64,000 nucleotides of DNA, from assembly GCA_964406795.1 (NCBI GenBank), contig CAYOTA010000003.1, positions 49,252-113,251 of the forward strand. The letters are read 5' to 3'. The position numbers were made by a program, and so were the translations under genes. The stretch is from an uncultured Gammaproteobacteria bacterium (GTDB lineage Bacteria; Patescibacteriota; Microgenomatia; Levybacterales; GWA1-39-11). Within the stretch, counting starts at the first letter, position 1. Every line of letters starts with the position of its first letter. Shown here one piece after another: positions 1 to 64,000 of the stretch. The notes under the pieces are model-generated. The model did not search any database and had not been told where the DNA came from. It saw only the letters and a list, made by a program, of their open reading frames with translations.

Positions 1-640
1 AGTTGTGGCAGCTCACTTTACGCAAGTAGATCATGATGCGGAAAATATAGTAGAGGACTTCATGACCATCGTTCCTTTTGATGAACATTCTAAAAAACAC
101 TTAACAGATCAGGTAAGAGATTTTAAAACACAACCTGAGATTGTAAATTTTCTAAAAGGACTTGTAAAACAGCTGGAAGAAAATAGGCAAAAACAATTTG
201 GAAAAGAAGCTATTAATAATGTGCTTAAAATGGTTTCTTTGACATCTATAGATAATGTATGGATGGAACACTTAACCGCTATGGAAGATTTGCGTACCGG
301 AATAGGTCTGAGAGGGTATGGTCAGCGTGATCCATTAGTTGAGTACAAAAATGAAGCGTATACTATGTTTGAACGATTACTAAATGCGATAGATGACGGT
401 ATAGCCCACAGAGCGTACAAAATAAATATACAGGCTGTTCCTCAAAAACCATTAGATGAATTAGAGGGTCACGTTCATGTTCACACAAATGCACCTGAGT
501 CAGAAGTTAGTGCCAGTAATAAGCCCGTTAAGTCAGCTCATAAAAAATCAGATGAAGATAGTAAGAAAAAGTTAGGCCGCAATGACCCATGCTGGTGCGG
601 AAGTGGAAAAAAGTATAAAAAATGTCACTATCCTAACTAG
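1..640 (+). CDS. secA: Preprotein translocase SecA, C-terminal fragment (5' part lies outside window)
   Basis: ORF open at window edge; C-terminal zinc-binding tail CWCGSGKKYKKCH characteristic of SecA. Confidence 0.8.
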   Translation, partial: VVAAHFTQVDHDAENIVEDFMTIVPFDEHSKKHLTDQVRDFKTQPEIVNFLKGLVKQLEENRQKQFGKEAINNVLKMVSLTSIDNVWMEHLTAMEDLRTGIGLRGYGQRDPLVEYKNEAYTMFERLLNAIDDGIAHRAYKINIQAVPQKPLDELEGHVHVHTNAPESEVSASNKPVKSAHKKSDEDSKKKLGRNDPCWCGSGKKYKKCHYPN

Positions 641-777
641 ATGCATTTTTTTCTTACAGATAAGAAATGTCATTACCCTAATTAATTAGGTACACTTCTT
701 TACTTCGGATAAAAAATTTCACTATACCAATTGGAGAATAAGCTGGTTGTTCCCAAAATGCCTGTATGGTTTTTATA

Positions 778-1356
778 TTAAATTTTTACATTTAGTGAGG
801 CGAGGTCTTTCATGAGTGCTTCGTCCGTTGTGTAGAGAAGTCCTTTCATCCCAATGTTATTTGCACCCTCTACATTAATCTGTCTGTCATCTATAAAAAC
901 AGATTCGGATGGCTTCACTCCTAGCCTTTCAAGCATAATATGGAAGATTTTTGAATCTGGCTTAATTACTTTTTCTTTCGATGAGATTACAATTTCATCA
1001 AAATAAACAGCTAGATTATGAGAAGTAATTGTGTGGGTAATCCATTCGGTTATGTGGTTTGTTAAAAGGCCGATTTTATAATTTTTTCTTAATTTCTTAA
1101 GTAGTTGAATCATAGAGGGGTTAATGGTAATGAGACTAAATATCTCAGGCCAAACGTCTTCAGGGTTTTTCCCTGTATCTTTACCTAAAATTCGTGAGAA
1201 TTCAGCTGCGCTTATTTTCCCACTGTCTACCTGATAAGATAGGTCTAAATAAATTTGTTTTTTATTATTAAAATCTGGAATGTTTTCTGACAGCCATATC
1301 ATGAAGCTTTCAGTTGCGATAACGCCAGCAAAGTCAAAAATAATTGCCTTAATCAT
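778..1356 (-). CDS. HAD-superfamily hydrolase (beta-phosphoglucomutase-like phosphatase)
   Basis: N-terminal DFAGV (DxDGT/V-like) HAD motif I, C-terminal DD motif region; 192 aa. Confidence 0.65.
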   Translation of the reverse strand: MIKAIIFDFAGVIATESFMIWLSENIPDFNNKKQIYLDLSYQVDSGKISAAEFSRILGKDTGKNPEDVWPEIFSLITINPSMIQLLKKLRKNYKIGLLTNHITEWITHTITSHNLAVYFDEIVISSKEKVIKPDSKIFHIMLERLGVKPSESVFIDDRQINVEGANNIGMKGLLYTTDEALMKDLASLNVKI

Positions 1357-2435
1357 ATCTTCATTCTTGCACCTTTTTTATAAATATTCAACACCTTTTT
1401 GGTTTTTTGTTTTTTAATGTTTTCTTTATAAAATTCAATTGCTGGTGTAGGGGTGGGATTTTGACTATATAACATTGAAAGATGAAAAGATATTAAAGAC
1501 GAAATAAAAAGCCCTTTTAGTATTAGCTCAGATTTGCTGCTTGCTTTAATTTTAATTTTAACGAGACGTAAATTATTAAGCAATAAGTATTTACTTAAAA
1601 TTTCAAGATCATTAAAATCTTCCAATTGAAGTAGATCACTGGTTAGCACACAAAAAGCCGTAGGTGATTTTTTGGGATTCCTTATTCCTTCTCCAATATG
1701 GTGCATAGCTTCAGGAACAAGAGCTAATGAGGAGAATTGTTTTGAGTTCCAGTTTAACTGTTTTTGCAATAATTCAGCATTCCCAGTTAGCGTGCCACCA
1801 GATAATACATACACATGATGCTGTTTAAGTTTTTGAGAATACCTCTCTGCTTGTTTTTCTAACGCTTTTATATTTAGTGAATTTATGATTTGAATTGTAG
1901 TGGGGATAGTACCTTTAGGTAGCTTCAATACCTGTAGCTTATTCAGCAGCTTGAGATAGATGCCATATGAGAATCCTATAGTCATTCTGGGCTGCTGACA
2001 TGGATTTAGTAATGTTTTATCCAGTTTATATATGAAATGCGCCTTATTTTTAAGTATATTCATTAATTCGCCTCCGGTTGTAATGCCAACTGTTATGCAT
2101 CCCTGCTTGACTGCATCCCTTGCACATTGCAATGTTTCGATAGAGCTACCTGAATAACTTGATAAAATTACTAGAGTATTTTTGTTTGCCCAGGTCGGTA
2201 TAGATGGTGTATTAACGCAGAAAGTAGGTTTTGCGAGATACTCTGAATATAAAGATTCAATTAGCTTATAAGCAATTAATGAGCTTCCCATTCCAACAAT
2301 AATTACGGAGTCGATTCTCGTACTGGGGGCATGGAGTGATGTGAATTGAATATCATTTAATGCATGATTTATTTGCTTTCCAAAATATAGAATTGAGCTT
2401 CGCATATCATTTTCATCATGTATAAAAGTTCTCAT
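1353..2435 (-). CDS. Double-SIS-domain phosphosugar isomerase (PGI/PMI- or AgaS-like)
   Basis: Two SIS-like segments with GxGSS-type motifs (VGMGSSL, SSYSGSS); 4-nt overlap with flanking genes suggests operon. Confidence 0.55.
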   Translation of the reverse strand: MRTFIHDENDMRSSILYFGKQINHALNDIQFTSLHAPSTRIDSVIIVGMGSSLIAYKLIESLYSEYLAKPTFCVNTPSIPTWANKNTLVILSSYSGSSIETLQCARDAVKQGCITVGITTGGELMNILKNKAHFIYKLDKTLLNPCQQPRMTIGFSYGIYLKLLNKLQVLKLPKGTIPTTIQIINSLNIKALEKQAERYSQKLKQHHVYVLSGGTLTGNAELLQKQLNWNSKQFSSLALVPEAMHHIGEGIRNPKKSPTAFCVLTSDLLQLEDFNDLEILSKYLLLNNLRLVKIKIKASSKSELILKGLFISSLISFHLSMLYSQNPTPTPAIEFYKENIKKQKTKKVLNIYKKGARMKI

Positions 2436-4060
2436 AGTATGTCCTCCTTCCAGGCTAAGTAGTCTCCAATGGCAAGATAATCAATGTCAGTTTTTAAGAA
2501 GGTTGATACAGCGTCAGCCGGTGTTTCCACGATTGGTTCATTGTCGTTAAATGATGTATTTAGAATAACTGGTATTGTGGTTAGAGCATAAAACTCCTTT
2601 ATTAAATTATGGAAGATATCATTATCTTCAGCCGTTGTAGTCTGCAGTCTTCCTGTTCCATCAACATGTGTTACAGATGGTATTTTTTTTCTTGCAGTTT
2701 TTTTAATAGGTATAACATATAACATAAATGGTGAAGGAACAGGAAAGTTAAAATAATCTTTCATGTGTTCCAACATGCAACTTGGAGCAAATGGTCTAAA
2801 AGTTTCTCTGTGCTTTACTCGTTTATTCAGTATTTGCTTCATTTTTGGATTACGTGGGTCACAAAGAATACTTCTGTGTCCTAGAGACCTTGGCCCAAAT
2901 TCGCTTCCACCCTGAAACCATCCAAGTATTTTTCCATCAGCTAGAATCTTCGCGGCTATTTTTGCTATATTTTTTTCTTTTTTAAATAGCAATTTCTTTC
3001 TTGGGATTATTTTTGCAACATTTGCAAAAGGATCTCTGCTTAGAGCTTGTAGTATTTCCTTTTCTGAATAAGATCTTCCTAGATAATCAGATTTTAATAC
3101 TTGTTTTGGGATATGTCCTGAAATTACTTGGTGTCCATATAGCGCATTCCCTATTGGTTGACCCCTATCAGATGCTGCTGGAAGTATAAAAATTTCATCA
3201 ACAATTTTATTTTGAATCAACTTGGCATTAATGCTTGAATTAAGCGCAACCCCTCCTGCCAGACAAAGATTACGTTTTCCCGTCTTTTTTACGAGTTCTT
3301 TAATAAGTTTTAGAACCGCAATCTCTGTTTGTTCCTGGATAAAAGAGGCTACACGTTTTCCACTAGTAGATTTTCCTAGTGAATATGGACTTCCAAAGTC
3401 AAGACCCTCCTTTAGTTGATAATTTACAGCTCCCAGTTCATACTTTTCTTTGAGGTTGCTCTCTATTTTTGTTTTGTGCATTTTATATAAGCTGCTATTA
3501 ATGTTTGAAGGTCTTCCATAAGGGGCAAGACCCATTGTTTTCCCTGCATCTTGATCTGTCCATCCTATAAAATTCGTAAACGCCTCGTATGTTCTTCCTA
3601 TTCCCCTTGCTGTCGCTCTCCTGCGGTTGTTTCCTCCAATTTTAGTCAGTTTTTGTCCTTCAGCAATGTAGTAACTTTCTGTTGTGTTATTATTTCCTTC
3701 ACCATCAAGAATAACGACAAGAGAATCGTTAAAAGGTGAAAGAAAGTATACGCTATATGCGTGGGAAAGATGATGGTCTACATTTAAGAATTTGTTTGGT
3801 TCTATTCCTAATGCTTTTAGCTCTCCCATGTAACCTGATGGGAGAGGTTTTCCGTAAGAACTAAAGACAATTTTTGTTACTTCACCTATGTTAATTTTTG
3901 CTGCATTTAAGCAATAAAAAAATGAATTTAGATATCCCGATGAGTAGCGTTTTCTGTTTAGTCTTTCTTCAGATATTGCATACTTAAGTTTTCCATTTAC
4001 AACAATTGCTGCGCCGCCGTCATGTCCCGTATTAACACCTATTACAATTATTTTTTTCAT
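2432..4060 (-). CDS. Carbamoyltransferase, NodU/CmcH family
   Basis: N-terminal GHDGGAAIV Kae1/HypF-like fold; length 542 aa and overall pattern typical of NodU/CmcH O-carbamoyltransferases. Confidence 0.75.
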   Translation of the reverse strand: MKKIIVIGVNTGHDGGAAIVVNGKLKYAISEERLNRKRYSSGYLNSFFYCLNAAKINIGEVTKIVFSSYGKPLPSGYMGELKALGIEPNKFLNVDHHLSHAYSVYFLSPFNDSLVVILDGEGNNNTTESYYIAEGQKLTKIGGNNRRRATARGIGRTYEAFTNFIGWTDQDAGKTMGLAPYGRPSNINSSLYKMHKTKIESNLKEKYELGAVNYQLKEGLDFGSPYSLGKSTSGKRVASFIQEQTEIAVLKLIKELVKKTGKRNLCLAGGVALNSSINAKLIQNKIVDEIFILPAASDRGQPIGNALYGHQVISGHIPKQVLKSDYLGRSYSEKEILQALSRDPFANVAKIIPRKKLLFKKEKNIAKIAAKILADGKILGWFQGGSEFGPRSLGHRSILCDPRNPKMKQILNKRVKHRETFRPFAPSCMLEHMKDYFNFPVPSPFMLYVIPIKKTARKKIPSVTHVDGTGRLQTTTAEDNDIFHNLIKEFYALTTIPVILNTSFNDNEPIVETPADAVSTFLKTDIDYLAIGDYLAWKEDIL

Positions 4061-5145
4061 TTTGATATATATCTCCTTTTTAGTAGATCTGCAGCATGAG
4101 TAAGAGAACTTGGGTCTTTAGGGTCTCTTAAATATAGATACTGTATGTTTGGTGTTTGAGTTAGATTTTGAGAAAAAAGATTATCAACTTGACCTTTATG
4201 TACTGTAGATTCAATATTCCAGTATCCTATTTCTTCTGCTATGTATAACGGGTTTTTCTGAAGCTGTTTTGTTAAATCGGCTTTTCCTTCTTCCCCGAAA
4301 AGAGTTCGGCCATATTGTGCAGGATTTTGAATTGAAGCTAAGGGAGATATACAGATAAACTCTTCAATTTCATACGGTCTTTTAATATCTGCCCAGATAG
4401 ATGGGTCGAAGCGTATCATTTCAGTAATATAAATTTGCGCCTGCATAATTGCTGGATTAACCCTGTCATAGTCGTCAATTAATTTTCTTGCAGAGCTTCT
4501 GGATATATCAAATGCAAAGTCTTCTCTAGTTCCAGATGTTGCAGCTGCAACGAGTCTGTGGTTTTGCCCCGAACTTACAAATGTCACATCACCCGCAAGC
4601 AATTTGATTCCTCCGCTTTTATTGGGAGTAACATCAATTGTATTATTTTCATCTAGTCTTTTTTGCTCGAGTCTTTCCATAAGTATTCTGGATGGAACTT
4701 TTTGGTTAGGTGGTATGCCCAAAGATTTTCGTATGTCATTTTCAATAGGCGTAATTCCTAGAAGTTGTAAAGTAATCGTTGATTTCCCCATTGTGTATGA
4801 AGTTTCCCCTTGATGCACATGGTCTTCAATTATTGTGATTGCTTTGCCTCCTATAATTACTGTAGGCGCAATAATGTCTATAGCAGGTCCTGTAATATTA
4901 TCTAAGATTTCAGGACCTGGTTGCATAGGCTGATTTGCTGGTTTTTTGTCTGTATTTTTATGTATATTTCCTATGCCTTCGTAAAATTTGGCTTGAGATC
5001 TTCTAAACAGTTCAGCTTCAGTTCCTATTGCGTACCTACTTCCTAACGCAGAATGCCAAGTGAGTGCGGGGAGTCTATTTCTTCCTTCATTGTCCATGAG
5101 GAGAGGATGATGTGTGTATGTCTCCATTGTTTTAATAACTTCCAC
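4057..5145 (-). CDS. Hypothetical protein co-transcribed with carbamoyltransferase
   Basis: 362-aa ORF, 4-nt overlap with downstream gene; no family recognised. Confidence 0.4.
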   Translation of the reverse strand: MEVIKTMETYTHHPLLMDNEGRNRLPALTWHSALGSRYAIGTEAELFRRSQAKFYEGIGNIHKNTDKKPANQPMQPGPEILDNITGPAIDIIAPTVIIGGKAITIIEDHVHQGETSYTMGKSTITLQLLGITPIENDIRKSLGIPPNQKVPSRILMERLEQKRLDENNTIDVTPNKSGGIKLLAGDVTFVSSGQNHRLVAAATSGTREDFAFDISRSSARKLIDDYDRVNPAIMQAQIYITEMIRFDPSIWADIKRPYEIEEFICISPLASIQNPAQYGRTLFGEEGKADLTKQLQKNPLYIAEEIGYWNIESTVHKGQVDNLFSQNLTQTPNIQYLYLRDPKDPSSLTHAADLLKRRYISK

Positions 5146-5218
5146 TGCATATTACACCTCTATTGTTTAAAAAACAAGCGTGCTTGACTTCTCTTGAATA
5201 TTACTGAAGAATAATATT

Positions 5219-6100
5219 GTGGGAGACTCGTCATTATTTCAGGATTTAAAAACCAAATTTTCTCAAAAGCACGAAGACATAAAATCAAGTGTTCTAGAAA
5301 AGCATAAAAATTCCCTAGCCCTTATAACAAATTATCCAGCTCAGATTTCAGCTGGGGTTATGGGAGCGGCCCTCTTGGTAACCAATTCGCTTCCAGTTTT
5401 ACCCACAAACTCATTAGTTGACAATAAATCAATGGTAGTTGAGTCATCCGTTTTAAATCCTACAGGATTTCTTATATCTAATTTACAGAGGGTGTTGCCT
5501 CACGAAGTTCGCCCTTTATCAACTGATGAAGAAAAAAATGTTGCAGAAATTTTGTCCAGAGATTTTAAAATGCCGGTTTCAGCGGAATTAGAAGGAATAA
5601 AACTTAATAGATCATATGGTTTAATTGGTGCAGAGCAGCATCTAGCGCGTTACCCTGGGGACAACATGGCAACACATTTTGATAACACTGAGGATTCTCA
5701 AAAGTACTACTCATCTGGAATGGCTCCTGGATTGGGGGCGTGGGGATATTTTGCGCCAAGTAGTTATGACTTAACAAAGGAAGATATTGACCGCGAAAAG
5801 TATTATATTGCAACGCAGACATTTTTGGCTTCCGGATTTGATGAAAACGTATACAAATATATAACTTTTTTTAAGCACAGAAAAATGTTAGTTGTTAATC
5901 CTCAAAATGGGAAAGCTATGGTAGTAGTTATTGGAGACGCAGGTCCAGGGCGCTCTACGGGAAAACATTTGGGTGGTTCTCCTGAAGTTATGAAATATTT
6001 AGAACGTGTAGATGGCGCGCAAAAGGGTCCAGTGTTATACTTTTTTGTGGATGACCCGGAAGACACAATTCCTTTAGGACCTATAGAAATACAAAGATAA
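5219..6100 (+). CDS. RlpA-like double-psi beta-barrel domain protein (putative secreted cell-wall protein)
   Basis: C-terminal VVNPQNGKAMVVVIGDAGPGRSTGKHLGGSPEVM resembles RlpA/expansin DPBB signature; start codon uncertain (GTG). Confidence 0.4.
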   Translation: MGDSSLFQDLKTKFSQKHEDIKSSVLEKHKNSLALITNYPAQISAGVMGAALLVTNSLPVLPTNSLVDNKSMVVESSVLNPTGFLISNLQRVLPHEVRPLSTDEEKNVAEILSRDFKMPVSAELEGIKLNRSYGLIGAEQHLARYPGDNMATHFDNTEDSQKYYSSGMAPGLGAWGYFAPSSYDLTKEDIDREKYYIATQTFLASGFDENVYKYITFFKHRKMLVVNPQNGKAMVVVIGDAGPGRSTGKHLGGSPEVMKYLERVDGAQKGPVLYFFVDDPEDTIPLGPIEIQR

Positions 6101-6215
6101 TATGAAATCACAATGTTACTTTTTGAGCTTGCGAAAAAAGGAAGGTTCCGAAGCATAGCGAGTGGTTCTTACTTTTTGAGCTTGTGATAAAAGCATAATT
6201 GTATACAAAAATATT

Positions 6216-6548
6216 ATGATAAAAAAGCAATTTTACAGTCATTTACTAGAGATAGAATTCTTACATGCAGAGTTGGACACACTGGATTTATCTGAATCTG
6301 AAAAAGATGAATTAAAAAAACACGTACATGGAGGTGTGCATTATATTGCACTAGATATTGTGTTGTCAGAATTAGCTCCAGAACACAAAACAACTTTTAT
6401 AAAGCATTTGAATCAAGAAAGTCACGACGAATTATGGGCACACTTAAAAGAAAATACACAGGATATAGAAGAGAAATTAAAAGTAGGAATTCGCAAAATT
6501 ATTCAGGAATTTTATAATGATGTAAAGAAGATTAAAGAAAAGGCTTGA
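6216..6548 (+). CDS. Hypothetical protein
   Basis: 110-aa ORF, no recognised domain. Confidence 0.3.
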   Translation: MIKKQFYSHLLEIEFLHAELDTLDLSESEKDELKKHVHGGVHYIALDIVLSELAPEHKTTFIKHLNQESHDELWAHLKENTQDIEEKLKVGIRKIIQEFYNDVKKIKEKA

Positions 6549-6583
6549 TTTCTGGAAAGTAATATGGGAGAATAATCAAAATC

Positions 6584-7294
6584 ATGGCAACAAGAACTAC
6601 AAAAAACGCAACAAAGAAGGTGGCAGTGCGCAAAAAAACAACTTCAAAAACAAGTGTTTCGTCCCCTGTGGTTGAAAAAACATCTACTAAATCTAATTCT
6701 TCAATTAAACAATATATAACAAAAAGAAATGGAATTATTCTTTTGGCAATCTTTTTGTTAGCATTTGCAATTTATTTCTTCAGAGATTTATTTGTTGCAG
6801 CAACTGTAAATGGTCAGCCTATTTCCAGACTTCAGGTAGTACAAGAGCTTGAAAAACAAAACGGGAAGCAGACGCTTGAGTCATTAGTCACAAAAAATCT
6901 TATCTTACAGGAAATGGAAAAAAAGAATATTACTGTTACAAATGAAGAAGTAACATCTGAAATTAAAAAAATAGAAAGTGCATTAAAAGCTCAGAATAGA
7001 TCCTTATCTGATGCACTGTCCCAGCAAGGATTGAGTAGGCCAGAGCTTGAAGATCAATTAAAAATCCAAAAAATGATTGAAAAATTATTTTCAAAAGACG
7101 CTGTTGTGTCTGATAAAGAAGTAAATGCATACATAGAAAAAAATAAAGATGCACTTCCAACAGATCAAGAGGAAAGCGCTTTAAAGGCAACCATTAAGGA
7201 ACAATTAAAGCAGCAAAAGCTGACCACAAAGTTCCAGTCATGGTTAGAAGGAATTCAGAAACAGGCGAAAATCAACTACTACGTGAAATATTAA
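6584..7294 (+). CDS. SurA N-terminal-domain-like membrane-anchored chaperone
   Basis: Lys-rich N-terminus, single TM helix, then helical segment resembling the SurA N-terminal chaperone domain, no PPIase domain. Confidence 0.45.
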   Translation: MATRTTKNATKKVAVRKKTTSKTSVSSPVVEKTSTKSNSSIKQYITKRNGIILLAIFLLAFAIYFFRDLFVAATVNGQPISRLQVVQELEKQNGKQTLESLVTKNLILQEMEKKNITVTNEEVTSEIKKIESALKAQNRSLSDALSQQGLSRPELEDQLKIQKMIEKLFSKDAVVSDKEVNAYIEKNKDALPTDQEESALKATIKEQLKQQKLTTKFQSWLEGIQKQAKINYYVKY

Positions 7295-7366
7295 TTAACG
7301 GAGCAGGAGTACCCGAATACTACGTAAGTCTTAAATCTCCGGTTTCATAAATTCTGATACAATACC

Positions 7367-9091
7367 TTGGTGAAGAAGTTATTGCTTGCTGCATTTCCAT
7401 TTATTTTTATCATTGGTCTTTCGTTATTTGCCTCTCAAAAACTTTTCAATCCACTTTTCTATACTTCTCATGATGGAGAGGGACATGTAATTCGGCTAAT
7501 TGAATTTAATAAAGCCTTGTCAGATGGTCAATTTCCCGTGCGTCTTGCAGGACGCGTGAATTACGGGTTATCGTATCCTTTTTTTAATTTTAACTATCCA
7601 CTCGTTTACTATACGGGTAACGCAATTTACACTCTTGGGCTTTCTTTTATTGAATCATTTAAGGCACTATTGTTTATAGCTGTTTTAATTGGTGCATTTG
7701 GAGTGTATTTTTTAGTCAAAAGATACTGTGGTGTTTTATCAGGCTTTGTATCTTCATTTTTTTATATATTTGCACCGTATACATTTTTAAATATGTATGT
7801 GCGTGCAGATGTTGCAGAGCTGTTAGGGTTATCATTTTTTATAATTTTTATTGTAAGTATAGATAGTTTTGTAAGGTCTAAAAGAAGCTATTTATTTGTT
7901 GTATTTGCATGGTCGTTATTGCTTTTGTCACATAATATTACGGCAGCTATTGGAAGTATTTTTGGATGTATATATTTTCTCCTTTTGCTAAAAAATCAAA
8001 AAAATAAAAAAAGCATATTTATGAAGTTTGTTGTTGTCGGGTTTCTTGTAACACTTCTTACTTCGTTTTTTTGGGTACCAATTTTATTTGAAACACAAAA
8101 AACTAAACTTATTGAATTAACAGAAGACTATAAACATTTCTTTCCTACCATTCAAGAACTTATATATTCTCCATGGGGATTTGGTCCATTTAAAGAAGGT
8201 ATAAATCCGGGAAAAATGTCGCCGCAATTAGGAATTGTTCACTCATTAGTTTTTTTGATCAGTATTCCAATTTTGGTACTGTTATTATTAAAAAAGAAAA
8301 TAGATAACAAGAAAATATTTCTTATGACATTTTTAGGTATTGGACTATTTAGTTTTTTTATAGCTTCTCCATTTTCAGAATTTCTTTGGGACTTACTTCT
8401 ACCATTACGTTTTGTACAAATTCCTTGGCGTCTTGTCGGGTATGTTAGTATTTCCTCATCAATTTTTGCAGGGTATTTGCTATATGTAATAAAAAACAAA
8501 AAATTAAAAATTTTAGTATCAGTACTTCTTTTTATATTGTTACTGTATGCATCCAGAAACCAAATACGCGTTAATCAATATATATCGTTTAATAATCCTT
8601 TTGAAAATTCTTTAACATACGGGCCCAGTACAACTTCTAAAGATGAGCATATGCCGCGTCACGCGCCAAGAATTTTTGAGCAACCACCTGAAGGAGACTT
8701 GTTTGCAAGCACTTCGGGCACATTTACACGAGAGGTTTGGAAATCCAATTATCACAAGTTTTCACTTAATTTAACACAAGACGCAGAGTTTCGGGATAAT
8801 ACGTCATACTTTCCTGGTTGGGAAGTTTATATAGATGGTAAAAAAGCCACTTTGCTTTACGCAAAAGATGAATATTATAGATTGCGAGTTTTAGTTCCCA
8901 AAGGGCAGCACATTGTTGAGTCAAGATTTGGAGAACCTTGGTATAGGATGGTTGCAAATATTGTAAGTATTATAACATTTACTTGTGTTGTTGGATTAGG
9001 TATTCTACAATGTGTTTTGTGGCAAAAACAAAAAAAGAAAGACTTTCCGAAATTGCAGAAGAGATCCTTTCCTGTGAAGAATGCAAAATAG
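7367..9091 (+). CDS. Polytopic membrane protein, possible GT-C-fold glycosyltransferase
   Basis: 574 aa, >10 predicted TM helices, large first extracytoplasmic loop; TTG/GTG start. Confidence 0.4.
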   Translation: MVKKLLLAAFPFIFIIGLSLFASQKLFNPLFYTSHDGEGHVIRLIEFNKALSDGQFPVRLAGRVNYGLSYPFFNFNYPLVYYTGNAIYTLGLSFIESFKALLFIAVLIGAFGVYFLVKRYCGVLSGFVSSFFYIFAPYTFLNMYVRADVAELLGLSFFIIFIVSIDSFVRSKRSYLFVVFAWSLLLLSHNITAAIGSIFGCIYFLLLLKNQKNKKSIFMKFVVVGFLVTLLTSFFWVPILFETQKTKLIELTEDYKHFFPTIQELIYSPWGFGPFKEGINPGKMSPQLGIVHSLVFLISIPILVLLLLKKKIDNKKIFLMTFLGIGLFSFFIASPFSEFLWDLLLPLRFVQIPWRLVGYVSISSSIFAGYLLYVIKNKKLKILVSVLLFILLLYASRNQIRVNQYISFNNPFENSLTYGPSTTSKDEHMPRHAPRIFEQPPEGDLFASTSGTFTREVWKSNYHKFSLNLTQDAEFRDNTSYFPGWEVYIDGKKATLLYAKDEYYRLRVLVPKGQHIVESRFGEPWYRMVANIVSIITFTCVVGLGILQCVLWQKQKKKDFPKLQKRSFPVKNAK

Positions 9092-9573
9092 ATAGAGTAG
9101 GTGTTGCGGTAGTAGGTGAAGGAAACGCTGATGCTGACGTAGTGTTTATTGGAGAAGCGCCTGGAAAAACAGAAGCTGAAATAGGAAGACCGTTTATAGG
9201 CAGGTCTGGAAAATTACTCAGAAGTCTGATTATTGCATCAGGATTAAAAGAGGAAGATGTGTACATAACAAGTCCCGTAAAATATTTGCCTGTGTACGTA
9301 ACTCCCAAACCTTCAGACATCACACATGGCAGAATTCATTTAGAAAAACAATTAAATGTTATAGAGCCAAAGTATATTGTGCTCTTAGGAAATACAGCAA
9401 TTACAGCGGTAATTGGAAAAAAGATACCCGCTTTAACTTCACATGGTACCACAATTCGAGAAGGAAACAGGACTTATTACCTAACAATTCATCCGGCTGC
9501 CGCAATTAGATTTCAGAAATTTAAAAAAGTAATAGAGGAAGATTTTATAAAACTCAAAAAATTACTTGGGTGA
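9010..9573 (+). CDS. Uracil-DNA glycosylase, family 4
   Basis: Motifs CxxC and GEGNADADVVFIGEAPGKTE...GRPFIGRSGKLL typical of family-4 UDG; start uncertain because 5' part overlaps upstream ORF (track start 8983). Confidence 0.75.
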   Translation: MCFVAKTKKERLSEIAEEILSCEECKIDRVGVAVVGEGNADADVVFIGEAPGKTEAEIGRPFIGRSGKLLRSLIIASGLKEEDVYITSPVKYLPVYVTPKPSDITHGRIHLEKQLNVIEPKYIVLLGNTAITAVIGKKIPALTSHGTTIREGNRTYYLTIHPAAAIRFQKFKKVIEEDFIKLKKLLG

Positions 9574-9915
9574 TTTTTCGTGGTCGGAAAGATACTTGTG
9601 TTCAATTTTTTTAAGCTTGTCTCCAACCGCACGGTCTATATCCACTCCTGCTGCTACTGCCAACTGGATGGTGGTAATTATAACATCTGCAAACTCTTCA
9701 TACATGTGAGTTTTATTAAACTTATCTAATTTTGATTTTCTCTGTAATTTTAGTATTGCCAGGATATCGTTGCAAAGTTCTCCTACTTCTTCGTTCAGTT
9801 TTACCGTTTTAGTTAATACCTCTTTTTCAAGAGGGGAATACAGCTTGTAGTGGGGCTTTGTTTTATCATTTAGTTCTTTTACTCGTTCCTGAAGACTTTT
9901 GAGATTCATGTGCAT
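9562..9915 (-). CDS. MazG-like nucleotide pyrophosphohydrolase
   Basis: EExGEL and EFADV motifs of MazG/NTP-PPase fold; 117 aa. Confidence 0.65.
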   Translation of the reverse strand: MHMNLKSLQERVKELNDKTKPHYKLYSPLEKEVLTKTVKLNEEVGELCNDILAILKLQRKSKLDKFNKTHMYEEFADVIITTIQLAVAAGVDIDRAVGDKLKKIEHKYLSDHEKSPK

Positions 9916-9953
9916 AGTATATCACGTTTATAAATACGTGATACAATTATTAC

Positions 9954-10349
9954 ATGAGGCGAAAAATTGAGAAAGATGAAGGATTTACTGATGGGGAAGT
10001 GGTTGAGAGGTGGAGCGGTAAGAGAATTATTTTGGGACTGACATTATTGGTAATTTTACTAGTTGGGTCCATTATGTTTATTTCAAATCTTCAGGAAAAA
10101 ACCTCACAAGTTTTAGGATCTAGGACACAGCTGGAAAAAGCTGCCTTGGAGCAGGACATAAAACTTCCATCAAAAGAGGCAGCAGAAGACTTACTTGAAA
10201 CAGCAAAAAAAGAATTAAGTAATTTGACTCCCGAACAGGCTTCAAATTCAGGAGATATACTAACCAAAATAATTCAAGATATCCAAAAAATTAAAGACGG
10301 AGAAACTACTCCTCTTGATACACTGTGTAGTGTGGTGTGTGGAAACTAA
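9954..10349 (+). CDS. Hypothetical membrane-anchored protein
   Basis: Single TM helix then charged region. Confidence 0.3.
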   Translation: MRRKIEKDEGFTDGEVVERWSGKRIILGLTLLVILLVGSIMFISNLQEKTSQVLGSRTQLEKAALEQDIKLPSKEAAEDLLETAKKELSNLTPEQASNSGDILTKIIQDIQKIKDGETTPLDTLCSVVCGN

Positions 10350-10526
10350 CTCTTCCACTTTTCAACCGTAAAAAGTGGAGCAAAAACTCTCGTCACCATC
10401 CCGTTCATGCATTTCAGAATTCGATTTTTCACTGAAAGGGCCGGAGAATACCTTTCCCCTTTCCGGGCGTTCAAAATCTCATTCCTCCAAGCTTTCACGG
10501 TTTGAAGTGACGAATATGTATTTACA

Positions 10527-11552
10527 TTGTATAATAGCTTTATGAACAACACTGAATTAAAAGAACGCGCAGAGATTATTCTTCAAAAGTTAAATCTTCC
10601 TGAAAAAGAAATAGAACTCAAAAAAATAGAAACAGAGAGTATGAGTCCTGACTTTTGGAAAGATACCCAAAATGCTACCTCTTTGATGAAGGAAATGGGT
10701 AATCTTCAAAAAGAATTGGAATCTGCAAGAAGGTTAAAAGAATTATTAGACTTAGGGCATTTTTCTGAATTAGAACACTTTATAAAGGATTTAGAGTTGT
10801 ATTTATATCTGGCAGGTCCTCATGATAAACAGAATGTCATTATGACCATCTCAGCGGGTCAGGGCGGAGTGGATGCTATGGATTGGACACAGATGTTGTA
10901 TAGATTGTATGTTCGCTACTGTGAGAGGCGTGGATGGAAGACTGAGGAGATAGATCTGGCAACTGGTGAGGAGGCAGGAATTAAAAAAGTGGCATTTGAA
11001 ATTAAAGGAGATTTTGCGTATGGATACTTAAAAGGCGAGCAGGGTGTGCACAGGCTTGTTAGACTATCTCCGTTTAATTCTGCAAATTTACGACAAACAT
11101 CATTTGCGCTAATTGAAGTGCTGCCTCAAATAGAAAAGGTTGAGGGACTTGAGATTAAGGACGATGATTTGGAGTGGGACTTTTTTAGAAGTGGAGGGCA
11201 TGGTGGGCAAAACGTAAATAAAGTGTCTACTGCAGTGCGGTTAACGCATAAGCCGTCAGGGATTATTGTCACATGCTCTCAGGAGCGGTATCAAAACCAA
11301 AACCGCGAGAATGCCCTAAAAATGCTGAAAGCGCGGTTATGGGTAAAGCAAGAAGAGGACCGGGCAAAGGCAGAGAAAGATATGAAAGGTGTCTACATTG
11401 CGCCATCATGGGGAAATCAAATTAGGAATTATGTGCTTCACCCATATCAATTAGTGAAAGATACAAGAACTGGTATTGAAACCGGAAACACATCAGCCGT
11501 ATTGGATGGAGACATTGATATATTCATCGAAGCCGAACTCAAAACATCATAG
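10527..11552 (+). CDS. prfB: Peptide chain release factor 2
   Basis: SPF tripeptide motif and GGQ motif ([12 protein letters not shown]) present; uninterrupted ORF (no +1 frameshift site); track start is TTG, first ATG at about 10542. Confidence 0.9.
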
Positions 11553-11554
11553 GT

Positions 11555-12082
11555 ATGGATATTTTGAATGTTACTATTGAAACCGAAAGATTACTTCTTG
11601 TTCCAATCTCAGTTAAGTACTCACAAGAGATTTTTAAAGAATTTACTCCTGAAATCACTCGTTTCATGTATCCCAAGTCACCAGAAAAAATTGAAGAAAC
11701 CATGGCGTATATTCTGGACAGGACGGAAAGAATGAAAAAGGGCGAAGAGATTGTTATTACAATACTTGATAAAAATACAAAAGAGTTTCTTGGAGGTTCT
11801 GGTCTTCATCATCTAAATACGCGTGTGTTGGAGTTTGGTATTTGGATCAAAAAAGATGCTCATGGACACAAATATGGACAGGAGGCTATTGCAGGGATTA
11901 AAAAATGGGCTGAAGATAATTTAGAGTTTGATTATTTTATATATCCTGCAGATAGAGAAAATATAGCAAGCAGGAAGATCGCTGAATCCTTAGGAGGCAA
12001 AGTTCATAAAGAATATAAGCAAGAAAGTTTATCCGGAACACTATTAGATGAAGTGGAGTATAGGATTGAAAAGCAAAGCTAG
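11555..12082 (+). CDS. GNAT family N-acetyltransferase (RimJ/RimL-like)
   Basis: 175 aa with acetyl-CoA-binding-like core, immediately downstream of prfB. Confidence 0.6.
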   Translation: MDILNVTIETERLLLVPISVKYSQEIFKEFTPEITRFMYPKSPEKIEETMAYILDRTERMKKGEEIVITILDKNTKEFLGGSGLHHLNTRVLEFGIWIKKDAHGHKYGQEAIAGIKKWAEDNLEFDYFIYPADRENIASRKIAESLGGKVHKEYKQESLSGTLLDEVEYRIEKQS

Positions 12083-12206
12083 AAGGGTTGTAAAAACACT
12101 TCAAATATGTTTTACTTAATCTATGGAACAGGAACAGCCTGTTGTTCGTGCATTTGACGGGAAACCTGCGCAAACGCTAGAACAACCTGGTAATGAGGGT
12201 AAGATT

Positions 12207-12593
12207 ATGAGCAAACAAGCGGTACTTATATTTATTGGAATTATTATTCTAGGAATTGGAACGGGATTTCTTTTGGCTCCTAAAAAGTCAGACGTAACTA
12301 CCGTAACAGACACCACAAAGCTTGCAAACCTCCCAAAGGGAAGTGTTTTCGGCTCTCAGGACGAAAAAGCATTCAAGGATTCAGCCGAAGGGATATTACG
12401 CGAGGGTGGGATTGAGGGTGAGGGATCTCATCGCTTGGAGCGACCTGGTGGAGAATCTCAGAATGTGTATATAACCTCATCCGTTTTGGATTTAAATCAG
12501 TTAGTAGGAAAAAAAATTAAGGTGTGGGGTCAAACAAACACCGCCCAGACAGCGGGATGGTTAATGGATGTTGGACGCGCGCAAATCCTTTAA
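12207..12593 (+). CDS. Hypothetical membrane-anchored protein
   Basis: Internal ATG preceded by GAGGGT RBS; TM helix then soluble domain; track ORF starts at 12123. Confidence 0.35.
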   Translation: MSKQAVLIFIGIIILGIGTGFLLAPKKSDVTTVTDTTKLANLPKGSVFGSQDEKAFKDSAEGILREGGIEGEGSHRLERPGGESQNVYITSSVLDLNQLVGKKIKVWGQTNTAQTAGWLMDVGRAQIL

Positions 12594-12625
12594 TTTCCCT
12601 TTTTCAAGTTTTATAAAAAAATTCC

Positions 12626-13399
12626 ATGATTTTGTTTCATGAAGTATCAAAAAAGTACGGTAATGACTATGGAGCACTGGAAAGTGTTTCATTTACTATT
12701 CCTCAGGGCGAATTTGCCTATCTAATAGGTCCTACGGGTTCAGGAAAAACAACTATTTTTAGGCTTATCATAAGGGATCTTGTGCCAACTGATGGTAACA
12801 TCATGCTGGGCGAATGGGATATAGTAAAGCTACCCCGTAAAAAAGTACCTGTTTTAAGACGTAAGGTGGGAGTTATTTTCCAGGATTTAAAACTTTTATT
12901 TGATAGAACTGTATCTGAAAACGTTATGTTGCCGCTTTTGTTTTCAGGAGTAAAGGAAAAAGAGGCGCACGCACGAGCAGCAGAAGCCTTAACTGAAGTA
13001 GGGCTTGCAGAAAGCGCTGATAAATTTCCTATTCAGCTTTCAGGAGGAGAGAGGCAACGGGTAGCCATTGCTCGAGCACTTGTTTTTAGACCTGAGATAT
13101 TGTTAGCAGATGAACCTACCGGTAACTTAGATATAAAAACATCCCAACAAATTGTGGACTTGTTAAAAGCAATAAATAAAAAGGGAACCACCATTTTTAT
13201 GGCAACACACAATGAAGGACTTATAGGTGTGTCCGATAGGGTGATAAAATTAGAAAACGGAAAACTTGTGGAGGATAAAAATAAAAAGCAAGAAAAGCCT
13301 CATGCACAACCAAAAGAAGAAGACACAAAGCATTCTGAAAAATCAGAAAGTAAGAAAGAAGAAAAAGAAGAGCAAAAAAAAGAAGAAAAGGAAAAATAA
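12626..13399 (+). CDS. ftsE: Cell division ATP-binding protein FtsE with Lys/Glu-rich C-terminal tail
   Basis: Walker A GPTGSGKTT, ABC signature LSGGERQR, Walker B ILLADEP; followed by ftsX. Confidence 0.85.
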   Translation: MILFHEVSKKYGNDYGALESVSFTIPQGEFAYLIGPTGSGKTTIFRLIIRDLVPTDGNIMLGEWDIVKLPRKKVPVLRRKVGVIFQDLKLLFDRTVSENVMLPLLFSGVKEKEAHARAAEALTEVGLAESADKFPIQLSGGERQRVAIARALVFRPEILLADEPTGNLDIKTSQQIVDLLKAINKKGTTIFMATHNEGLIGVSDRVIKLENGKLVEDKNKKQEKPHAQPKEEDTKHSEKSESKKEEKEEQKKEEKEK

Positions 13400-13400
13400 T

Positions 13401-14264
13401 ATGTATCTTAAAACTGTTGCCAAATATATAAGACGCTCGCCATATCAAGCAATTTCGGCATTGCTCATTATGACGCTTACTTTTTTTGTTATAACATGTT
13501 TTGCGTTTCTGACAATAATTTCTGTTCGTCTCATAGATTATTTAGAATCTCGTCCCCAATTAACCGTGTTTTTTACAGATATAGCAACCTCTGAGGATAT
13601 TGTTGCTTTAAGATCCCAACTTGAGCAGACACAAAAAACTGTGTCAGTTAAGTATATTTCAAAAGAGGAAGCGTTGCAGATTTATCAACAGCAAAATAAA
13701 AATGATCCCATTTTACTAGATCTTGTTACAGCTGAAGTGCTTCCAGCATCTCTTGAAATCCAAACCTTACAAGCGGAAGACCTTTCCTCACTCGTCCCTA
13801 TTGTGAAAGATGCTCCCAGCGTTGAAGAGATTGTATACCAACAAGATATAGTAGATAAGCTTATTGCCTGGACAAATGGTTTGCGTATTGCAGGAGTTGG
13901 CATTATTTCGATTCTTATTGTAGTATCTATCTTTGTAATACTTACGATAATTGGAATTAAGATTACGATTAGGCGTGAGGAAATTGAAATAATGAAGCTT
14001 ATAGGAGCTTCAAATTGGTTTATAAGAACTCCGTTTTTACTTGAAGGAATGTTCTATGGATTTACGGGAGCACTCTTAGGATGGGCATTTTCATATGGAA
14101 TACTAGTTTTTTTGACTCCGCAAATCTCTTCTTTTCTCCAGGGGATGCCAGTATTCCCTATTTCGTATATTTTAGTTTTGGAAGTTTTGGGAGTACAGCT
14201 TATTGTCGCATGTATGCTAGGTGCATTTGCAAGTTTCATGGCAGTTTTGCGCTACCTTAAGTAA
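13401..14264 (+). CDS. ftsX: Cell division permease FtsX
   Basis: ATG 2 nt after ftsE stop; 4 TM helices with large periplasmic loop; track ORF 13266..14264 extended upstream in same frame through ftsE tail. Confidence 0.8.
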   Translation: MYLKTVAKYIRRSPYQAISALLIMTLTFFVITCFAFLTIISVRLIDYLESRPQLTVFFTDIATSEDIVALRSQLEQTQKTVSVKYISKEEALQIYQQQNKNDPILLDLVTAEVLPASLEIQTLQAEDLSSLVPIVKDAPSVEEIVYQQDIVDKLIAWTNGLRIAGVGIISILIVVSIFVILTIIGIKITIRREEIEIMKLIGASNWFIRTPFLLEGMFYGFTGALLGWAFSYGILVFLTPQISSFLQGMPVFPISYILVLEVLGVQLIVACMLGAFASFMAVLRYLK

Positions 14265-15499
14265 TGAAAAAATTTTTGTATGCAATCTTCTTTATTATTC
14301 TTCTAACCTTTGTTATACGACAAAGCGCTGGTATTGTGTATGCACAGGAGCAAACCGGAACACCTACCCCTACACCCACACAAGGAGTAGATAATTCAAA
14401 GCTAAACAGCCTACAAAGTCAGATTAATGAGTATCAAACCAAAGTAGTTGAGCTGCAGGGGCAGGCAAAGACTCTAAACTCCCAAATCCAGATAATGGAT
14501 AATCAGATAAAATTAACAGAATTAAAAATTGATGAGGCACGGGAGCGTTTATTAGAGATCACTGATAATATTGAAGCAGCTCAAAATAGAATTGGAGGTT
14601 TGGAGCAAGACATATCAGTTTCAGCAAAGGCGCTTATTGGCCGCATAAATGCCACCTATCAGGTGGGACGTATTGATCCATGGCAAGTTTTTCTAACGTC
14701 AGATAACATTTCCAATTTTTTAACTCGTCTTACCTATCTACGAGTAGTTCAGGCATATGATAAGAAAACGATTTATGCTGCCCAACAATCTAAAGAAAAT
14801 TATGAACGGGAAAAAACATTACTTGAAGATAAACAAGCAGAGGAAGAAACTGTGCGTGCTGAGTTAGAAGGTTATGGTACAAAATTAGAGCAAGAAAAAA
14901 AGCTAAAGGATGAGCTGCTTTCTGTAACCAAGAATTCAGAGCGTGAATACCAAAAGAGACTTTCCGACGCTATGCGGGAGCTGCAGCAGATCCAAAAAGC
15001 AGCACAAGTTCTTATTTCAACTGAACCACGGGATGTAAAACGAGGAGAATTAATTGGGTTAATGGGAAATACTGGTTATTCATTTGGGGCACATTTACAT
15101 TTTGGTGTTTATAATCTTACATCTCTTTCAGATTATAATTATTATGCCGGTCATGAAAATCCAGCTAATGTGCTAGAGAACAAATCGGTCAACTGGAAAA
15201 CTGGGTGTTTAGGAGACCCTTCCGGAATGTCAAACACGGGAAGTGGGGGGGTTTCTTGGCCGCTTGATACTGGAGATCTTCGTATATCACAAGGTTATGG
15301 ACAAACATGTTATAGCGATGTGTATTATAAAGGTAGGCCACATCCAGCATTTGATATGTACAACAACACTATCATTTTAATAAAAGCTGTTGACGATGGA
15401 AAAGCGTACTTTTGTAGAAATTGTACAGGTGATGGTGCAAATGGTGTATTTCTTTTTCACGCAAATGGGAAGATGACACTCTATTGGCATTTACAATAG
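14264..15499 (+). CDS. EnvC-like coiled-coil M23 (LytM) peptidase, catalytic motifs in permuted order
   Basis: Signal/TM, long coiled coil, then GNTGYSFGAHLHF (HxH motif) preceding ISQGYG...HPAFDM (HxxxD) and HANGKMTLYWHL at the C-terminus. Confidence 0.7.
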   Translation: MKKFLYAIFFIILLTFVIRQSAGIVYAQEQTGTPTPTPTQGVDNSKLNSLQSQINEYQTKVVELQGQAKTLNSQIQIMDNQIKLTELKIDEARERLLEITDNIEAAQNRIGGLEQDISVSAKALIGRINATYQVGRIDPWQVFLTSDNISNFLTRLTYLRVVQAYDKKTIYAAQQSKENYEREKTLLEDKQAEEETVRAELEGYGTKLEQEKKLKDELLSVTKNSEREYQKRLSDAMRELQQIQKAAQVLISTEPRDVKRGELIGLMGNTGYSFGAHLHFGVYNLTSLSDYNYYAGHENPANVLENKSVNWKTGCLGDPSGMSNTGSGGVSWPLDTGDLRISQGYGQTCYSDVYYKGRPHPAFDMYNNTIILIKAVDDGKAYFCRNCTGDGANGVFLFHANGKMTLYWHLQ

Positions 15500-15518
15500 T
15501 ATTGTAGTACGCTAAATA

Positions 15519-16313
15519 ATGTGTATGAGGGTGTTTCTAATTCTGTTTGCTTCCTTTGTATTTATTTCTTTTTATCCTTCACTTATTTTTGCTCGCGATA
15601 TCTCCATAACTGCTAATAAAAGTTCTTTATTTAGTGATGAAGAACTAGTTTTAACCGCCTCTGTGTCAGGATTTACTAAGGACGAGCAAGTATATATAAA
15701 AGGTGCATTTTTTCAAGAAGGGACAGCTAATTATTTTGGTTTTACGAAGTACAATAATGATTGGATTAAAAATAGTGTGTCCGCTCAGTCCCAAAGATTA
15801 ATTAAAATGAATGAGTGGGATTTTAATCTAATTGTCAAGAATGATGTGCAAGACACAGGATATAAAGGAAACGGAAGTTATAAGTTAAAACTAGGCTATT
15901 ATTATATAACATCAAGTGGGAATTTATCACCAGTAAATTGGTCAACAAACACAGTTGATATCTCGCTATCATATCCTAGTCCAACAGTAACACCCAATCC
16001 AACCTCAACGCCCGCTCCAACTAGTATCCCGTCACCTATCCCTACAAATGTACCTACATTTACGCCGATTCCCACAAATGCCGTTATAAAAGCCATAGCC
16101 CTTGAGCCGACTGGAAAAATTACAAGAGAGGTGCTTGGGATGCAGAGCAAAAACGATGATTTAAAGAAGCCAACTCCTACAGCAGAAGTAGAAACTTCAG
16201 GCAAATTTGTATTGCCGTCACCTTTTTTTCTTTTAGGTATCTCTGTAATTATTACAGGATGTGTTATACTACTTTTTCGCGAATGGAAAAAACAAAAAGA
16301 ATTTGATATATGA
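15519..16313 (+). CDS. Hypothetical cell-surface protein with Pro/Thr-rich linker and C-terminal TM anchor
   Basis: N-terminal signal-like hydrophobic segment, PT-rich low-complexity stretch, C-terminal TM helix plus basic tail. Confidence 0.4.
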   Translation: MCMRVFLILFASFVFISFYPSLIFARDISITANKSSLFSDEELVLTASVSGFTKDEQVYIKGAFFQEGTANYFGFTKYNNDWIKNSVSAQSQRLIKMNEWDFNLIVKNDVQDTGYKGNGSYKLKLGYYYITSSGNLSPVNWSTNTVDISLSYPSPTVTPNPTSTPAPTSIPSPIPTNVPTFTPIPTNAVIKAIALEPTGKITREVLGMQSKNDDLKKPTPTAEVETSGKFVLPSPFFLLGISVIITGCVILLFREWKKQKEFDI

Positions 16314-16723
16314 AAAAAACAATACATTCTAAATCAGAAAAAGATACTAAAGACGCAGGATATAATCTTGCAAAAGAGTTAAAAAAAGGAGACATTGTAC
16401 TACTCTACGGTGATTTAGGATTTGGGAAAACAACATTTGTCAAAGGGGTTGCGCGTGGTCTTACTATAAAAAACAGAATTATTTCACCCACATTTACAAT
16501 TATAAGAGAGCATAAGAATCTGTACCACATAGATTTGTATAGGATAGAAAGTAATGAACAAATAAAAGCGTTAGGGTTTAGTGAAATTATAGAAAGTGCT
16601 TTTGTGAAGCTTATTGAATGGCCAGAGAATATATATGGCTTCATGCCCAAAAAAAGAATTGATGTAAAAATTTTACTGAACAAAGATAATACTCGAACAA
16701 TTAATATAGCCAGATATGAATAA
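16310..16723 (+). CDS. tsaE: tRNA threonylcarbamoyladenosine biosynthesis protein TsaE
   Basis: P-loop GDLGFGKTTFVKG and overall YjeE pattern; 137 aa. Confidence 0.8.
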   Translation: MKKTIHSKSEKDTKDAGYNLAKELKKGDIVLLYGDLGFGKTTFVKGVARGLTIKNRIISPTFTIIREHKNLYHIDLYRIESNEQIKALGFSEIIESAFVKLIEWPENIYGFMPKKRIDVKILLNKDNTRTINIARYE

Positions 16724-17297
16724 AATTGACATAAAACATGCTGTTAAAGAATTTAAGTCCGGCAATATAGTAGTATTTCCAACAGACACTGCATATGGAA
16801 TTGGATGCAGGATGGATAATCCAGATTCTGTTGAAAAAATTTTTAAGATTAGGAATCGTGTAGAATCTAAGCCTTTGCTTATTTTGGCAAACAGTATGGA
16901 AATGGCTGAAAAATATGTTGTTCTGAATTCTCGTGTGAAAGAGTTTGTAAAAGATTATTGGCCCGGAGGAGTAACCCTGATTCTTCCTTGTGATACAGAT
17001 TTTGTTCCCGGGGTGGTGAGGGCAAATGAAAACACACTTGCCGTAAGAATTCCCAGACACGAAGCGCTTCTTGAGATAATAAAAAATATTGGGGTACCTA
17101 TAGTTGCGCCATCAGCTAACATCTCAGGAAATAAAACTCCCTATAGATTGGAAGAAGTAGAAAAAGACATACTAGATCAGGCGGATTTTGTATTGGCTGG
17201 GGAATGTACATATAAAAAAGAATCAACTATTATCGATACAGTTAGTAAGTCATGGAAAGTTGTTAGGAGTGGGGCAGTTGAAATAAAAAATCTTTAA
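16716..17297 (+). CDS. tsaC: L-threonylcarbamoyladenylate synthase TsaC/YrdC
   Basis: VVFPTDTAYGIGC and SANxSG motifs of YrdC/Sua5 domain. Confidence 0.8.
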   Translation: MNKIDIKHAVKEFKSGNIVVFPTDTAYGIGCRMDNPDSVEKIFKIRNRVESKPLLILANSMEMAEKYVVLNSRVKEFVKDYWPGGVTLILPCDTDFVPGVVRANENTLAVRIPRHEALLEIIKNIGVPIVAPSANISGNKTPYRLEEVEKDILDQADFVLAGECTYKKESTIIDTVSKSWKVVRSGAVEIKNL

Positions 17298-17302
17298 AAA
17301 TT

Positions 17303-17614
17303 ATGAACATATTTAAAATTGACACATCAGATAATTTAAGCACAACAGTAGAACTTGTAATGGACAATAAGCCATACATGCTTGTTGAAAAAAGAAAATC
17401 ACCGGGTGACCAAAATGTATTAGAGCTGATTGAAAAAATTCTTAAACAGAAGCAAATAAAACTTGAAGATATACATGATATACAGGTGAATACGGGCCCC
17501 GGTTCTTTTACGGGTTTGCGGGTGGGTGCAGCAATTGCCAACGCCCTTTCATTTGGAACCAGCATTCCTGTGAATGGTAACCTTTTAGGAAAAATTGTAA
17601 TACCTGAATACTAG
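17303..17614 (+). CDS. tsaB: TsaB-like protein, short form (N-terminal domain only)
   Basis: NTGPGSFTGLRVGAAIANAL matches TsaB/YeaZ core; only 103 aa. Confidence 0.55.
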   Translation: MNIFKIDTSDNLSTTVELVMDNKPYMLVEKRKSPGDQNVLELIEKILKQKQIKLEDIHDIQVNTGPGSFTGLRVGAAIANALSFGTSIPVNGNLLGKIVIPEY

Positions 17615-17656
17615 TTCTTGTTCTTTATTATTGTTTGTGCATAAGATAGTAGTGTT

Positions 17657-18532
17657 GTGAATTATCTTAAGCATTTATTACTACCCCATCAAACCAATAA
17701 CTTCAGAGCAAAAATATTACATCACAGTTTCTTAATTGTATTTGTAATAGGTTTTTTGTCGCTTTCTTGCGGAGTAATATTAGTAAAAAAATCTTACCCA
17801 CAGGTTTTGGGGATTTCTTATTCCATTAACGAAGCTCAGCTGCTTGAAGAAACAAATAAACAGCGTGTGATGCGTGGAGTTGAGCCATTGAGGCTGAGTT
17901 CAGCCTTAAGTCAGGCAGCTTCTCAGAAATCTAATTACATGTTTGAGAAAAACTACTGGGCACACTTTGCACCGGATGGAACAACACCCTGGTCGTTTAT
18001 TAAGTCTGCTGGATATGAATATTTATATGCTGGTGAGAATTTAGCTAAAGGCTTTACGGATTCGTCTGAAGTAGCAGATGCATGGATGAATTCACCAACA
18101 CATAGGGAAAACTTATTATCTTCAAAATATAGGGATATAGGTTTTTCAGTTCAAGAAGGGATCCTAAACGGAGAAAATACCGTAGTAGTTGTGCAATTGT
18201 TAGGTACACCATTGGGGTCGGAGCAGGGTAACAACATCAGTACCCCATTTCAACAAGTGGCGCAAGAAGCGCCCGCTGTTGCTGTGAAATCCGAGCAGGA
18301 GAGTACAGCCCCGCTAGATTCTGTTTCAAAGCCGTTTATAAATGCTCCTACAACCACCAGATCACTAAGCGTTATTTTCTTGTTCTTTATAATTACCGTT
18401 TTAATACTGGATTTAGTTATTGTGGAAAAGAAAAAACTTCCACGCATTTTGGGTCATAACTTAGATCACATCATTATTCTTACCTTATTTTTAGTTTTTA
18501 TATTCCTTGAGAAAACAGGAGGTGTTCTGTGA
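17657..18532 (+). CDS. CAP (SCP/PR-1-like) domain protein, membrane-anchored
   Basis: CAP signature region YWAHFAPDG...YAGENLAKG...HRENLL; N- and C-terminal TM helices. Confidence 0.55.
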   Translation: MNYLKHLLLPHQTNNFRAKILHHSFLIVFVIGFLSLSCGVILVKKSYPQVLGISYSINEAQLLEETNKQRVMRGVEPLRLSSALSQAASQKSNYMFEKNYWAHFAPDGTTPWSFIKSAGYEYLYAGENLAKGFTDSSEVADAWMNSPTHRENLLSSKYRDIGFSVQEGILNGENTVVVVQLLGTPLGSEQGNNISTPFQQVAQEAPAVAVKSEQESTAPLDSVSKPFINAPTTTRSLSVIFLFFIITVLILDLVIVEKKKLPRILGHNLDHIIILTLFLVFIFLEKTGGVL

Positions 18533-18783
18533 GAAAAAGCCATATAAGTTATTATCTTATTGAGGCCACAATTTTAGGTTTAGGATTTTTTGTGACATAC
18601 AGCTTGAATACGTTTAATCAACAAATTGTGGGACTTGCGGTTATAGTGGTGCTTTACAGCACTATGGGACTAATGCATCACAAGATAGATCATAACATAC
18701 ATCCAAAAATTGTGCTAGAATACATATTAATAAGCATACTTGTAGTATCGCTTTTTATATTTCTGAAAAGTAGCATTCTGTAA
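18529..18783 (+). CDS. Small integral membrane protein
   Basis: 84 aa, three hydrophobic helices, 4-nt overlap with upstream gene. Confidence 0.3.
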   Translation: MRKSHISYYLIEATILGLGFFVTYSLNTFNQQIVGLAVIVVLYSTMGLMHHKIDHNIHPKIVLEYILISILVVSLFIFLKSSIL

Positions 18784-18786
18784 AAC

Positions 18787-19509
18787 ATGAAAGGAATTAT
18801 TCTTGCTGGCGGATCCGCAACACGTCTGCGTCCCTTAACTAAAATCACTTCAAAACAGCTCCTACCGGTGTACGATAAGCCTATGATTTTTTATCCAATT
18901 GAGACTCTTGCTCGCGCAGGAATTAAGGAAATGCTTATTATAGTAGCCCCCCAATATGCAGGCCATTTTTTAAATCTTTTAGGATCAGGAAAAGATCTTG
19001 GTTTAAAATTTTCCTATGAGGTTCAGGAAGAGCCCAAAGGATTAGCTGACGCGTTTATAGTAGGTGAAAATTTTATAGGTTCTGATCCTGTAACTATGAT
19101 TTTAGGAGACAATATTTTTGAGCATGATTTTGCATCAGATATTCAAGAATTTAAACAAGGAGCCCGTATATTTGCAAAAGAAGTTCATGATCCGGAGCGA
19201 TTTGGAGTTGTTGAGTTTGATGAAAAATTTAAAGTTTTGTCAATTGTTGAAAAACCCGAACATCCAAAAAGCAATTTCGCAGCAGTTGGTATTTATATTT
19301 ACGACAACAGAGTTATTAAGTTTGCTAAAGAACTGCAACCATCTGAAAGAGGTGAAATTGAAATTGTTGATTTACACAATAAGTACTTAGAAAAAGGAGA
19401 GCTGGATGTGAGAATTATTGAAGGTATGTGGGAAGACGCTGGAACATTTGATAGTCTACTGAGAGTAAGTAACTTCATGGAAGCAAGGAAAAAAGATAAG
19501 TCCGCATAA
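18787..19509 (+). CDS. rmlA: Glucose-1-phosphate thymidylyltransferase (short form)
   Basis: N-terminal GIILAGGSATRLRPLT nucleotidyltransferase motif; followed by rmlB/rmlD. Confidence 0.8.
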   Translation: MKGIILAGGSATRLRPLTKITSKQLLPVYDKPMIFYPIETLARAGIKEMLIIVAPQYAGHFLNLLGSGKDLGLKFSYEVQEEPKGLADAFIVGENFIGSDPVTMILGDNIFEHDFASDIQEFKQGARIFAKEVHDPERFGVVEFDEKFKVLSIVEKPEHPKSNFAAVGIYIYDNRVIKFAKELQPSERGEIEIVDLHNKYLEKGELDVRIIEGMWEDAGTFDSLLRVSNFMEARKKDKSA

Positions 19510-19514
19510 ACACA

Positions 19515-20000
19515 ATGATACAATGTATTCTTGAAAATAATGCTAAGGTATCATTTCGTCATGTTACTGTGGGTGCTATCGTTATCAACGTGAACAAAGA
19601 AGTGCTCATGGTAAAACGCGCAAAGCATCTAACAAATGGGGGTAAGTATGCACTTCCAGGTGGATTTCTGGACCGCGATGAGACTACAACAGAAGCTGCA
19701 TTGCGAGAATTAAAAGAAGAGACTGGGTATGAAGGCAAGATAACGTCATTATTCCAGGTTATTGATACTCCTCAAAGGCCCAAAGAAGACAGACAAAATG
19801 TAGAATTTAAATATATCATTGATTTGACAGGAGGACAAAAAATAGATAATAATGAAGTCGAAAGTATTGACTGGATATCTTTAGATAATCTACCAAATGA
19901 AAATGATTGTGCATTTGATCATTTAGAAAGTATTCATCTATTTAAAAAATATTTAGAAAAACCGTTTCCACTTCCGGTAATGAATTGGAAAACAGTATGA
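19515..20000 (+). CDS. NUDIX hydrolase
   Basis: Nudix box GGFLDRDETTTEAALRELKEETG. Confidence 0.7.
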   Translation: MIQCILENNAKVSFRHVTVGAIVINVNKEVLMVKRAKHLTNGGKYALPGGFLDRDETTTEAALRELKEETGYEGKITSLFQVIDTPQRPKEDRQNVEFKYIIDLTGGQKIDNNEVESIDWISLDNLPNENDCAFDHLESIHLFKKYLEKPFPLPVMNWKTV

Positions 20001-20028
20001 AAATTTTAGTAACAGGTGGCGCAGGATT
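19996..20028 (+). repeat. 33-bp direct repeat copy 1 (duplicate of rmlB 5' end, encodes MKILVTGGAGF then stop)
   Basis: tatgaaaattttagtaacaggtggcgcaggatt occurs at 19996-20028 and again at 20098-20130. Confidence 0.8.
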
Positions 20029-20097
20029 CTAGGAACGAAGCCAGAATGGCGAGTACCGCAAATCCGTGTGTAAGAGTCAGTGGGCAGATTAATTTAT

Positions 20098-20130
20098 TAT
20101 GAAAATTTTAGTAACAGGTGGCGCAGGATT
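20098..20130 (+). repeat. 33-bp direct repeat copy 2 (true rmlB start)
   Basis: Identical to copy 1; separated by a 69-bp GC-richer spacer. Confidence 0.8.
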
Positions 20131-21121
20131 TATAGGAAGCAACTTTATTTTATATTGGTTGTCACACCACAAAAATGATTTGATTATAAATCTTGATAAA
20201 TTAACATATGCTGGTAATCCTGCAAATTTAAAATCTGTAGAATATGATCCTCGTTACAAATTTATAAAAGGAGATATTTGCGATGTAAATTTGGTAAAGG
20301 ACGTAATGGATGGGGTAGATACGGTAGTTCATTTTGCAGCAGAGTCTCATGTTGATAGATCAATTCATTCCCCTTCTCAATTCGTGGAAACAAACGTAGG
20401 CGGAACGCAAGTTTTGCTTGATGCTGCAGTTGAAAAAAAGATAAAACATTTTCATCACATTTCAACAGATGAGGTATTTGGGTCACTGGAGTTAAGCTCA
20501 ACTGAGAAATTTTCTGAAGCAACGTCTTATGATCCGCGCAGCCCGTATTCTGCTACGAAGGCATCATCTGATCATTTAGTCCGTGCATATTATCACACGT
20601 ATAATCTCCCTATAACAATTACTAATTGTTCTAATAATTTTGGACCATTTCAATTTCCTGAAAAGCTAATTCCTTTAGCAATAACAAATATATTGGATGA
20701 TAAAAAAGTACCTGTATATGGTGATGGATTATATGTCCGTGATTGGCTGCACGTAGCAGATCATTGTCGTGCTATTGAAGCAGTTTTGATGAATGGGATA
20801 ATTGGCGAAACATATTGTGTAGGCGGCTTGGGCTCTACTGACGAAATAAATAATATCTCAATTGTTAAAAAAATTCTTATGTTGCTGGGTCAGGATGAAA
20901 GTATGATAGAGTTTGTGAAAGATAGGCCGGGCCATGATAGGAGATATGCAATTGATTGGGGTAAAATTAACCGCGAGTTGGGATGGAAGCCTGAATTTGA
21001 TTTTGATACGTGGCTTGAAAAAACAGTCTTATGGTACAAAGATAATAGAGACTGGTGGAAGGCTTTAAAAAATGCCGAATTTGATAAATATTACGAAAAC
21101 CAGTATAAAACTGAGAAATAG
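20099..21121 (+). CDS. rmlB: dTDP-glucose 4,6-dehydratase
   Basis: TGGAGFIGSN Rossmann motif, YxxxK SDR motif, 340 aa with RmlB-like pattern. Confidence 0.85.
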   Translation: MKILVTGGAGFIGSNFILYWLSHHKNDLIINLDKLTYAGNPANLKSVEYDPRYKFIKGDICDVNLVKDVMDGVDTVVHFAAESHVDRSIHSPSQFVETNVGGTQVLLDAAVEKKIKHFHHISTDEVFGSLELSSTEKFSEATSYDPRSPYSATKASSDHLVRAYYHTYNLPITITNCSNNFGPFQFPEKLIPLAITNILDDKKVPVYGDGLYVRDWLHVADHCRAIEAVLMNGIIGETYCVGGLGSTDEINNISIVKKILMLLGQDESMIEFVKDRPGHDRRYAIDWGKINRELGWKPEFDFDTWLEKTVLWYKDNRDWWKALKNAEFDKYYENQYKTEK

Positions 21122-21139
21122 CTCTTCAACTTATATCCC

Positions 21140-22009
21140 ATGCAAAAAATATTAGGAACCGGCTTAACAGGACTTTTGGGTAGCCGGATCACGGAATTAC
21201 TTTCTGATTTTGAATTTACCTCAATTTCCAGAAGCACTGGGGTTGATATTTCAAACAAAGCGTCAGTAGAGAAGACGATTTCAAAGTTTGATGGTGATTG
21301 GGTACTGCATTTAGCGGCCAAGGCAGATGTGGATGGATGTGAGACTGACAGACAGGAAGGAGAATTGGGAGAGGCATGGAGAGTAAATGTTGAGGCAACC
21401 AAGAATATTGCCGAACTTTGCCGACAACATAATAAAAAAATTATATATATATCAACAGATTTTGTTTTTGATGGAACTAAATCCGTAGGAGAGTCATATA
21501 CGGAAGAAGATATTCCAAATCCATTAAATTGGTACGGGGAAACAAAATTTCAGGGTGAAAATGCTATCAAAAATTCAGGAGCGTCCTATCTTATTTTGAG
21601 AATTGCATATCCATATGGTGTATCTAGTGCAGACAAAAAAGATTTTGTACGGATTATTGGTGGAAGACTTAAAGAAGGAAAAGAAATAAGAGGAGTGTCA
21701 GATCATATAATTTGTCCTACTTTTATTGACGATATAGCACAAGGAATTCGCGTAGGTATGGCCAAGAATGCATCTGGTTTGTATCACATGGTTGGTCAAA
21801 CTCCATTGTCGCCTTATGATATCGCCTTAATACTAGCAAAAAAAGTTGGAGCACCATTATCTCTGGTATCAAAGACAACTAGAGATGAATATTTTAAGAA
21901 TAAAGCAGCAAGGCCTTTAAATCTGTACCTCAATAATGGTAAAATAAAAACCTTACAAGTTCCTTTAAAAACATTTGAAGAGGGCTTAAGCTTAGTTTCA
22001 GAATTTTAA
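21140..22009 (+). CDS. rmlD: dTDP-4-dehydrorhamnose reductase
   Basis: STDFVFDG motif and short N-terminal Rossmann fold typical of RmlD. Confidence 0.75.
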   Translation: MQKILGTGLTGLLGSRITELLSDFEFTSISRSTGVDISNKASVEKTISKFDGDWVLHLAAKADVDGCETDRQEGELGEAWRVNVEATKNIAELCRQHNKKIIYISTDFVFDGTKSVGESYTEEDIPNPLNWYGETKFQGENAIKNSGASYLILRIAYPYGVSSADKKDFVRIIGGRLKEGKEIRGVSDHIICPTFIDDIAQGIRVGMAKNASGLYHMVGQTPLSPYDIALILAKKVGAPLSLVSKTTRDEYFKNKAARPLNLYLNNGKIKTLQVPLKTFEEGLSLVSEF

Positions 22010-22013
22010 TTAC

Positions 22014-23303
22014 ATGAAAACAACATTTATTGGACATGGATATGTAGGGCTAGTAACAGCGGCTGTTTTTGCCGATTTAGGAAACACTGTATATGTCATT
22101 GGAAGAACTCCGGAAAAAATTGAAAATTTAAAAAAAGGAATACTCCCTATTTATGAGCCAGGACTTGACGAAATAGTTTTAAGAAACGTAGAGGCGGGAA
22201 GGCTTATTTTTACTCTTGATTATCAACCTGCAATTTCAGAATCTGAAATAGTGTTTATTGCCGTAGGTACACCACCACAAAAAACAGGCGACGCAGAGTT
22301 GTCCACTGTGTTTGATGTTGCACAAAAAGTAGCACAAAATCTGTCTGGCTACACGGTTATTGCTACAAAAAGCACTGTTCCACCAGGCACAAACAAAAGA
22401 ATTAAACAAATCATAGAAGAAAATAAAAGTAGTGCCGTGGAATTTGATATTGCCTCAGTGCCGGAGTTTTTAAGAGAAGGAACTGCAATTTCTGACACTC
22501 TGCATCCAGATAGGGTTGTAATAGGAAGTGAAAACAAGAAGGCGCAGGATTTACTTGCCGAAATACATAAACCATTAGGAGGTGAGCTTGTTTTAACAAA
22601 CCTTGAAACCGCAGAGCTTATAAAATATGCCTCAAACTCTTTCTTGGCCACTAAAATATCTTATGCTAACGCAATTGCAAAGCTTTCAGAATTGTGTGGG
22701 GCTGATGGTCCTGCAGTTTTGAAGGGTATAGGACTGGACAAGCGAATTAGTTCGGCATTTTTACAGGCCGGAGCTGGATATGGCGGAAGTTGTTTTCCAA
22801 AAGATGTAAAAGCACTTTTGGCGATTGCAAAAAACTATGACTATAATTTTGCACTGCTTGATGAAGTAGAAAAAATAAATGACTATGCAAAACGGGATAT
22901 TGTCAAAAAAATAAAAAAATTAACTGGAGACCTCAGGGGTAAAAGGGTTGGACTGCTAGGTTTAGCATTTAAGCCTGATACTGATGATATGAGAGATGCG
23001 TCTTCAATTACCATTACTCATTTGCTCAAAAATGAAGGGGCCCAAGTTACGGCATATGATCCGCAAGCAATGGAAAATGCAGTTAAAATTATGCCTGATA
23101 TTGACTATAAAAAAAATGCCTACGAAGTAGCAGAAGGTGCTGATTGTGTGGTTTTGTTAACGGAATGGAACGAGTTTAAAGAATTAGATTTAAAAAAACT
23201 TGCTTCTTTCATGAAGTCTTTAAATTTAGTTGATGCAAGGAATATTTATGATACAAATGAATTAAAAGAAATTGGATTTAATTTTTTTGGCGTTGGAAGA
23301 TAG
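22014..23303 (+). CDS. ugd: UDP-glucose 6-dehydrogenase family protein
   Basis: N-terminal GHGYVGL NAD-binding motif, catalytic GGSCFPKD motif. Confidence 0.85.
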   Translation: MKTTFIGHGYVGLVTAAVFADLGNTVYVIGRTPEKIENLKKGILPIYEPGLDEIVLRNVEAGRLIFTLDYQPAISESEIVFIAVGTPPQKTGDAELSTVFDVAQKVAQNLSGYTVIATKSTVPPGTNKRIKQIIEENKSSAVEFDIASVPEFLREGTAISDTLHPDRVVIGSENKKAQDLLAEIHKPLGGELVLTNLETAELIKYASNSFLATKISYANAIAKLSELCGADGPAVLKGIGLDKRISSAFLQAGAGYGGSCFPKDVKALLAIAKNYDYNFALLDEVEKINDYAKRDIVKKIKKLTGDLRGKRVGLLGLAFKPDTDDMRDASSITITHLLKNEGAQVTAYDPQAMENAVKIMPDIDYKKNAYEVAEGADCVVLLTEWNEFKELDLKKLASFMKSLNLVDARNIYDTNELKEIGFNFFGVGR

Positions 23304-24248
23304 ATGAAAAAGGCATATATAACTGGAATTTCAGGATTTGCTGGTAGTTTTTTGGCAGAACTTCTTTTGCAAAAAGGATATCAGGTAGGCGGCACTTATA
23401 TATCTGAAAATGTCAAAAACTTGGATCACATAAAACATGATTTGCAGCTTGACCGTGTTAACCTTCTTGAGCTATCAGAAATAGAAAAAAGCGTACAGAA
23501 TTTTTCACCAGATGTAGTATTCCATTTAGCAGCGTTAACTTCTCCGGCAGAAAGTTTTAAAGAACCGTCAAAGGTTTTTACCAATAACATTGCAGCTCAA
23601 ATAAATTTATTCGAAGCAATTCGGAAATCAAATGTTTCACCCCGTGTTTTAATTACTTCTTCCGCGGAGGTATACGGGCTTATTTCCGAACGCGATTTGC
23701 CCATTTCAGAGAAGACAGAGCTTCGTCCCGGAAGCCCATATGCCGTTTCAAAAATTGCCCAGGATTATTTAGGGCTCCAGTATTACTTGTCTTACGGTAT
23801 GGATATTATAAGAATCAGACCGTTTAATCATATAGGCCCTCGTCAAACGGAGCAGTTTGTTGTGGCTTCATTTGCAAAGCAGATTGCAGAAATTGAGAAA
23901 AAAGGAACAGGAACCATAAAGGTTGGAAATTTAGAAGCAAAACGGGACTTTACTGATGTACGCGATATGGTAAAGGCTTACGAAGTGTTGGCTAATGTTG
24001 GCGTAGGCGGAGAAGTTTACAATATTGGGTCAGGTAAATCTCACAAAATAGCTGAAATTTTGGATATGCTTCTTTCAAGTTCTTCAAAAAAAATAGATAT
24101 CGAAATAGATCCTTCAAAGCTTCGCCCAAGTGACACTCCAGATATTAGATCTAATAATCATAAAATTGAATCCTTAGGGTGGAAGCCTGAAATTGAATTG
24201 TTAAAAACGCTGAAAGATACACTTGATTATTGGAGGCAACTGGTTTAA
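23304..24248 (+). CDS. NAD-dependent epimerase/dehydratase, GDP-4-keto-6-deoxy-D-mannose reductase (Rmd)-like
   Basis: ITGISGFAGS Rossmann motif, SSAEVYG, PYAVSK (YxxxK) pattern resembling Rmd; adjacent to gmd. Confidence 0.6.
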   Translation: MKKAYITGISGFAGSFLAELLLQKGYQVGGTYISENVKNLDHIKHDLQLDRVNLLELSEIEKSVQNFSPDVVFHLAALTSPAESFKEPSKVFTNNIAAQINLFEAIRKSNVSPRVLITSSAEVYGLISERDLPISEKTELRPGSPYAVSKIAQDYLGLQYYLSYGMDIIRIRPFNHIGPRQTEQFVVASFAKQIAEIEKKGTGTIKVGNLEAKRDFTDVRDMVKAYEVLANVGVGGEVYNIGSGKSHKIAEILDMLLSSSSKKIDIEIDPSKLRPSDTPDIRSNNHKIESLGWKPEIELLKTLKDTLDYWRQLV

Positions 24249-24327
24249 GATTTTAAAGTTATATTAAAATGGCAAAGAAACGCGTACTTACTTTTAGAGT
24301 TTACGAAAAAAGGAAGGGATCTAATTA

Positions 24328-25305
24328 ATGAAAAAGAGAGCACTTATCACTGGAATTACCGGACAAGATGGATCTTATCTTGCAGAATTTTTACTTAAAA
24401 AAGACTATGAAGTTTATGGTCTTGTTAGACGCCTAAGTACTCCCAATACGGAAAACATTCGTCATATTGTAGATCAAGTAGAACTTATTTCCGGAGATCT
24501 TTTAGATCAAAAATCTTTGGACGATGCTGTAAAAGAGTCAAATCCAGATGAGGTATATAATTTAGCAGCACAGAGTTTTGTAAAAACATCATGGAATCAA
24601 GCTGTTTTGACCGGGGAATACACGGCGTTAGGTGTTACCAGAATGCTTGAGGCATTAAGAACCGTGAATCACAAGATCAAATTTTACCAAGCGTCCTCTT
24701 CTGAAATGTTTGGGAAAGTAACTGAAGTTCCACAAAAAGAAACAACACGATTTTACCCTAGATCCCCATACGGTGTTGCAAAAGTGTACGGACACTATAT
24801 AACACTTAATTACCGAGAAAGTTACGATATGTTTGCATGTTCCGGAATACTTTTCAATCACGAGTCACCCCGTCGTGGAATTGAATTTGTAACACGTAAA
24901 ATTTCAAATGCGGTTGCAAGAATTTCTTTAGGAAAGCAACAGAAAATAGTGTTGGGTAACCTAGACAGTAAGCGTGATTGGGGATTTGCAGGGGATTATG
25001 TAGAGGCTATGTGGATGATGCTGCAGCAGGATTCACCCGATGATTATGTTATTGCCACTGGGCAGACACATAGCATAGAAGAGTTTGTTCGTGAAGCATT
25101 TAAAATAGTAGGGATTGAAAATTGGCAGGATTATATAGAGGCAAACGATCCTAAATTTTTGCGTCCAGCAGAGGTAGACGCACTTATTGGTGATTATTCA
25201 AAAGCAAAAAATGTTCTAGGTTGGGAGCCTAAAACAAGCTTTAATGAGCTTGTTTCTATGATGGTAAAATCAGACATAGAACTTGAAAAGAAAAACAATC
25301 ACTAA
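24328..25305 (+). CDS. gmd: GDP-mannose 4,6-dehydratase
   Basis: [20 protein letters not shown]-terminus and overall Gmd pattern. Confidence 0.85.
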
Positions 25306-25373
25306 GCCCCTTTGTTCTCTTTTTTCAATCAAAAAATGGTATAATTGTAAGGACTGCATTTAGAATTTATTCT

Positions 25374-26504
25374 ATGACAAAGAAAACCGCTGTAATCGTT
25401 CTTCCCACGTATAATGAGAAGGAAAATATAGAATCTGTAATACTTCTTTTAGAAGATGAAGTGTTTCCCAAAATTAAAACGTATGAGATGAAGATTCTGG
25501 TCGCGGATGATTTATCTCCTGACGGTACTGCAGAAATAGTTCAAAAACTTTCCAAAAAATATAAAAATATTGAGTTGTCATCAGGGCCTAAAAAAGGCTT
25601 AGGAGCGGCCTATATTAGAGGTATGTCCCACGCAATTGATAAAATGGGTGCGGATGTATTATTTGAAATGGATGCTGATGGGCAACACGATCCCACAAAA
25701 ATTCCTCAATTTCTCCAAAAATTAGACGACGGATGCGATATAGTAATTGGTACTAGGTATAGTGATGGTGGATCCATTCCAAAAAATTGGCCGCTGCAAA
25801 GAAAGTTGTTTTCCATTTGTGCAAATTTATTTGTAAGAACTGTATTTACAAAATTTTCTGTTCACGATTGGACAGGAGGGTATAGAGCGTTAAAAAAGGA
25901 AGTATTTTTAAAAGAGAAGGCTGAGTTGGCAAACTATAACGGGTACATTTTTCAAATTTCATTTTTACATAAAGCTGTAAGAGATAAGTTTAAAATTGGG
26001 GAGGTTCCATTTCACTTTACTGATAGGACATTGGGTAAATCAAAGATTGCACCATTGGGATATATTTTTGACGTTTTGAAATTTGTTATAGCAACGAGGA
26101 TTCGTGAAGTGGCTTTTGGTAGATTTGGTAAATTTTTTGTAGTTGGTTTTTCAGGTCTTTTTATAAACCTTACCACGTATACAATTCTTGCAAATTACAC
26201 TAATATAAGCCTCGTTTTTGCAAATACAGTGGGTGCGCAGTTGGCAATATTTTCAAACTATAACCTTAATAATTTGTGGACATTTGGAAATAAAAAAACC
26301 AAGACAAAAGGAGCATACTTTTCAAAAATGTTACAATTTTTCTTAACATCCAACATAGGAGTATGGATTTTTCAAAATGGTACAATATTTTTAGGCGAGA
26401 AGTATTTTGGGCGAGAATACTATCTAATATACTTTGCTATCGGAACAAGCTTTTTAATGGTTTGGAATTTTACAATTTATAATAAGTTTATCTGGAAAGA
26501 GTAA
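25374..26504 (+). CDS. Polyprenyl-phosphate glycosyltransferase (GT2, DPM1-like) fused to C-terminal GtrA-like membrane domain
   Basis: N-terminal VLPTYNE GT2 motif and DAD motif; four C-terminal TM helices. Confidence 0.7.
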   Translation: MTKKTAVIVLPTYNEKENIESVILLLEDEVFPKIKTYEMKILVADDLSPDGTAEIVQKLSKKYKNIELSSGPKKGLGAAYIRGMSHAIDKMGADVLFEMDADGQHDPTKIPQFLQKLDDGCDIVIGTRYSDGGSIPKNWPLQRKLFSICANLFVRTVFTKFSVHDWTGGYRALKKEVFLKEKAELANYNGYIFQISFLHKAVRDKFKIGEVPFHFTDRTLGKSKIAPLGYIFDVLKFVIATRIREVAFGRFGKFFVVGFSGLFINLTTYTILANYTNISLVFANTVGAQLAIFSNYNLNNLWTFGNKKTKTKGAYFSKMLQFFLTSNIGVWIFQNGTIFLGEKYFGREYYLIYFAIGTSFLMVWNFTIYNKFIWKE

Positions 26505-26516
26505 TACCTTCTTCTT

Positions 26517-28133
26517 ATGTCTAAATACTTCAAAAGATTATTAGTCATAAAAAATGCTCCGATTGTTTTTATTTTAATACTGGCCGCTTTTTTACGTATA
26601 TCTAGAATAGATGAGTATCTTACATTTTTAGGTGATGAAGGACGCGATGTGCTTGTTGTAAAACACATTTTGGATGGATTTGCTGCACTTTTGTCAGGTA
26701 ACCTACAAGCTGGATCTGAGGGGTTGACACTCCTGGGTCCAACAGCCTCAGTTGGGGGATTTTTCTTAGGCCCAATCTATTATTACTTTATGGCGCCGTT
26801 TCTTTTACTTTTCAACTTTAATCCTGTAGGGCCCGCTGTCATGGTAGCTCTAGTTGGAGTTGCAACAGCTTTACTCATATATATAATTGCTAAAGATTTT
26901 TTTTCATACAGTGCGGCAATTGTAGTAAGCCTTTTATATGCAATTTCACCATTAGTCATTTTATATTCTCGGTCATCATGGAATCCAAATGTGGTTCCAT
27001 TTTTCGCACTCCTCATGTTTTACATGCTTTATAAAGCTGTTTTTAAAAAATCATGGAAACTTTTTGTATTCTCCGGATTTTTATTTGGAATACTGCTGCA
27101 ACTTCATTATCTAGCTACATTTTTAGGAGTTGTGGTGGGTTTTTATATTTTGGCTACAGCGTTCATAGATAATAAAAAAAAGATGCATGCACTATCCCAA
27201 ACTGTCACACAATATGTATATTTTTTGCTTGGAATTATAATTGGGTGGTCACCATTTTTATTGTTTGAAGTAAGGCATGGTTTTCCAAATCTCTGGAGTA
27301 TTTGGAGATTTATTACAACCTCTGGTGACACAGGCGGTAATGAGAGATACTTTGCCATTGTAAATGATGTATTTTTTAGGCTTTTTGGAAGACTTATTTT
27401 TACCTTTCCTAGAGTGGAAGATTTGGAGAAGTATTCCAGTAAGATTCTGGAACTATGGGGGCTAGGTATTTATCTTATAGCAATTTTATCTGTAGCCTTT
27501 TTAGTATATAGTTTATTTAAATCAATAAGGCTAAAAAACAGTTCTTATCACAAGTATTTACTGCTTCTTATCTGGCTTGTAATTACCTTAATTCTGTTTG
27601 GTTTCTATAAGAAGCCCATATACGACTATTATCTTGTTATTCTCTATCCACTGTCCTTTTTAATGTTGGCAGCGTTACTTTCATATCTGTTTACCAAAGG
27701 CAAAAAAGCTATTGGGATGATTCTAGTAATGCTTACTGGTGTTATATTTCTCAATTTACTTTACAATCCTTTTAGAACCCCAGGAAACCATCAATTGCGT
27801 CAGGTAAGAACTATCTCAGAGTTTGTGCTGTCAAAGACTGACGGAAAGCCATATAACTTTGCAGTAATTTCAAGCGGAGGGAATTCTGACCATGCATATA
27901 GGTACTTTTTTGAAATTAATAATATGAAGCCAGTTACTATTGAGTTTCCAGGCGTTGATCCAGAACGAAATTCTATCACAGATCAGTTGCTGATTGTATG
28001 TGAGAGTAACCCCTGTGCGCCCCTAGGATACCCGTTATGGGAGGTCGCAGGCTTTGGGCAAGCGGAGATAGAGGGTGAGTGGCCAGTATCAATTCTTAAA
28101 GTAATGAAATTAAAACACTACAAAGGCGAATAG
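26517..28133 (+). CDS. GT-C membrane glycosyltransferase (ArnT/PMT-like, family 39/83)
   Basis: Polytopic 538-aa protein with first-loop GDEGRD motif; follows polyprenyl-phosphate GT2. Confidence 0.6.
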   Translation: MSKYFKRLLVIKNAPIVFILILAAFLRISRIDEYLTFLGDEGRDVLVVKHILDGFAALLSGNLQAGSEGLTLLGPTASVGGFFLGPIYYYFMAPFLLLFNFNPVGPAVMVALVGVATALLIYIIAKDFFSYSAAIVVSLLYAISPLVILYSRSSWNPNVVPFFALLMFYMLYKAVFKKSWKLFVFSGFLFGILLQLHYLATFLGVVVGFYILATAFIDNKKKMHALSQTVTQYVYFLLGIIIGWSPFLLFEVRHGFPNLWSIWRFITTSGDTGGNERYFAIVNDVFFRLFGRLIFTFPRVEDLEKYSSKILELWGLGIYLIAILSVAFLVYSLFKSIRLKNSSYHKYLLLLIWLVITLILFGFYKKPIYDYYLVILYPLSFLMLAALLSYLFTKGKKAIGMILVMLTGVIFLNLLYNPFRTPGNHQLRQVRTISEFVLSKTDGKPYNFAVISSGGNSDHAYRYFFEINNMKPVTIEFPGVDPERNSITDQLLIVCESNPCAPLGYPLWEVAGFGQAEIEGEWPVSILKVMKLKHYKGE

Positions 28134-28134
28134 T

Positions 28135-28602
28135 ATGTATAACCACGCTCCTCCAGATTATATTTGTCCTATATGTATTGCACTTGAAGGCAAAGAGAAT
28201 GAAGATACCCTCATTGTGCAAAGTGATATTATTTATCGCGATGAATTAGTAATGGCATTTATCTCGTCATTTTTTATTGGAAATAGTCCAGGACATGTAG
28301 TGATAGTCCCAAATAAGCATTTTGAAAATATCTATGATTTGCCACAAGATTATGCAAATCGAATTCAAGGGGTCGCAAGAAAGGTCGCCCTCGCCGTAAA
28401 AGATTCATATCAAGCAAAAGGAATTACAACCCTACAAAATAACGAACCCGTAGGAGGGCAGCACGCATTCCATTACCATCTACATGTGTTTCCAAGATTC
28501 AGTAATGACGAGCTTTTTAAGAATATGCTTGAAAAGAAAAATACTACCCCTATAGAAAGAAAACCATATGCTGATAAGTTAAAAGCTATTTTAGAGGACT
28601 AG
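28135..28602 (+). CDS. HIT family protein
   Basis: Histidine triad HYHLHVFPR. Confidence 0.8.
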   Translation: MYNHAPPDYICPICIALEGKENEDTLIVQSDIIYRDELVMAFISSFFIGNSPGHVVIVPNKHFENIYDLPQDYANRIQGVARKVALAVKDSYQAKGITTLQNNEPVGGQHAFHYHLHVFPRFSNDELFKNMLEKKNTTPIERKPYADKLKAILED

Positions 28603-28620
28603 CTTATTTCTCTCCATACA

Positions 28621-28677
28621 AAAACCCGATCATTAAATGCTTCTTGAATCAAGCAACATTTGAATATCGGGTTTTTG
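28621..28677. terminator. Stem-loop with flanking A/T runs, putative bidirectional terminator between HIT gene and convergent small gene
   Basis: aaaacccgat ... atcgggttttt 10-bp stem; a second perfect hairpin gtcttcc-N8-ggaagac lies at about 28687-28708. Confidence 0.4.
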
Positions 28678-28724
28678 AGTTTTTGTGTCTTCCGAATTAA
28701 TGGAAGACTGAAAAAGAGAAAAGA

Positions 28725-28868
28725 CTAAGCTTTTCCAATTTTGTACATTCCTGTACCACAAACTGGACACTTTCCTTTCATAGCTGGTTTACCATTTTTC
28801 ATAGTGACTGGTGTTGCTTCAGGATCTTCTCTTTTTGCTCTACATTTTACACAGTACATGCTTGCCAT
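28725..28868 (-). CDS. Small zinc-ribbon protein (DUF5679-like), 47 aa
   Basis: ATG preceded by GGAGGTGA RBS; MASMYCVKCRAKREDPEATPVTMKNGKPAMKGKCPVCGTGMYKIGKA with CxxC...CxxC; below ORF-track size cut-off. Confidence 0.55.
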   Translation of the reverse strand: MASMYCVKCRAKREDPEATPVTMKNGKPAMKGKCPVCGTGMYKIGKA

Positions 28869-28917
28869 AGTTTAGACTCACCTCCTTTCAAGATTATTAC
28901 ATAACTTTTTAAACTGC

Positions 28918-29190
28918 TTAATAGCCAAATACAGATAGATTAATTAAGCGAATTTGAGCTGCAATAAATAAAACAATACTAAAAGAAAAAATAAATAAGG
29001 TTACATAGATGGTTTGTTTTATGTCATGTAAAACATACATATAATTTTTGGGTTGATGTGAGGTGTCTTTATTTTGAGAAGTTGGTTTGGAAGTATAGGT
29101 AAATGAAAGAACGGATGAATATGGTAACGGGGATTGGCTCAATTCAGCGTTTATGTTTCTGTCCTTTTTTACTTCTTTAATTTTAGTCAT
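28918..29190 (-). CDS. Hypothetical small membrane protein
   Basis: 90-aa ORF with C-terminal TM helix. Confidence 0.3.
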   Translation of the reverse strand: MTKIKEVKKDRNINAELSQSPLPYSSVLSFTYTSKPTSQNKDTSHQPKNYMYVLHDIKQTIYVTLFIFSFSIVLFIAAQIRLINLSVFGY

Positions 29191-29232
29191 GAAACTTATG
29201 CCTTAACAGGCCATGTCACAAAAAGTATCATA

Positions 29233-29261
29233 TTGACTTGAGCGTGTCAAGAGGCTAAAAT
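29233..29261 (+). promoter_or_regulatory. Sigma70-like promoter (TTGACT-17-TAAAAT) for DUF4446 gene
   Basis: -35 at 29233-38 and -10 at 29256-61 read directly; 52 nt upstream of ATG. Confidence 0.4.
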
Positions 29262-29313
29262 ATTTAAACTGTTGCTTTTGTTTGTGTTTCTCTGAAGCTA
29301 CAGCCTAATCTAG

Positions 29314-29778
29314 ATGAATTTCCAAATTTTAATTGTAATAAGTATCCTCTTAATTATTTGGAACATTGCACTCACCATTCTTTTTCTGCAATTCTATTTT
29401 TATTATTCACGAATAGCCAAAGGAAACAAAAAAGAGTCTCTTGTAAAGCTTCTGGATGATATAACATCTGATCAAGATAAAATAAAAAAGACTATTGACC
29501 TTTTAGCTGCAGCGTGTGATAAACTAGATAAAAGCGGTCTACTACATATTCAAAAAGTAGGCCTTTTGCGTTTTAATCCCTTCAAAGATACCGGAGGAGA
29601 CCAAAGCTTTATATTGGCTTTGGTGGATGCGCAAAATACTGGGGTTGTTATCTCAAGTTTGCATACTCGTACGGGAACTAGATGGTATGCAAAGCATGTA
29701 GTAAACGGGAAGGGAAGTGAATATGAGCTTTCAAAAGAAGAAGAAGAAGCACTCAAAAATGCAAAAGTTCATAAATAG
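29314..29778 (+). CDS. DUF4446 family protein
   Basis: N-terminal TM helix and conserved LLRFNPFKDTGGDQSFILALVD segment typical of DUF4446. Confidence 0.5.
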   Translation: MNFQILIVISILLIIWNIALTILFLQFYFYYSRIAKGNKKESLVKLLDDITSDQDKIKKTIDLLAAACDKLDKSGLLHIQKVGLLRFNPFKDTGGDQSFILALVDAQNTGVVISSLHTRTGTRWYAKHVVNGKGSEYELSKEEEEALKNAKVHK

Positions 29779-29781
29779 AGC

Positions 29782-30972
29782 ATGAAAACAAAAACGAAAA
29801 AAATAGCATTACTATCAATCATTTTATACGCGGTTTCATCTGTATTGTCATATGTAATTTTTGCCAATACTTCTCTGCTTTCGTCTACAGGTCTTATTAA
29901 TAATCCGGTTCCAGCACCAAAAAAAGAAGGCACTAAAGATTCAGAACGAGTTGTGTTTGATGATAGTTTGCCAAAGACTGAGGTATGTCCCACAAACGGT
30001 CAGAAATATTCAAAGCAACAAAAAAAGTGGTGGGAGCAGCGTAGACCACTGGGCGTGATGATTGAAAATTCTGTAGATGCCCGGCCTCAATCAGGTTTGC
30101 AGTCAGCTGATGTAGTTTACGAAGCGATAGCCGAAGGAGGCATAACACGTTTTTTGGCCGTTTTCTATTGTCAGGACGCAGGACAAATCGGACCCGTGCG
30201 TTCAGCTAGAACTTACTTTCTTGATTTCATTTCTGAATATGGAAACAACCCTCTTTACGCACATGTAGGTGGGGCCAATACTCCAGGTCCAGCAAATGCA
30301 CTAGGGCAAATTGGAGATTATGGTTGGAATTTTTATAATGACTTAAATCAATTCTCAGTACCATTCCCAATATTTAAAAGAATTGAGAGTATTAACGGAC
30401 GTCCGGTTGCAACGGAGCACACCATGTTTTCCAATACCGGAGCGCTTTGGGATTATGCAGCAGAGAAAAGAAAATTAACACAGGTAGATGTAGATGGTCT
30501 TTCTTGGGATACCACATTTACAGAATACAAGTATAAGGATGATGTTGTGACTTCATCTCGTCCGGCAGCTCAAACTGTATCCTTTGAGTTTTGGGATGGA
30601 TATAAAGATTTTGGAGTCAGTTGGGTATATGACAAAACCTCAAATACATACAAGAGAAAAAATGGAGGGATAGATCATCTAGACAGAAATACAAAAAAAC
30701 CACTGCAGGCAAAAAACGTTGTGATTCTTTTCATGCGGGAGTCGCGGGCAAACGATGGATATGAAGGAAATTTACATATGCTTTATGGAACAAAAGGTAC
30801 TGGCTCCGCGCTAGTATTTATGGATGGGAAAGAGATAGAGGCTAGATGGAGTAAGTCAGACAGAGAAGCAAGAACTAAATTGGTCGCAAGTAACGGTCAA
30901 GAGATTGAATTAAACAGAGGCTTAACATGGTTTGAAATTTTGGCTCCTGATACTGACGTAACAGTAAAATAA
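29782..30972 (+). CDS. DUF3048-like secreted/lipoprotein
   Basis: Signal/TM N-terminus; SADVVYEAIAEGGITRFLAVF and YAHVGG motifs recalled from DUF3048. Confidence 0.45.
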   Translation: MKTKTKKIALLSIILYAVSSVLSYVIFANTSLLSSTGLINNPVPAPKKEGTKDSERVVFDDSLPKTEVCPTNGQKYSKQQKKWWEQRRPLGVMIENSVDARPQSGLQSADVVYEAIAEGGITRFLAVFYCQDAGQIGPVRSARTYFLDFISEYGNNPLYAHVGGANTPGPANALGQIGDYGWNFYNDLNQFSVPFPIFKRIESINGRPVATEHTMFSNTGALWDYAAEKRKLTQVDVDGLSWDTTFTEYKYKDDVVTSSRPAAQTVSFEFWDGYKDFGVSWVYDKTSNTYKRKNGGIDHLDRNTKKPLQAKNVVILFMRESRANDGYEGNLHMLYGTKGTGSALVFMDGKEIEARWSKSDREARTKLVASNGQEIELNRGLTWFEILAPDTDVTVK

Positions 30973-31037
30973 TTCCCCTGCCCATAGACAACTTATTTTG
31001 AAGATGCTAAAATAATTTGTACATTCTGCATTTTTCT

Positions 31038-31613
31038 ATGCTTAAAGATTTAATTACATCAAAAACTCGCGTCAAATTATTAACATTATTTTTGGATAAT
31101 CAGTCTGAGATGTATCATGTTCGGGAAATTGTAAGACGAGTAAATGAAGAAATAAATGCCGTAAGACGTGAGTTAATTTTGCTTGAGAAAAAAGGTATTC
31201 TTTCCAGAGAACCACGAGCCAATAGAGTCTATTATTATTTAGATAAGAATTATCCATATTATTTTGATTTGCTTCGGTTACACGCAAAAACTAATGGTAT
31301 AGGTTTTGATATCATCAAGAACAGGGTAAAGCTTGGAAAAATTAAGTACGCAATGTTGTCAGGAAAGTTTGCACGAAGAGTTCGTGAAAATCCAGACGAT
31401 GTAGATTTATTAATTGTCGGTACCGTGGTTTTACCAGAACTCTCATTGGTTGTAAAACAAGAAGAAGCAAAAAGAGGAGAAGAAATAAATTATACAGTTA
31501 TGACAGAAGAAGAATTTATATTTAGAAAAAAAAGGCTTGACCCATTCATACTTAGTGTCATAACAGGTTCTCGAGTAATCCTCATAGGGGATGAGGAAGC
31601 GCTTCTCTCTTAA
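31038..31613 (+). CDS. Winged-helix transcriptional regulator with nucleotidyltransferase-like C-terminal half
   Basis: HVREIVRRVNEEINAVRRELILLEKKGIL wHTH-like segment; start chosen at internal Met (track 31017). Confidence 0.4.
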   Translation: MLKDLITSKTRVKLLTLFLDNQSEMYHVREIVRRVNEEINAVRRELILLEKKGILSREPRANRVYYYLDKNYPYYFDLLRLHAKTNGIGFDIIKNRVKLGKIKYAMLSGKFARRVRENPDDVDLLIVGTVVLPELSLVVKQEEAKRGEEINYTVMTEEEFIFRKKRLDPFILSVITGSRVILIGDEEALLS

Positions 31614-32955
31614 TCTTATGCGAAATTCAAAAGTATTTATTGGTTTTATTTTTGCTATTTCATTATTACTTTTAGTATTTGATCTACCATTTAGCTTTAA
31701 AATAGACAACGTCTTACTTCCTCCCCAAAACATAAATGCACAAATAGGAAATTTAAAGCTTTACAAAGACCTGTCCTATAAGTTGGGTCTAGATTTGCAA
31801 GGAGGAACGCAATTAACATATGCAGTGGATATGAAAAATATCCCAGAAAAGGAACGTGAACGGGCATTTGAAGGTGCAAGAAGTATTATTGATAGGAGAG
31901 TTAATTTTTTTGGAGTTGGAGAACCATCTATCCAAACCCTAAGATTAGGTGAAGAGTACAGGATAGTAATAGAACTTCCTGGTTTATCAGATGTTTCTTC
32001 TGCGACTCAGTTGATCGGGCGTACTGCAGAACTAACTTTTTGGGAAGCGGGACCGGAAATAAAAGGTGCTTCACCATCCGCTGACTTACCAGCAGGTTTG
32101 TCTGTATTTTTAGGAAACAATCCTCTCCAGACTAATCTGTCCGGAAAAGATCTTAAAAGCTCACAAGTAATTTTTGGGTCGACTGGTACTGGCGGGGCCC
32201 AGGTTCAACTGGATTTTACTCCAGCTGGTGCCAAAAGCTTTGCCCAAATTACCAAAAGAAATATAGGAAAACCTTTGGCTATAGTACTGGATAATCAGTT
32301 AGTTCAAGCCCCGCAAGTAAATTCAGAGATAGTTAGTGGACCGGCAATTATAACCGGTGGATTTACTCCGGAAACAGCAAGGGCACTTTCTATTCAATTA
32401 AATTCTGGTGCGCTTCCCGCACCACTTGAAATTATTGGCCAAAATACTGTTGGACCTTCTCTTGGAATTGACTCACTTAAAAAATCATTATTTGCCGGTG
32501 TTTTAGGATTTATATCAATTATTATTTTTATGATTTTTCTCTATAGAAAAGAGGGAGTGCTAGCTTCCACTGCTTTATGTATTTATATAATCATGACACT
32601 TGCTGTTTTCAAATTTATCCCAATCACGCTGACGCTTGCCGGAATTGCTGGATTTGTGTTATCAATTGGGATGGCAGTTGACGCAAATATTCTAATTTTT
32701 GAGCGAATGAAAGAGGAGTTGCGTGCGGGCAGAACTCGTGAACAGGCTATTTATCTAGGATTTCAGCGTGCATGGTCTTCCATTCGTGACTCAAACATTT
32801 CCAGTTTAATTACATCAGTAATTTTATATTATTTTGGGTCAGGCATTGTTCGCGGGTTTGCGATTACACTAGCAATAGGTATTTTAATTTCTATGTTTTC
32901 AGCAATTGTTGTAACACGTAATTTGCTAAAAGTATTTGACACTAAAAATACATGA
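31591..32955 (+). CDS. secD: Protein translocase subunit SecD
   Basis: Periplasmic domain plus six C-terminal TM helices; alternative start at about 31618 would avoid overlap with the upstream gene. Confidence 0.85.
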   Translation: MRKRFSLNLMRNSKVFIGFIFAISLLLLVFDLPFSFKIDNVLLPPQNINAQIGNLKLYKDLSYKLGLDLQGGTQLTYAVDMKNIPEKERERAFEGARSIIDRRVNFFGVGEPSIQTLRLGEEYRIVIELPGLSDVSSATQLIGRTAELTFWEAGPEIKGASPSADLPAGLSVFLGNNPLQTNLSGKDLKSSQVIFGSTGTGGAQVQLDFTPAGAKSFAQITKRNIGKPLAIVLDNQLVQAPQVNSEIVSGPAIITGGFTPETARALSIQLNSGALPAPLEIIGQNTVGPSLGIDSLKKSLFAGVLGFISIIIFMIFLYRKEGVLASTALCIYIIMTLAVFKFIPITLTLAGIAGFVLSIGMAVDANILIFERMKEELRAGRTREQAIYLGFQRAWSSIRDSNISSLITSVILYYFGSGIVRGFAITLAIGILISMFSAIVVTRNLLKVFDTKNT

Positions 32956-33860
32956 ACATAATAAAACACAGAAGAATATATTATCTCATTTCAGTTTTCT
33001 TACTAGTCCCAGGACTTATTTCACTTATCTTTTTTGGGCTCCTGCCTGCAATTGATTTTACGGGTGGTTCAGAAATTGAAGTGAAAATTTCTAATCAAAA
33101 AAAAATATCCACACAAGAAATTACTAACATAGTTGTTAAGCAAGGCTTTAATGTGCAAAATGTTAACTTAATTGAAAAAGATACATTTTCAATTAGAACA
33201 GAAGTTGTATCAGAAAATGAAAAACAAAAAATTGTGTCTAATCTTCAAAAGTCCTACCCAAAATTAACTGAAAAATCATTTGAAACGGTTGGTGCAACTA
33301 TTGGAAAGGAAACCGAATTAAATGCATTGAAAGCAGTAGGAATAGCGTCTGTTGTGATTCTCGTATACATAGCGTTTGTTTTCAGAAAAGTATCAAAGCC
33401 GGTTGCATCATGGAAATTTGGTGTATGTGCAATCATAGCATTACTGCATGATGTGCTTCTTGTGCTAGGGGTATTTTCATTGCTTGGGTTATTCTTTCAA
33501 GTAGAGGTAGACTCTTTGTTTATAACAGCCCTACTCACTGTTATGGGCTTTTCAGTACATGACACCATAGTTGTATTTGATAGAATTAGGGAAAATTTAA
33601 AAAACCACTCAGATTTACCATTTGAAAAATTAGTAAATAATTCAATTCTTGAAACAATTAATAGATCACTTAATACATCTGTTACGGTCGTGCTGGTTTT
33701 ATTTGCTCTATTACTATTTGGGGGGGAAAGCACAAGATGGTTTGTTGTAGCATTATTACTTGGTGTACTATCCGGAACATTCTCATCTATTTTTAATGCA
33801 TCTCCGCTTCTTGTTTCCTGGAATGAATTTGATCAAAAAAGGAACAAGAAAAAAGCATAA
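32952..33860 (+). CDS. secF: Protein translocase subunit SecF
   Basis: Follows secD with 4-nt overlap; SecF membrane topology. Confidence 0.85.
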   Translation: MNIIKHRRIYYLISVFLLVPGLISLIFFGLLPAIDFTGGSEIEVKISNQKKISTQEITNIVVKQGFNVQNVNLIEKDTFSIRTEVVSENEKQKIVSNLQKSYPKLTEKSFETVGATIGKETELNALKAVGIASVVILVYIAFVFRKVSKPVASWKFGVCAIIALLHDVLLVLGVFSLLGLFFQVEVDSLFITALLTVMGFSVHDTIVVFDRIRENLKNHSDLPFEKLVNNSILETINRSLNTSVTVVLVLFALLLFGGESTRWFVVALLLGVLSGTFSSIFNASPLLVSWNEFDQKRNKKKA

Positions 33861-33871
33861 GCACTATTTAA

Positions 33872-35026
33872 ATGTCATTTCAACTGTTTAACTCATTAAC
33901 TCGTCAAAAAGAAAATTTTGCGCCAAAATTTTCTCGTGAAGTTTTATTATATGTTTGCGGTATTACCCCCAACAATGCAACTCACTTGGGTCATGCATTT
34001 ACCTATGTGTCTTTTGATATTCTTGTAAGATATTTGAAATATAAAGGTTATAGTGTAAATTATTTACAAAATGCTACAGACATTAATGATTCTGATGATG
34101 TTATAAAACAAGCAAAGTTGGCTAAAAGAACCTGGAAGCAAGAAGCAACTCATTGGATAAAACACTTCCATAAACAAATGGACTCACTTAACGTTTTACG
34201 TCCAGATAAGTACATACTCGCAACATCTGTTATGGATGAAATTATTATTGTCATTTCAGATTTATTAAAAAAAGAATTAGCATATGAGAACGGTGGAAAT
34301 ATTTATTTTAATGTGGAAACATTTAAAAATTATGGGAAGTTATCTCATATGTCAAAAGATCAAATGTTAAAAGTGCCAGTAGATAGAGGTACTAATACTA
34401 CAGATCCACTCAAGAAAAACCCTTTAGATTTTGTTTTATGGTTTGGTGATTCCAAAAAACCAAATTGGAAATCACCTTGGGGTAATGGACGTCCGGGGTG
34501 GCATATTGAATGCAGTACTATGATCTATTCTAAGCTTGGTCCACAAATAGATATTCACGGAGGTGGAGAGGACCTTATTTACCCGCATCATGAGAGTGAA
34601 ATAGCGCAGTCAGAAAGCAATACTGGTAAGTCTCCCTTCGCAAAAGTTTGGATGCACACAGCATATGTGTTATTTGAAGGAGAGAAGATGAGTAAGTCCC
34701 TAGGCAACCTTGTACTGGTCGAAAACCTTCTTAAAAAATATTCCCCCAACACTATTCGTTGGCTATTACTGTCTCATCATTATAGAACTCCATGGGAATA
34801 TTCAGAAAAAGAACTACGTGAAGTGGATAAAAAAGTATTGAAAATTGAATCTAAATTAAGTGATGTAAAATCGGTAAAAAATAAGGATATTAGAGAAAAA
34901 TTTGAAAAACTGATGGAGGTTGACTTAAATACACCAAAAGTGCTAGATTTAGTGGAACAACTGATAATTGATAAAAAAAGCAGTGAAGCTCTTAAGATCT
35001 TAAAAGTGCTTGGATTTAATATATGA
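33872..35026 (+). CDS. cysS: Cysteine--tRNA ligase (short form)
   Basis: HIGH-type ATHLGHAF, zinc ligands CGITP / WHIECS / PHHESE, KMSKSLGN; only 384 aa. Confidence 0.85.
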   Translation: MSFQLFNSLTRQKENFAPKFSREVLLYVCGITPNNATHLGHAFTYVSFDILVRYLKYKGYSVNYLQNATDINDSDDVIKQAKLAKRTWKQEATHWIKHFHKQMDSLNVLRPDKYILATSVMDEIIIVISDLLKKELAYENGGNIYFNVETFKNYGKLSHMSKDQMLKVPVDRGTNTTDPLKKNPLDFVLWFGDSKKPNWKSPWGNGRPGWHIECSTMIYSKLGPQIDIHGGGEDLIYPHHESEIAQSESNTGKSPFAKVWMHTAYVLFEGEKMSKSLGNLVLVENLLKKYSPNTIRWLLLSHHYRTPWEYSEKELREVDKKVLKIESKLSDVKSVKNKDIREKFEKLMEVDLNTPKVLDLVEQLIIDKKSSEALKILKVLGFNI

Positions 35027-35175
35027 ACTGTGTAATCTGTAAAACAAAGATGGATTTAGTAAAAGTTGATATAAGTTTTGGAGAAAACAAAAAAGAATAC
35101 ACAAGGAGCTTGTATGAATGCAAGGATTGTGACGTTTGGATTAATGTAGAAATTCCCAAGAAAATGTTAGCTTAA
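35023..35175 (+). CDS. Small CxxC...CxxC zinc-ribbon protein, 50 aa
   Basis: ATG overlaps cysS stop (ATGA); MNCVICKTK...YECKDCDVW two Cys pairs; below ORF-track cut-off; tail overlaps convergent GatB/YqeY gene by 9 nt. Confidence 0.35.
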   Translation: MNCVICKTKMDLVKVDISFGENKKEYTRSLYECKDCDVWINVEIPKKMLA

Positions 35176-35613
35176 TTTTGCGCGTACAAGATTTGAAACC
35201 ATTCCTGAGTCTGCTTTGCCTTTTAAGTGTGGCATTAAAATTCCCATAACGCGTCCCATATCCTGCATGGTGGTGGCGCCACTTTGAGTGACTGCAGCGT
35301 CAATTAACGCTTTCACTTCATCTTCAGACATCTGATCAGGTAAATAGCTTTGCAAAATCTCAAGTTCTTTCTTTTCTTTATCTGCTAACTCTGCTCGTCC
35401 GCCTTTTTCATATAGCTCTATTGCTTCACGTCTTTTCTTAACTTCCTTTCCAATAACATCCAGTATGTCGTCATCTGTTGCCTTGTAATCAAGGCCTTTA
35501 TTTATCTCAGTGTATTGGACAGCGCTTTTTAGCATGCGAAGTGTTGAGAGTTTTTGCTCGTCGTGTGCCAACATCGCTGCCTTTATGTCTTCTTGTAATG
35601 TGTCGCTTAGCAT
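35167..35613 (-). CDS. GatB/YqeY domain protein
   Basis: 148 aa with typical YqeY pattern. Confidence 0.75.
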   Translation of the reverse strand: MLSDTLQEDIKAAMLAHDEQKLSTLRMLKSAVQYTEINKGLDYKATDDDILDVIGKEVKKRREAIELYEKGGRAELADKEKKELEILQSYLPDQMSEDEVKALIDAAVTQSGATTMQDMGRVMGILMPHLKGKADSGMVSNLVRAKLS

Positions 35614-35638
35614 ATTTGAATTATATCATGTAAAGAAT

Positions 35639-37015
35639 CTATTTTTGTAACTTGTCGTATTCTTCTTTAATTCTTTGAAGAAGATATTCCCTGGTGTTTA
35701 ATTCAAGATTCTCGTCAACTTCTTCAAACAAAGCCTGCAAAATCTTTCCAATCGCAGGTCCGGGCGGAATAACCAGTGTTTCCATAATGTCAGTTCCGTT
35801 TACAGTCAAATCATTAATTGAAAATGGCGGATTGAGTTCCGCTGTAATTCTTTCTTTAAATTTTTTAAGCCTCCATGATTCAGCTACTTGGGTTCCTCCA
35901 CCAAGTCTGTCGCCAATGCGCAAGTCCATCATATCTTTCACGTTTTCTACCCCCACGCGTCTTATAAAGCGTCTAATCGCGCTATCTGTGATGTGTTCGT
36001 CAACTGTAAACATATGCCACCGAATGAGAGTTATTATTTTTTCTTTTTGTTTTTTTGAGAGACGTAATCTTTCGCAAATTTCTTTTGCAATGCGTGCACC
36101 TGCTACTTCATGATTATAAAAAATTACAAGCCCGTTTTTATCCTCAGATCTGACTGTGGGTTTTCCCACATCGTGAAGGAGCGTTGCAAGTCTTACAACT
36201 GGGTCAGTAGAGGTGGTGTGTTTTAAAGACAATACATTGTGAGTAAAGACATCTGTTGTGTGATGGCGTCCTGGCCGTTCTTGAGAGACTCCTTTCCCGG
36301 CGTTTAATTCAGGTAGAATTAATTCAAGAATTCTTGTTGCGTCAAGCAACATAATTCCCTCATATGCATGATCTGACCCTAGAATTTTAAGTAGCTCGTC
36401 GCGAATGCGCTCACCTGATATATGTTTTATTAATGGCGCGTCTGAAGCTATTGCCGTTAGGGTATTTTTTTCAATTGAAAATGAAAGTTGAGTTGCAAAA
36501 CGAATCGCTCTCATGAGGCGCAGAGCATCTTCTTTAAAGCGTTCATCAGGATTTCCAACCGCTTTTATAAGTTTATTTCTTAAATCATTCTGCCCGCCAA
36601 AAGGGTCAATTACCTTTATTTCTGGACCGATTTTAAAAGCAATTGCATTTATAGTAAAGTCTCGTCTCTTAAGATCTTCCTGAATTGTTTTTCCCCATGC
36701 AACACGTTCCGGTTTTCTGTGATCTACGTATGCAGACTCAGTGCGGTAGGTGGTAATCTCGACGATTCCGGGATGCTCAATTTCAGGTGTCTCAGGAAGC
36801 GGTATTCCAACGGTCCCAAATGCATTGTCATAAAAAGAGTCAGGGAAAACAGCCTGAAGTTCTTCCGGCAAAGCATTTGTGGTTAGATCCCAGTCTTTTG
36901 GTGTTTGATTGAGAAGTAAATTCCTTACACTTCCTCCCACAAAGTATACTTCAAATCCAGCGCCCTCAAGCCGCTTATAAATTTGTAAAACGTCGGGATC
37001 AATTTTATCTATCAT
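35639..37015 (-). CDS. cca: CCA-adding tRNA nucleotidyltransferase with HD domain
   Basis: N-terminal GGSVRNLLL...DWDL polymerase-beta motif, HD motif HDVGK. Confidence 0.8.
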   Translation of the reverse strand: MIDKIDPDVLQIYKRLEGAGFEVYFVGGSVRNLLLNQTPKDWDLTTNALPEELQAVFPDSFYDNAFGTVGIPLPETPEIEHPGIVEITTYRTESAYVDHRKPERVAWGKTIQEDLKRRDFTINAIAFKIGPEIKVIDPFGGQNDLRNKLIKAVGNPDERFKEDALRLMRAIRFATQLSFSIEKNTLTAIASDAPLIKHISGERIRDELLKILGSDHAYEGIMLLDATRILELILPELNAGKGVSQERPGRHHTTDVFTHNVLSLKHTTSTDPVVRLATLLHDVGKPTVRSEDKNGLVIFYNHEVAGARIAKEICERLRLSKKQKEKIITLIRWHMFTVDEHITDSAIRRFIRRVGVENVKDMMDLRIGDRLGGGTQVAESWRLKKFKERITAELNPPFSINDLTVNGTDIMETLVIPPGPAIGKILQALFEEVDENLELNTREYLLQRIKEEYDKLQK

Positions 37016-37035
37016 GTGTTATATTTGATTTTATC

Positions 37036-38682
37036 ATGAAAAAGTGGAAAGTATTGAAAGATACTGGAGAACTGTCAAAAATGACAACTGGGCAAGTCAT
37101 TAAAACTCTTTTGGAAAATAGAAAAATTTTAACAAAAGCTGAGTATGAGCAGTATAGTCATCCCAGCCTTGAGTCTGTAAATTTTAAAAGTGTAGGAATA
37201 AGTATTTCAGACGTTGATAAAACAATTAAAAGAATAAAGGAGGCAATACAAAAAAACGAAGCTATTATAATTTACGGAGATTATGATGTAGATGGAATTT
37301 GCGCAACGGCAATTTTATGGGAGACTATTTACTCATTTTACAAAAATGTACATCCATATATTCCGCACCGAGTTGACGAAGGATACGGGTTATCGATACA
37401 AGGAATTCAGAATATAGAATCTAGAATCCAGAATATTGGATTGATAATTACAGTAGATAACGGGATTGTTGCCTATAAGGCACTGGATTTTGCAAAGACA
37501 CACGAAATAGATGTTATTGTTACAGACCATCATGTAGGGGGGCAAAAAATTCCCGATGCTCATGCTATAGTGCACACAACAAATGTGTGCGGCACGAGCG
37601 TTGCCTATTTATTATCAAAAAAAATAGAGGAAGAATTTAGTCTTTCCCCAAATGAGGCTCATTTGGAGCTGGTTGCACTAGCTACAGTTGCTGATTTGGT
37701 GCCGCTTAAAGAACAAAATAGAACTTTGCTTAAGTATGGATTAAAGGGGATTCAGAAAACACAAAGAAAAGGGTTATTAGCATTATTCCAAGAAGCTAAA
37801 GTAAAAAAAGAAGAGATAGATGTATACCACATAGGGCATGTCGTAGCTCCCAGACTAAATGCAAGTGGTAGGATAACTCACGCAATGGATGCGCTACGGT
37901 TGATTTGTACTACAGACACAGTCAGAGCCCAAAAGTTAGCTCGAGTACTCGAGGAAACTAACAAAAATCGTCAAACCTTAACGTTTGATTCTGCCAATCA
38001 AGCAAAAAACAGTATAGATAAAAATAATTTAGAAAATATTCTCATTGTTTCAGAACCGGAATATGATCAGGGAGTAATTGGACTTATTGCGTCAAAATTG
38101 GTTGAAGAATTTTACAGGCCATCTATTGCAATTTCAGTAGGGGATGAAATTTCAAAAGGTTCTGCGCGTTCTATTTCAGGCATAAATATTATTGAGTTAA
38201 TCAGATCAGTACCTGAATTTTTAAAAGAAGCAGGAGGACATCCTATGGCCGCTGGATTTAGTATTGAAACAAAAAATCTTGAAAACTTTAAAAATGCATT
38301 AGTAAAAAAAACTAAAAAGGAAATTGATCCTCAATTATTTGATCGTGTTTTATATATAGATATGGAGCTACCATTTGAGAATATAAATATGGAATTATAT
38401 AGTGGCATTCAAGCATTAGCGCCATTTGGTATGGGAAATTCTCAGCCTGTTTTTATAACTCGCGGAGTGACAGTTGCGGGAGTTAATAGGGTAGGAAAAA
38501 ATAAAGAACATGTGCAGCTAATGATTGAAAAGGATGCGAGCCTTTTTAAAGGCATTATGTTTCGTTATGAAAAAGAAGATTTGAAGCCTGGTGTGCTTGC
38601 CGACATAGCTTATTCTATAGAAAAAAATGAATGGAATGGGAGGGTAAATATTGAGCTGCGTCTAAAAGACATAGGTATCTAG
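37036..38682 (+). CDS. recJ: Single-stranded-DNA-specific exonuclease RecJ
   Basis: DHH motifs (DYDVDG, DHH at VTDHH) and DHHA1 domain with GGH motif. Confidence 0.85.
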   Translation: MKKWKVLKDTGELSKMTTGQVIKTLLENRKILTKAEYEQYSHPSLESVNFKSVGISISDVDKTIKRIKEAIQKNEAIIIYGDYDVDGICATAILWETIYSFYKNVHPYIPHRVDEGYGLSIQGIQNIESRIQNIGLIITVDNGIVAYKALDFAKTHEIDVIVTDHHVGGQKIPDAHAIVHTTNVCGTSVAYLLSKKIEEEFSLSPNEAHLELVALATVADLVPLKEQNRTLLKYGLKGIQKTQRKGLLALFQEAKVKKEEIDVYHIGHVVAPRLNASGRITHAMDALRLICTTDTVRAQKLARVLEETNKNRQTLTFDSANQAKNSIDKNNLENILIVSEPEYDQGVIGLIASKLVEEFYRPSIAISVGDEISKGSARSISGINIIELIRSVPEFLKEAGGHPMAAGFSIETKNLENFKNALVKKTKKEIDPQLFDRVLYIDMELPFENINMELYSGIQALAPFGMGNSQPVFITRGVTVAGVNRVGKNKEHVQLMIEKDASLFKGIMFRYEKEDLKPGVLADIAYSIEKNEWNGRVNIELRLKDIGI

Positions 38683-39017
38683 CGCGCTTTTTTAATCGTT
38701 TCAATTCCCTTAGGAATTGGATCTGTAACAAACTTGTCTAGAGTTTTTTTAACATCCTCTGCTGAAACATTTGCTCTTCTAAGTATCTGTCCATAGATAG
38801 GGGCAAGTTTTGCTGCCTCCAGAAATGCATTTCCCTCTTCTTGTCTTTGAAAACGGTTTCTGTCTGCCCATTTTTCTCGTTCATTTACGCTCATATTCTT
38901 CCATTCTGGGGGAAGATTCGAGTTGTTGTTTGGTATTTCAGATGATCTTGGCATATGTTTTGTCTTTTGTTCCTTAAAAAGGTCGCTTTGCTCTTTTTCT
39001 AAAGATACCTTCCTCAA
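38679..39017 (-). CDS. Hypothetical protein (start uncertain: TTG at 39017 or ATG at about 38954)
   Basis: ORF-track call; preceded on the minus strand by a promoter/terminator leader; 23-bp direct repeat spans start. Confidence 0.35.
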   Translation of the reverse strand: MRKVSLEKEQSDLFKEQKTKHMPRSSEIPNNNSNLPPEWKNMSVNEREKWADRNRFQRQEEGNAFLEAAKLAPIYGQILRRANVSAEDVKKTLDKFVTDPIPKGIETIKKAR

Positions 39018-39053
39018 AAGGTCGCTCCGCTCTTTTTCGTCGCAATGCTCCTC

Positions 39054-39087
39054 AAAATAAAAAAACTCCCATTTTTACTGGGAGTTT
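39054..39087 (-). terminator. Intrinsic terminator on minus strand (aaactccca-N7-tgggagttt followed by T-run on minus strand)
   Basis: Perfect 9-bp stem read directly; run of 7+ T on minus strand (A-run 39054-39065 on plus). Confidence 0.45.
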
Positions 39088-39170
39088 AAAACTGAATTAG
39101 TTTCAAACCCCAATTAAGGGAGTGCTGCAAAATTAATAAAATGTTGTGTACAACTCATACTATGGGTCTA

Positions 39171-39199
39171 ATTATACCACTTGAAGGGGTGTTTGTCAA
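39171..39199 (-). promoter_or_regulatory. Consensus sigma70 promoter on minus strand: TTGACA-17-TGgTATAAT
   Basis: Reverse complement of 39171-39199 reads TTGACAaacaccccttcaagtggTATAAT with TGn extension; divergent from aspS promoter. Confidence 0.5.
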
Positions 39200-39207
39200 G
39201 ATATCTC

Positions 39208-39236
39208 TTGCCAAGCAGGAGTACACAAGCTAAAAT
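39208..39236 (+). promoter_or_regulatory. Sigma70-like promoter for aspS (TTGCCA-17-TAAAAT)
   Basis: Spacing 17, -10 ends 6 nt before ATG region. Confidence 0.35.
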
Positions 39237-39242
39237 ACGAAT

Positions 39243-40613
39243 ATGTCAGAAAACCCACAAAGAACTTTAAACACAGAATGTCTTGAAAAAATTGGCCAAG
39301 AAGTGCAGCTGGAAGGCTGGGTGCAGGTGGTACGCGCACACGGAAAGATAGCGTTTATAGATTTAAGAGACAGAACAGGTATTATCCAGATTGGTGCATT
39401 TGAGGGTAGCTTGCCAGCTGAATTTGCAAAATTAGGCATGCAGGACGTGGTGAGAGTCTCAGGGCTTGTTAAAGCGCGTGGGGAAAAGTATGTAAATAAA
39501 AATTCGCTGCTTGGAACCATAGAGCTAGAGGCAAAAAGTCTTGAAATAATTCAAAAATCAGCAGAAATGCCATTTGATATGGGAGGGAAAGACTTAAATC
39601 TGGAGCTTCCCACACTACTTGATAATAGAGGGCTTACATTAAGACACCCTAAGGTTGCAGCAATTTTTAAAGTTCAGGAGACTGTAATTGATTCATTTAG
39701 AAAAGCACTTCAAGAGAAAGGTTTTACAGAATTTCAGGCACCAGTTATTATCCCCCAGGGAGCTGAAGGCGGCGCTGAAGTTTTTGAAGTAGACTACTTT
39801 GGCAAAAAAGCTTATTTATCCCAGAGTCCACAATTTTATAAGCAGATTTTGGTAGGTGTTTTTGAGCGAGTGTTTAGTGTTAACAAAACACTTCGCGCGG
39901 AACCATCCATTACAACCCGCCACTTGGCAGAGGCAACAACCCTTGACGCTGAGTTTGGATTTATTAACTCCTGGATAGATGTTTTGGATATGGCAGAGTA
40001 TGTTATTAGATATGTATTTGAAAAGGTAGCGCTTGAAAATGGGGCGGAGTTAGAAATGTATGGAGTAACAATTCCTCAAATTGCCTCAGAAATTCCAAGA
40101 ATAAAACTGAGAGAAGCACAAAAAATTATTTTAGAGCGAACGAGCAGAGATAATACAAATGAGCCTGATTTAACTCCTGAAGATGAGCGTGAGATTTGTA
40201 GATGGGCAACTGAGGAAAAAGGGTCAGAGTTGGTTTTTATAACTCACTATCCGGTTGAAAAGCGGCCATTTTACACATATGAAGACCCACAAGACCCGGG
40301 TTATACTCTGAGTGCTGATTTAATTGGACGCGGAACTGAGTGGATGACTGGAGGTCAAAGAATTCACACATTAGAAAAGTTAGTAGAAAATGCAAAAAAG
40401 CGCGGAATTGGTTTGGAGAAGAGTGAATTATATTTTCAAGCATTCAAATATGGAATGCCGCCTGAAGGTGGATTTTCATTTGGTTCAGAGCGTGTCACCA
40501 TGCACATTTTAGGCCTACAAAATGTCAGGGAAGCAAGCTTATTCCCTCGGGATATGGAAAGAGTTGATACTAGATTTTCTGCCTACCATGAAGAAAAAGA
40601 CAAAAAAGTATAA
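39243..40613 (+). CDS. aspS: Aspartate--tRNA ligase, archaeal/eukaryal-type (class II)
   Basis: Class II motifs incl. FRAE...RHLAE, QSPQFYKQ, GGQRIH; 456 aa with N-terminal OB fold. Confidence 0.75.
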   Translation: MSENPQRTLNTECLEKIGQEVQLEGWVQVVRAHGKIAFIDLRDRTGIIQIGAFEGSLPAEFAKLGMQDVVRVSGLVKARGEKYVNKNSLLGTIELEAKSLEIIQKSAEMPFDMGGKDLNLELPTLLDNRGLTLRHPKVAAIFKVQETVIDSFRKALQEKGFTEFQAPVIIPQGAEGGAEVFEVDYFGKKAYLSQSPQFYKQILVGVFERVFSVNKTLRAEPSITTRHLAEATTLDAEFGFINSWIDVLDMAEYVIRYVFEKVALENGAELEMYGVTIPQIASEIPRIKLREAQKIILERTSRDNTNEPDLTPEDEREICRWATEEKGSELVFITHYPVEKRPFYTYEDPQDPGYTLSADLIGRGTEWMTGGQRIHTLEKLVENAKKRGIGLEKSELYFQAFKYGMPPEGGFSFGSERVTMHILGLQNVREASLFPRDMERVDTRFSAYHEEKDKKV

Positions 40614-41568
40614 GAAAAAAATAGAACCCGTTTTCACTCCCACTATTGAAGCAAAAAGCTCTCTTAACCCGCTTATTATTGTAGTCTCAACACTAATAGT
40701 TTTATTAATTGCGGTAGTTATCCTCATACTGCTTCTATTGCTTCAAGTAAGGTTTAATAAAATTGAGCCAATTCCAATACGAGCTACAAATGGGGTAAAT
40801 TTTTCGTATTTTGTTAAAAGGCCCGATGCTCTAGCGTCTGCAAAAGCACTTATAGTGTATGACGCAAATGAAAATGTTTCATTGCTTTCAAAAAATGAAA
40901 ATGTGCGGTTTGCTCCTGCTTCAACCGCCAAAATTATGTCAGCACTTGTTGTACTTGATCATTACGCTTTGGATGATGTGCTTGAATACTCTCAAATTTT
41001 GGCTGGAGTTGATAATTCCAAAATGGGTTTATTTTTAAATGAGCGAATGAGTGTACGAAATTTAATATACGGTATGATGCTGCCTTCTGGAAATGATGCG
41101 GCTCAGCTTTTGGCGCGTAATTATCCGGGAGGGGTTGAGGGTTTTGTTTTGGCAATGAATAAAAAAGCAAGGGAGTTAGGACTTTCCAATACGCTTTTTG
41201 TTGATCCAGCAGGGTACAAAGATGAAAACTATTCCACCGCATATGATTTGGCTCGTTTAGGCTCAAAGGCCCTTGAAGATCCCTTTTTGTCTGAGGTAAT
41301 AAAGACAAGGAGTGTGACTGTGTATGATAATTCAGGTACTATTCCTCATGTTCTTGAAAACTTAAATGAGTTGCTTGAAATTCCTGGTGTAAATGGTATT
41401 AAAACCGGCTTCACAAATGAGGCAGAGGGCGTGCTAACTACTTCGTTTTTACACAACGCAAAACAATATGTAATAGTAGTTTTAAGAAGTAAGGATAGAT
41501 TTGCTGATACAAGAGAACTTATCAATGGAATTATAAATGATTTGAAAAGTGAGCAGGTAAAGCTTTAA
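40588..41568 (+). CDS. D-alanyl-D-alanine carboxypeptidase (PBP5/6-like, peptidase S11)
   Basis: SxxK motif ASTAK, SGN motif LPSGND, KTG motif; start at internal Met (track 40522) overlapping aspS tail. Confidence 0.7.
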   Translation: MKKKTKKYKKKIEPVFTPTIEAKSSLNPLIIVVSTLIVLLIAVVILILLLLLQVRFNKIEPIPIRATNGVNFSYFVKRPDALASAKALIVYDANENVSLLSKNENVRFAPASTAKIMSALVVLDHYALDDVLEYSQILAGVDNSKMGLFLNERMSVRNLIYGMMLPSGNDAAQLLARNYPGGVEGFVLAMNKKARELGLSNTLFVDPAGYKDENYSTAYDLARLGSKALEDPFLSEVIKTRSVTVYDNSGTIPHVLENLNELLEIPGVNGIKTGFTNEAEGVLTTSFLHNAKQYVIVVLRSKDRFADTRELINGIINDLKSEQVKL

Positions 41569-42587
41569 TTTCTAACAGCCGGGACGTATGCTTCAAAGTT
41601 ATCCAACCCCTTAAACACCACTATTGGTAGGAGATATTCTTGAGTGTCAGTATTATTTAAATAGTAGCCAAGCAAAACTTCAGTAATTCCTATAGATTTA
41701 TTTTCGGTTGGTTTTACTATGTAGCCCTTTCCACTCATTAATTCATCATAGGCCTCCTGAGCCGTTTTTATGTAGTAGGTTGACCCTTCTGAGAGGTTGG
41801 GGGTGAAGTGATGGTATGATGCTTCAACGACGTTAGGATCTCGTTCCAGGAGTGCTAGTGTAAAATATAATGTGCTTCCTGTTTCAGAAGGATAATAAAT
41901 AGGAAGATCATTTACGTTTTTTTGAAACAGCTCAAGACGTGCCAACGGTGCCGTGTCAGTATCGGTAGTTGGAACCATACCGGATGATGAGGGAATATAA
42001 TAACTAACTGTTGTTTTTTCTGTGTTAATATCATCAATATTTCCACCTAGGGAAGAAATAAATGCTGTCGCCACACTCATGAGATCACTTTTGCTAAATC
42101 CACCCATTGGCAAGAAACTTGCAGAATTTGCAAATGTTGTAGTTACTGAAAAGTTTAAATTATAAATTTCATAAAACAAGCTAGTGTCCAAGCTGGGGTT
42201 ATTCCATTTATACTCAGATGTTGAAAGTGCTTGTTCACCGTCGGTATATCCAATTGCTGCCGCTTTTACTTTTGCGTCAGGAAGTGCAGTAATTGTGGGC
42301 TCACTTTTTTTAAGTTTATAAATAGGAAGAGTAGTTGGGAATGTAGGAAGAAATCCGGTAACCGTTTCAATCCTATATTCAAATCCCTCATTGTTTTCCA
42401 GAGGAAACCCAATAGAAGGTAGTATTCCAAATTTTGCTTCAGCAGGAGCAGGTGGGTCAGGAAAATAAACATTTTTCACAAATTGTCCACCTTTAAACAA
42501 GAAAAACCCAATAACACCCAATACGCCTACTACGGCAGCTACCTTAAGGAAAATTCTTGTATCTTTTGTGACTTCAACAAGCGACAT
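41565..42587 (-). CDS. Hypothetical membrane-anchored extracytoplasmic protein
   Basis: N-terminal TM helix, 340 aa, convergent 4-nt overlap with dacA-like gene. Confidence 0.35.
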   Translation of the reverse strand: MSLVEVTKDTRIFLKVAAVVGVLGVIGFFLFKGGQFVKNVYFPDPPAPAEAKFGILPSIGFPLENNEGFEYRIETVTGFLPTFPTTLPIYKLKKSEPTITALPDAKVKAAAIGYTDGEQALSTSEYKWNNPSLDTSLFYEIYNLNFSVTTTFANSASFLPMGGFSKSDLMSVATAFISSLGGNIDDINTEKTTVSYYIPSSSGMVPTTDTDTAPLARLELFQKNVNDLPIYYPSETGSTLYFTLALLERDPNVVEASYHHFTPNLSEGSTYYIKTAQEAYDELMSGKGYIVKPTENKSIGITEVLLGYYLNNTDTQEYLLPIVVFKGLDNFEAYVPAVRN

Positions 42588-42637
42588 AAATAGGGATATA
42601 TTGAGTATAGGTGAAATTTTGAGTAAAATGCAAGGTA

Positions 42638-43852
42638 ATGGTAAAAGTTAGATTCGCACCATCGCCTACCGGAATCCCACATGTGGGAAACATACGGACT
42701 GCATTATTTGATTTTTGTTTTGCAAAAGCAAACGGCGGGATTTTTGTGCTGCGAATTGAAGATACAGATCAGGCACGGAAAATAGAAGGAGCAGTGGACA
42801 AAATACAGGAGTCACTTGCCTGGCTTGGAGCATCATGGGATGAATTTGTAACACAGTCGGAAAGACTGGATGTATATAAAAAACATGCTCAGGAATTGGT
42901 AGAAAAGGGGCTAGCCCGCGAAGATGATGGTGCTATTAGATTTGTTACCCCAAGTGACGGAAAAACTTCATGGGTGGACGCCATAGGAAACAAAGAGATA
43001 GTGTTTGAAAATAAAGATGTGGAGGATTTTATTATTCTTAAGAAAGATGGGTTTCCTACATATCATTTAGCCAATGTTATTGATGACCACATAATGGAGA
43101 TAACACATGTAATTAGAGGTGAGGACTGGATTTCTTCAGCACCTAAACACATTATGTTGTATGAAGCGTTTGGATGGAATGCTCCTGTTTTTGCACATGT
43201 ACCAAATGTGTTGGGAACGGACGGGAAAAAACTATCTAAGAGAAAAGGCGCCAAGTCTGTCTTAGATTTTAAAACGGAAGGGATACTGCCCGAGGCACTT
43301 TTTAATTACTTAATGCTTTTGGGGTGGTCCCCTAAAAATGACCGCGAAATACTACAGCGTTTTGAGATTGAAAAGGAATTTAAGCTGGAAAACATTAACA
43401 CCGCTCCCGCCATTTTTGATGAAAGAAAGCTTTTGTGGATGAATGGGGAATATATTAGGGAAATGGTACTTGAAGATCTTAAAAAGAGACTCCTCGAGTT
43501 TAATCCAAGTTTTACTCAAGTAGAGAACTTTGATAAGTTAGTTTTTTGGGCTCAGACAAGGATGAAGACACTTGCTGATTTTGCAAATTTTGTTATTGAG
43601 GATGAAAATGTAGCTCTAAACGACAAACAGGAACTTCTTCGAAAAGAATTATTGAGCGACTATTCAAATTTAGAGAGTTGGACAAGTCAACATATTTTGG
43701 AAATTTCCTTAGAAGCTCGAAATAAAGTTGGAGCCAGCACAAAAGACATATACATAGTTTTAACGGGACGTTCGACTGGATTGCCATTTAATGAAAAAAT
43801 TGTAATTGATGGGAGAGAAAAAACATTGAGTCGATTAAGAAATAAAACATGA
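42638..43852 (+). CDS. gltX: Glutamate--tRNA ligase (short form)
   Basis: PSPTGIPHVGNIRTALF HIGH-type motif and KLSKRKG; 404 aa. Confidence 0.85.
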   Translation: MVKVRFAPSPTGIPHVGNIRTALFDFCFAKANGGIFVLRIEDTDQARKIEGAVDKIQESLAWLGASWDEFVTQSERLDVYKKHAQELVEKGLAREDDGAIRFVTPSDGKTSWVDAIGNKEIVFENKDVEDFIILKKDGFPTYHLANVIDDHIMEITHVIRGEDWISSAPKHIMLYEAFGWNAPVFAHVPNVLGTDGKKLSKRKGAKSVLDFKTEGILPEALFNYLMLLGWSPKNDREILQRFEIEKEFKLENINTAPAIFDERKLLWMNGEYIREMVLEDLKKRLLEFNPSFTQVENFDKLVFWAQTRMKTLADFANFVIEDENVALNDKQELLRKELLSDYSNLESWTSQHILEISLEARNKVGASTKDIYIVLTGRSTGLPFNEKIVIDGREKTLSRLRNKT

Positions 43853-44445
43853 TTACATTTGCGGCGCAGGTCATATCTGTCTTATTTCATCCTGCAGTAA
43901 TTTCTATAGCAACCCCCATCGTTTTGATGTTTTTTATTCAGCGTGAAGTACCTTATCACATTTTTTGGTTTTTCTTCCCACTTATATTTGTAGGAATAGT
44001 TATTCTTTTTACGTACGTTGGTGTTAGAACTAAGTTGTTTTCTGACTTTGACGTGACAAAAAGATCCGAGAGAAAACCTCTTTATTTTTTTGTAATTATT
44101 ATCTCTCTTTTATATATTGCATTATTGTTTTTCTTTCAAGGCCCTAAGTCATTAATAGTTTTGGGGGTGGGGGTGTTAACAGGAGCCATTATATTTGAGT
44201 TGGTAAATAAAAAACTTAAGGCAAGTATTCATGTGGCAGCCGTTTCTGCATTTTTCTGTGTTTTAGCACTATTGTATGGGGGAATTTTTTTCTTTTTCCC
44301 GTTACTTATACCCGTAATAGCATGGTCCAGAATTCACATGAAGCGGCATACATTTTCTGAGGCGGTGGTTGGGGGAAGTGTAGGGATCGGGTTAACGCTT
44401 GTAATGTATCTTATGGTAGAATACATACTATACTTATATGGTTGA
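43849..44445 (+). CDS. PAP2-family membrane phosphatase (possible undecaprenyl-diphosphatase)
   Basis: Six TM helices; SRIHMKRHTFSE resembles PAP2 motif 3. Confidence 0.45.
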   Translation: MITFAAQVISVLFHPAVISIATPIVLMFFIQREVPYHIFWFFFPLIFVGIVILFTYVGVRTKLFSDFDVTKRSERKPLYFFVIIISLLYIALLFFFQGPKSLIVLGVGVLTGAIIFELVNKKLKASIHVAAVSAFFCVLALLYGGIFFFFPLLIPVIAWSRIHMKRHTFSEAVVGGSVGIGLTLVMYLMVEYILYLYG

Positions 44446-44803
44446 GCATAGAACACTCATGAAGTCATTCCAATACGCATCCGAAGGCATATGGTTTGCG
44501 ATAAAAGATAATCAAAACATGCGTTTGCATCTTTTGGCGGCAGTTGTGGTGGTAATTTTAGCAATTATTTTTAAAGTAGGGGCGTTTGAAATGGGGATCT
44601 TGGGAGTTATGATACTACTCGTATTATGTACTGAAATGATAAACACTTCTATTGAAGAGATGACAAATTTAATTTCCAGGGAACACAGTAAGGAAGCGAA
44701 AATTGCTAAAGATGTTTCTGCAGGAATGGTATTGTTAACTTCAGTGGGTTCTGTAATTGTGGGAATTTTAGTATTTCTTCCCTACGTTCTTAAATTCTTC
44801 TAA
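44438..44803 (+). CDS. dgkA: Diacylglycerol/undecaprenol kinase DgkA family
   Basis: 121 aa, three TM helices, conserved E...N...E/D pattern of prokaryotic DAGK. Confidence 0.75.
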   Translation: MVEHRTLMKSFQYASEGIWFAIKDNQNMRLHLLAAVVVVILAIIFKVGAFEMGILGVMILLVLCTEMINTSIEEMTNLISREHSKEAKIAKDVSAGMVLLTSVGSVIVGILVFLPYVLKFF

Positions 44804-45057
44804 TTTTTTACTTCATTTTTGGTGTCTGTACTTGTTAGCGCAATAATTTCTGAAAGTTTTTTTACAAACTTTCTGGCGTGTTCCTTGCTCATTCCAATGC
44901 GAGTTACTACCTGATATTGATTTGGTGAAGCTCCTTTTTGGCACACATCTATAATAACCCCATCATCATTCACATTCATGAAAACCATATCCGTATAAAG
45001 AATCGGAATATTTGGCATATTCACGTGAATATTTTGTTCCTCTTTTTGTTTTGCCAT
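44800..45057 (-). CDS. DUF3467 family protein
   Basis: INMPNIPILYTDMVFMNVNDDGVIIDVCQ matches DUF3467 core; start at internal Met (track 45156). Confidence 0.5.
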   Translation of the reverse strand: MAKQKEEQNIHVNMPNIPILYTDMVFMNVNDDGVIIDVCQKGASPNQYQVVTRIGMSKEHARKFVKKLSEIIALTSTDTKNEVKN

Positions 45058-45058
45058 A

Positions 45059-45385
45059 TTAGTGTATTGCGGATCCATTTGGGACTGGAAATTCAGGTGA
45101 CAAAAGAACCGTTCCGTTTTCATTATCTGTCGCCAGCAACATGCCTTGGGACTCAAGACCCATTATTTGTCTTGGCTCTAGGTTTACAATAAATAACGCT
45201 TGTTTTCCCACTAGCTCTTCTGGGGTAAAAGATTTTTGTATTCCTGAAAGTATTTGTCTGCTTCCCAAATCCGGCCCAAAGTCTACCATTTCTTTATAGA
45301 GCTTTTCTGAGCCTTCTACTGCTTCAACAGAAATAAATGTTCCAACCCTCATATCCAGTTTTTGTAAGTCATCAATGGTCGCCAT
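45059..45385 (-). CDS. tRNA-binding domain protein (CsaA/MetRS C-terminal-like)
   Basis: DLQKLDMRVGTFISVE...GSEKLY OB-fold tRNA-binding signature; start at internal Met. Confidence 0.65.
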   Translation of the reverse strand: MATIDDLQKLDMRVGTFISVEAVEGSEKLYKEMVDFGPDLGSRQILSGIQKSFTPEELVGKQALFIVNLEPRQIMGLESQGMLLATDNENGTVLLSPEFPVPNGSAIH

Positions 45386-45430
45386 ACGCCTATTGTACCA
45401 TAGAGGGGTATGGCGTGATATAATAAAAGC

Positions 45431-46435
45431 ATGGAAGCAGTTGAGCACAGTTTAAAGCACTACTTTATTAAAAACCAGATCGTGGCAGCACTTATCTTGG
45501 TTTTGGTGGGATGGTTTATTCTGCAAATAAAAGAAATACTTATCCTTTTCTTTATTGCGTATATTTTGATGGCAGCACTTATGCCATATGTTAAAGTTCT
45601 TAACAGGAATAGGGTACCACGTGTTTTAGCCTCAGGTATTGTGTATGTCATCACATTATTTTTAGTTGTATTGTTAGTTGTTCCAATCGTTCCCTTTTTT
45701 GTGTCCCAAATGCAGTCACTATTCTTAAACCTTCCGGTATTTATAAATGATTTTTCCAAAGTCATTGGTTTTCAATTTGAGGCATCAAACTTGCAGGATT
45801 ATGCAACTTCGCAGCTGGGCAGTATTAGTGCAAGTGCAGTGGCCATTACAACCCAGGCGTTCTCCATAATATTTTCTCTTATTTTAGTATTTGTTTTGTC
45901 ATTTTACCTTATGATAGATCAGAGTCGAGTACGGCGCGAGCTAGTGTCTATTTTTCCAAAAAAACAGGAAGAAAAAATCTTATCAGTAATAGAGCTTATT
46001 GAGGACAAGTTAGGAGCATGGTTTAGAGGGCAAATTACACTTTGTATTTTTATAGGGTTTTTAACATGGGTAGTATTAACAGTTATTGGAATTCCGTTTG
46101 CACTCCCGCTCGCTATTTTAGCTGGTATACTTGAAATTATTCCAACCCTGGGTCCCATATTGTCAGCAGTTCCTGCGGTTATCGTGGCGCTTTCTATTTC
46201 TCCTGTTACAGCTCTCATAGTTGTTATTGCGTATGTGATTATTCAAATGCTGGAAAATAACTTGCTGGTTCCAAAAATCATGCAGAAAGCTGTGGGTCTC
46301 AATCCCATTGTTATTATACTAGTTATCACTATAGGAGCTAAACTTCTGGGAATATTAGGAGCACTTTTGGCAATTCCATTTGTGGCAATGCTTATTATCA
46401 TCTTTAAGCACGTAAGAAGTGCCAAAATTTCTTAA
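45431..46435 (+). CDS. AI-2E family transporter (PerM-like permease)
   Basis: 334 aa, 8 TM helices, typical AI-2E layout. Confidence 0.7.
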   Translation: MEAVEHSLKHYFIKNQIVAALILVLVGWFILQIKEILILFFIAYILMAALMPYVKVLNRNRVPRVLASGIVYVITLFLVVLLVVPIVPFFVSQMQSLFLNLPVFINDFSKVIGFQFEASNLQDYATSQLGSISASAVAITTQAFSIIFSLILVFVLSFYLMIDQSRVRRELVSIFPKKQEEKILSVIELIEDKLGAWFRGQITLCIFIGFLTWVVLTVIGIPFALPLAILAGILEIIPTLGPILSAVPAVIVALSISPVTALIVVIAYVIIQMLENNLLVPKIMQKAVGLNPIVIILVITIGAKLLGILGALLAIPFVAMLIIIFKHVRSAKIS

Positions 46436-46451
46436 TTCTCTCTTTTACCTA

Positions 46452-46481
46452 CTTGATTTTTAATCTTCGCATTCATATAAT
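46452..46481 (+). promoter_or_regulatory. Sigma70-like promoter (TTGATT-17-TATAAT) for winged-helix gene
   Basis: Read directly; about 55 nt upstream of ATG. Confidence 0.4.
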
Positions 46482-46536
46482 TCTGCTACTGCTTAAATCA
46501 CTCTAACTTTCCTCTGCCCGGAGAAATTACGGGCTT

Positions 46537-46824
46537 ATGAAAGACACAATTGAAATAGATCTTAAATCAAAAACTGCAGTCAGAAGCGGCAAAAAGATTA
46601 AATTATCCCCTAAAGAATGTAAGCTTCTTTTTTACTTCATAGAAAATAAAGACACAGTTGTAGAACGTAAAAAGATTCTCAAACACATTTGGAAATATGC
46701 CCCAGATATTGAGACGAGAGTAGTTGACGTATATGTAGGATACTTAAGACGAAAAATTGACGGCGGATTTTCTCACAAATTAATACACTCAGTCAGAGGA
46801 GTTGGATATACCTTCAGAGATTAG
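46537..46824 (+). CDS. Stand-alone OmpR/PhoB-type winged-helix DNA-binding domain protein (no receiver domain)
   Basis: VDVYVGYLRRKI...IHSVRGVGYTF trans_reg_C signature; 95 aa. Confidence 0.55.
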   Translation: MKDTIEIDLKSKTAVRSGKKIKLSPKECKLLFYFIENKDTVVERKKILKHIWKYAPDIETRVVDVYVGYLRRKIDGGFSHKLIHSVRGVGYTFRD

Positions 46825-46849
46825 TGAGCCTTTAATAAATTCCCAAAAG

Positions 46850-46883
46850 AAAACGAGCAGGCTTTATTAGCATGCTCGTTTTT
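46850..46883. terminator. Rho-independent terminator (aaaacgagca-N13-tgctcgtttt + T-run), bidirectional
   Basis: 10-bp stem read directly, 26 nt after stop of 46537..46824, also downstream of convergent 46947..47144 gene. Confidence 0.5.
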
Positions 46884-46946
46884 GATGTACTCAACTTAAA
46901 GTTTCGCGCCTTTGCATTGCAAAAGAACGAAACTACAAAACCTGAA

Positions 46947-47144
46947 TTACATACTAGGCTGTGCAGGTGGAGTTTGTTCTTCTCCGCCAGTTGTTGGTGC
47001 TTCTTCTCCATGAGCTGGTGCTTCTGGAGCAGGTGTTCCACCTCCCATTCCTCCTTGGTCTCCTGCTGGAGTGGTTGGTTCTGGTGTAGAAGTCATTCCT
47101 CCTTGGTCTCCTTGTGTTGGGTTTGTTTGTCCTTGATCGTCCAT
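46947..47144 (-). CDS. Small acidic Gly/Pro/Thr-rich disordered protein
   Basis: Strong RBS GGAGGTGA 8 nt upstream of ATG; GDQGGM repeats; GC-richer than surroundings; antisense + ORF 46872..47222 rejected. Confidence 0.4.
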   Translation of the reverse strand: MDDQGQTNPTQGDQGGMTSTPEPTTPAGDQGGMGGGTPAPEAPAHGEEAPTTGGEEQTPPAQPSM

Positions 47145-47195
47145 AATATTAATTCACCTCCTATCTTTTTTGAAACTATTTTATTAATTTCAATT

Positions 47196-47210
47196 TGTAA
47201 CATTGTTACA
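47196..47210. promoter_or_regulatory. 15-bp palindrome TGTAACA-T-TGTTACA in promoter region of acidic small gene
   Basis: Perfect 7-bp inverted arms read directly, about 52 nt upstream of the minus-strand ATG. Confidence 0.3.
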
Positions 47211-47257
47211 CATAATTGTTAACTCTGCAATACGTTTGTGTAAAATATATGTAAGAA

Positions 47258-48964
47258 TCAGTCCCTTTTGAGGTTCATCTGATTTTCGATTGTTGTTATA
47301 ACATTTTGAGATTTATAGTCTGGAAAAATTTCATAAGATTTTTTTGCATAGAGTAACGCTTCAGTTAGATTTTCTTGTTCATAATATGCAAGTGAAAGTG
47401 TAAGAAATAATGTTGCGGAAAAAGGATAAATTTTTAATGCAGGTTTAATGAATTCTATTGCCTCCTTATATTTTTTACTCAACACTAAAACACGTGCAAT
47501 ATTTTCATAAACCGGGAGTCGTTTATTTTTAGCAAAAGCCTTTCTGTAGTATACTAGTGCTTTTGTATAATTTTTCTTATCTTCCTCTATAACTCCTAAA
47601 TTATTGTAAGCAATCCATAGATTTGGATTAATTGTGAGCGCATTTCTGAAGTGTATTTCGGCATTCTTAAGATCTCCCATTTTAAAATATTCATCACCCA
47701 GGTTATTTTCCATGAGTGCACTCTGGGCTCTATAGGTGTCATTACTATAAAGAGTGAATGCATCTTTCCATTCCATATTTCTAGTAAATGTTCTTGTGCT
47801 TAGGATCAAGCATGCTGCAATTACAATTGTGAAAATGAGTGTTTGTCTTTTTTTATATTTTGTATAAATATACTGAAGTCCTATGCCACCTATCCCAATA
47901 AGCCCAACTGATGAGAAATAGAACCATCTGTCGGCCACAGTAGCATCAAGCGCTATGATTTGCATGTGTGGAAGAATACCAATAAAAAACCATATAGAGA
48001 AAAACAAAAAAAGAATGAATGATTTTGATTTTTTAAAAAAAAGCAAGAAGTTTGCACATAGTATTGATGATATAAAAATGACGCTCCCAATAAGCGGAAA
48101 TATAACATTTTGTATCTGAAATTCTTTTAAAATCCATTGTTGATTAAAGGTTAGAATATTTGGGTAAAAAAAAGTTTTTATATAGTAAAAGAATAGAAGT
48201 GGTGCATGTTGTAGTCGTTTTATAGCAGGTATCTGGGACATGGGGGACGGTTCAATCCAAAATACGCTTGTTCCCTGAGACATAATTCTAAAAAAGAAAT
48301 AGACAACTATAGTGCTTAAGAACACAATTAGATATTTTTTATAATCAGTTTTTTTGAATAAAATTACATACATAACACTGATTAAGAAAAATAAAATTCC
48401 TGTTTCTTTTGATAACAGTGAGCACAAAAGAAGTAAACCAGAAACCACAATTTGTTTTGTACTTTTAGCATTTGAAATAAGAATAAGTGCTGACATCCCA
48501 AAGACAAAAAACAAAATCTCCTGAATATTTGAAACATATGCCATCGTTTCCTGGTTTATTGGATGAATAAGAAAGATAAGGGTACCAAAAAACGCAATTT
48601 CCTGTTTTAAAAATTTTTTTAAAAAAATATAAACAAGAAATGAATTTATTATTCCTAAAATAATTTGAGGTGTGTGATAGAAAAATGGATGTATACCAAA
48701 AAATATACGCGTTGTATAGAAATAAAGTAGCATAAGCGGTTTGTAGTAGCCACTCAAAATGCTGCCGTTGTGTTCCAGTACTTCGTGATGATAGAAAAAT
48801 ACCTTGGGTAGGTCAATAAAGTTATTCACGAGTCCGTAATTATAGATTTGTTCTTTATCATCCCCCACGAATCCATTAAAAAACACGCTTATATAAACGG
48901 TAACACCAATAATTAGTAATGTGAGAAATACGTTGGCGTTGCTTGCTTTTTTCAAAAATTCCAT
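47258..48964 (-). CDS. TMTC-like membrane protein: GT-C/DUF1736-type polytopic N-domain with C-terminal TPR repeats
   Basis: N-terminal FVGDDKEQI motif, >8 TM helices, C-terminal TPR-like repeats (LGDEYFKMGDLKNAEIHFRNAL...). Confidence 0.55.
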   Translation of the reverse strand: MEFLKKASNANVFLTLLIIGVTVYISVFFNGFVGDDKEQIYNYGLVNNFIDLPKVFFYHHEVLEHNGSILSGYYKPLMLLYFYTTRIFFGIHPFFYHTPQIILGIINSFLVYIFLKKFLKQEIAFFGTLIFLIHPINQETMAYVSNIQEILFFVFGMSALILISNAKSTKQIVVSGLLLLCSLLSKETGILFFLISVMYVILFKKTDYKKYLIVFLSTIVVYFFFRIMSQGTSVFWIEPSPMSQIPAIKRLQHAPLLFFYYIKTFFYPNILTFNQQWILKEFQIQNVIFPLIGSVIFISSILCANFLLFFKKSKSFILFLFFSIWFFIGILPHMQIIALDATVADRWFYFSSVGLIGIGGIGLQYIYTKYKKRQTLIFTIVIAACLILSTRTFTRNMEWKDAFTLYSNDTYRAQSALMENNLGDEYFKMGDLKNAEIHFRNALTINPNLWIAYNNLGVIEEDKKNYTKALVYYRKAFAKNKRLPVYENIARVLVLSKKYKEAIEFIKPALKIYPFSATLFLTLSLAYYEQENLTEALLYAKKSYEIFPDYKSQNVITTIENQMNLKRD

Positions 48965-49042
48965 ATCCTCACTATAACAAATCTTGCATACCTCTTACAC
49001 ACTTATGTTTTGTTTCTAAAGTAAGAAATATATCATAAGTAT

Positions 49043-49249
49043 ATGAAAAGACAAAATTCGGTTAAGACAATTAAAGACCATGTGGCATTAGATGCGAAAA
49101 AGGGTAAACAAGGATTTGCATCCATGAGTAAAGATGCGCAGCGCGAGATTGCTGCAAGCGGAGGACGCGCTGCACATAAAAAAGGAACGGCGCATAAGTG
49201 GAATTCTCAAGAAGCAGCAGCTGCGGGAAAGAAAGGAGGTAGAAGCTAA
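49043..49249 (+). CDS. KGG-repeat general stress protein (YciG-like)
   Basis: 68 aa with GG(R/K) repeats GGRAAHKKG...GKKGGRS. Confidence 0.5.
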   Translation: MKRQNSVKTIKDHVALDAKKGKQGFASMSKDAQREIAASGGRAAHKKGTAHKWNSQEAAAAGKKGGRS

Positions 49250-49386
49250 TATGTTACAAGTAACAAAAAAACAAAATAAGTTTATAGTAAAGTCATCAAA
49301 TACAAGAAGAAAAGTAGATTTTATGCCAACAAATTTCTTATCAGTAATTAGAAGTTTTTGGAGCGTCGTTACCTATCAAATATAAT

Positions 49387-49665
49387 ATGGAATTACTCTT
49401 ATGGACATTTTTTGGAGTAATGGGCGGATGGATAGCTTCTGTCATCTATGAAAGTAAGGATACATATGGCTTCCAAAAAGATGTGCTGTTGGGGATTATT
49501 GGTGCAGTTGCCGCAGGTTTAGTCATTAATTCCTTAGGCTATAGAGGCATTACAAGTTATAATGCGTTTTCTGTACTTACTGCAAGTATTTTTATAATCT
49601 CTCTTATTGGAGCAAAAAGATTATTTGAAATACAGAATAAAGGAAAAGAGTTGTGGCAGAGTTAA
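49387..49665 (+). CDS. GlsB/YeaQ/YmgE family stress-response membrane protein
   Basis: 92 aa, GGWIASVI...GIIGAVAAGLV glycine-zipper TM helices. Confidence 0.65.
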   Translation: MELLLWTFFGVMGGWIASVIYESKDTYGFQKDVLLGIIGAVAAGLVINSLGYRGITSYNAFSVLTASIFIISLIGAKRLFEIQNKGKELWQS

Positions 49666-49788
49666 AATTAAAAGGTGGTGATAAAAATGGAGCATAAAAA
49701 AGGATATTTAAAATGGTTTGAGGATATACAGTCGGAGACTGATGAAAATTCAGGATACGAATATTCAGCCATCGAAAATAAATAAGTA

Positions 49789-50859
49789 TGTCTAGGTTGG
49801 GATACATGCAGAACGGTTGAGAGTTAATTGTCACACAGATATACTGACGTAACCATGCGTCACTACAACATTGTTCCTTGGAACCAACTGAAAGATTCAT
49901 TCATATCAACAGATGGTTTGAAAAGACTTTCTTGGATGGACTGGTACTATGCTCACGGCAAGAATGCAGAAGCAACCTGCAGGCACCTTGGTTTGTCAAG
50001 ACCGTGTTCTACCGGTGGCTCAATGGATTTGACAAGAAATCTTCTAAGCCTTGAATTTGACACAAAAACCAAAAGACCTACAAGCGTCAGAGCTCCTCAG
50101 ATTGACACTGCAATATCTCAAAGAATCTGTGACATTCGAAAAGAAGATCTTGAGAAATCCAAGTACGAAATACAGGAAGAGTTAAAACGAGAAGGAATAC
50201 ATATTGGCCAATCTGCTATTCAACGTGCTATTAATTCCCACAAAGAACTACAAAATCTCCAGCACAGACGGAAGATGAGGAGGTACAGAAACTACAAAAT
50301 TACCAGAATCAAGGCTGCAGTTGAGCTCAGAGAGAAAAGCTTGGGTTCGTTAGTCCAGGTTGACACCAAGTACTTCTACGTCTTGAATCACAAGTTCTAC
50401 ATCTTCTCAGCTATTGATTGCAAATCTCGATATGGGTTTCTCTACTGTTACCGATCTATCTTATCTCACTGCGCCAAAGACTTTATTAAAAGAGTCAGAG
50501 AGTACTTCCCCTTTGAAATCTTGGCTATTAACACTGACAATGGCTCAGAATATCTCCTTGAATTTCACCGTGAGATTGAATCTTGGGGTATCCCTCACTA
50601 TTTCACAAGTCCTCACTCCCCAAAACAAAACGGGAGAGTGGAAAGACTGCACCAGACAGCAGAGTATGAATACTTTAACTACCAAGAAGATCTCCTCGAC
50701 AATCTTTCAGCGATTAACCAACGCTGCACTGCTTTTAACACCACATACAACACAAAACGATTCCACCGTTCCCTTTCCTACAAAACACCTCTAGAAGTTG
50801 TGCTAAAATGCAAACAACAGAAAGGAGAACAACCGTTCTTTATCTAACCAACCAGGATA
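49789..50859 (+). mobile_element. IS481-family insertion sequence (about 1.07 kb) with about 31-bp imperfect terminal inverted repeats
   Basis: IRL TGTCTAGGTTGG...AGAACGGTTG at 49789-49819, IRR CAACCGTTCT...CCAACCAGGATA at 50830-50859; encloses DDE transposase; no clear target-site duplication seen. Confidence 0.6.
49828..50847 (+). CDS. IS481-family DDE transposase (HTH + rve integrase core)
   Basis: N-terminal HTH (AEATCRHLGLSR), DDE core with ...TDNGSEY... and SPKQNGRVERLHQT; TTG track start, ATG at about 49855. Confidence 0.75.
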   Translation: MSHRYTDVTMRHYNIVPWNQLKDSFISTDGLKRLSWMDWYYAHGKNAEATCRHLGLSRPCSTGGSMDLTRNLLSLEFDTKTKRPTSVRAPQIDTAISQRICDIRKEDLEKSKYEIQEELKREGIHIGQSAIQRAINSHKELQNLQHRRKMRRYRNYKITRIKAAVELREKSLGSLVQVDTKYFYVLNHKFYIFSAIDCKSRYGFLYCYRSILSHCAKDFIKRVREYFPFEILAINTDNGSEYLLEFHREIESWGIPHYFTSPHSPKQNGRVERLHQTAEYEYFNYQEDLLDNLSAINQRCTAFNTTYNTKRFHRSLSYKTPLEVVLKCKQQKGEQPFFI

Positions 50860-50885
50860 AAACCTTGACTTTGAAATAAAGTAAA

Positions 50886-50896
50886 TACACAATGTA
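50886..50896. promoter_or_regulatory. TACA-N3-TGTA dyad (BlaI/MecI/CopY-type operator) immediately upstream of blaI-like gene
   Basis: TACACAATGTA 8 nt upstream of ATG at 50904. Confidence 0.45.
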
Positions 50897-50903
50897 TATT
50901 TAG

Positions 50904-51293
50904 ATGAGAACTAAAAAAAATGTAGGTAAAGTGCTTGGAGAATTAGAGACCGATGTAATGGAAATTATTTGGAAAGCTGAAAATCCAGTCTCGGTTTTAG
51001 ATGTAGTGAAAGTTCTTGGTAAGAAACGAAAGAGTGCCTACACTACGGTCATGACAATTATGTGGAGGCTTGTTTATAAGGGTATATTAATACGTAAACT
51101 TCATGGGACAAGTTATCTTTATCAACCGAAAGTGAATCGGGAAAAATTTGTAGCAAGCTCAGTCCATGCTATCTTTACATCTGCTGTGTCAACTCTTGGA
51201 CAAGAAGTAGTTTTGCATTTTGCAAAAGAGATCCAGAAAATGAGTCCGGAAAAACGAAAAGATTTGCTTACTATGCTTAATACAGATAAATGA
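50904..51293 (+). CDS. blaI: BlaI/MecI/CopY family transcriptional repressor
   Basis: Winged-helix penicillinase-repressor pattern (METDVMEIIWK... TVMTIMWRLVYKG). Confidence 0.8.
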   Translation: MRTKKNVGKVLGELETDVMEIIWKAENPVSVLDVVKVLGKKRKSAYTTVMTIMWRLVYKGILIRKLHGTSYLYQPKVNREKFVASSVHAIFTSAVSTLGQEVVLHFAKEIQKMSPEKRKDLLTMLNTDK

Positions 51294-51296
51294 TGT

Positions 51297-52346
51297 ATGA
51301 GAATATATAAATTTAATGGAAGCTTTTTATCATTACTTCTTGTAACAGCAACTACAGCTTCACTTGTTATATTATTATTGGTAAAGTTTTTTCCATTCGT
51401 TTCAGTAAAAACATTGTATTTCTGCCAGCAATTTATCTCCAATACTCTTTATCAAATACCTCAGCTAGTTCAAAACACCTTTCTTATCGCAATAATCATT
51501 GCGCTTACTCTGGGAAGCTTGTCATTTCTTATTCAGATGGTAAAAACCAGACAATTAGTAAAATCACTCCTGAAAAATCGAGTTGCTCTTTCGCAAAGAG
51601 TGAAGAATTTGACGATTTCTCTCGGGCTTGAAGGTAAGGTTGATGTCCTTGAGGATGTTAATTGTTTTTCTTTATGTGTAGGAATTATTCATCCGCGCAT
51701 TTTAATTACAAACGCTCTTGTCACATCATTAACTGACAAAGAGCTTGAGTCAGTTTTTCTCCATGAAAAAGCGCATATCCGCAATTTTGATCCTTTTAAA
51801 ATACTATTTGGGAAAACGATAAGTTGGTTATTTTTCTTTTTACCAATATTCTCTGAAATCAATAAGAATATGCAAGCAACGAATGAAATTTTAGCTGATC
51901 AATTTGTAACGTCTTTTCAACAGGATGACATGTACTTACGCAGTGCGTTGAAGAAAATTATCATGTCTCCGCAAAAGAGCTTTTCGATAGTGCCAGCTAT
52001 AGCAAATCCGGACTATTTAGAAATACGTATTTACCGACTTATTAATCCGACAGTAAGCCAAAAATTTCATATATCATGGATAAGTATTGGTACAAGTATA
52101 CTATTTTTCTTATTTATGATGATTCTTCTGCAGGTCCCCGTGAGCGCTTTTTATATGGAAAGCTCAAAAGAAGAATCATACATTGCATGTTCTTCTGATA
52201 AATCTTGTAGCCAGGAGTGTCAGCTTACAGTTCAAGCATCAAGCGTCTCAACCCCAGAGCAATTATTTTCTCCTATTCAACAAGAAAGGAAAAATTCTAG
52301 CTCTCCTCTTCAATCTTCAAAATCTCAATCATTGAGATATAAATAA
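51297..52346 (+). CDS. blaR1: BlaR1/MecR1-like M56 metalloprotease signal transducer lacking penicillin-binding sensor; Cys/Ser-rich C-terminal tail
   Basis: Four TM helices, HEKAHI zinc motif, C-terminal ...ACSSDKSCSQECQ... instead of a PBP domain. Confidence 0.7.
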   Translation: MRIYKFNGSFLSLLLVTATTASLVILLLVKFFPFVSVKTLYFCQQFISNTLYQIPQLVQNTFLIAIIIALTLGSLSFLIQMVKTRQLVKSLLKNRVALSQRVKNLTISLGLEGKVDVLEDVNCFSLCVGIIHPRILITNALVTSLTDKELESVFLHEKAHIRNFDPFKILFGKTISWLFFFLPIFSEINKNMQATNEILADQFVTSFQQDDMYLRSALKKIIMSPQKSFSIVPAIANPDYLEIRIYRLINPTVSQKFHISWISIGTSILFFLFMMILLQVPVSAFYMESSKEESYIACSSDKSCSQECQLTVQASSVSTPEQLFSPIQQERKNSSSPLQSSKSQSLRYK

Positions 52347-52355
52347 AACCACTCC

Positions 52356-52393
52356 TTGACAAAACAGGGACTTTATTACTACAATTTGTAGTA
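52356..52393 (+). promoter_or_regulatory. Promoter (TTGACA -35) overlapped by 17-bp palindrome TACTACAA-T-TTGTAGTA (TACA-N3-TGTA operator)
   Basis: -35 at 52356-61; perfect 8-bp inverted arms at 52377-52393 covering the -10 region; 13 nt before ORF 52407 and RBS GGAGGTG. Confidence 0.5.
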
Positions 52394-52424
52394 GAAAATA
52401 TTTTACATGAAAGGAGGTGTCAAT

Positions 52425-52709
52425 ATGGCAGAACAAAAAGAAGCAACAACAGCGGCAATTCATACAATTCCAAAACAACGGGTAGATAACACAATTACCT
52501 TTCGTGTTCCAAGGCCAAATATGCAAGTCGCAGTATTAGGAATTGTTGCCTTTATCACTTTATTTCAAACAGTGCAACTATTAAGAATTAGCGGCAGTAC
52601 AGAAACTGCATCGGTGAGAGCAGTAGCAGCAACTACTAGTACAGGGGCGAGCGGCACAGGAAGTGGATCAGACGCTAGCACACCGCAATCAATGGTAGGC
52701 GGTTGCTAA
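52425..52709 (+). CDS. Small single-TM protein with Ala/Thr/Ser/Gly-rich region and C-terminal GGC
   Basis: ATG at 52425 preceded by AAGGAGGTG; TM VAVLGIVAFITLF; ends ...QSMVGGC; first gene after operator. Confidence 0.4.
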   Translation: MAEQKEATTAAIHTIPKQRVDNTITFRVPRPNMQVAVLGIVAFITLFQTVQLLRISGSTETASVRAVAATTSTGASGTGSGSDASTPQSMVGGC

Positions 52710-52736
52710 AATTGCTATTTTACTGTCTTAGAATTT

Positions 52737-53978
52737 ATGAGAAAGAAAACAACAGCACCTGTTGGTGATGTAATAATTGATGAAGCTGAAAAGAAGCAAA
52801 ATATTTCTATTGAGAAGTCCAGAGTAGTTAATTTTCCTTGGCCAAAGATATTTCTAGGAGTAGCGCTTATCGCAACAGTTGCGGGTGCACTTTTTGCCAC
52901 GAAGACACTCTCCGGAATTGATAAGAATATTGCAAATGCAAAAGAGGATGCACGGGCGGCAGATATAAAACTGATAAAAATTACAACTCCTAGTTGTGTT
53001 GACTGTTTTAACATTGATACTGCTGTCTCAACACTTAAAAAACAAAATGTATCTGTGGGGGATGAAAAAGCAGTAAACTCAGATTCTAAAGAAGGAAAAA
53101 TGCTCATTAAGCAGTTTGGGATTAAGCGACTGCCGACATATGTTGTAACCGGCGAGATATCAAAAAAGACACTAGAAAGTTTTGTTAAAAATAATGGTGA
53201 GATAAAAAGTAGAACATTTGTATTTAATAAAGTTACACCTGTTTTTGTTGATGCAACGACAAAGAAAGAAATGGGAAAAGTAACGGCAACAATTCTTATT
53301 GATCCAACATGTATCCAATGTGTTGATCCAAAACTAACAGTTGAGGCATTTAAAAAAGCAGGAGTAAAAATTATAGAGGAAAAAGAAGTTATATGGGATT
53401 CTGCAGAAGGACAAGCGCTTATTAGTCAGTATAATGTTACCCAACTTCCTACATTTCTTCTTTCAGAAGATATTGATCTTTACGATGATGTGAAAACAAA
53501 CTGGACACGAATTGGGACAGTTGAAACCGACAAAACTTACGTTGCTCGTAACTTACTGCTGCCCTACCGAGATCTCAAAAGAGGACAAATAGTTGGTCTT
53601 GTCGATCTTATCTACTTAACTGATACAACGTGTAGCGAATGTTATGATTCACAACAAGTGCAGCGGCCTATCTTAACGCAAAGTTTTGGTATAGGAATTT
53701 CTTCCGAGCGCACTGTTGACGTAAACTCTTCTGTTGGACAAGAATTAGTTAATCAATATAAGATTGTAAAAGTTCCTACAGTTCTATTATCATCTGATGC
53801 TGGTCAATATCCGGGGTTAAAAAACGTTTGGTCTAGTGTGGGAACGATTGAATCTGATGGTTGGTATGTCTTTCGAGAAATGGCTCAGATTGGCAATGTT
53901 ATCTACAAAGATTTAGCAAGCAATCAAGTAATTCGCCCAGCACAGCAAGCAGTAACTGGAAATCCAGCAAATCAATAA
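52737..53978 (+). CDS. Membrane-anchored protein with three tandem thioredoxin-fold domains (CVDC, CIQC, CSEC)
   Basis: N-terminal TM helix then three repeats each with CxxC and a cis-Pro-like (L/V)PT segment. Confidence 0.55.
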   Translation: MRKKTTAPVGDVIIDEAEKKQNISIEKSRVVNFPWPKIFLGVALIATVAGALFATKTLSGIDKNIANAKEDARAADIKLIKITTPSCVDCFNIDTAVSTLKKQNVSVGDEKAVNSDSKEGKMLIKQFGIKRLPTYVVTGEISKKTLESFVKNNGEIKSRTFVFNKVTPVFVDATTKKEMGKVTATILIDPTCIQCVDPKLTVEAFKKAGVKIIEEKEVIWDSAEGQALISQYNVTQLPTFLLSEDIDLYDDVKTNWTRIGTVETDKTYVARNLLLPYRDLKRGQIVGLVDLIYLTDTTCSECYDSQQVQRPILTQSFGIGISSERTVDVNSSVGQELVNQYKIVKVPTVLLSSDAGQYPGLKNVWSSVGTIESDGWYVFREMAQIGNVIYKDLASNQVIRPAQQAVTGNPANQ

Positions 53979-53979
53979 T

Positions 53980-55266
53980 ATGGAAAAACTATTTGCATCA
54001 TTTAAGATCATTTTTAAAGAACCTAGCTATATAAAAATTGCTGCATTTACGTCACTTGTTGTTACGTATATATCATATTGGTTATTTAGCCAGACCACGA
54101 CAGCTTCCTCTTTTATTAATAGTATGCAGAGTGGAGACTTTGGCAAGTATAGTTTTGCTTATGGTATTACATATATTATTACAACTATTTTTATTATCCT
54201 CTTATCAGGGGTGAGTATTGCTACGACAGTATGGTTATTTCGACATTCAAAACTGGGGTTGCAAAAAGCGGCAGGTGGGAATGTTGGTGGTCTTATTAGT
54301 GCAGCATTTGCGATGGGCTGCCCTGTTTGCGGAGGATTCTTATTATCTTTTCTTGGCATTGCAGGTGGTCTTACTATTTTCCCTTTTCAAGGTTTAGAGT
54401 TAAAACTTTTAAGCTTGGTACTTCTTGGTATATCTGCTTGGTACGGTTTATCTAAGGTCAACAAAAAAGACTGTGAAGACTGTATGGATATTCGTAACCA
54501 CACTGTATTAAAAAGTCAAGGTATCAAAATTGGAGGAAAACGACTAATTGTTTTACCTCTTGATAAAGCAATTGTGACTATTATTACGCTTTTATTTGTC
54601 ATAAATCAGCTTTTTATTAGTCAAATTGCTATGGCAATGGGGATTGCTCCACAAGGGGGATCTTTGGCAAGCCTTTTAGGAATTCGTCAGGCTAATGCGT
54701 ATGCAATAATAGCACCTAAAATCAATCCTGATGGTAAGACGACTGTTCTGGTTGAACAGCCAACAATTTCAGAGGTATTGGCAAATCCGAATACTGGAAA
54801 TGTTTTAGAGGATGCGAAAGTTGTTATGATGGCAACGGGAAAGCCATTTTATGCTCCTGAAGATATTTCTTTTGATGACCCTATTAATGCGCAAAATAAA
54901 TGGGGTGCATATGAAAGCAGTATCCAGCTATCAAGTGCATTACAAGCCAGATTTGATACTATGATTAATACAATGATGGTATGCAGTTACTGTTGTGGAT
55001 CTCCTAGCAATGTTACTCTCATTGGTAATTGTGGTTGTGCACATGCAAGGGCGGTAAGAGGATTTTATAAATATATGCTGCAAACGTATGGTGATAAATA
55101 TACAAATGAACAGTTAGTAGGAGAATCACACCGCTGGTATGGTATCTGGTATCCAAAAGGTATGCTTGAAGATTATTTACTTGCAACTGGCAAAGGAAGC
55201 GCGCTGCCTCATGAGACACATGGAGGAGCGGGGGTCGATGGTATGCATGGACTCACTACACAGTAG
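53980..55266 (+). CDS. Cys-rich polytopic membrane protein with His/Met-rich C-terminus (putative metal/redox membrane protein)
   Basis: GCPVCGG in TM region, KDCEDC, CSYCCGSPSN...GNCGC, C-terminal HETHGGAGVDGMHG. Confidence 0.4.
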   Translation: MEKLFASFKIIFKEPSYIKIAAFTSLVVTYISYWLFSQTTTASSFINSMQSGDFGKYSFAYGITYIITTIFIILLSGVSIATTVWLFRHSKLGLQKAAGGNVGGLISAAFAMGCPVCGGFLLSFLGIAGGLTIFPFQGLELKLLSLVLLGISAWYGLSKVNKKDCEDCMDIRNHTVLKSQGIKIGGKRLIVLPLDKAIVTIITLLFVINQLFISQIAMAMGIAPQGGSLASLLGIRQANAYAIIAPKINPDGKTTVLVEQPTISEVLANPNTGNVLEDAKVVMMATGKPFYAPEDISFDDPINAQNKWGAYESSIQLSSALQARFDTMINTMMVCSYCCGSPSNVTLIGNCGCAHARAVRGFYKYMLQTYGDKYTNEQLVGESHRWYGIWYPKGMLEDYLLATGKGSALPHETHGGAGVDGMHGLTTQ

Positions 55267-55274
55267 AATTATTT

Positions 55275-55688
55275 ATGAAAAAGAGTATTATTTTTTGGGT
55301 AATTATTGCACTTCTTATTCTTTTAGGAATTTTTGGTCGCGGCATTTTTAATCCGCAACCAAAAAACATACCTCAATTGGGGACTGAAACTCCTGCTCAA
55401 AATTCATCATCTTCTATGGCAGGAACTATAACGGTCAAAGGATTCAATAGTGGATTTTCTCCAAAAACTATTACAGTTAAACAGGGAGATATGGTAATGC
55501 TCAATCTCGTTAGTGATGATTCACCCCACACATTTACTATTGATGAGCTGAATATAAATCAACAGTTTACCTATGGTAAAGATGCATCTGTCATGTTTAC
55601 TGCAAGCAAGAAAGGAACATTTCAGTTTTATTGTGTTGTGCCGGGTCATAAAGAAGCAGGAATGGTCGGATCGCTAATCATTGAATAA
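55275..55688 (+). CDS. Cupredoxin-like (type-1 copper) domain protein, membrane-anchored
   Basis: SPHTF His plus FYCVVPGHKEAGM (C-x4-H-x4-M) ligand spacing as in azurin-type blue copper proteins. Confidence 0.5.
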   Translation: MKKSIIFWVIIALLILLGIFGRGIFNPQPKNIPQLGTETPAQNSSSSMAGTITVKGFNSGFSPKTITVKQGDMVMLNLVSDDSPHTFTIDELNINQQFTYGKDASVMFTASKKGTFQFYCVVPGHKEAGMVGSLIIE

Positions 55689-56133
55689 GCTTACACCAAT
55701 AATGACTGAATTCATCCGTGATATAAAAACAAGAATCGGTTTTACGATTAGCTCTTTTTTGTCTGCGTTGGGAGCTGGAGGGGGTGCGACTTCGGCTGTC
55801 TGTCAGACAACATGCTCTACCGGAAGCGCATTGCCATTTTTTTTAGGCTTAACTCTTTCAGCAACACCATTTGCCTTTATAGAGGATTATCAAATCCCGC
55901 TATGGTGGCTCTCTTTTGCAGTGTTTGGAATATTGACATTTCTTTTTATGAAAAAAATACTTTATTCAAAGACTGACAGGGCATTGTTGTTTCTTAACTT
56001 TGGATTTTTACTCATTGGTTTTCCTTATTTTCGTGATACACTTACTATGCTTCCTTGGATTGGATTGTTTGTTTCTATTATGGCGTTATATTTACTACTT
56101 TTAGCAAAACGTATAATTATTCAATGGACATAA
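55681..56133 (+). CDS. Small polytopic membrane protein with CxxxC (CQTTC)
   Basis: 150 aa, overlaps cupredoxin gene by 8 nt. Confidence 0.35.
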   Translation: MNKLTPIMTEFIRDIKTRIGFTISSFLSALGAGGGATSAVCQTTCSTGSALPFFLGLTLSATPFAFIEDYQIPLWWLSFAVFGILTFLFMKKILYSKTDRALLFLNFGFLLIGFPYFRDTLTMLPWIGLFVSIMALYLLLLAKRIIIQWT

Positions 56134-56134
56134 A

Positions 56135-56284
56135 ATGAAAAAAACAGAAAGTTCAGGTGTAAAAGAGGCAGGATGGGAATTTACTGTTCCAGGCTATGTT
56201 GCCAGCCCAGTTACCTGGCTGATACTTCTCCTAGCAGGAGTTGCTCTTTTACTATTATTTATTCTGATAAATAAAGTTTTATAA
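56135..56284 (+). CDS. Small C-terminally TM-anchored protein, 49 aa
   Basis: ATG 1 nt after previous stop (coupling); below ORF-track cut-off; followed by AGGAGGAG RBS of next gene. Confidence 0.3.
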   Translation: MKKTESSGVKEAGWEFTVPGYVASPVTWLILLLAGVALLLLFILINKVL

Positions 56285-56332
56285 GCTAGCAATACTTAGT
56301 CCTCACATTACGCCAGGAGGAGAAAAAATGCA

Positions 56333-57244
56333 ATGAGAACACGAGCAAAAAATATTACTGTTAAAAATAGACAAAAAATATTATTCAGTGTAGGTATTTT
56401 GCTCCTATCTTTGGCATTTATACCTTTTGTCAGGGAGTATAGAGATTTTTTCCTCTTTGCTGGTATAATTTTTCTTCTTATTGGTGTTATTCAGCTGACT
56501 TTTCATCCAAAAGTTGTTTATAGAGACTTATCGGAAACAGGTAGTGGTTTTGAGGATGCCAAGCAAACTACTCAAGAGAACCCAGTATTAAAAATGCCGT
56601 TTTCCATGAAGCAAAGCCCAATGACCTTATTCCTATTCTTTCTTATAATTGGTGGATTTATTATCAATCAAGTGTTTATAATGCGATATAATAAAATTTC
56701 TGCATCAAAAAATGTTGAGAATACTACACCTGTACAGAGCGCAGTTAAAGTTCCGGTAGTTAGTGCCGCTGATGAGATTATTAAAACAGAATTACAACAA
56801 CAAGGAAAAGAAGTACCCGTTTTAGGTACTGCACATGATCATGCTGATTTAAATGTGTACATTAATGGACAAAGGCAGATACTTGCAAAACCTGAAAATT
56901 ATATGAAGAGCTCATTTATGCATATTGATAATAATCCAAATTTGGACGATGCCAATAGTGTTTTACACATGCATGCAAAGAGCGTACTATTATGGACATT
57001 CTTTACAAGTCTTGGCATGAACCTAACACAAGATAGCTTGACTCTAACCGATGGACAAATATTAAAAAACGAAAATGGAAATACATTAAAATTTTACCTT
57101 AATGGACAAAAAGTAGATGAGTTAGGCGATTATTCGTTCCAGCCACTTGATAAAATGCTCATAAGTTATGGCCCGGAAAACGATCCTAATGTGCAAGAGC
57201 AATTGAGAGTAATGACGAATTTTGCGAAAGATCACCAAAAATGA
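56333..57244 (+). CDS. Membrane-anchored extracytoplasmic protein with paired His motifs (HDH...HMH), paralog A
   Basis: Two N-terminal TM helices; TAHDHADLNVYINGQRQ ... HMHAK ... FYLNGQK pattern shared with next gene. Confidence 0.4.
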   Translation: MRTRAKNITVKNRQKILFSVGILLLSLAFIPFVREYRDFFLFAGIIFLLIGVIQLTFHPKVVYRDLSETGSGFEDAKQTTQENPVLKMPFSMKQSPMTLFLFFLIIGGFIINQVFIMRYNKISASKNVENTTPVQSAVKVPVVSAADEIIKTELQQQGKEVPVLGTAHDHADLNVYINGQRQILAKPENYMKSSFMHIDNNPNLDDANSVLHMHAKSVLLWTFFTSLGMNLTQDSLTLTDGQILKNENGNTLKFYLNGQKVDELGDYSFQPLDKMLISYGPENDPNVQEQLRVMTNFAKDHQK

Positions 57245-57792
57245 GTAAACACACCAAATATAATACGTTTATAGAGCAGCCACAACAAAAAAGGAGCTTT
57301 TTAAAAAATCCACTAGCGTTCCTAGAAGGATTGAATACGGAAGCAAAGGTTATTGGTGGGATTGGGTTATTAACCCTTGTAATTTTAGTGGGTGGCATTA
57401 CTCTTCTGTCATTACAGCAGGCAAAAGAGGCTTCTATTCCAGAAGGAGATGTGGTATCTCGCAGTGGTATACACTGGCATCCACAGGTTTCAATCTCTAT
57501 TAAAGGGAAGCAGCAACAGATTCCAGCTAACTTAGGTATTGGCGGTGTTCACCAACCAGTTCATACACATGATACGAGTGGTCAGCTCCATGTGGAAATA
57601 GGCGGTGTCGTTACAAGAGATAATATAAAACTTAATAATTTTTTCAAAATTTGGGGCAAGAAGCTTAGTTCTGAATGTGTTGTTGATGAATGTGGAGGCA
57701 AAACAATAATGCTTGTTAATGGGAAAGAAAATAAGGAATTTGGCAATTATTTGATGAAAGATAAAGATAATATAGAAATACGATATGAATAG
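57241..57792 (+). CDS. Membrane-anchored extracytoplasmic protein with paired His motifs (HWH...HTH), paralog B
   Basis: IHWHPQVSISIKGKQQQ ... HTHDTSGQLH ... IMLVNGKEN; 4-nt overlap with paralog A. Confidence 0.4.
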   Translation: MSKHTKYNTFIEQPQQKRSFLKNPLAFLEGLNTEAKVIGGIGLLTLVILVGGITLLSLQQAKEASIPEGDVVSRSGIHWHPQVSISIKGKQQQIPANLGIGGVHQPVHTHDTSGQLHVEIGGVVTRDNIKLNNFFKIWGKKLSSECVVDECGGKTIMLVNGKENKEFGNYLMKDKDNIEIRYE

Positions 57793-57807
57793 TATCATTC
57801 AAGCTTA

Positions 57808-58485
57808 ATGGATGCTGTTTTACTATCTTTTGCCTTTCTTGCAGGATTGCAAGCTTTTTTTGCACCTTGCAGTATCGCTTTAATTCCTGCCTATGTTGGG
57901 TATTATGTTAGCGAAGAAAATCAGCCAGTAGGTCACGCGCAGCAGTTATTTTACGGTTTGAAAGCAGGCAGTATTGCAAGCTTGGGTTTAATTAGTATTT
58001 ATGCTATTTTTGGCGTTATTCTTGCACTTTTAGGAAGGCTTATTGCTCCTTTTATGTCGTGGATTGAGCTTTCAACCGGAGGATTGTTACTATTTTTAGG
58101 GGTTGCGACGCTTTTGGGATATGAATTTGCGCTGCGGCCTCCTGTTGCTATCAACAGTCGTGCGAAAGGAGCAGGACGCTTCTATTTTTTTGGTATCGCT
58201 TATGCGCTTGGAGCAATCGGTTGTACATTACCTATATTTCTTTTAGTCATCTTTCAAGCGCTTGCGCAAAAGGGCATGCTGGGAGGATTTGCAAATTTTC
58301 TTGCATATAGTGTAGCGATGGTGAGTCTCATGATTCTTTTTTCACTTATTGCCGCAGTTTCAAAAACTGCTATTTCACGCTTTTTAAAACGATACATGCT
58401 AGTAATTCAAAAAAGTGCAGGGATACTCGTGCTTCTTGCTGGTGTATACATGGTATATCTTGCATTAAAAGTAATCACAATATGA
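57808..58485 (+). CDS. ccdA: Cytochrome c biogenesis/thiol-disulfide transporter CcdA (DsbD family)
   Basis: Six TM helices with the two conserved Cys (FAPCSIAL and AIGCTLPIF). Confidence 0.8.
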   Translation: MDAVLLSFAFLAGLQAFFAPCSIALIPAYVGYYVSEENQPVGHAQQLFYGLKAGSIASLGLISIYAIFGVILALLGRLIAPFMSWIELSTGGLLLFLGVATLLGYEFALRPPVAINSRAKGAGRFYFFGIAYALGAIGCTLPIFLLVIFQALAQKGMLGGFANFLAYSVAMVSLMILFSLIAAVSKTAISRFLKRYMLVIQKSAGILVLLAGVYMVYLALKVITI

Positions 58486-59009
58486 AACTTCCAAAAATAG
58501 AATGGACAAATAGTCCATTATTTAAAAAAACGCCATTGCTTCTTGTTATTGGCGTTGTTTTGTTTGTTGGGTTTAATGTCTATCTTTACCTCAAAATTCA
58601 AAAAGCATCAAGTGATATAGTGCAAATGCAAGCTACTGTCACAAAACCAGCACGGAAAGTTTCTACGGAATTTTCAAAAAAGATTCAGCTTGGTGAGAAA
58701 CAATGTCCGTACCAAAAAGCAGGTAATCCCAATGCACCTTTAAAATTCAAACTATTTGAGTCAGAAACATGCCCCTATTGTATCGCGCAAAATAAAGTGA
58801 TGGATGAAATCTTACCGGAATATGGTGATCTCATGTACATTGAGTGGTATGAAGTAATCGAATGCGAAAAAGAATCTGAGCAGTATAAAATCTCCGGTGT
58901 GCCTACTTTTGTCTTTACTGCTCAGGGAATTGAAAAACCACCTGCATATGGATTTTTAGATAAGCAGCAAATAGTTGATTATATTTGTAGGGTTTCAGGA
59001 GAATGCTAG
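58482..59009 (+). CDS. Membrane-anchored thioredoxin-like protein (CPYC)
   Basis: N-terminal TM helix, ETCPYCIAQ active site and downstream VPTFVF cis-Pro region. Confidence 0.6.
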   Translation: MKLPKIEWTNSPLFKKTPLLLVIGVVLFVGFNVYLYLKIQKASSDIVQMQATVTKPARKVSTEFSKKIQLGEKQCPYQKAGNPNAPLKFKLFESETCPYCIAQNKVMDEILPEYGDLMYIEWYEVIECEKESEQYKISGVPTFVFTAQGIEKPPAYGFLDKQQIVDYICRVSGEC

Positions 59010-59303
59010 ACATTTTGTATTTTAGATAGTTCTACGAAGTGTTGTAGCTTCAATTACATGCACGAAAAACCAAATTAAAAAAACGTCATCAAAAGCCTTA
59101 TCACACTTGATCTTATACCGAAAATGATTGTAATATGCTATCTCAGCATTTTTAATAGGGTCGCTATATACTAAAGTGTAATATCTTGAAAAAGTGGAGG
59201 CAACACAGTTGTCACCAAACTGTTAAGCTGACTGCTACCGCTGGAATAACAACCCGCAAGCTTTATTAAACCATGTGAGCACAAATTACGGTATAATATA
59301 GGT

Positions 59304-59951
59304 ATGAATACCTCGGTAAAAAATAAGGTAGAGGAGTTTTTTTCTCAATTCACCCTACAAGAATACATAAAAAACCAAATTATCATCTCTCCTGAGGAAA
59401 ATATACAATCTATTTATTTTCTTAAAAAAGGTTTGGTGCGGATGTATATTATTTCAGAAGATGGTGTAGAGGCAACCATTCATGTCTTTCGCCAAGGTTC
59501 TTTTTTCCCAATTATGCTTTCGTTAAGGAGTAGACCAAATAAATACTATTTTGAGGCAATGAAAGAAGTCGAGACAGTGAAGGCTCCGGCAGACAAGGTG
59601 ATCGCTTTTATTAAAACTGACCCGGAAGTATTATTTGATTTAACAACACGCTTCGCAGATGCAATTAATGGGCTAATGAATCGGATAGAACAATTAGTCT
59701 CACAAGGCGCGTATTCCAAAATTGCGTCACTGCTTTTATACTACGCTGATACATTCGGTCAAAAAAAAGGAAATATGTATTATTTTGAACTTCCATTTAG
59801 TCATGACCAGATTGGTACATGGGTGGGAACAACCCGCGAAACTGTCAGCAGACAGATGGAAATACTAGAGAAAAAAAGGATCATTACTCATAAAAATCAC
59901 AAAATTATTATAAACAATCTTGTAAGACTTAGGGATGAGGTCACAAAATAA
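59304..59951 (+). CDS. Crp/Fnr family transcriptional regulator
   Basis: cNMP-binding-like beta-roll plus C-terminal HTH (TRETVSRQMEILEKKRII). Confidence 0.75.
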   Translation: MNTSVKNKVEEFFSQFTLQEYIKNQIIISPEENIQSIYFLKKGLVRMYIISEDGVEATIHVFRQGSFFPIMLSLRSRPNKYYFEAMKEVETVKAPADKVIAFIKTDPEVLFDLTTRFADAINGLMNRIEQLVSQGAYSKIASLLLYYADTFGQKKGNMYYFELPFSHDQIGTWVGTTRETVSRQMEILEKKRIITHKNHKIIINNLVRLRDEVTK

Positions 59952-59961
59952 ACTATCGTTA

Positions 59962-60324
59962 TTAGTCTTTACCTGCCGTTTTGGTAATACATTCCTTTGT
60001 AACAAGTATGCTCTTTTCAGGACTATTTTTGTTTGGTAGGCCTGTAGGTAATATATAACAATTCCATTTTCCCATACCCACACTTAACTCCAAGTATACG
60101 CCGTTTTTAAAAGACTGTTCATTTTTAACTTCATATTTGCGATACTTGCCTGTTATTACATCTTTTGTAAAACTAAATTCACTCTTGGTGATAAAAGTAA
60201 TTTTCCCCTGTCCGTCAGTGAGAAAAAAACGATACACTTTTTCTGATTCTTGCTCATCTCTCAACATGAGAAGTACAGGAGCGCTCGTTAACCAGTGTGT
60301 TCCTCTACTCATAACTGTAATCAT
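59962..60324 (-). CDS. Hypothetical protein
   Basis: 120-aa ORF, no domain recognised. Confidence 0.3.
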   Translation of the reverse strand: MITVMSRGTHWLTSAPVLLMLRDEQESEKVYRFFLTDGQGKITFITKSEFSFTKDVITGKYRKYEVKNEQSFKNGVYLELSVGMGKWNCYILPTGLPNKNSPEKSILVTKECITKTAGKD

Positions 60325-60433
60325 ATATGTAGCCTACTACTATCTCTTTTGTTCTTCCGTGACATTTATCACGGATCTCTTAATATATTCAGAGTAGGAT
60401 AAGAACATATAAGAGAAATGGAGGTGAATAAAT

Positions 60434-60661
60434 ATGCAAAAAGATACAACAATGGAATCATTAGCTGATAAAACAGGAGATAGTTTTGATATAGCATTTG
60501 TCGTGGCTATGACAGATCATCATAATAAAGCTATAGAAATGGCTAAACTTGCAAAAGAAAAAAGCAGCCGTAAAGAAACCCTAGAGCTTTCGGAAAATAT
60601 TATTTCCGCCCAGACAAAAGAAAATGAGCAGATGGAAATATGGAAGTCCGAATGGAAGTAG
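60434..60661 (+). CDS. DUF305 mini-protein (single half-repeat)
   Basis: GGAGGTGA RBS; FDIAFVVAMTDHHNKAIEMAK matches DUF305 His motif; only 75 aa. Confidence 0.5.
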   Translation: MQKDTTMESLADKTGDSFDIAFVVAMTDHHNKAIEMAKLAKEKSSRKETLELSENIISAQTKENEQMEIWKSEWK

Positions 60662-61176
60662 CCAAAGATTTACTTATGGAACAAGAAAAGCAACCCGAAC
60701 ATGACTTTAGTCAAATAAGAAGGAGTATTGTAGTCGTGGCAATGAAACTATTGGTGTTGCTTATTTTATTTGAAGCATTGTATATAACACTCTTTTATTT
60801 TCTGAAAGTCTTTTTTAATCTTCCGCTTGAGTGGCATCACCATTCATCAATCATCTTGCTTGGAATAAATGTAGTTAAAATCATATTGGAATTTTCCTTT
60901 ATTCTTTATTTATTTTTCCAGTGGGCAGGAACAAGTTATTTTATTGCCAAAAAACATATTATCAAACGAGTTGGCATTATGAGTAGCCGGGAAGAGGTTT
61001 TTCATTTTGATAATATTCGCTCGCTTACTGTTAGTCAATCTTTTTTAGGAAAAATATTTAACTATGGAGATATTGAAGTCAAAACTAGCGCTTCAGGTGG
61101 ATACCAAGCAACATTAGTTCTTGTAAGTATAAATGATCCTCATAAGTACGAAGCTCATCTAAAAACACTTTTTTAA
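60640..61176 (+). CDS. YdbS-like membrane protein with bacterial PH (bPH_2) domain
   Basis: Two TM helices then IAKKHIIKRVGIMSSREEVFHFDNIRSLTVSQSFLGKIFNYGDIEVKT. Confidence 0.5.
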   Translation: MEVRMEVAKDLLMEQEKQPEHDFSQIRRSIVVVAMKLLVLLILFEALYITLFYFLKVFFNLPLEWHHHSSIILLGINVVKIILEFSFILYLFFQWAGTSYFIAKKHIIKRVGIMSSREEVFHFDNIRSLTVSQSFLGKIFNYGDIEVKTSASGGYQATLVLVSINDPHKYEAHLKTLF

Positions 61177-61209
61177 TCATTAGTTTTGCTTAGCTGTTTA
61201 CCAATTCCT

Positions 61210-62007
61210 TTATTTTCTTTTTAAAAGTAATGACAAAATAAACATGGTAATAGTAAATAGTACGATTGTTCCTCCGGTTGAAAGATTTAGATAAAAGGAG
61301 GTAACGATTCCAGAAATAACTGAAAAGACTGATATTGCCTCAGCGATAAAGATAGTTTTTTTAAAGCTTGTTTTTAGCTGTAAAGCGGTAACGACAGGAA
61401 TTACAATCAAAGCTGATATAAGTAGAACCCCGACAATAGGGATGGCTAATGATACCGTAAATGCAGCAAGAATGATAAGAAGTATATTTATAGGCTTTGT
61501 TGGGATACCACTCACCCTGGCCGCTTCTTCATCAACGGTTACATAGACGAGTTCTTTATAAAAGACAATAATTGCGGCAATAACAAAAATTCCTAAAGTA
61601 CCAATAATATAGACATCGCTCTGCTTAACAGTTGTAATACTTCCAAAAAGATAGCTAAATAAATTCACACCAAATCCACCCGACAGACTAATAAGTACGA
61701 TTGCTAAGGCCAGGCTTCCAGATAAGAAAATAGACAATGCTGATTCGCCAAATACCTGTTTACTAATCCTCAGTCTTTCAATGGCAATAGAGGATATGAC
61801 AGCTGCAATTATAGCGGTAATTAAGGGATTAATTTTTAGTAATAGCCCAATTGCTATTCCGGCAAGAGAGACGTGGGATAGCGTATCGGCAATCAATGAG
61901 TAACGCCGTAAAACGAGGAAGATACCAATCAGCGGAGCTATAATTGCAATAATTATTCCAGCCTGAAACCCCCTAACCATGAAACCATATTGAAAGAGAT
62001 CTAGCAT
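61210..62007 (-). CDS. znuB: Metal (Zn/Mn) ABC transporter permease
   Basis: ZnuB/MntB-like 8-TM permease. Confidence 0.75.
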   Translation of the reverse strand: MLDLFQYGFMVRGFQAGIIIAIIAPLIGIFLVLRRYSLIADTLSHVSLAGIAIGLLLKINPLITAIIAAVISSIAIERLRISKQVFGESALSIFLSGSLALAIVLISLSGGFGVNLFSYLFGSITTVKQSDVYIIGTLGIFVIAAIIVFYKELVYVTVDEEAARVSGIPTKPINILLIILAAFTVSLAIPIVGVLLISALIVIPVVTALQLKTSFKKTIFIAEAISVFSVISGIVTSFYLNLSTGGTIVLFTITMFILSLLLKRK

Positions 62008-62029
62008 AGTTCGATCTACTCACTACAAG

Positions 62030-62779
62030 TTAGTGGTGGAGTCCTCCTTTTCCGATCAGTTCATGAAAGTATTTCCCTTTTAGGAATTCTTCAGGTTCTC
62101 CATAATATTCAAGCGTACGGTTAATATATCCAAGCTCCGTAGCCTCATGTGCCACGACATCAAGTTCATGTGTTACTAAAACAAGCGTTAGCTCAAGATC
62201 TTTATTAAGTTTTCGTAGAAGAGTATAAAATTGCTTCTGTGTTTTAACATCAACCCCGACGGTTGGTTCATCCAGGAAAATAATTTCTGGTTCTGATGCT
62301 AGGGCTCTGGCAATAAACACACGTTGTTGCTGACCTCCGGATAAATCATGTATCTGCCTGTCTTTGTAATCAATCATATCGACCTGTTTTAATGCTTCAA
62401 GTGTTTTCCTTTTATCCTCTTTTGTCGGAAAACGGAAAAGACCACGTTTCCCATATCTTCCCATTGCTACCATCTCTTCAGCTGTGACTGGAAAGTTCAT
62501 TTCAACATGGGTGTTTTGCGGAACATAGCCAATTCTTGACCACTCTTTGAATTCTTTAATATCTGTACCAAAGAATTTAATTACTCCCCCGTCAGGTCGC
62601 AATAGTCCAAGCATCAACTTGAGCAGCGTTGTCTTGCCTCCACCATTTGGTCCGACAATGCCCACATAATCACCTTTATGGATTTTCAAAGTCACATTTT
62701 TAACAACTTCTTCTGTGGAATAAGAGAAATAAATGTTATTTAGCTCAACGATGGTATGGGTATGAGTTAGTTTTTGCAT
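62030..62779 (-). CDS. znuC: Metal ABC transporter ATP-binding protein
   Basis: Walker A GPNGGGKTT, LSGGQQQR, Walker B IFLDEP. Confidence 0.8.
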   Translation of the reverse strand: MQKLTHTHTIVELNNIYFSYSTEEVVKNVTLKIHKGDYVGIVGPNGGGKTTLLKLMLGLLRPDGGVIKFFGTDIKEFKEWSRIGYVPQNTHVEMNFPVTAEEMVAMGRYGKRGLFRFPTKEDKRKTLEALKQVDMIDYKDRQIHDLSGGQQQRVFIARALASEPEIIFLDEPTVGVDVKTQKQFYTLLRKLNKDLELTLVLVTHELDVVAHEATELGYINRTLEYYGEPEEFLKGKYFHELIGKGGLHH

Positions 62780-63708
62780 TGTAAGGCTGTCTGCAAGTTT
62801 TTCAAATTGCCTTCCATGACTGTGAAGTAATTTTTTCCTTGCTTACTTTCTTCATCTGAAATTCCTTCGATAGGATCAAGTACTAAAGTCTGTGCTCCTA
62901 TTTCCTGCGCTATTGTTTCGGATAATTTAGGGCTTACCAATGTTTCAAAAAAAATGTATTTTACGTTATTTTCTTTGGCAAATTGTGAAACTTGTGCCAG
63001 CTGTTGGCTTGATGGCTCCTGGTCAGGAGATAGTCCTGAAATAGCGACTTGTGTCAACCCGTACTCCTGTGCCAAATATCCAAAGGCAGCATGTGAGGTA
63101 ATAAAGGTTTTACTGGAACAATTAGTTAGTCCGTCTCTAAATTTCTGGTCAAGCTCTTCAAAGCGTTTTCCAAGTATGCTCATATTTGCTTCGTATATTG
63201 TGCTATTCTGGGGATCAATTGCAATAAGAGCGTCTTTTATTATTTCAGCTTCTTTTCTGGCAAGAATGGGGCTAAGCCAGATGTGAGGATCCCGTACCTT
63301 TTCACCTTCATCATCCTGATAGTCAAGTGTTGCCAAATCTTTTGTCATTTCCAGTATTAGGGTTTGTTTGTTTTTGAGATTATCCTTTTGTTTATCTCCC
63401 CACGGATCAAAAGACGCACCGTTGTAAATAAACAGATCACTTTCCTCAACTTGTGCAATTTGCCGTGCTGTAGGCTCGTAGTTATGCGGTTCTGATCCTG
63501 CGGGGATAATGTTAGTTATATTTGCTCTGTCTTTGGCAATCTCACTGGCAAAGTAATAAAGCGGATAAAAAGATGTGCTTACCTGAGGCTTATCAGTGTC
63601 TACCTGAGACGTTTGGGATCTTTTGAAGATGCCAATATTTAAAAGAAAACTTAAGACACCTATAAATATGATTCCTAAAATAAAGAAGAGTAATTTATTA
63701 TTTCTCAT
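62767..63708 (-). CDS. znuA: Metal ABC transporter substrate-binding protein (TroA/ZnuA family)
   Basis: Signal/TM then cluster-9 SBP pattern with His ligands. Confidence 0.75.
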   Translation of the reverse strand: MRNNKLLFFILGIIFIGVLSFLLNIGIFKRSQTSQVDTDKPQVSTSFYPLYYFASEIAKDRANITNIIPAGSEPHNYEPTARQIAQVEESDLFIYNGASFDPWGDKQKDNLKNKQTLILEMTKDLATLDYQDDEGEKVRDPHIWLSPILARKEAEIIKDALIAIDPQNSTIYEANMSILGKRFEELDQKFRDGLTNCSSKTFITSHAAFGYLAQEYGLTQVAISGLSPDQEPSSQQLAQVSQFAKENNVKYIFFETLVSPKLSETIAQEIGAQTLVLDPIEGISDEESKQGKNYFTVMEGNLKNLQTALQCKN

Positions 63709-63711
63709 ATA

Positions 63712-64000
63712 TTAGTTTTGACAATTTGAACAAATTCCAAAAAATTCAAGCGTGTGACTGGTAACTTTAAATTTCTTTTTACTTTCAATATCTTTTTCGA
63801 GTTGGTTAATATTACAATCAGAAATATCTTCTATATTTCCACAGCTCTCACAGACTAAGTGGTGATGATCAGCATTTGAAGAAAGTTCATAGCGAAATTT
63901 TCCTTCCTGAAAATGCACCTTTTTCGTTAATCCTTTTTCTGTAAAAATATTCATGATGCGAAAAGTTGTAACAGGATCAGCATCTATCTCGCGAATTTTA
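63712..64000 (-). CDS. Fur-family metalloregulator (probably Zur), 5' end outside window
   Basis: C-terminal HHHLVC..CG...C..C metal-binding motifs; frame stays open to window edge; directly upstream of znuABC. Confidence 0.6.
   Translation of the reverse strand, partial: KIREIDADPVTTFRIMNIFTEKGLTKKVHFQEGKFRYELSSNADHHHLVCESCGNIEDISDCNINQLEKDIESKKKFKVTSHTLEFFGICSNCQN

Follow-up and report, generated by a model that had tools for sequence, protein, structure and literature searches.

The DNA analysed here, a stretch of 64,000 nucleotides referred to below as the window, contains a 17-bp palindrome that overlies the -10 hexamer of an operon promoter. This arrangement raises the question of which regulator would act there, on which genes and in response to what signal. 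To our knowledge, transcriptional regulation has hardly been studied in the CPR (Patescibacteria), and the locus would offer a concrete and testable regulatory link in this group, comprising one repressor, one 17-bp operator fused to the -10 and one conserved operon. The features that bear on the question are the following, the promoters and operators being predictions:

49800-50849, + strand: insertion sequence (IS), single copy, with an rve-type transposase and imperfect terminal inverted repeats
50865-50893, + strand: repressor promoter (TTGACT, 17 nt, CACAAT), aligning with CTTGACTTTT...TACAAT in relatives L001 and L087
50883-50899, no strand assigned: putative decayed autoregulatory operator AAATACACAATGTATAT, containing TACACAATGTA, with 5/12 mismatches to the family motif
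50904-51293, + strand: BlaI/MecI/CopY-family repressor, 129 aa (PF03965, E = 7.5e-26)
51297-52346, + strand: M56 (BlaR1-type) membrane zinc protease, 349 aa (PF05569, E = 8.8e-15)
52356-52361, + strand: -35 hexamer TTGACA of the operon promoter (11/12 promoter match)
52377-52393, no strand assigned: predicted main operator TACTACAATTTGTAGTA, a perfect match to TACTAC-N5-GTAGTA
52380-52385, + strand: -10 hexamer TACAAT of the operon promoter (motif positions 4-9)
52425-52709, + strand: first regulated gene (predicted), 94-aa single-pass membrane protein with the invariant C-terminus SMVGGC
52737-53978, + strand: 413-aa protein with weak thioredoxin-like matches and three CxxC motifs (profile search, translation, synteny)
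53980-55266, + strand: 428-aa Cys/His-rich membrane protein of a family found so far in CPR bacteria only
55275-55688, + strand: cupredoxin (plastocyanin/azurin-like copper protein; PF13473, E = 8e-13; PF00127, E = 6.5e-8)
55681-59009, + strand: tightly packed remainder of the operon, six ORFs
59304-59951: Crp/Fnr-family gene, after the operon

The palindrome over the operon promoter

Direct reading of the sequence confirmed where a preliminary description of this DNA had placed the palindrome, its arms and the -35 box. The palindrome is perfect, with 8-bp arms around a central T, and an 18-nt spacer separates TTGACA from TACAAT, which lies inside the palindrome. This hexamer pair was the best sigma-70-type promoter match (11/12) in a scan of 49600-60200 (10.6 kb). 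The 13-nt gap given earlier between the palindrome and the first gene holds for the start of the longest ORF (52407), but the gene almost certainly begins at ATG 52425, which makes the gap 31 nt, because AGGAGG stands at 52412-52417, an independent gene call yields the 94-aa protein and homologues align from that point.

Palindromy by itself is not remarkable; the window contains five perfect palindromes of the 8-1-8 type, whereas simulations gave about 2.2 and at most 6. The significance of the main site instead derives from comparison with related loci. The shorter dyad TACA-N3-TGTA occurs six times in the window (1.17 expected), a number reached in none of 100 shuffles. Four of these occurrences (9839, 10319, 46036 and 53624) were rejected as operators; they lie inside ORFs, have at least three mismatches to the 17-mer and lack the outer TAC/GTA triplets. 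Across the 64 kb scanned, 52377-52393 is the sole site with zero or one mismatch to the 17-mer. Sites with two mismatches (7277, 33754 and 59030) were set aside, their number being in line with chance (4 found, 1.66 expected).

A family motif beside related repressor genes

To place the palindrome in context, it was compared with 82 loci (1.06 Mb) picked solely for a homologous repressor gene. It should be noted that the peptide AYTT(V/I)MT was one of the scan patterns, so that all comparison loci share that recognition helix. The best relative among GTDB representatives is a WWE3 bacterium (58% identity). Perfect copies of TACTAC-N5-GTAGTA number 55 in these loci, against 0.056 expected, an enrichment of about 1000-fold, and sites with at most one mismatch number 109, against 2.1 expected. 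The latter are concentrated in two places: the 160 bp upstream of the repressor gene contain 42 (in 39 loci), and 38 are found 1.0-2.4 kb downstream, just beyond the M56 gene (in 36 loci), with perfect copies making up 29 of the 38 downstream sites versus 13 of the 42 upstream sites. A spacing of N5 accounts for 59 sites, compared with 5 for N4, 6 for N6 and 0-4 for each other spacing, and the near-invariant bases are TAC-TAC and GTA-GTA. When the AYTT(V/I)MT-helix subfamily was examined at this locus, the window repressor was found to have the helix SAYTTVMTIM, a perfect downstream site and a degenerate upstream site. The comparison thus shows TACTAC-N5-GTAGTA to be the predicted operator of a large BlaI subfamily (helix AYTTVMT), usually flanking the repressor-protease pair.

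These results change how the motif itself should be described. The TACA/TGTA half-sites had been taken as its defining feature, whereas the inner TACA-N3-TGTA is present in only 29 of 114 family sites; the defining 17-mer is TACTAC-N5-GTAGTA, which is also preferable to the textbook TACANNTGTA as a search pattern. The 3-nt spacer does depart from the usual 2 nt, as had been pointed out: the Staphylococcus aureus bla operators read from plasmid CP126919.1, ATTACAGTTGTAAT and ATTACAATTGTAAT (core TACA-N2-TGTA), and the cop box TACANNTGTA all have N2 (PMC7253601, PMC1935004). The distinct subfamily suspected on that basis is real, but it is large and spans many phyla, and its spacing class is already precedented by PetR and Clostridium thermocellum BlaI_0696.

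The position of the motif relative to promoters is likewise conserved. TTGAC precedes the motif by 14-15 nt at 34 of 114 family sites and in the mirror orientation at none, and relatives sharing this geometry carry TACAAT (15 sites), TACACT (10) or TACAGT (3) as the -10. The placement of TTGAC in CPR relatives therefore assigns the -10 to motif positions 4-9, which in turn identifies the main site as a predicted conserved operator occluding the -10. Orthologous perfect sites are found in L001, L002, L085, L087, L092 and many further loci, and in the close relatives L001, L002, L087 and L090 the perfect operator is kept before the same first gene. The earlier proposal that the palindrome is a BlaI-family operator over the -10, with repressor control of the downstream operon, is still the best reading. 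We conclude that 52377-52393 is very probably a true binding site of a BlaI-type repressor, which would shut off the neighbouring envelope redox/copper operon. This regulatory switch is ordinary but well supported.

Two other functions for the palindrome were weighed. One is that it works as an RNA hairpin terminating or stabilising the blaI-M56 transcript rather than as a protein site. It lies 31 nt past the M56 stop codon, two hairpins, one of them the palindrome, are predicted for the 71-nt region (-12.5 kcal/mol, z = -3.0), and a consensus scan flagged a terminator-like stem at 52353-52370. However, no U-tract follows the palindrome (GAAAAUAUUUUAC), the distance to the -35 box is fixed and strand-specific, and the motif also stands before the repressor gene, at a place where transcripts do not end. 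Moreover, the TACTAC and GTAGTA arms are kept as exact sequence in CPR, Actinomycetes, Chloroflexi, Bacillota and Gemmatimonadota without compensatory changes in the paired bases, a pattern that a protein-binding site fits better than an RNA structure does, and we consider the hairpin reading extremely improbable. The other possibility is a real operator that belongs to another regulator, either a BlaI paralogue elsewhere or the Crp/Fnr-type protein encoded at 59304-59951. In its favour, only 64 kb of the genome are visible, the Crp/Fnr-family gene follows the operon, and L002 has the repressor and operators with no adjoining M56 gene. Against this, the motif accompanies this repressor subfamily across the 82 repressor-selected loci, usually flanking the repressor-protease pair, and is unlike the Crp/Fnr consensus sites TGTGA-N6-TCACA and TTGAT-N4-ATCAA, leaving assignment to another regulator very unlikely.

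The site before the repressor gene and the adjoining IS

The second dyad, TACACAATGTA at 50886-50896, lies within the repressor promoter and ends 7 nt (50897-50903), not 8 nt, before ATG 50904; the repressor mRNA is probably leaderless. An alternative reading of this promoter is TTGAAA at 50871 and, after 18 nt, TATATT ending at 50900. At the same place L001 and L087 have TACTACAATGTATAGTA, and other relatives are similar. Compared with TACTACAATGTATAGTA, the window site lacks the T at position 4 and has T in place of G15 and of A17. Judging from this alignment, the upstream dyad is a degenerate remnant of an ancestral, already imperfect, autoregulatory operator. Autoregulation through this site, as originally argued, is uncertain in this genome and, because both outer triplets are lost, probably weak or lost.

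Alternatively, 50886-50896 may still serve autoregulation as a functional operator, with a new and shifted TACA-N3-TGTA core produced by the 1-nt deletion. An exact dyad of this kind within the promoter is expected only about 0.001 times per 60 nt, it lies between the -35 and -10 where relatives have their autoregulatory operator, and its inner TAC-N5-GTA triplets keep the family spacing; imperfect upstream operators are, in addition, common in the family, with only 13 of 42 perfect. Yet a match with 5/12 mismatches is at chance level, one as good being expected in any 60 window positions with P of about 0.70, the missing outer triplets are near-invariant in the family, and the dyad is 1-2 nt off register with the -10 and the ATG relative to the related loci. 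A working operator therefore seems to us a real possibility but the less probable one, and we favour the degenerate remnant.

The IS is inserted directly upstream of the blaI -35, that is, of the repressor promoter, and is outside the regulatory unit. The downstream genes had been labelled a cargo operon. This label is mistaken: where relatives have no IS adjoining the repressor gene, synteny between operon and repressor is kept all the same, the operon following the repressor and M56 genes there as well. A reading of the genes as transposon cargo was accordingly rejected, there being only one IS copy and repressor-operon synteny in relatives with no adjoining IS.

Repressor, protease, operon and candidate signal

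The PF03965 family is characterised by an N-terminal winged-helix Penicillinase_R domain and a C-terminal dimerisation region. The repressor matches PF03965 over residues 11-126 (91 bits), contains no cysteines and matches the solved structures 2G9W, 1P6R and 1SD4. The S. aureus BlaI cleavage site is Asn101/Phe102; in alignment VVLH/FAKE of the window repressor stands opposite LVLN/FAKN of S. aureus BlaI, with Asn replaced by His/Tyr, whereas the Phe of this putative cleavage site (F106) is invariant in 30 homologues. The M56 gene begins 3 nt past the repressor stop codon. Its product aligns with the 585-position blaR1 profile over positions 99-339 only (28.5 bits, cut-off 400) and has a tail of 69 residues past the last membrane helix, so the penicillin-binding sensor domain is absent. 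The catalytic motifs HEKAH (HExxH) and E..AD are conserved in 12 orthologues, and the cysteines are conserved too. The extracytoplasmic tail is Cys-rich (CSSDKSCSQEC), and the conserved extracytoplasmic cysteines comprise one in the first loop plus the C-x6-C-x3-C tail.

The operon consists of ten genes, and its synteny with the repressor extends to L001-L004, L020, L066, L085 and L087. Its last six ORFs, which have an identical order in L066 and L002, encode membrane proteins of 150 and 49 aa (the latter from an uncalled ORF, 56136-56285), proteins of 303 and 183 aa, a membrane protein weakly resembling DsbD/CcdA and a thioredoxin/DsbA-like protein; the DsbD similarity does not reach the Pfam cut-off and the thioredoxin-like matches are weak. 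This conserved operon is mostly of uncharacterised function. Profile searches gave no family match for five of the ten proteins, the 49-aa ORF standing outside the search, and found no beta-lactamase or PBP gene among the operon proteins. The 428-aa membrane protein had no match in Pfam or NCBIfam and nothing below E = 0.2 in a Foldseek search of the PDB, for an AlphaFold model with a mean pLDDT of only 64. Genes for a copper P-type ATPase, or for DUF2933 and ICMT proteins, are found close by in relatives; in L002 the copper P-type ATPase adjoins the locus.

The best explanation overall, drawn from sequence comparison and in which we have considerable confidence, is that the adjacent 129-aa BlaI-family repressor would bind 52377-52393 as its operator. 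The predicted operator is built into a sigma-70-type promoter (TTGACA, 18 nt, TACAAT), with the -10 at motif positions 4-9 and the predicted transcription start in the palindrome's right arm, so that a bound repressor dimer would block RNA polymerase and hold the ten-gene operon (52425-59009) off. Induction would most likely follow BlaI/BlaR1 logic, since the co-transcribed M56 protease keeps HExxH and the repressor keeps the Phe of the putative cleavage site: an extracytoplasmic signal would cause the protease to cleave the repressor, which would then leave the DNA. In this scheme the conserved extracytoplasmic cysteines of the protease would stand in place of the beta-lactam-binding domain.

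Going by gene content only, the likeliest signal would be copper or envelope thiol-redox stress, as in PetR/PetP, because the locus combines a cupredoxin, several CxxC thioredoxin-fold proteins, a DsbD-like protein, Cys/His-rich membrane proteins and the protease cysteines, and relatives add the copper P-type ATPase or DUF2933/ICMT genes. The system could instead be a true sensor of beta-lactams or cell-wall damage like S. aureus BlaI/BlaR1. The protein families are the same and the cleavage-site Phe is conserved, but the M56 protease lacks the penicillin-binding domain (69-residue tail; 99-339/585 matched) and the operon lacks a beta-lactamase or PBP gene, which makes beta-lactam sensing highly improbable. 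A more far-reaching version of the metal/redox reading, which we regard as tentative and rather unlikely, is that the M56 cysteines sense copper or thiol-oxidising stress and that repressor cleavage switches on an uncharacterised envelope pathway that is so far known from CPR bacteria only. If so, the pathway would comprise the SMVGGC membrane-tethered peptide, the thioredoxin-like protein with three CxxC modules, the highly conserved Cys/His-rich membrane protein and the cupredoxin, and would amount to a metal and redox homeostasis system of Patescibacteria that is new to the literature and is controlled by proteolysis in the manner of PetRP. There is a growing view that the majority of BlaR-like proteases do not sense beta-lactams (PMC13492132). 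The window system would be a further case, with copper or thiol stress as candidate signal, while the understanding of the BlaI family is unchanged by these results.

Set beside the window genes by published description, the nearest analogue appears to be the copper-responsive PetR/PetP of Synechocystis sp. PCC 6803, a BlaI-family repressor and a sensor-less M56 protease in which PetR degradation is copper-dependent (bioRxiv 10.1101/2020.07.31.226407). The plastocyanin gene has the PetR site, GAC-N5-GTC / GACA-N3-TGTC, between its -35 and -10 (bioRxiv 10.1101/2020.07.31.226407). In both systems a BlaI/CopY-family gene is directly followed by an M48/M56 protease gene with no beta-lactam sensor domain, the operator core triplets are 5 nt apart within the -35/-10 region, a cupredoxin is among the (predicted) regulated genes (plastocyanin in Synechocystis), and the cleavage-site Phe is conserved (bioRxiv 10.1101/2020.07.31.226407). 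They differ in the half-site, TAC(TAC) in the window and GAC in PetR, and in the window operon being much larger and of envelope thiol-redox type. For sensing, the window protease has Cys as candidate residues, whereas two Met are proposed in PetP. In addition, the host is a CPR bacterium rather than a cyanobacterium, and copper dependence and an activator role are described for PetR, whereas the hints of a copper link in the window system are contextual (the cupredoxin, the copper P-type ATPase beside the L002 locus and the protease cysteines).

The best-studied relatives share parts of this arrangement. [quoted passage not shown] However, the window core is one base longer than that of the S. 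aureus bla operators (PMC1935004), S. aureus BlaR1 has a 250-aa penicillin-binding sensor domain that the window protease lacks, and the S. aureus systems target beta-lactamase or PBP2a. The closest solved structure is M. tuberculosis BlaI (Rv1846c, PDB 2G9W, E = 3.2e-10), the recognition helix of which is nearly identical (AYTTVM), and actinomycete loci of the comparison set carry the identical 17-bp motif; the M. tuberculosis comparison extends to this shared helix and these loci only. The M. tuberculosis BlaI regulon described by Sala et al. in 2009 is reportedly unrelated to the window operon. In M. tuberculosis, too, the protease partner of BlaI has no sensor domain (bioRxiv 10.64898/2026.08.03.742534).

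CopY/CopR of Firmicutes belong to the same DNA-binding domain family and have a TACA/TGTA-type dyad over a copper-related operon promoter. The best NCBIfam match of the window repressor is CopY_TcrY, although its 54.7 bits fall far under the 121.95 cut-off. The window repressor lacks the C-terminal CxCx4CxC (or CxC), and for CopY it is Cu(I) bound directly to the repressor, rather than proteolysis, that brings about release. In the 16-bp cop box, RNYKACANNYGTMRNY, the spacer is 2 nt long (PMC7253601), whereas the window site has 3 nt and TAC/GTA flanks. The 6-N5-6 architecture is shared with C. thermocellum BlaI_0696, which has inverted hexamers (GTCTAT) 5 nt apart, a motif supported by DAP-seq and EMSA, autoregulation and a small regulon beside BlaR1 genes (PMC8457756). 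Its hexamer sequence differs from that of the window, and its sites are paired for four protomers (PMC8457756).

The main palindrome, its promoter and the downstream genes

The sequence TACTACAATTTGTAGTA at 52377-52393 is a perfect 8-1-8 palindrome with a TTGACA -35 box upstream of it, as the preliminary description stated.

Features of the locus (positions in the window)
49800-50849: IS with rve transposase, single copy
50904-51293: BlaI/MecI/CopY-family repressor, 129 aa (PF03965, E = 7.5e-26)
51297-52346: M56 BlaR1-type protease (PF05569, E = 8.8e-15)
52356-52361: -35 TTGACA, 18-nt spacer to the -10
52380-52385: -10 TACAAT, inside the palindrome
52425-52709: 94-aa single-pass membrane protein, first gene past the palindrome
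then: 413-aa protein, weak thioredoxin-like matches, three CxxC motifs
53980-55266: 428-aa membrane protein, no Pfam or NCBIfam match
next: cupredoxin, followed by a 150-aa membrane protein
56136-56285: uncalled 49-aa membrane ORF, filling an apparent 200-bp operon gap
then: 303-aa and 183-aa proteins
then: DsbD/CcdA-like protein, weak match under the Pfam cut-off
last listed: thioredoxin/DsbA-like protein

TTGACA and TACAAT give an 11/12 sigma-70-type match, the top promoter of the 10.6 kb scanned, and transcription is predicted to begin about 7 nt past the -10, within the palindrome's right arm. Given this geometry, with the predicted operator fused to the -10, a repressor dimer would span roughly -15 to +2 and shut out RNA polymerase. 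The longest ORF downstream starts at ATG 52407, but this codon lies within the ribosome-binding region; AGGAGG at 52412-52417 is followed 7 nt later by ATG 52425, a gene call made independently on an identical contig predicts 94 aa, and MAEQKE is where the alignment with homologues begins. Since the first gene begins at 52425, the palindrome ends 31 nt before the true start, not the 13 nt initially given. Another perfect 8-1-8 palindrome, ATCTCAATCATTGAGAT, lies at 52322-52338 in the final codons of the M56 gene, 38 nt upstream of the operator, and is kept only in part in L001, a comparison locus encoding a related repressor.

The genes past the palindrome are tightly packed. Their earlier label of "cargo" is not appropriate, as the operon is syntenic with the repressor in relatives that have no IS beside the repressor gene; here 5-15 bp separate the right end of the upstream IS from the repressor's -35. 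At comparison locus L089 (repressor 81% identical), an rve transposase gene (235-1140) also adjoins the repressor gene. The 94-aa protein has an S/T/G-rich linker and a C-terminus, (Q/E)SMVGGC-stop, that is invariant in 8/8 homologues. Its homologues in L001 (7949-8254) and L087 (4661-4966) stand directly after an ICMT/PEMT-like gene (isoprenylcysteine carboxyl methyltransferase family), so that the terminal Cys might be modified or might bind metal. The 428-aa family is strongly conserved (54-81% identity, >120 homologues), its organism-named members are all CPR/Patescibacteria, and its invariant residues include CPVC in a membrane helix, CxxC, CxxCC, CGC, His355 and C-terminal histidines; a Foldseek search of the PDB with its AlphaFold model (pLDDT 64) returned no match. 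To date, this conserved operon is known from CPR bacteria alone. A perfect 8-4-8 palindrome, TTATTTATTCTGATAAATAA, occurs at 56255-56274 within the 49-aa ORF.

The operator motif across related loci

Palindromy by itself says little: five perfect 8-1-8 palindromes lie in the window, compared with about 2.2 (maximum 6) in first-order Markov simulations. The case for the palindrome beyond chance is decided by comparison with related loci. The repressor has about 60 close homologues (47-100% identity; the sole one bearing a plausible organism name is from Candidatus Microgenomates). Loci were examined for nine of these and for 80 more remote relatives that a scan of a genome collection supplied. 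Before the same first gene, the nearest relatives have sequences like TACTACAATAAGTAGTA, in which AGTA replaces the inner TGTA and the outer bases are unaltered. The family motif is TACTAC-N5-GTAGTA rather than the TACA/TGTA half-sites proposed earlier, as TACA-N3-TGTA is present in only 29 of 114 family sites. In the first 82 loci (1.06 Mb), the perfect motif was observed 55 times against 0.056 expected, and 109 times against 2.1 at ≤1 mismatch. Among these 109 sites, 42 (in 39 loci) lie ≤160 bp upstream of the repressor gene and 38 (in 36 loci) lie 1.0-2.4 kb downstream, just beyond the protease gene. Positions 1-5 and 13-17 are near-invariant, with A at position 7 in 68% of sites and T at position 11 in 54%.

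The N5 spacing is specific, with 59 perfect sites at N5, 5 at N4 and 6 at N6; every other spacing tested gave 0-4. In a few lineages the TACTAC and GTAGTA arms are separated by N4 or N6 at the usual positions flanking the repressor-protease pair (L082 at 7939 and 9387; L034; L014 at 9417; L059 at 7913, 9321 and 12378; L027; L037; L073), so the spacing of the operator has changed within the subfamily. The motif is found in CPR lineages (WWE3, Microgenomates, Daviesbacteria, Woesebacteria and others) and also in Actinomycetes, Chloroflexi, Bacillota, Gemmatimonadota and more. All compared repressors have AYTT(V/I)MT as their recognition helix, partly by construction, this peptide being among the scan patterns. 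At 34/114 sites TTGAC lies exactly 14-15 nt upstream (mirror orientation, 0), and there positions 4-9 read TACAAT (15), TACACT (10) or TACAGT (3). This fixed distance and the -10 reading place the -10 hexamer within the operator, and the main site of the window fits the plan exactly, with a TTGAC-to-motif gap of 15 nt.

Motif enrichment over the 82 loci and promoter geometry thus lend good support to the original proposal that the main palindrome is a predicted operator over the -10 through which the adjacent repressor would control the downstream operon. The palindrome is unlikely to act as an RNA hairpin or terminator, given that no U-tract follows it, that sequence rather than base pairing is conserved, and that the same motif also occurs upstream of the repressor gene. 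Control of the main site by another regulator might be entertained with a view limited to 64 kb of the genome, but in 82 loci picked independently the motif tracks this subfamily of repressors.

Within the window, TACA-N3-TGTA occurs six times against 1.17 expected (six was reached in 0/100 shuffles); besides the two dyads discussed here, four copies sit within ORFs and have no flanking TAC/GTA triplets. Two of these, at 9839 and 10319, form a pair 480 bp apart with similar flanks, GAATACA...TGTAGTG and TGATACA...TGTAGTG; both are within ORFs with three mismatches each to the 17-mer, and are probably due to chance.

The 3-nt spacer does differ from the usual 2 nt, as noted previously: the S. 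aureus bla operators (plasmid CP126919.1), ATTACAGTTGTAAT and ATTACAATTGTAAT, have N2 spacing (PMC1935004), and so does the 16-bp cop box (PMC7253601). The suggestion of a distinct subfamily essentially holds, although this subfamily is large and there are precedents for its spacing, since a 6-N5-6 architecture has been demonstrated by experiment in C. thermocellum BlaI_0696 (PMC8457756) and follows by inference for PetR. The repressor is not a CopY because it has no cysteine, and its CopY_TcrY score is under the cut-off. The closest solved structure, M. tuberculosis BlaI (2G9W), has the same AYTTVM helix.

The dyad before the repressor gene and a putative deletion

The second dyad, TACACAATGTA at 50886-50896, is 7 nt (50897-50903), not 8 nt, upstream of the ATG of the 129-aa ORF.

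Sequences upstream of the repressor gene at comparison loci, in the position orthologous to the dyad
L001, L087: TACTACAATGTATAGTA
L085: TCTTACAATGTGTAGTA
L092: TATTACAATTTGTAATG
L090: TATTACAATTTCTAATG
L089: TATTACAATGTAAAATA

In its best register the window reads AAATACACAATGTATAT, identical in two further assemblies from the same population; relative to L001, the T at position 4 is lost and G15->T and A17->T are substituted. Loss of the T joins the old outer TAC to the next A, which creates the TACA-N3-TGTA. The dyad has 5/12 mismatches to the family motif, and an equally good match occurs in 70% of the window's 60-position stretches. Hence, we read what had been proposed as an operator as a probably decayed one; that it still binds usefully is possible but rather doubtful. 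In L001, L085, L087, L089, L090 and L092 the ATG comes 2-3 nt past the 17-mer and about 10-11 nt past the -10, and no Shine-Dalgarno precedes it in the window (50900-50906) or in any close relative, so the blaI-M56 mRNA is probably leaderless.

Past the protease gene, L001 and L087 have two separate promoter-operator copies, the first driving DUF2933 and ICMT/PEMT-like genes and the second the 94-aa protein gene; L085 has both operators, with only a DUF2933 gene called between them. Comparison of window 52300-52450 with L001 6796-7995 and L087 3540-4700 (alignment A2) shows that the left part of the window's single promoter-operator matches the first copy and its right part the second. It is thus a chimera, and the DUF2933 and ICMT-like genes were apparently lost here by recombination between the repeated promoter-operators.

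Proposed induction and signal

VVLH|FAKE of the repressor aligns opposite the S. aureus BlaI cleavage site LVLN|FAKN, with the Phe invariant in 30 homologues, and the protease HExxH and downstream E..AD are kept in 12 orthologues. The protease matches the 585-position BlaR1 profile at positions 99-339 only, and 69 residues follow its last membrane helix, indicating that the penicillin-binding sensor domain is absent; beta-lactam sensing by this system is thereby contradicted. The majority of the BlaR family are sensor-less proteins (PMC13492132). In the best-studied case, Synechocystis PetP degrades the BlaI-family PetR given copper, derepressing the plastocyanin gene, and the PetR site, GAC-N5-GTC (extended GACA-N3-TGTC), lies between -35 and -10 (bioRxiv 10.1101/2020.07.31.226407). 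Instead of a sensor domain, the protease here has a conserved Cys (FCQ) in its first extracytoplasmic loop, and the closest clade adds a C-x6-C-x3-C tail. Because the operon encodes a cupredoxin and many CxxC proteins, and a copper P-type ATPase adjoins the L002 locus, our preferred signal, judged from context, would be copper or envelope thiol stress. L002, a 63%-identical relative, also has an 8-6-8 palindrome, ATTACAATAAACGTATTGTAAT (5396-5420), between its copper P-type ATPase and DUF305 genes, which could be another metal regulator's operator or a variant BlaI site.
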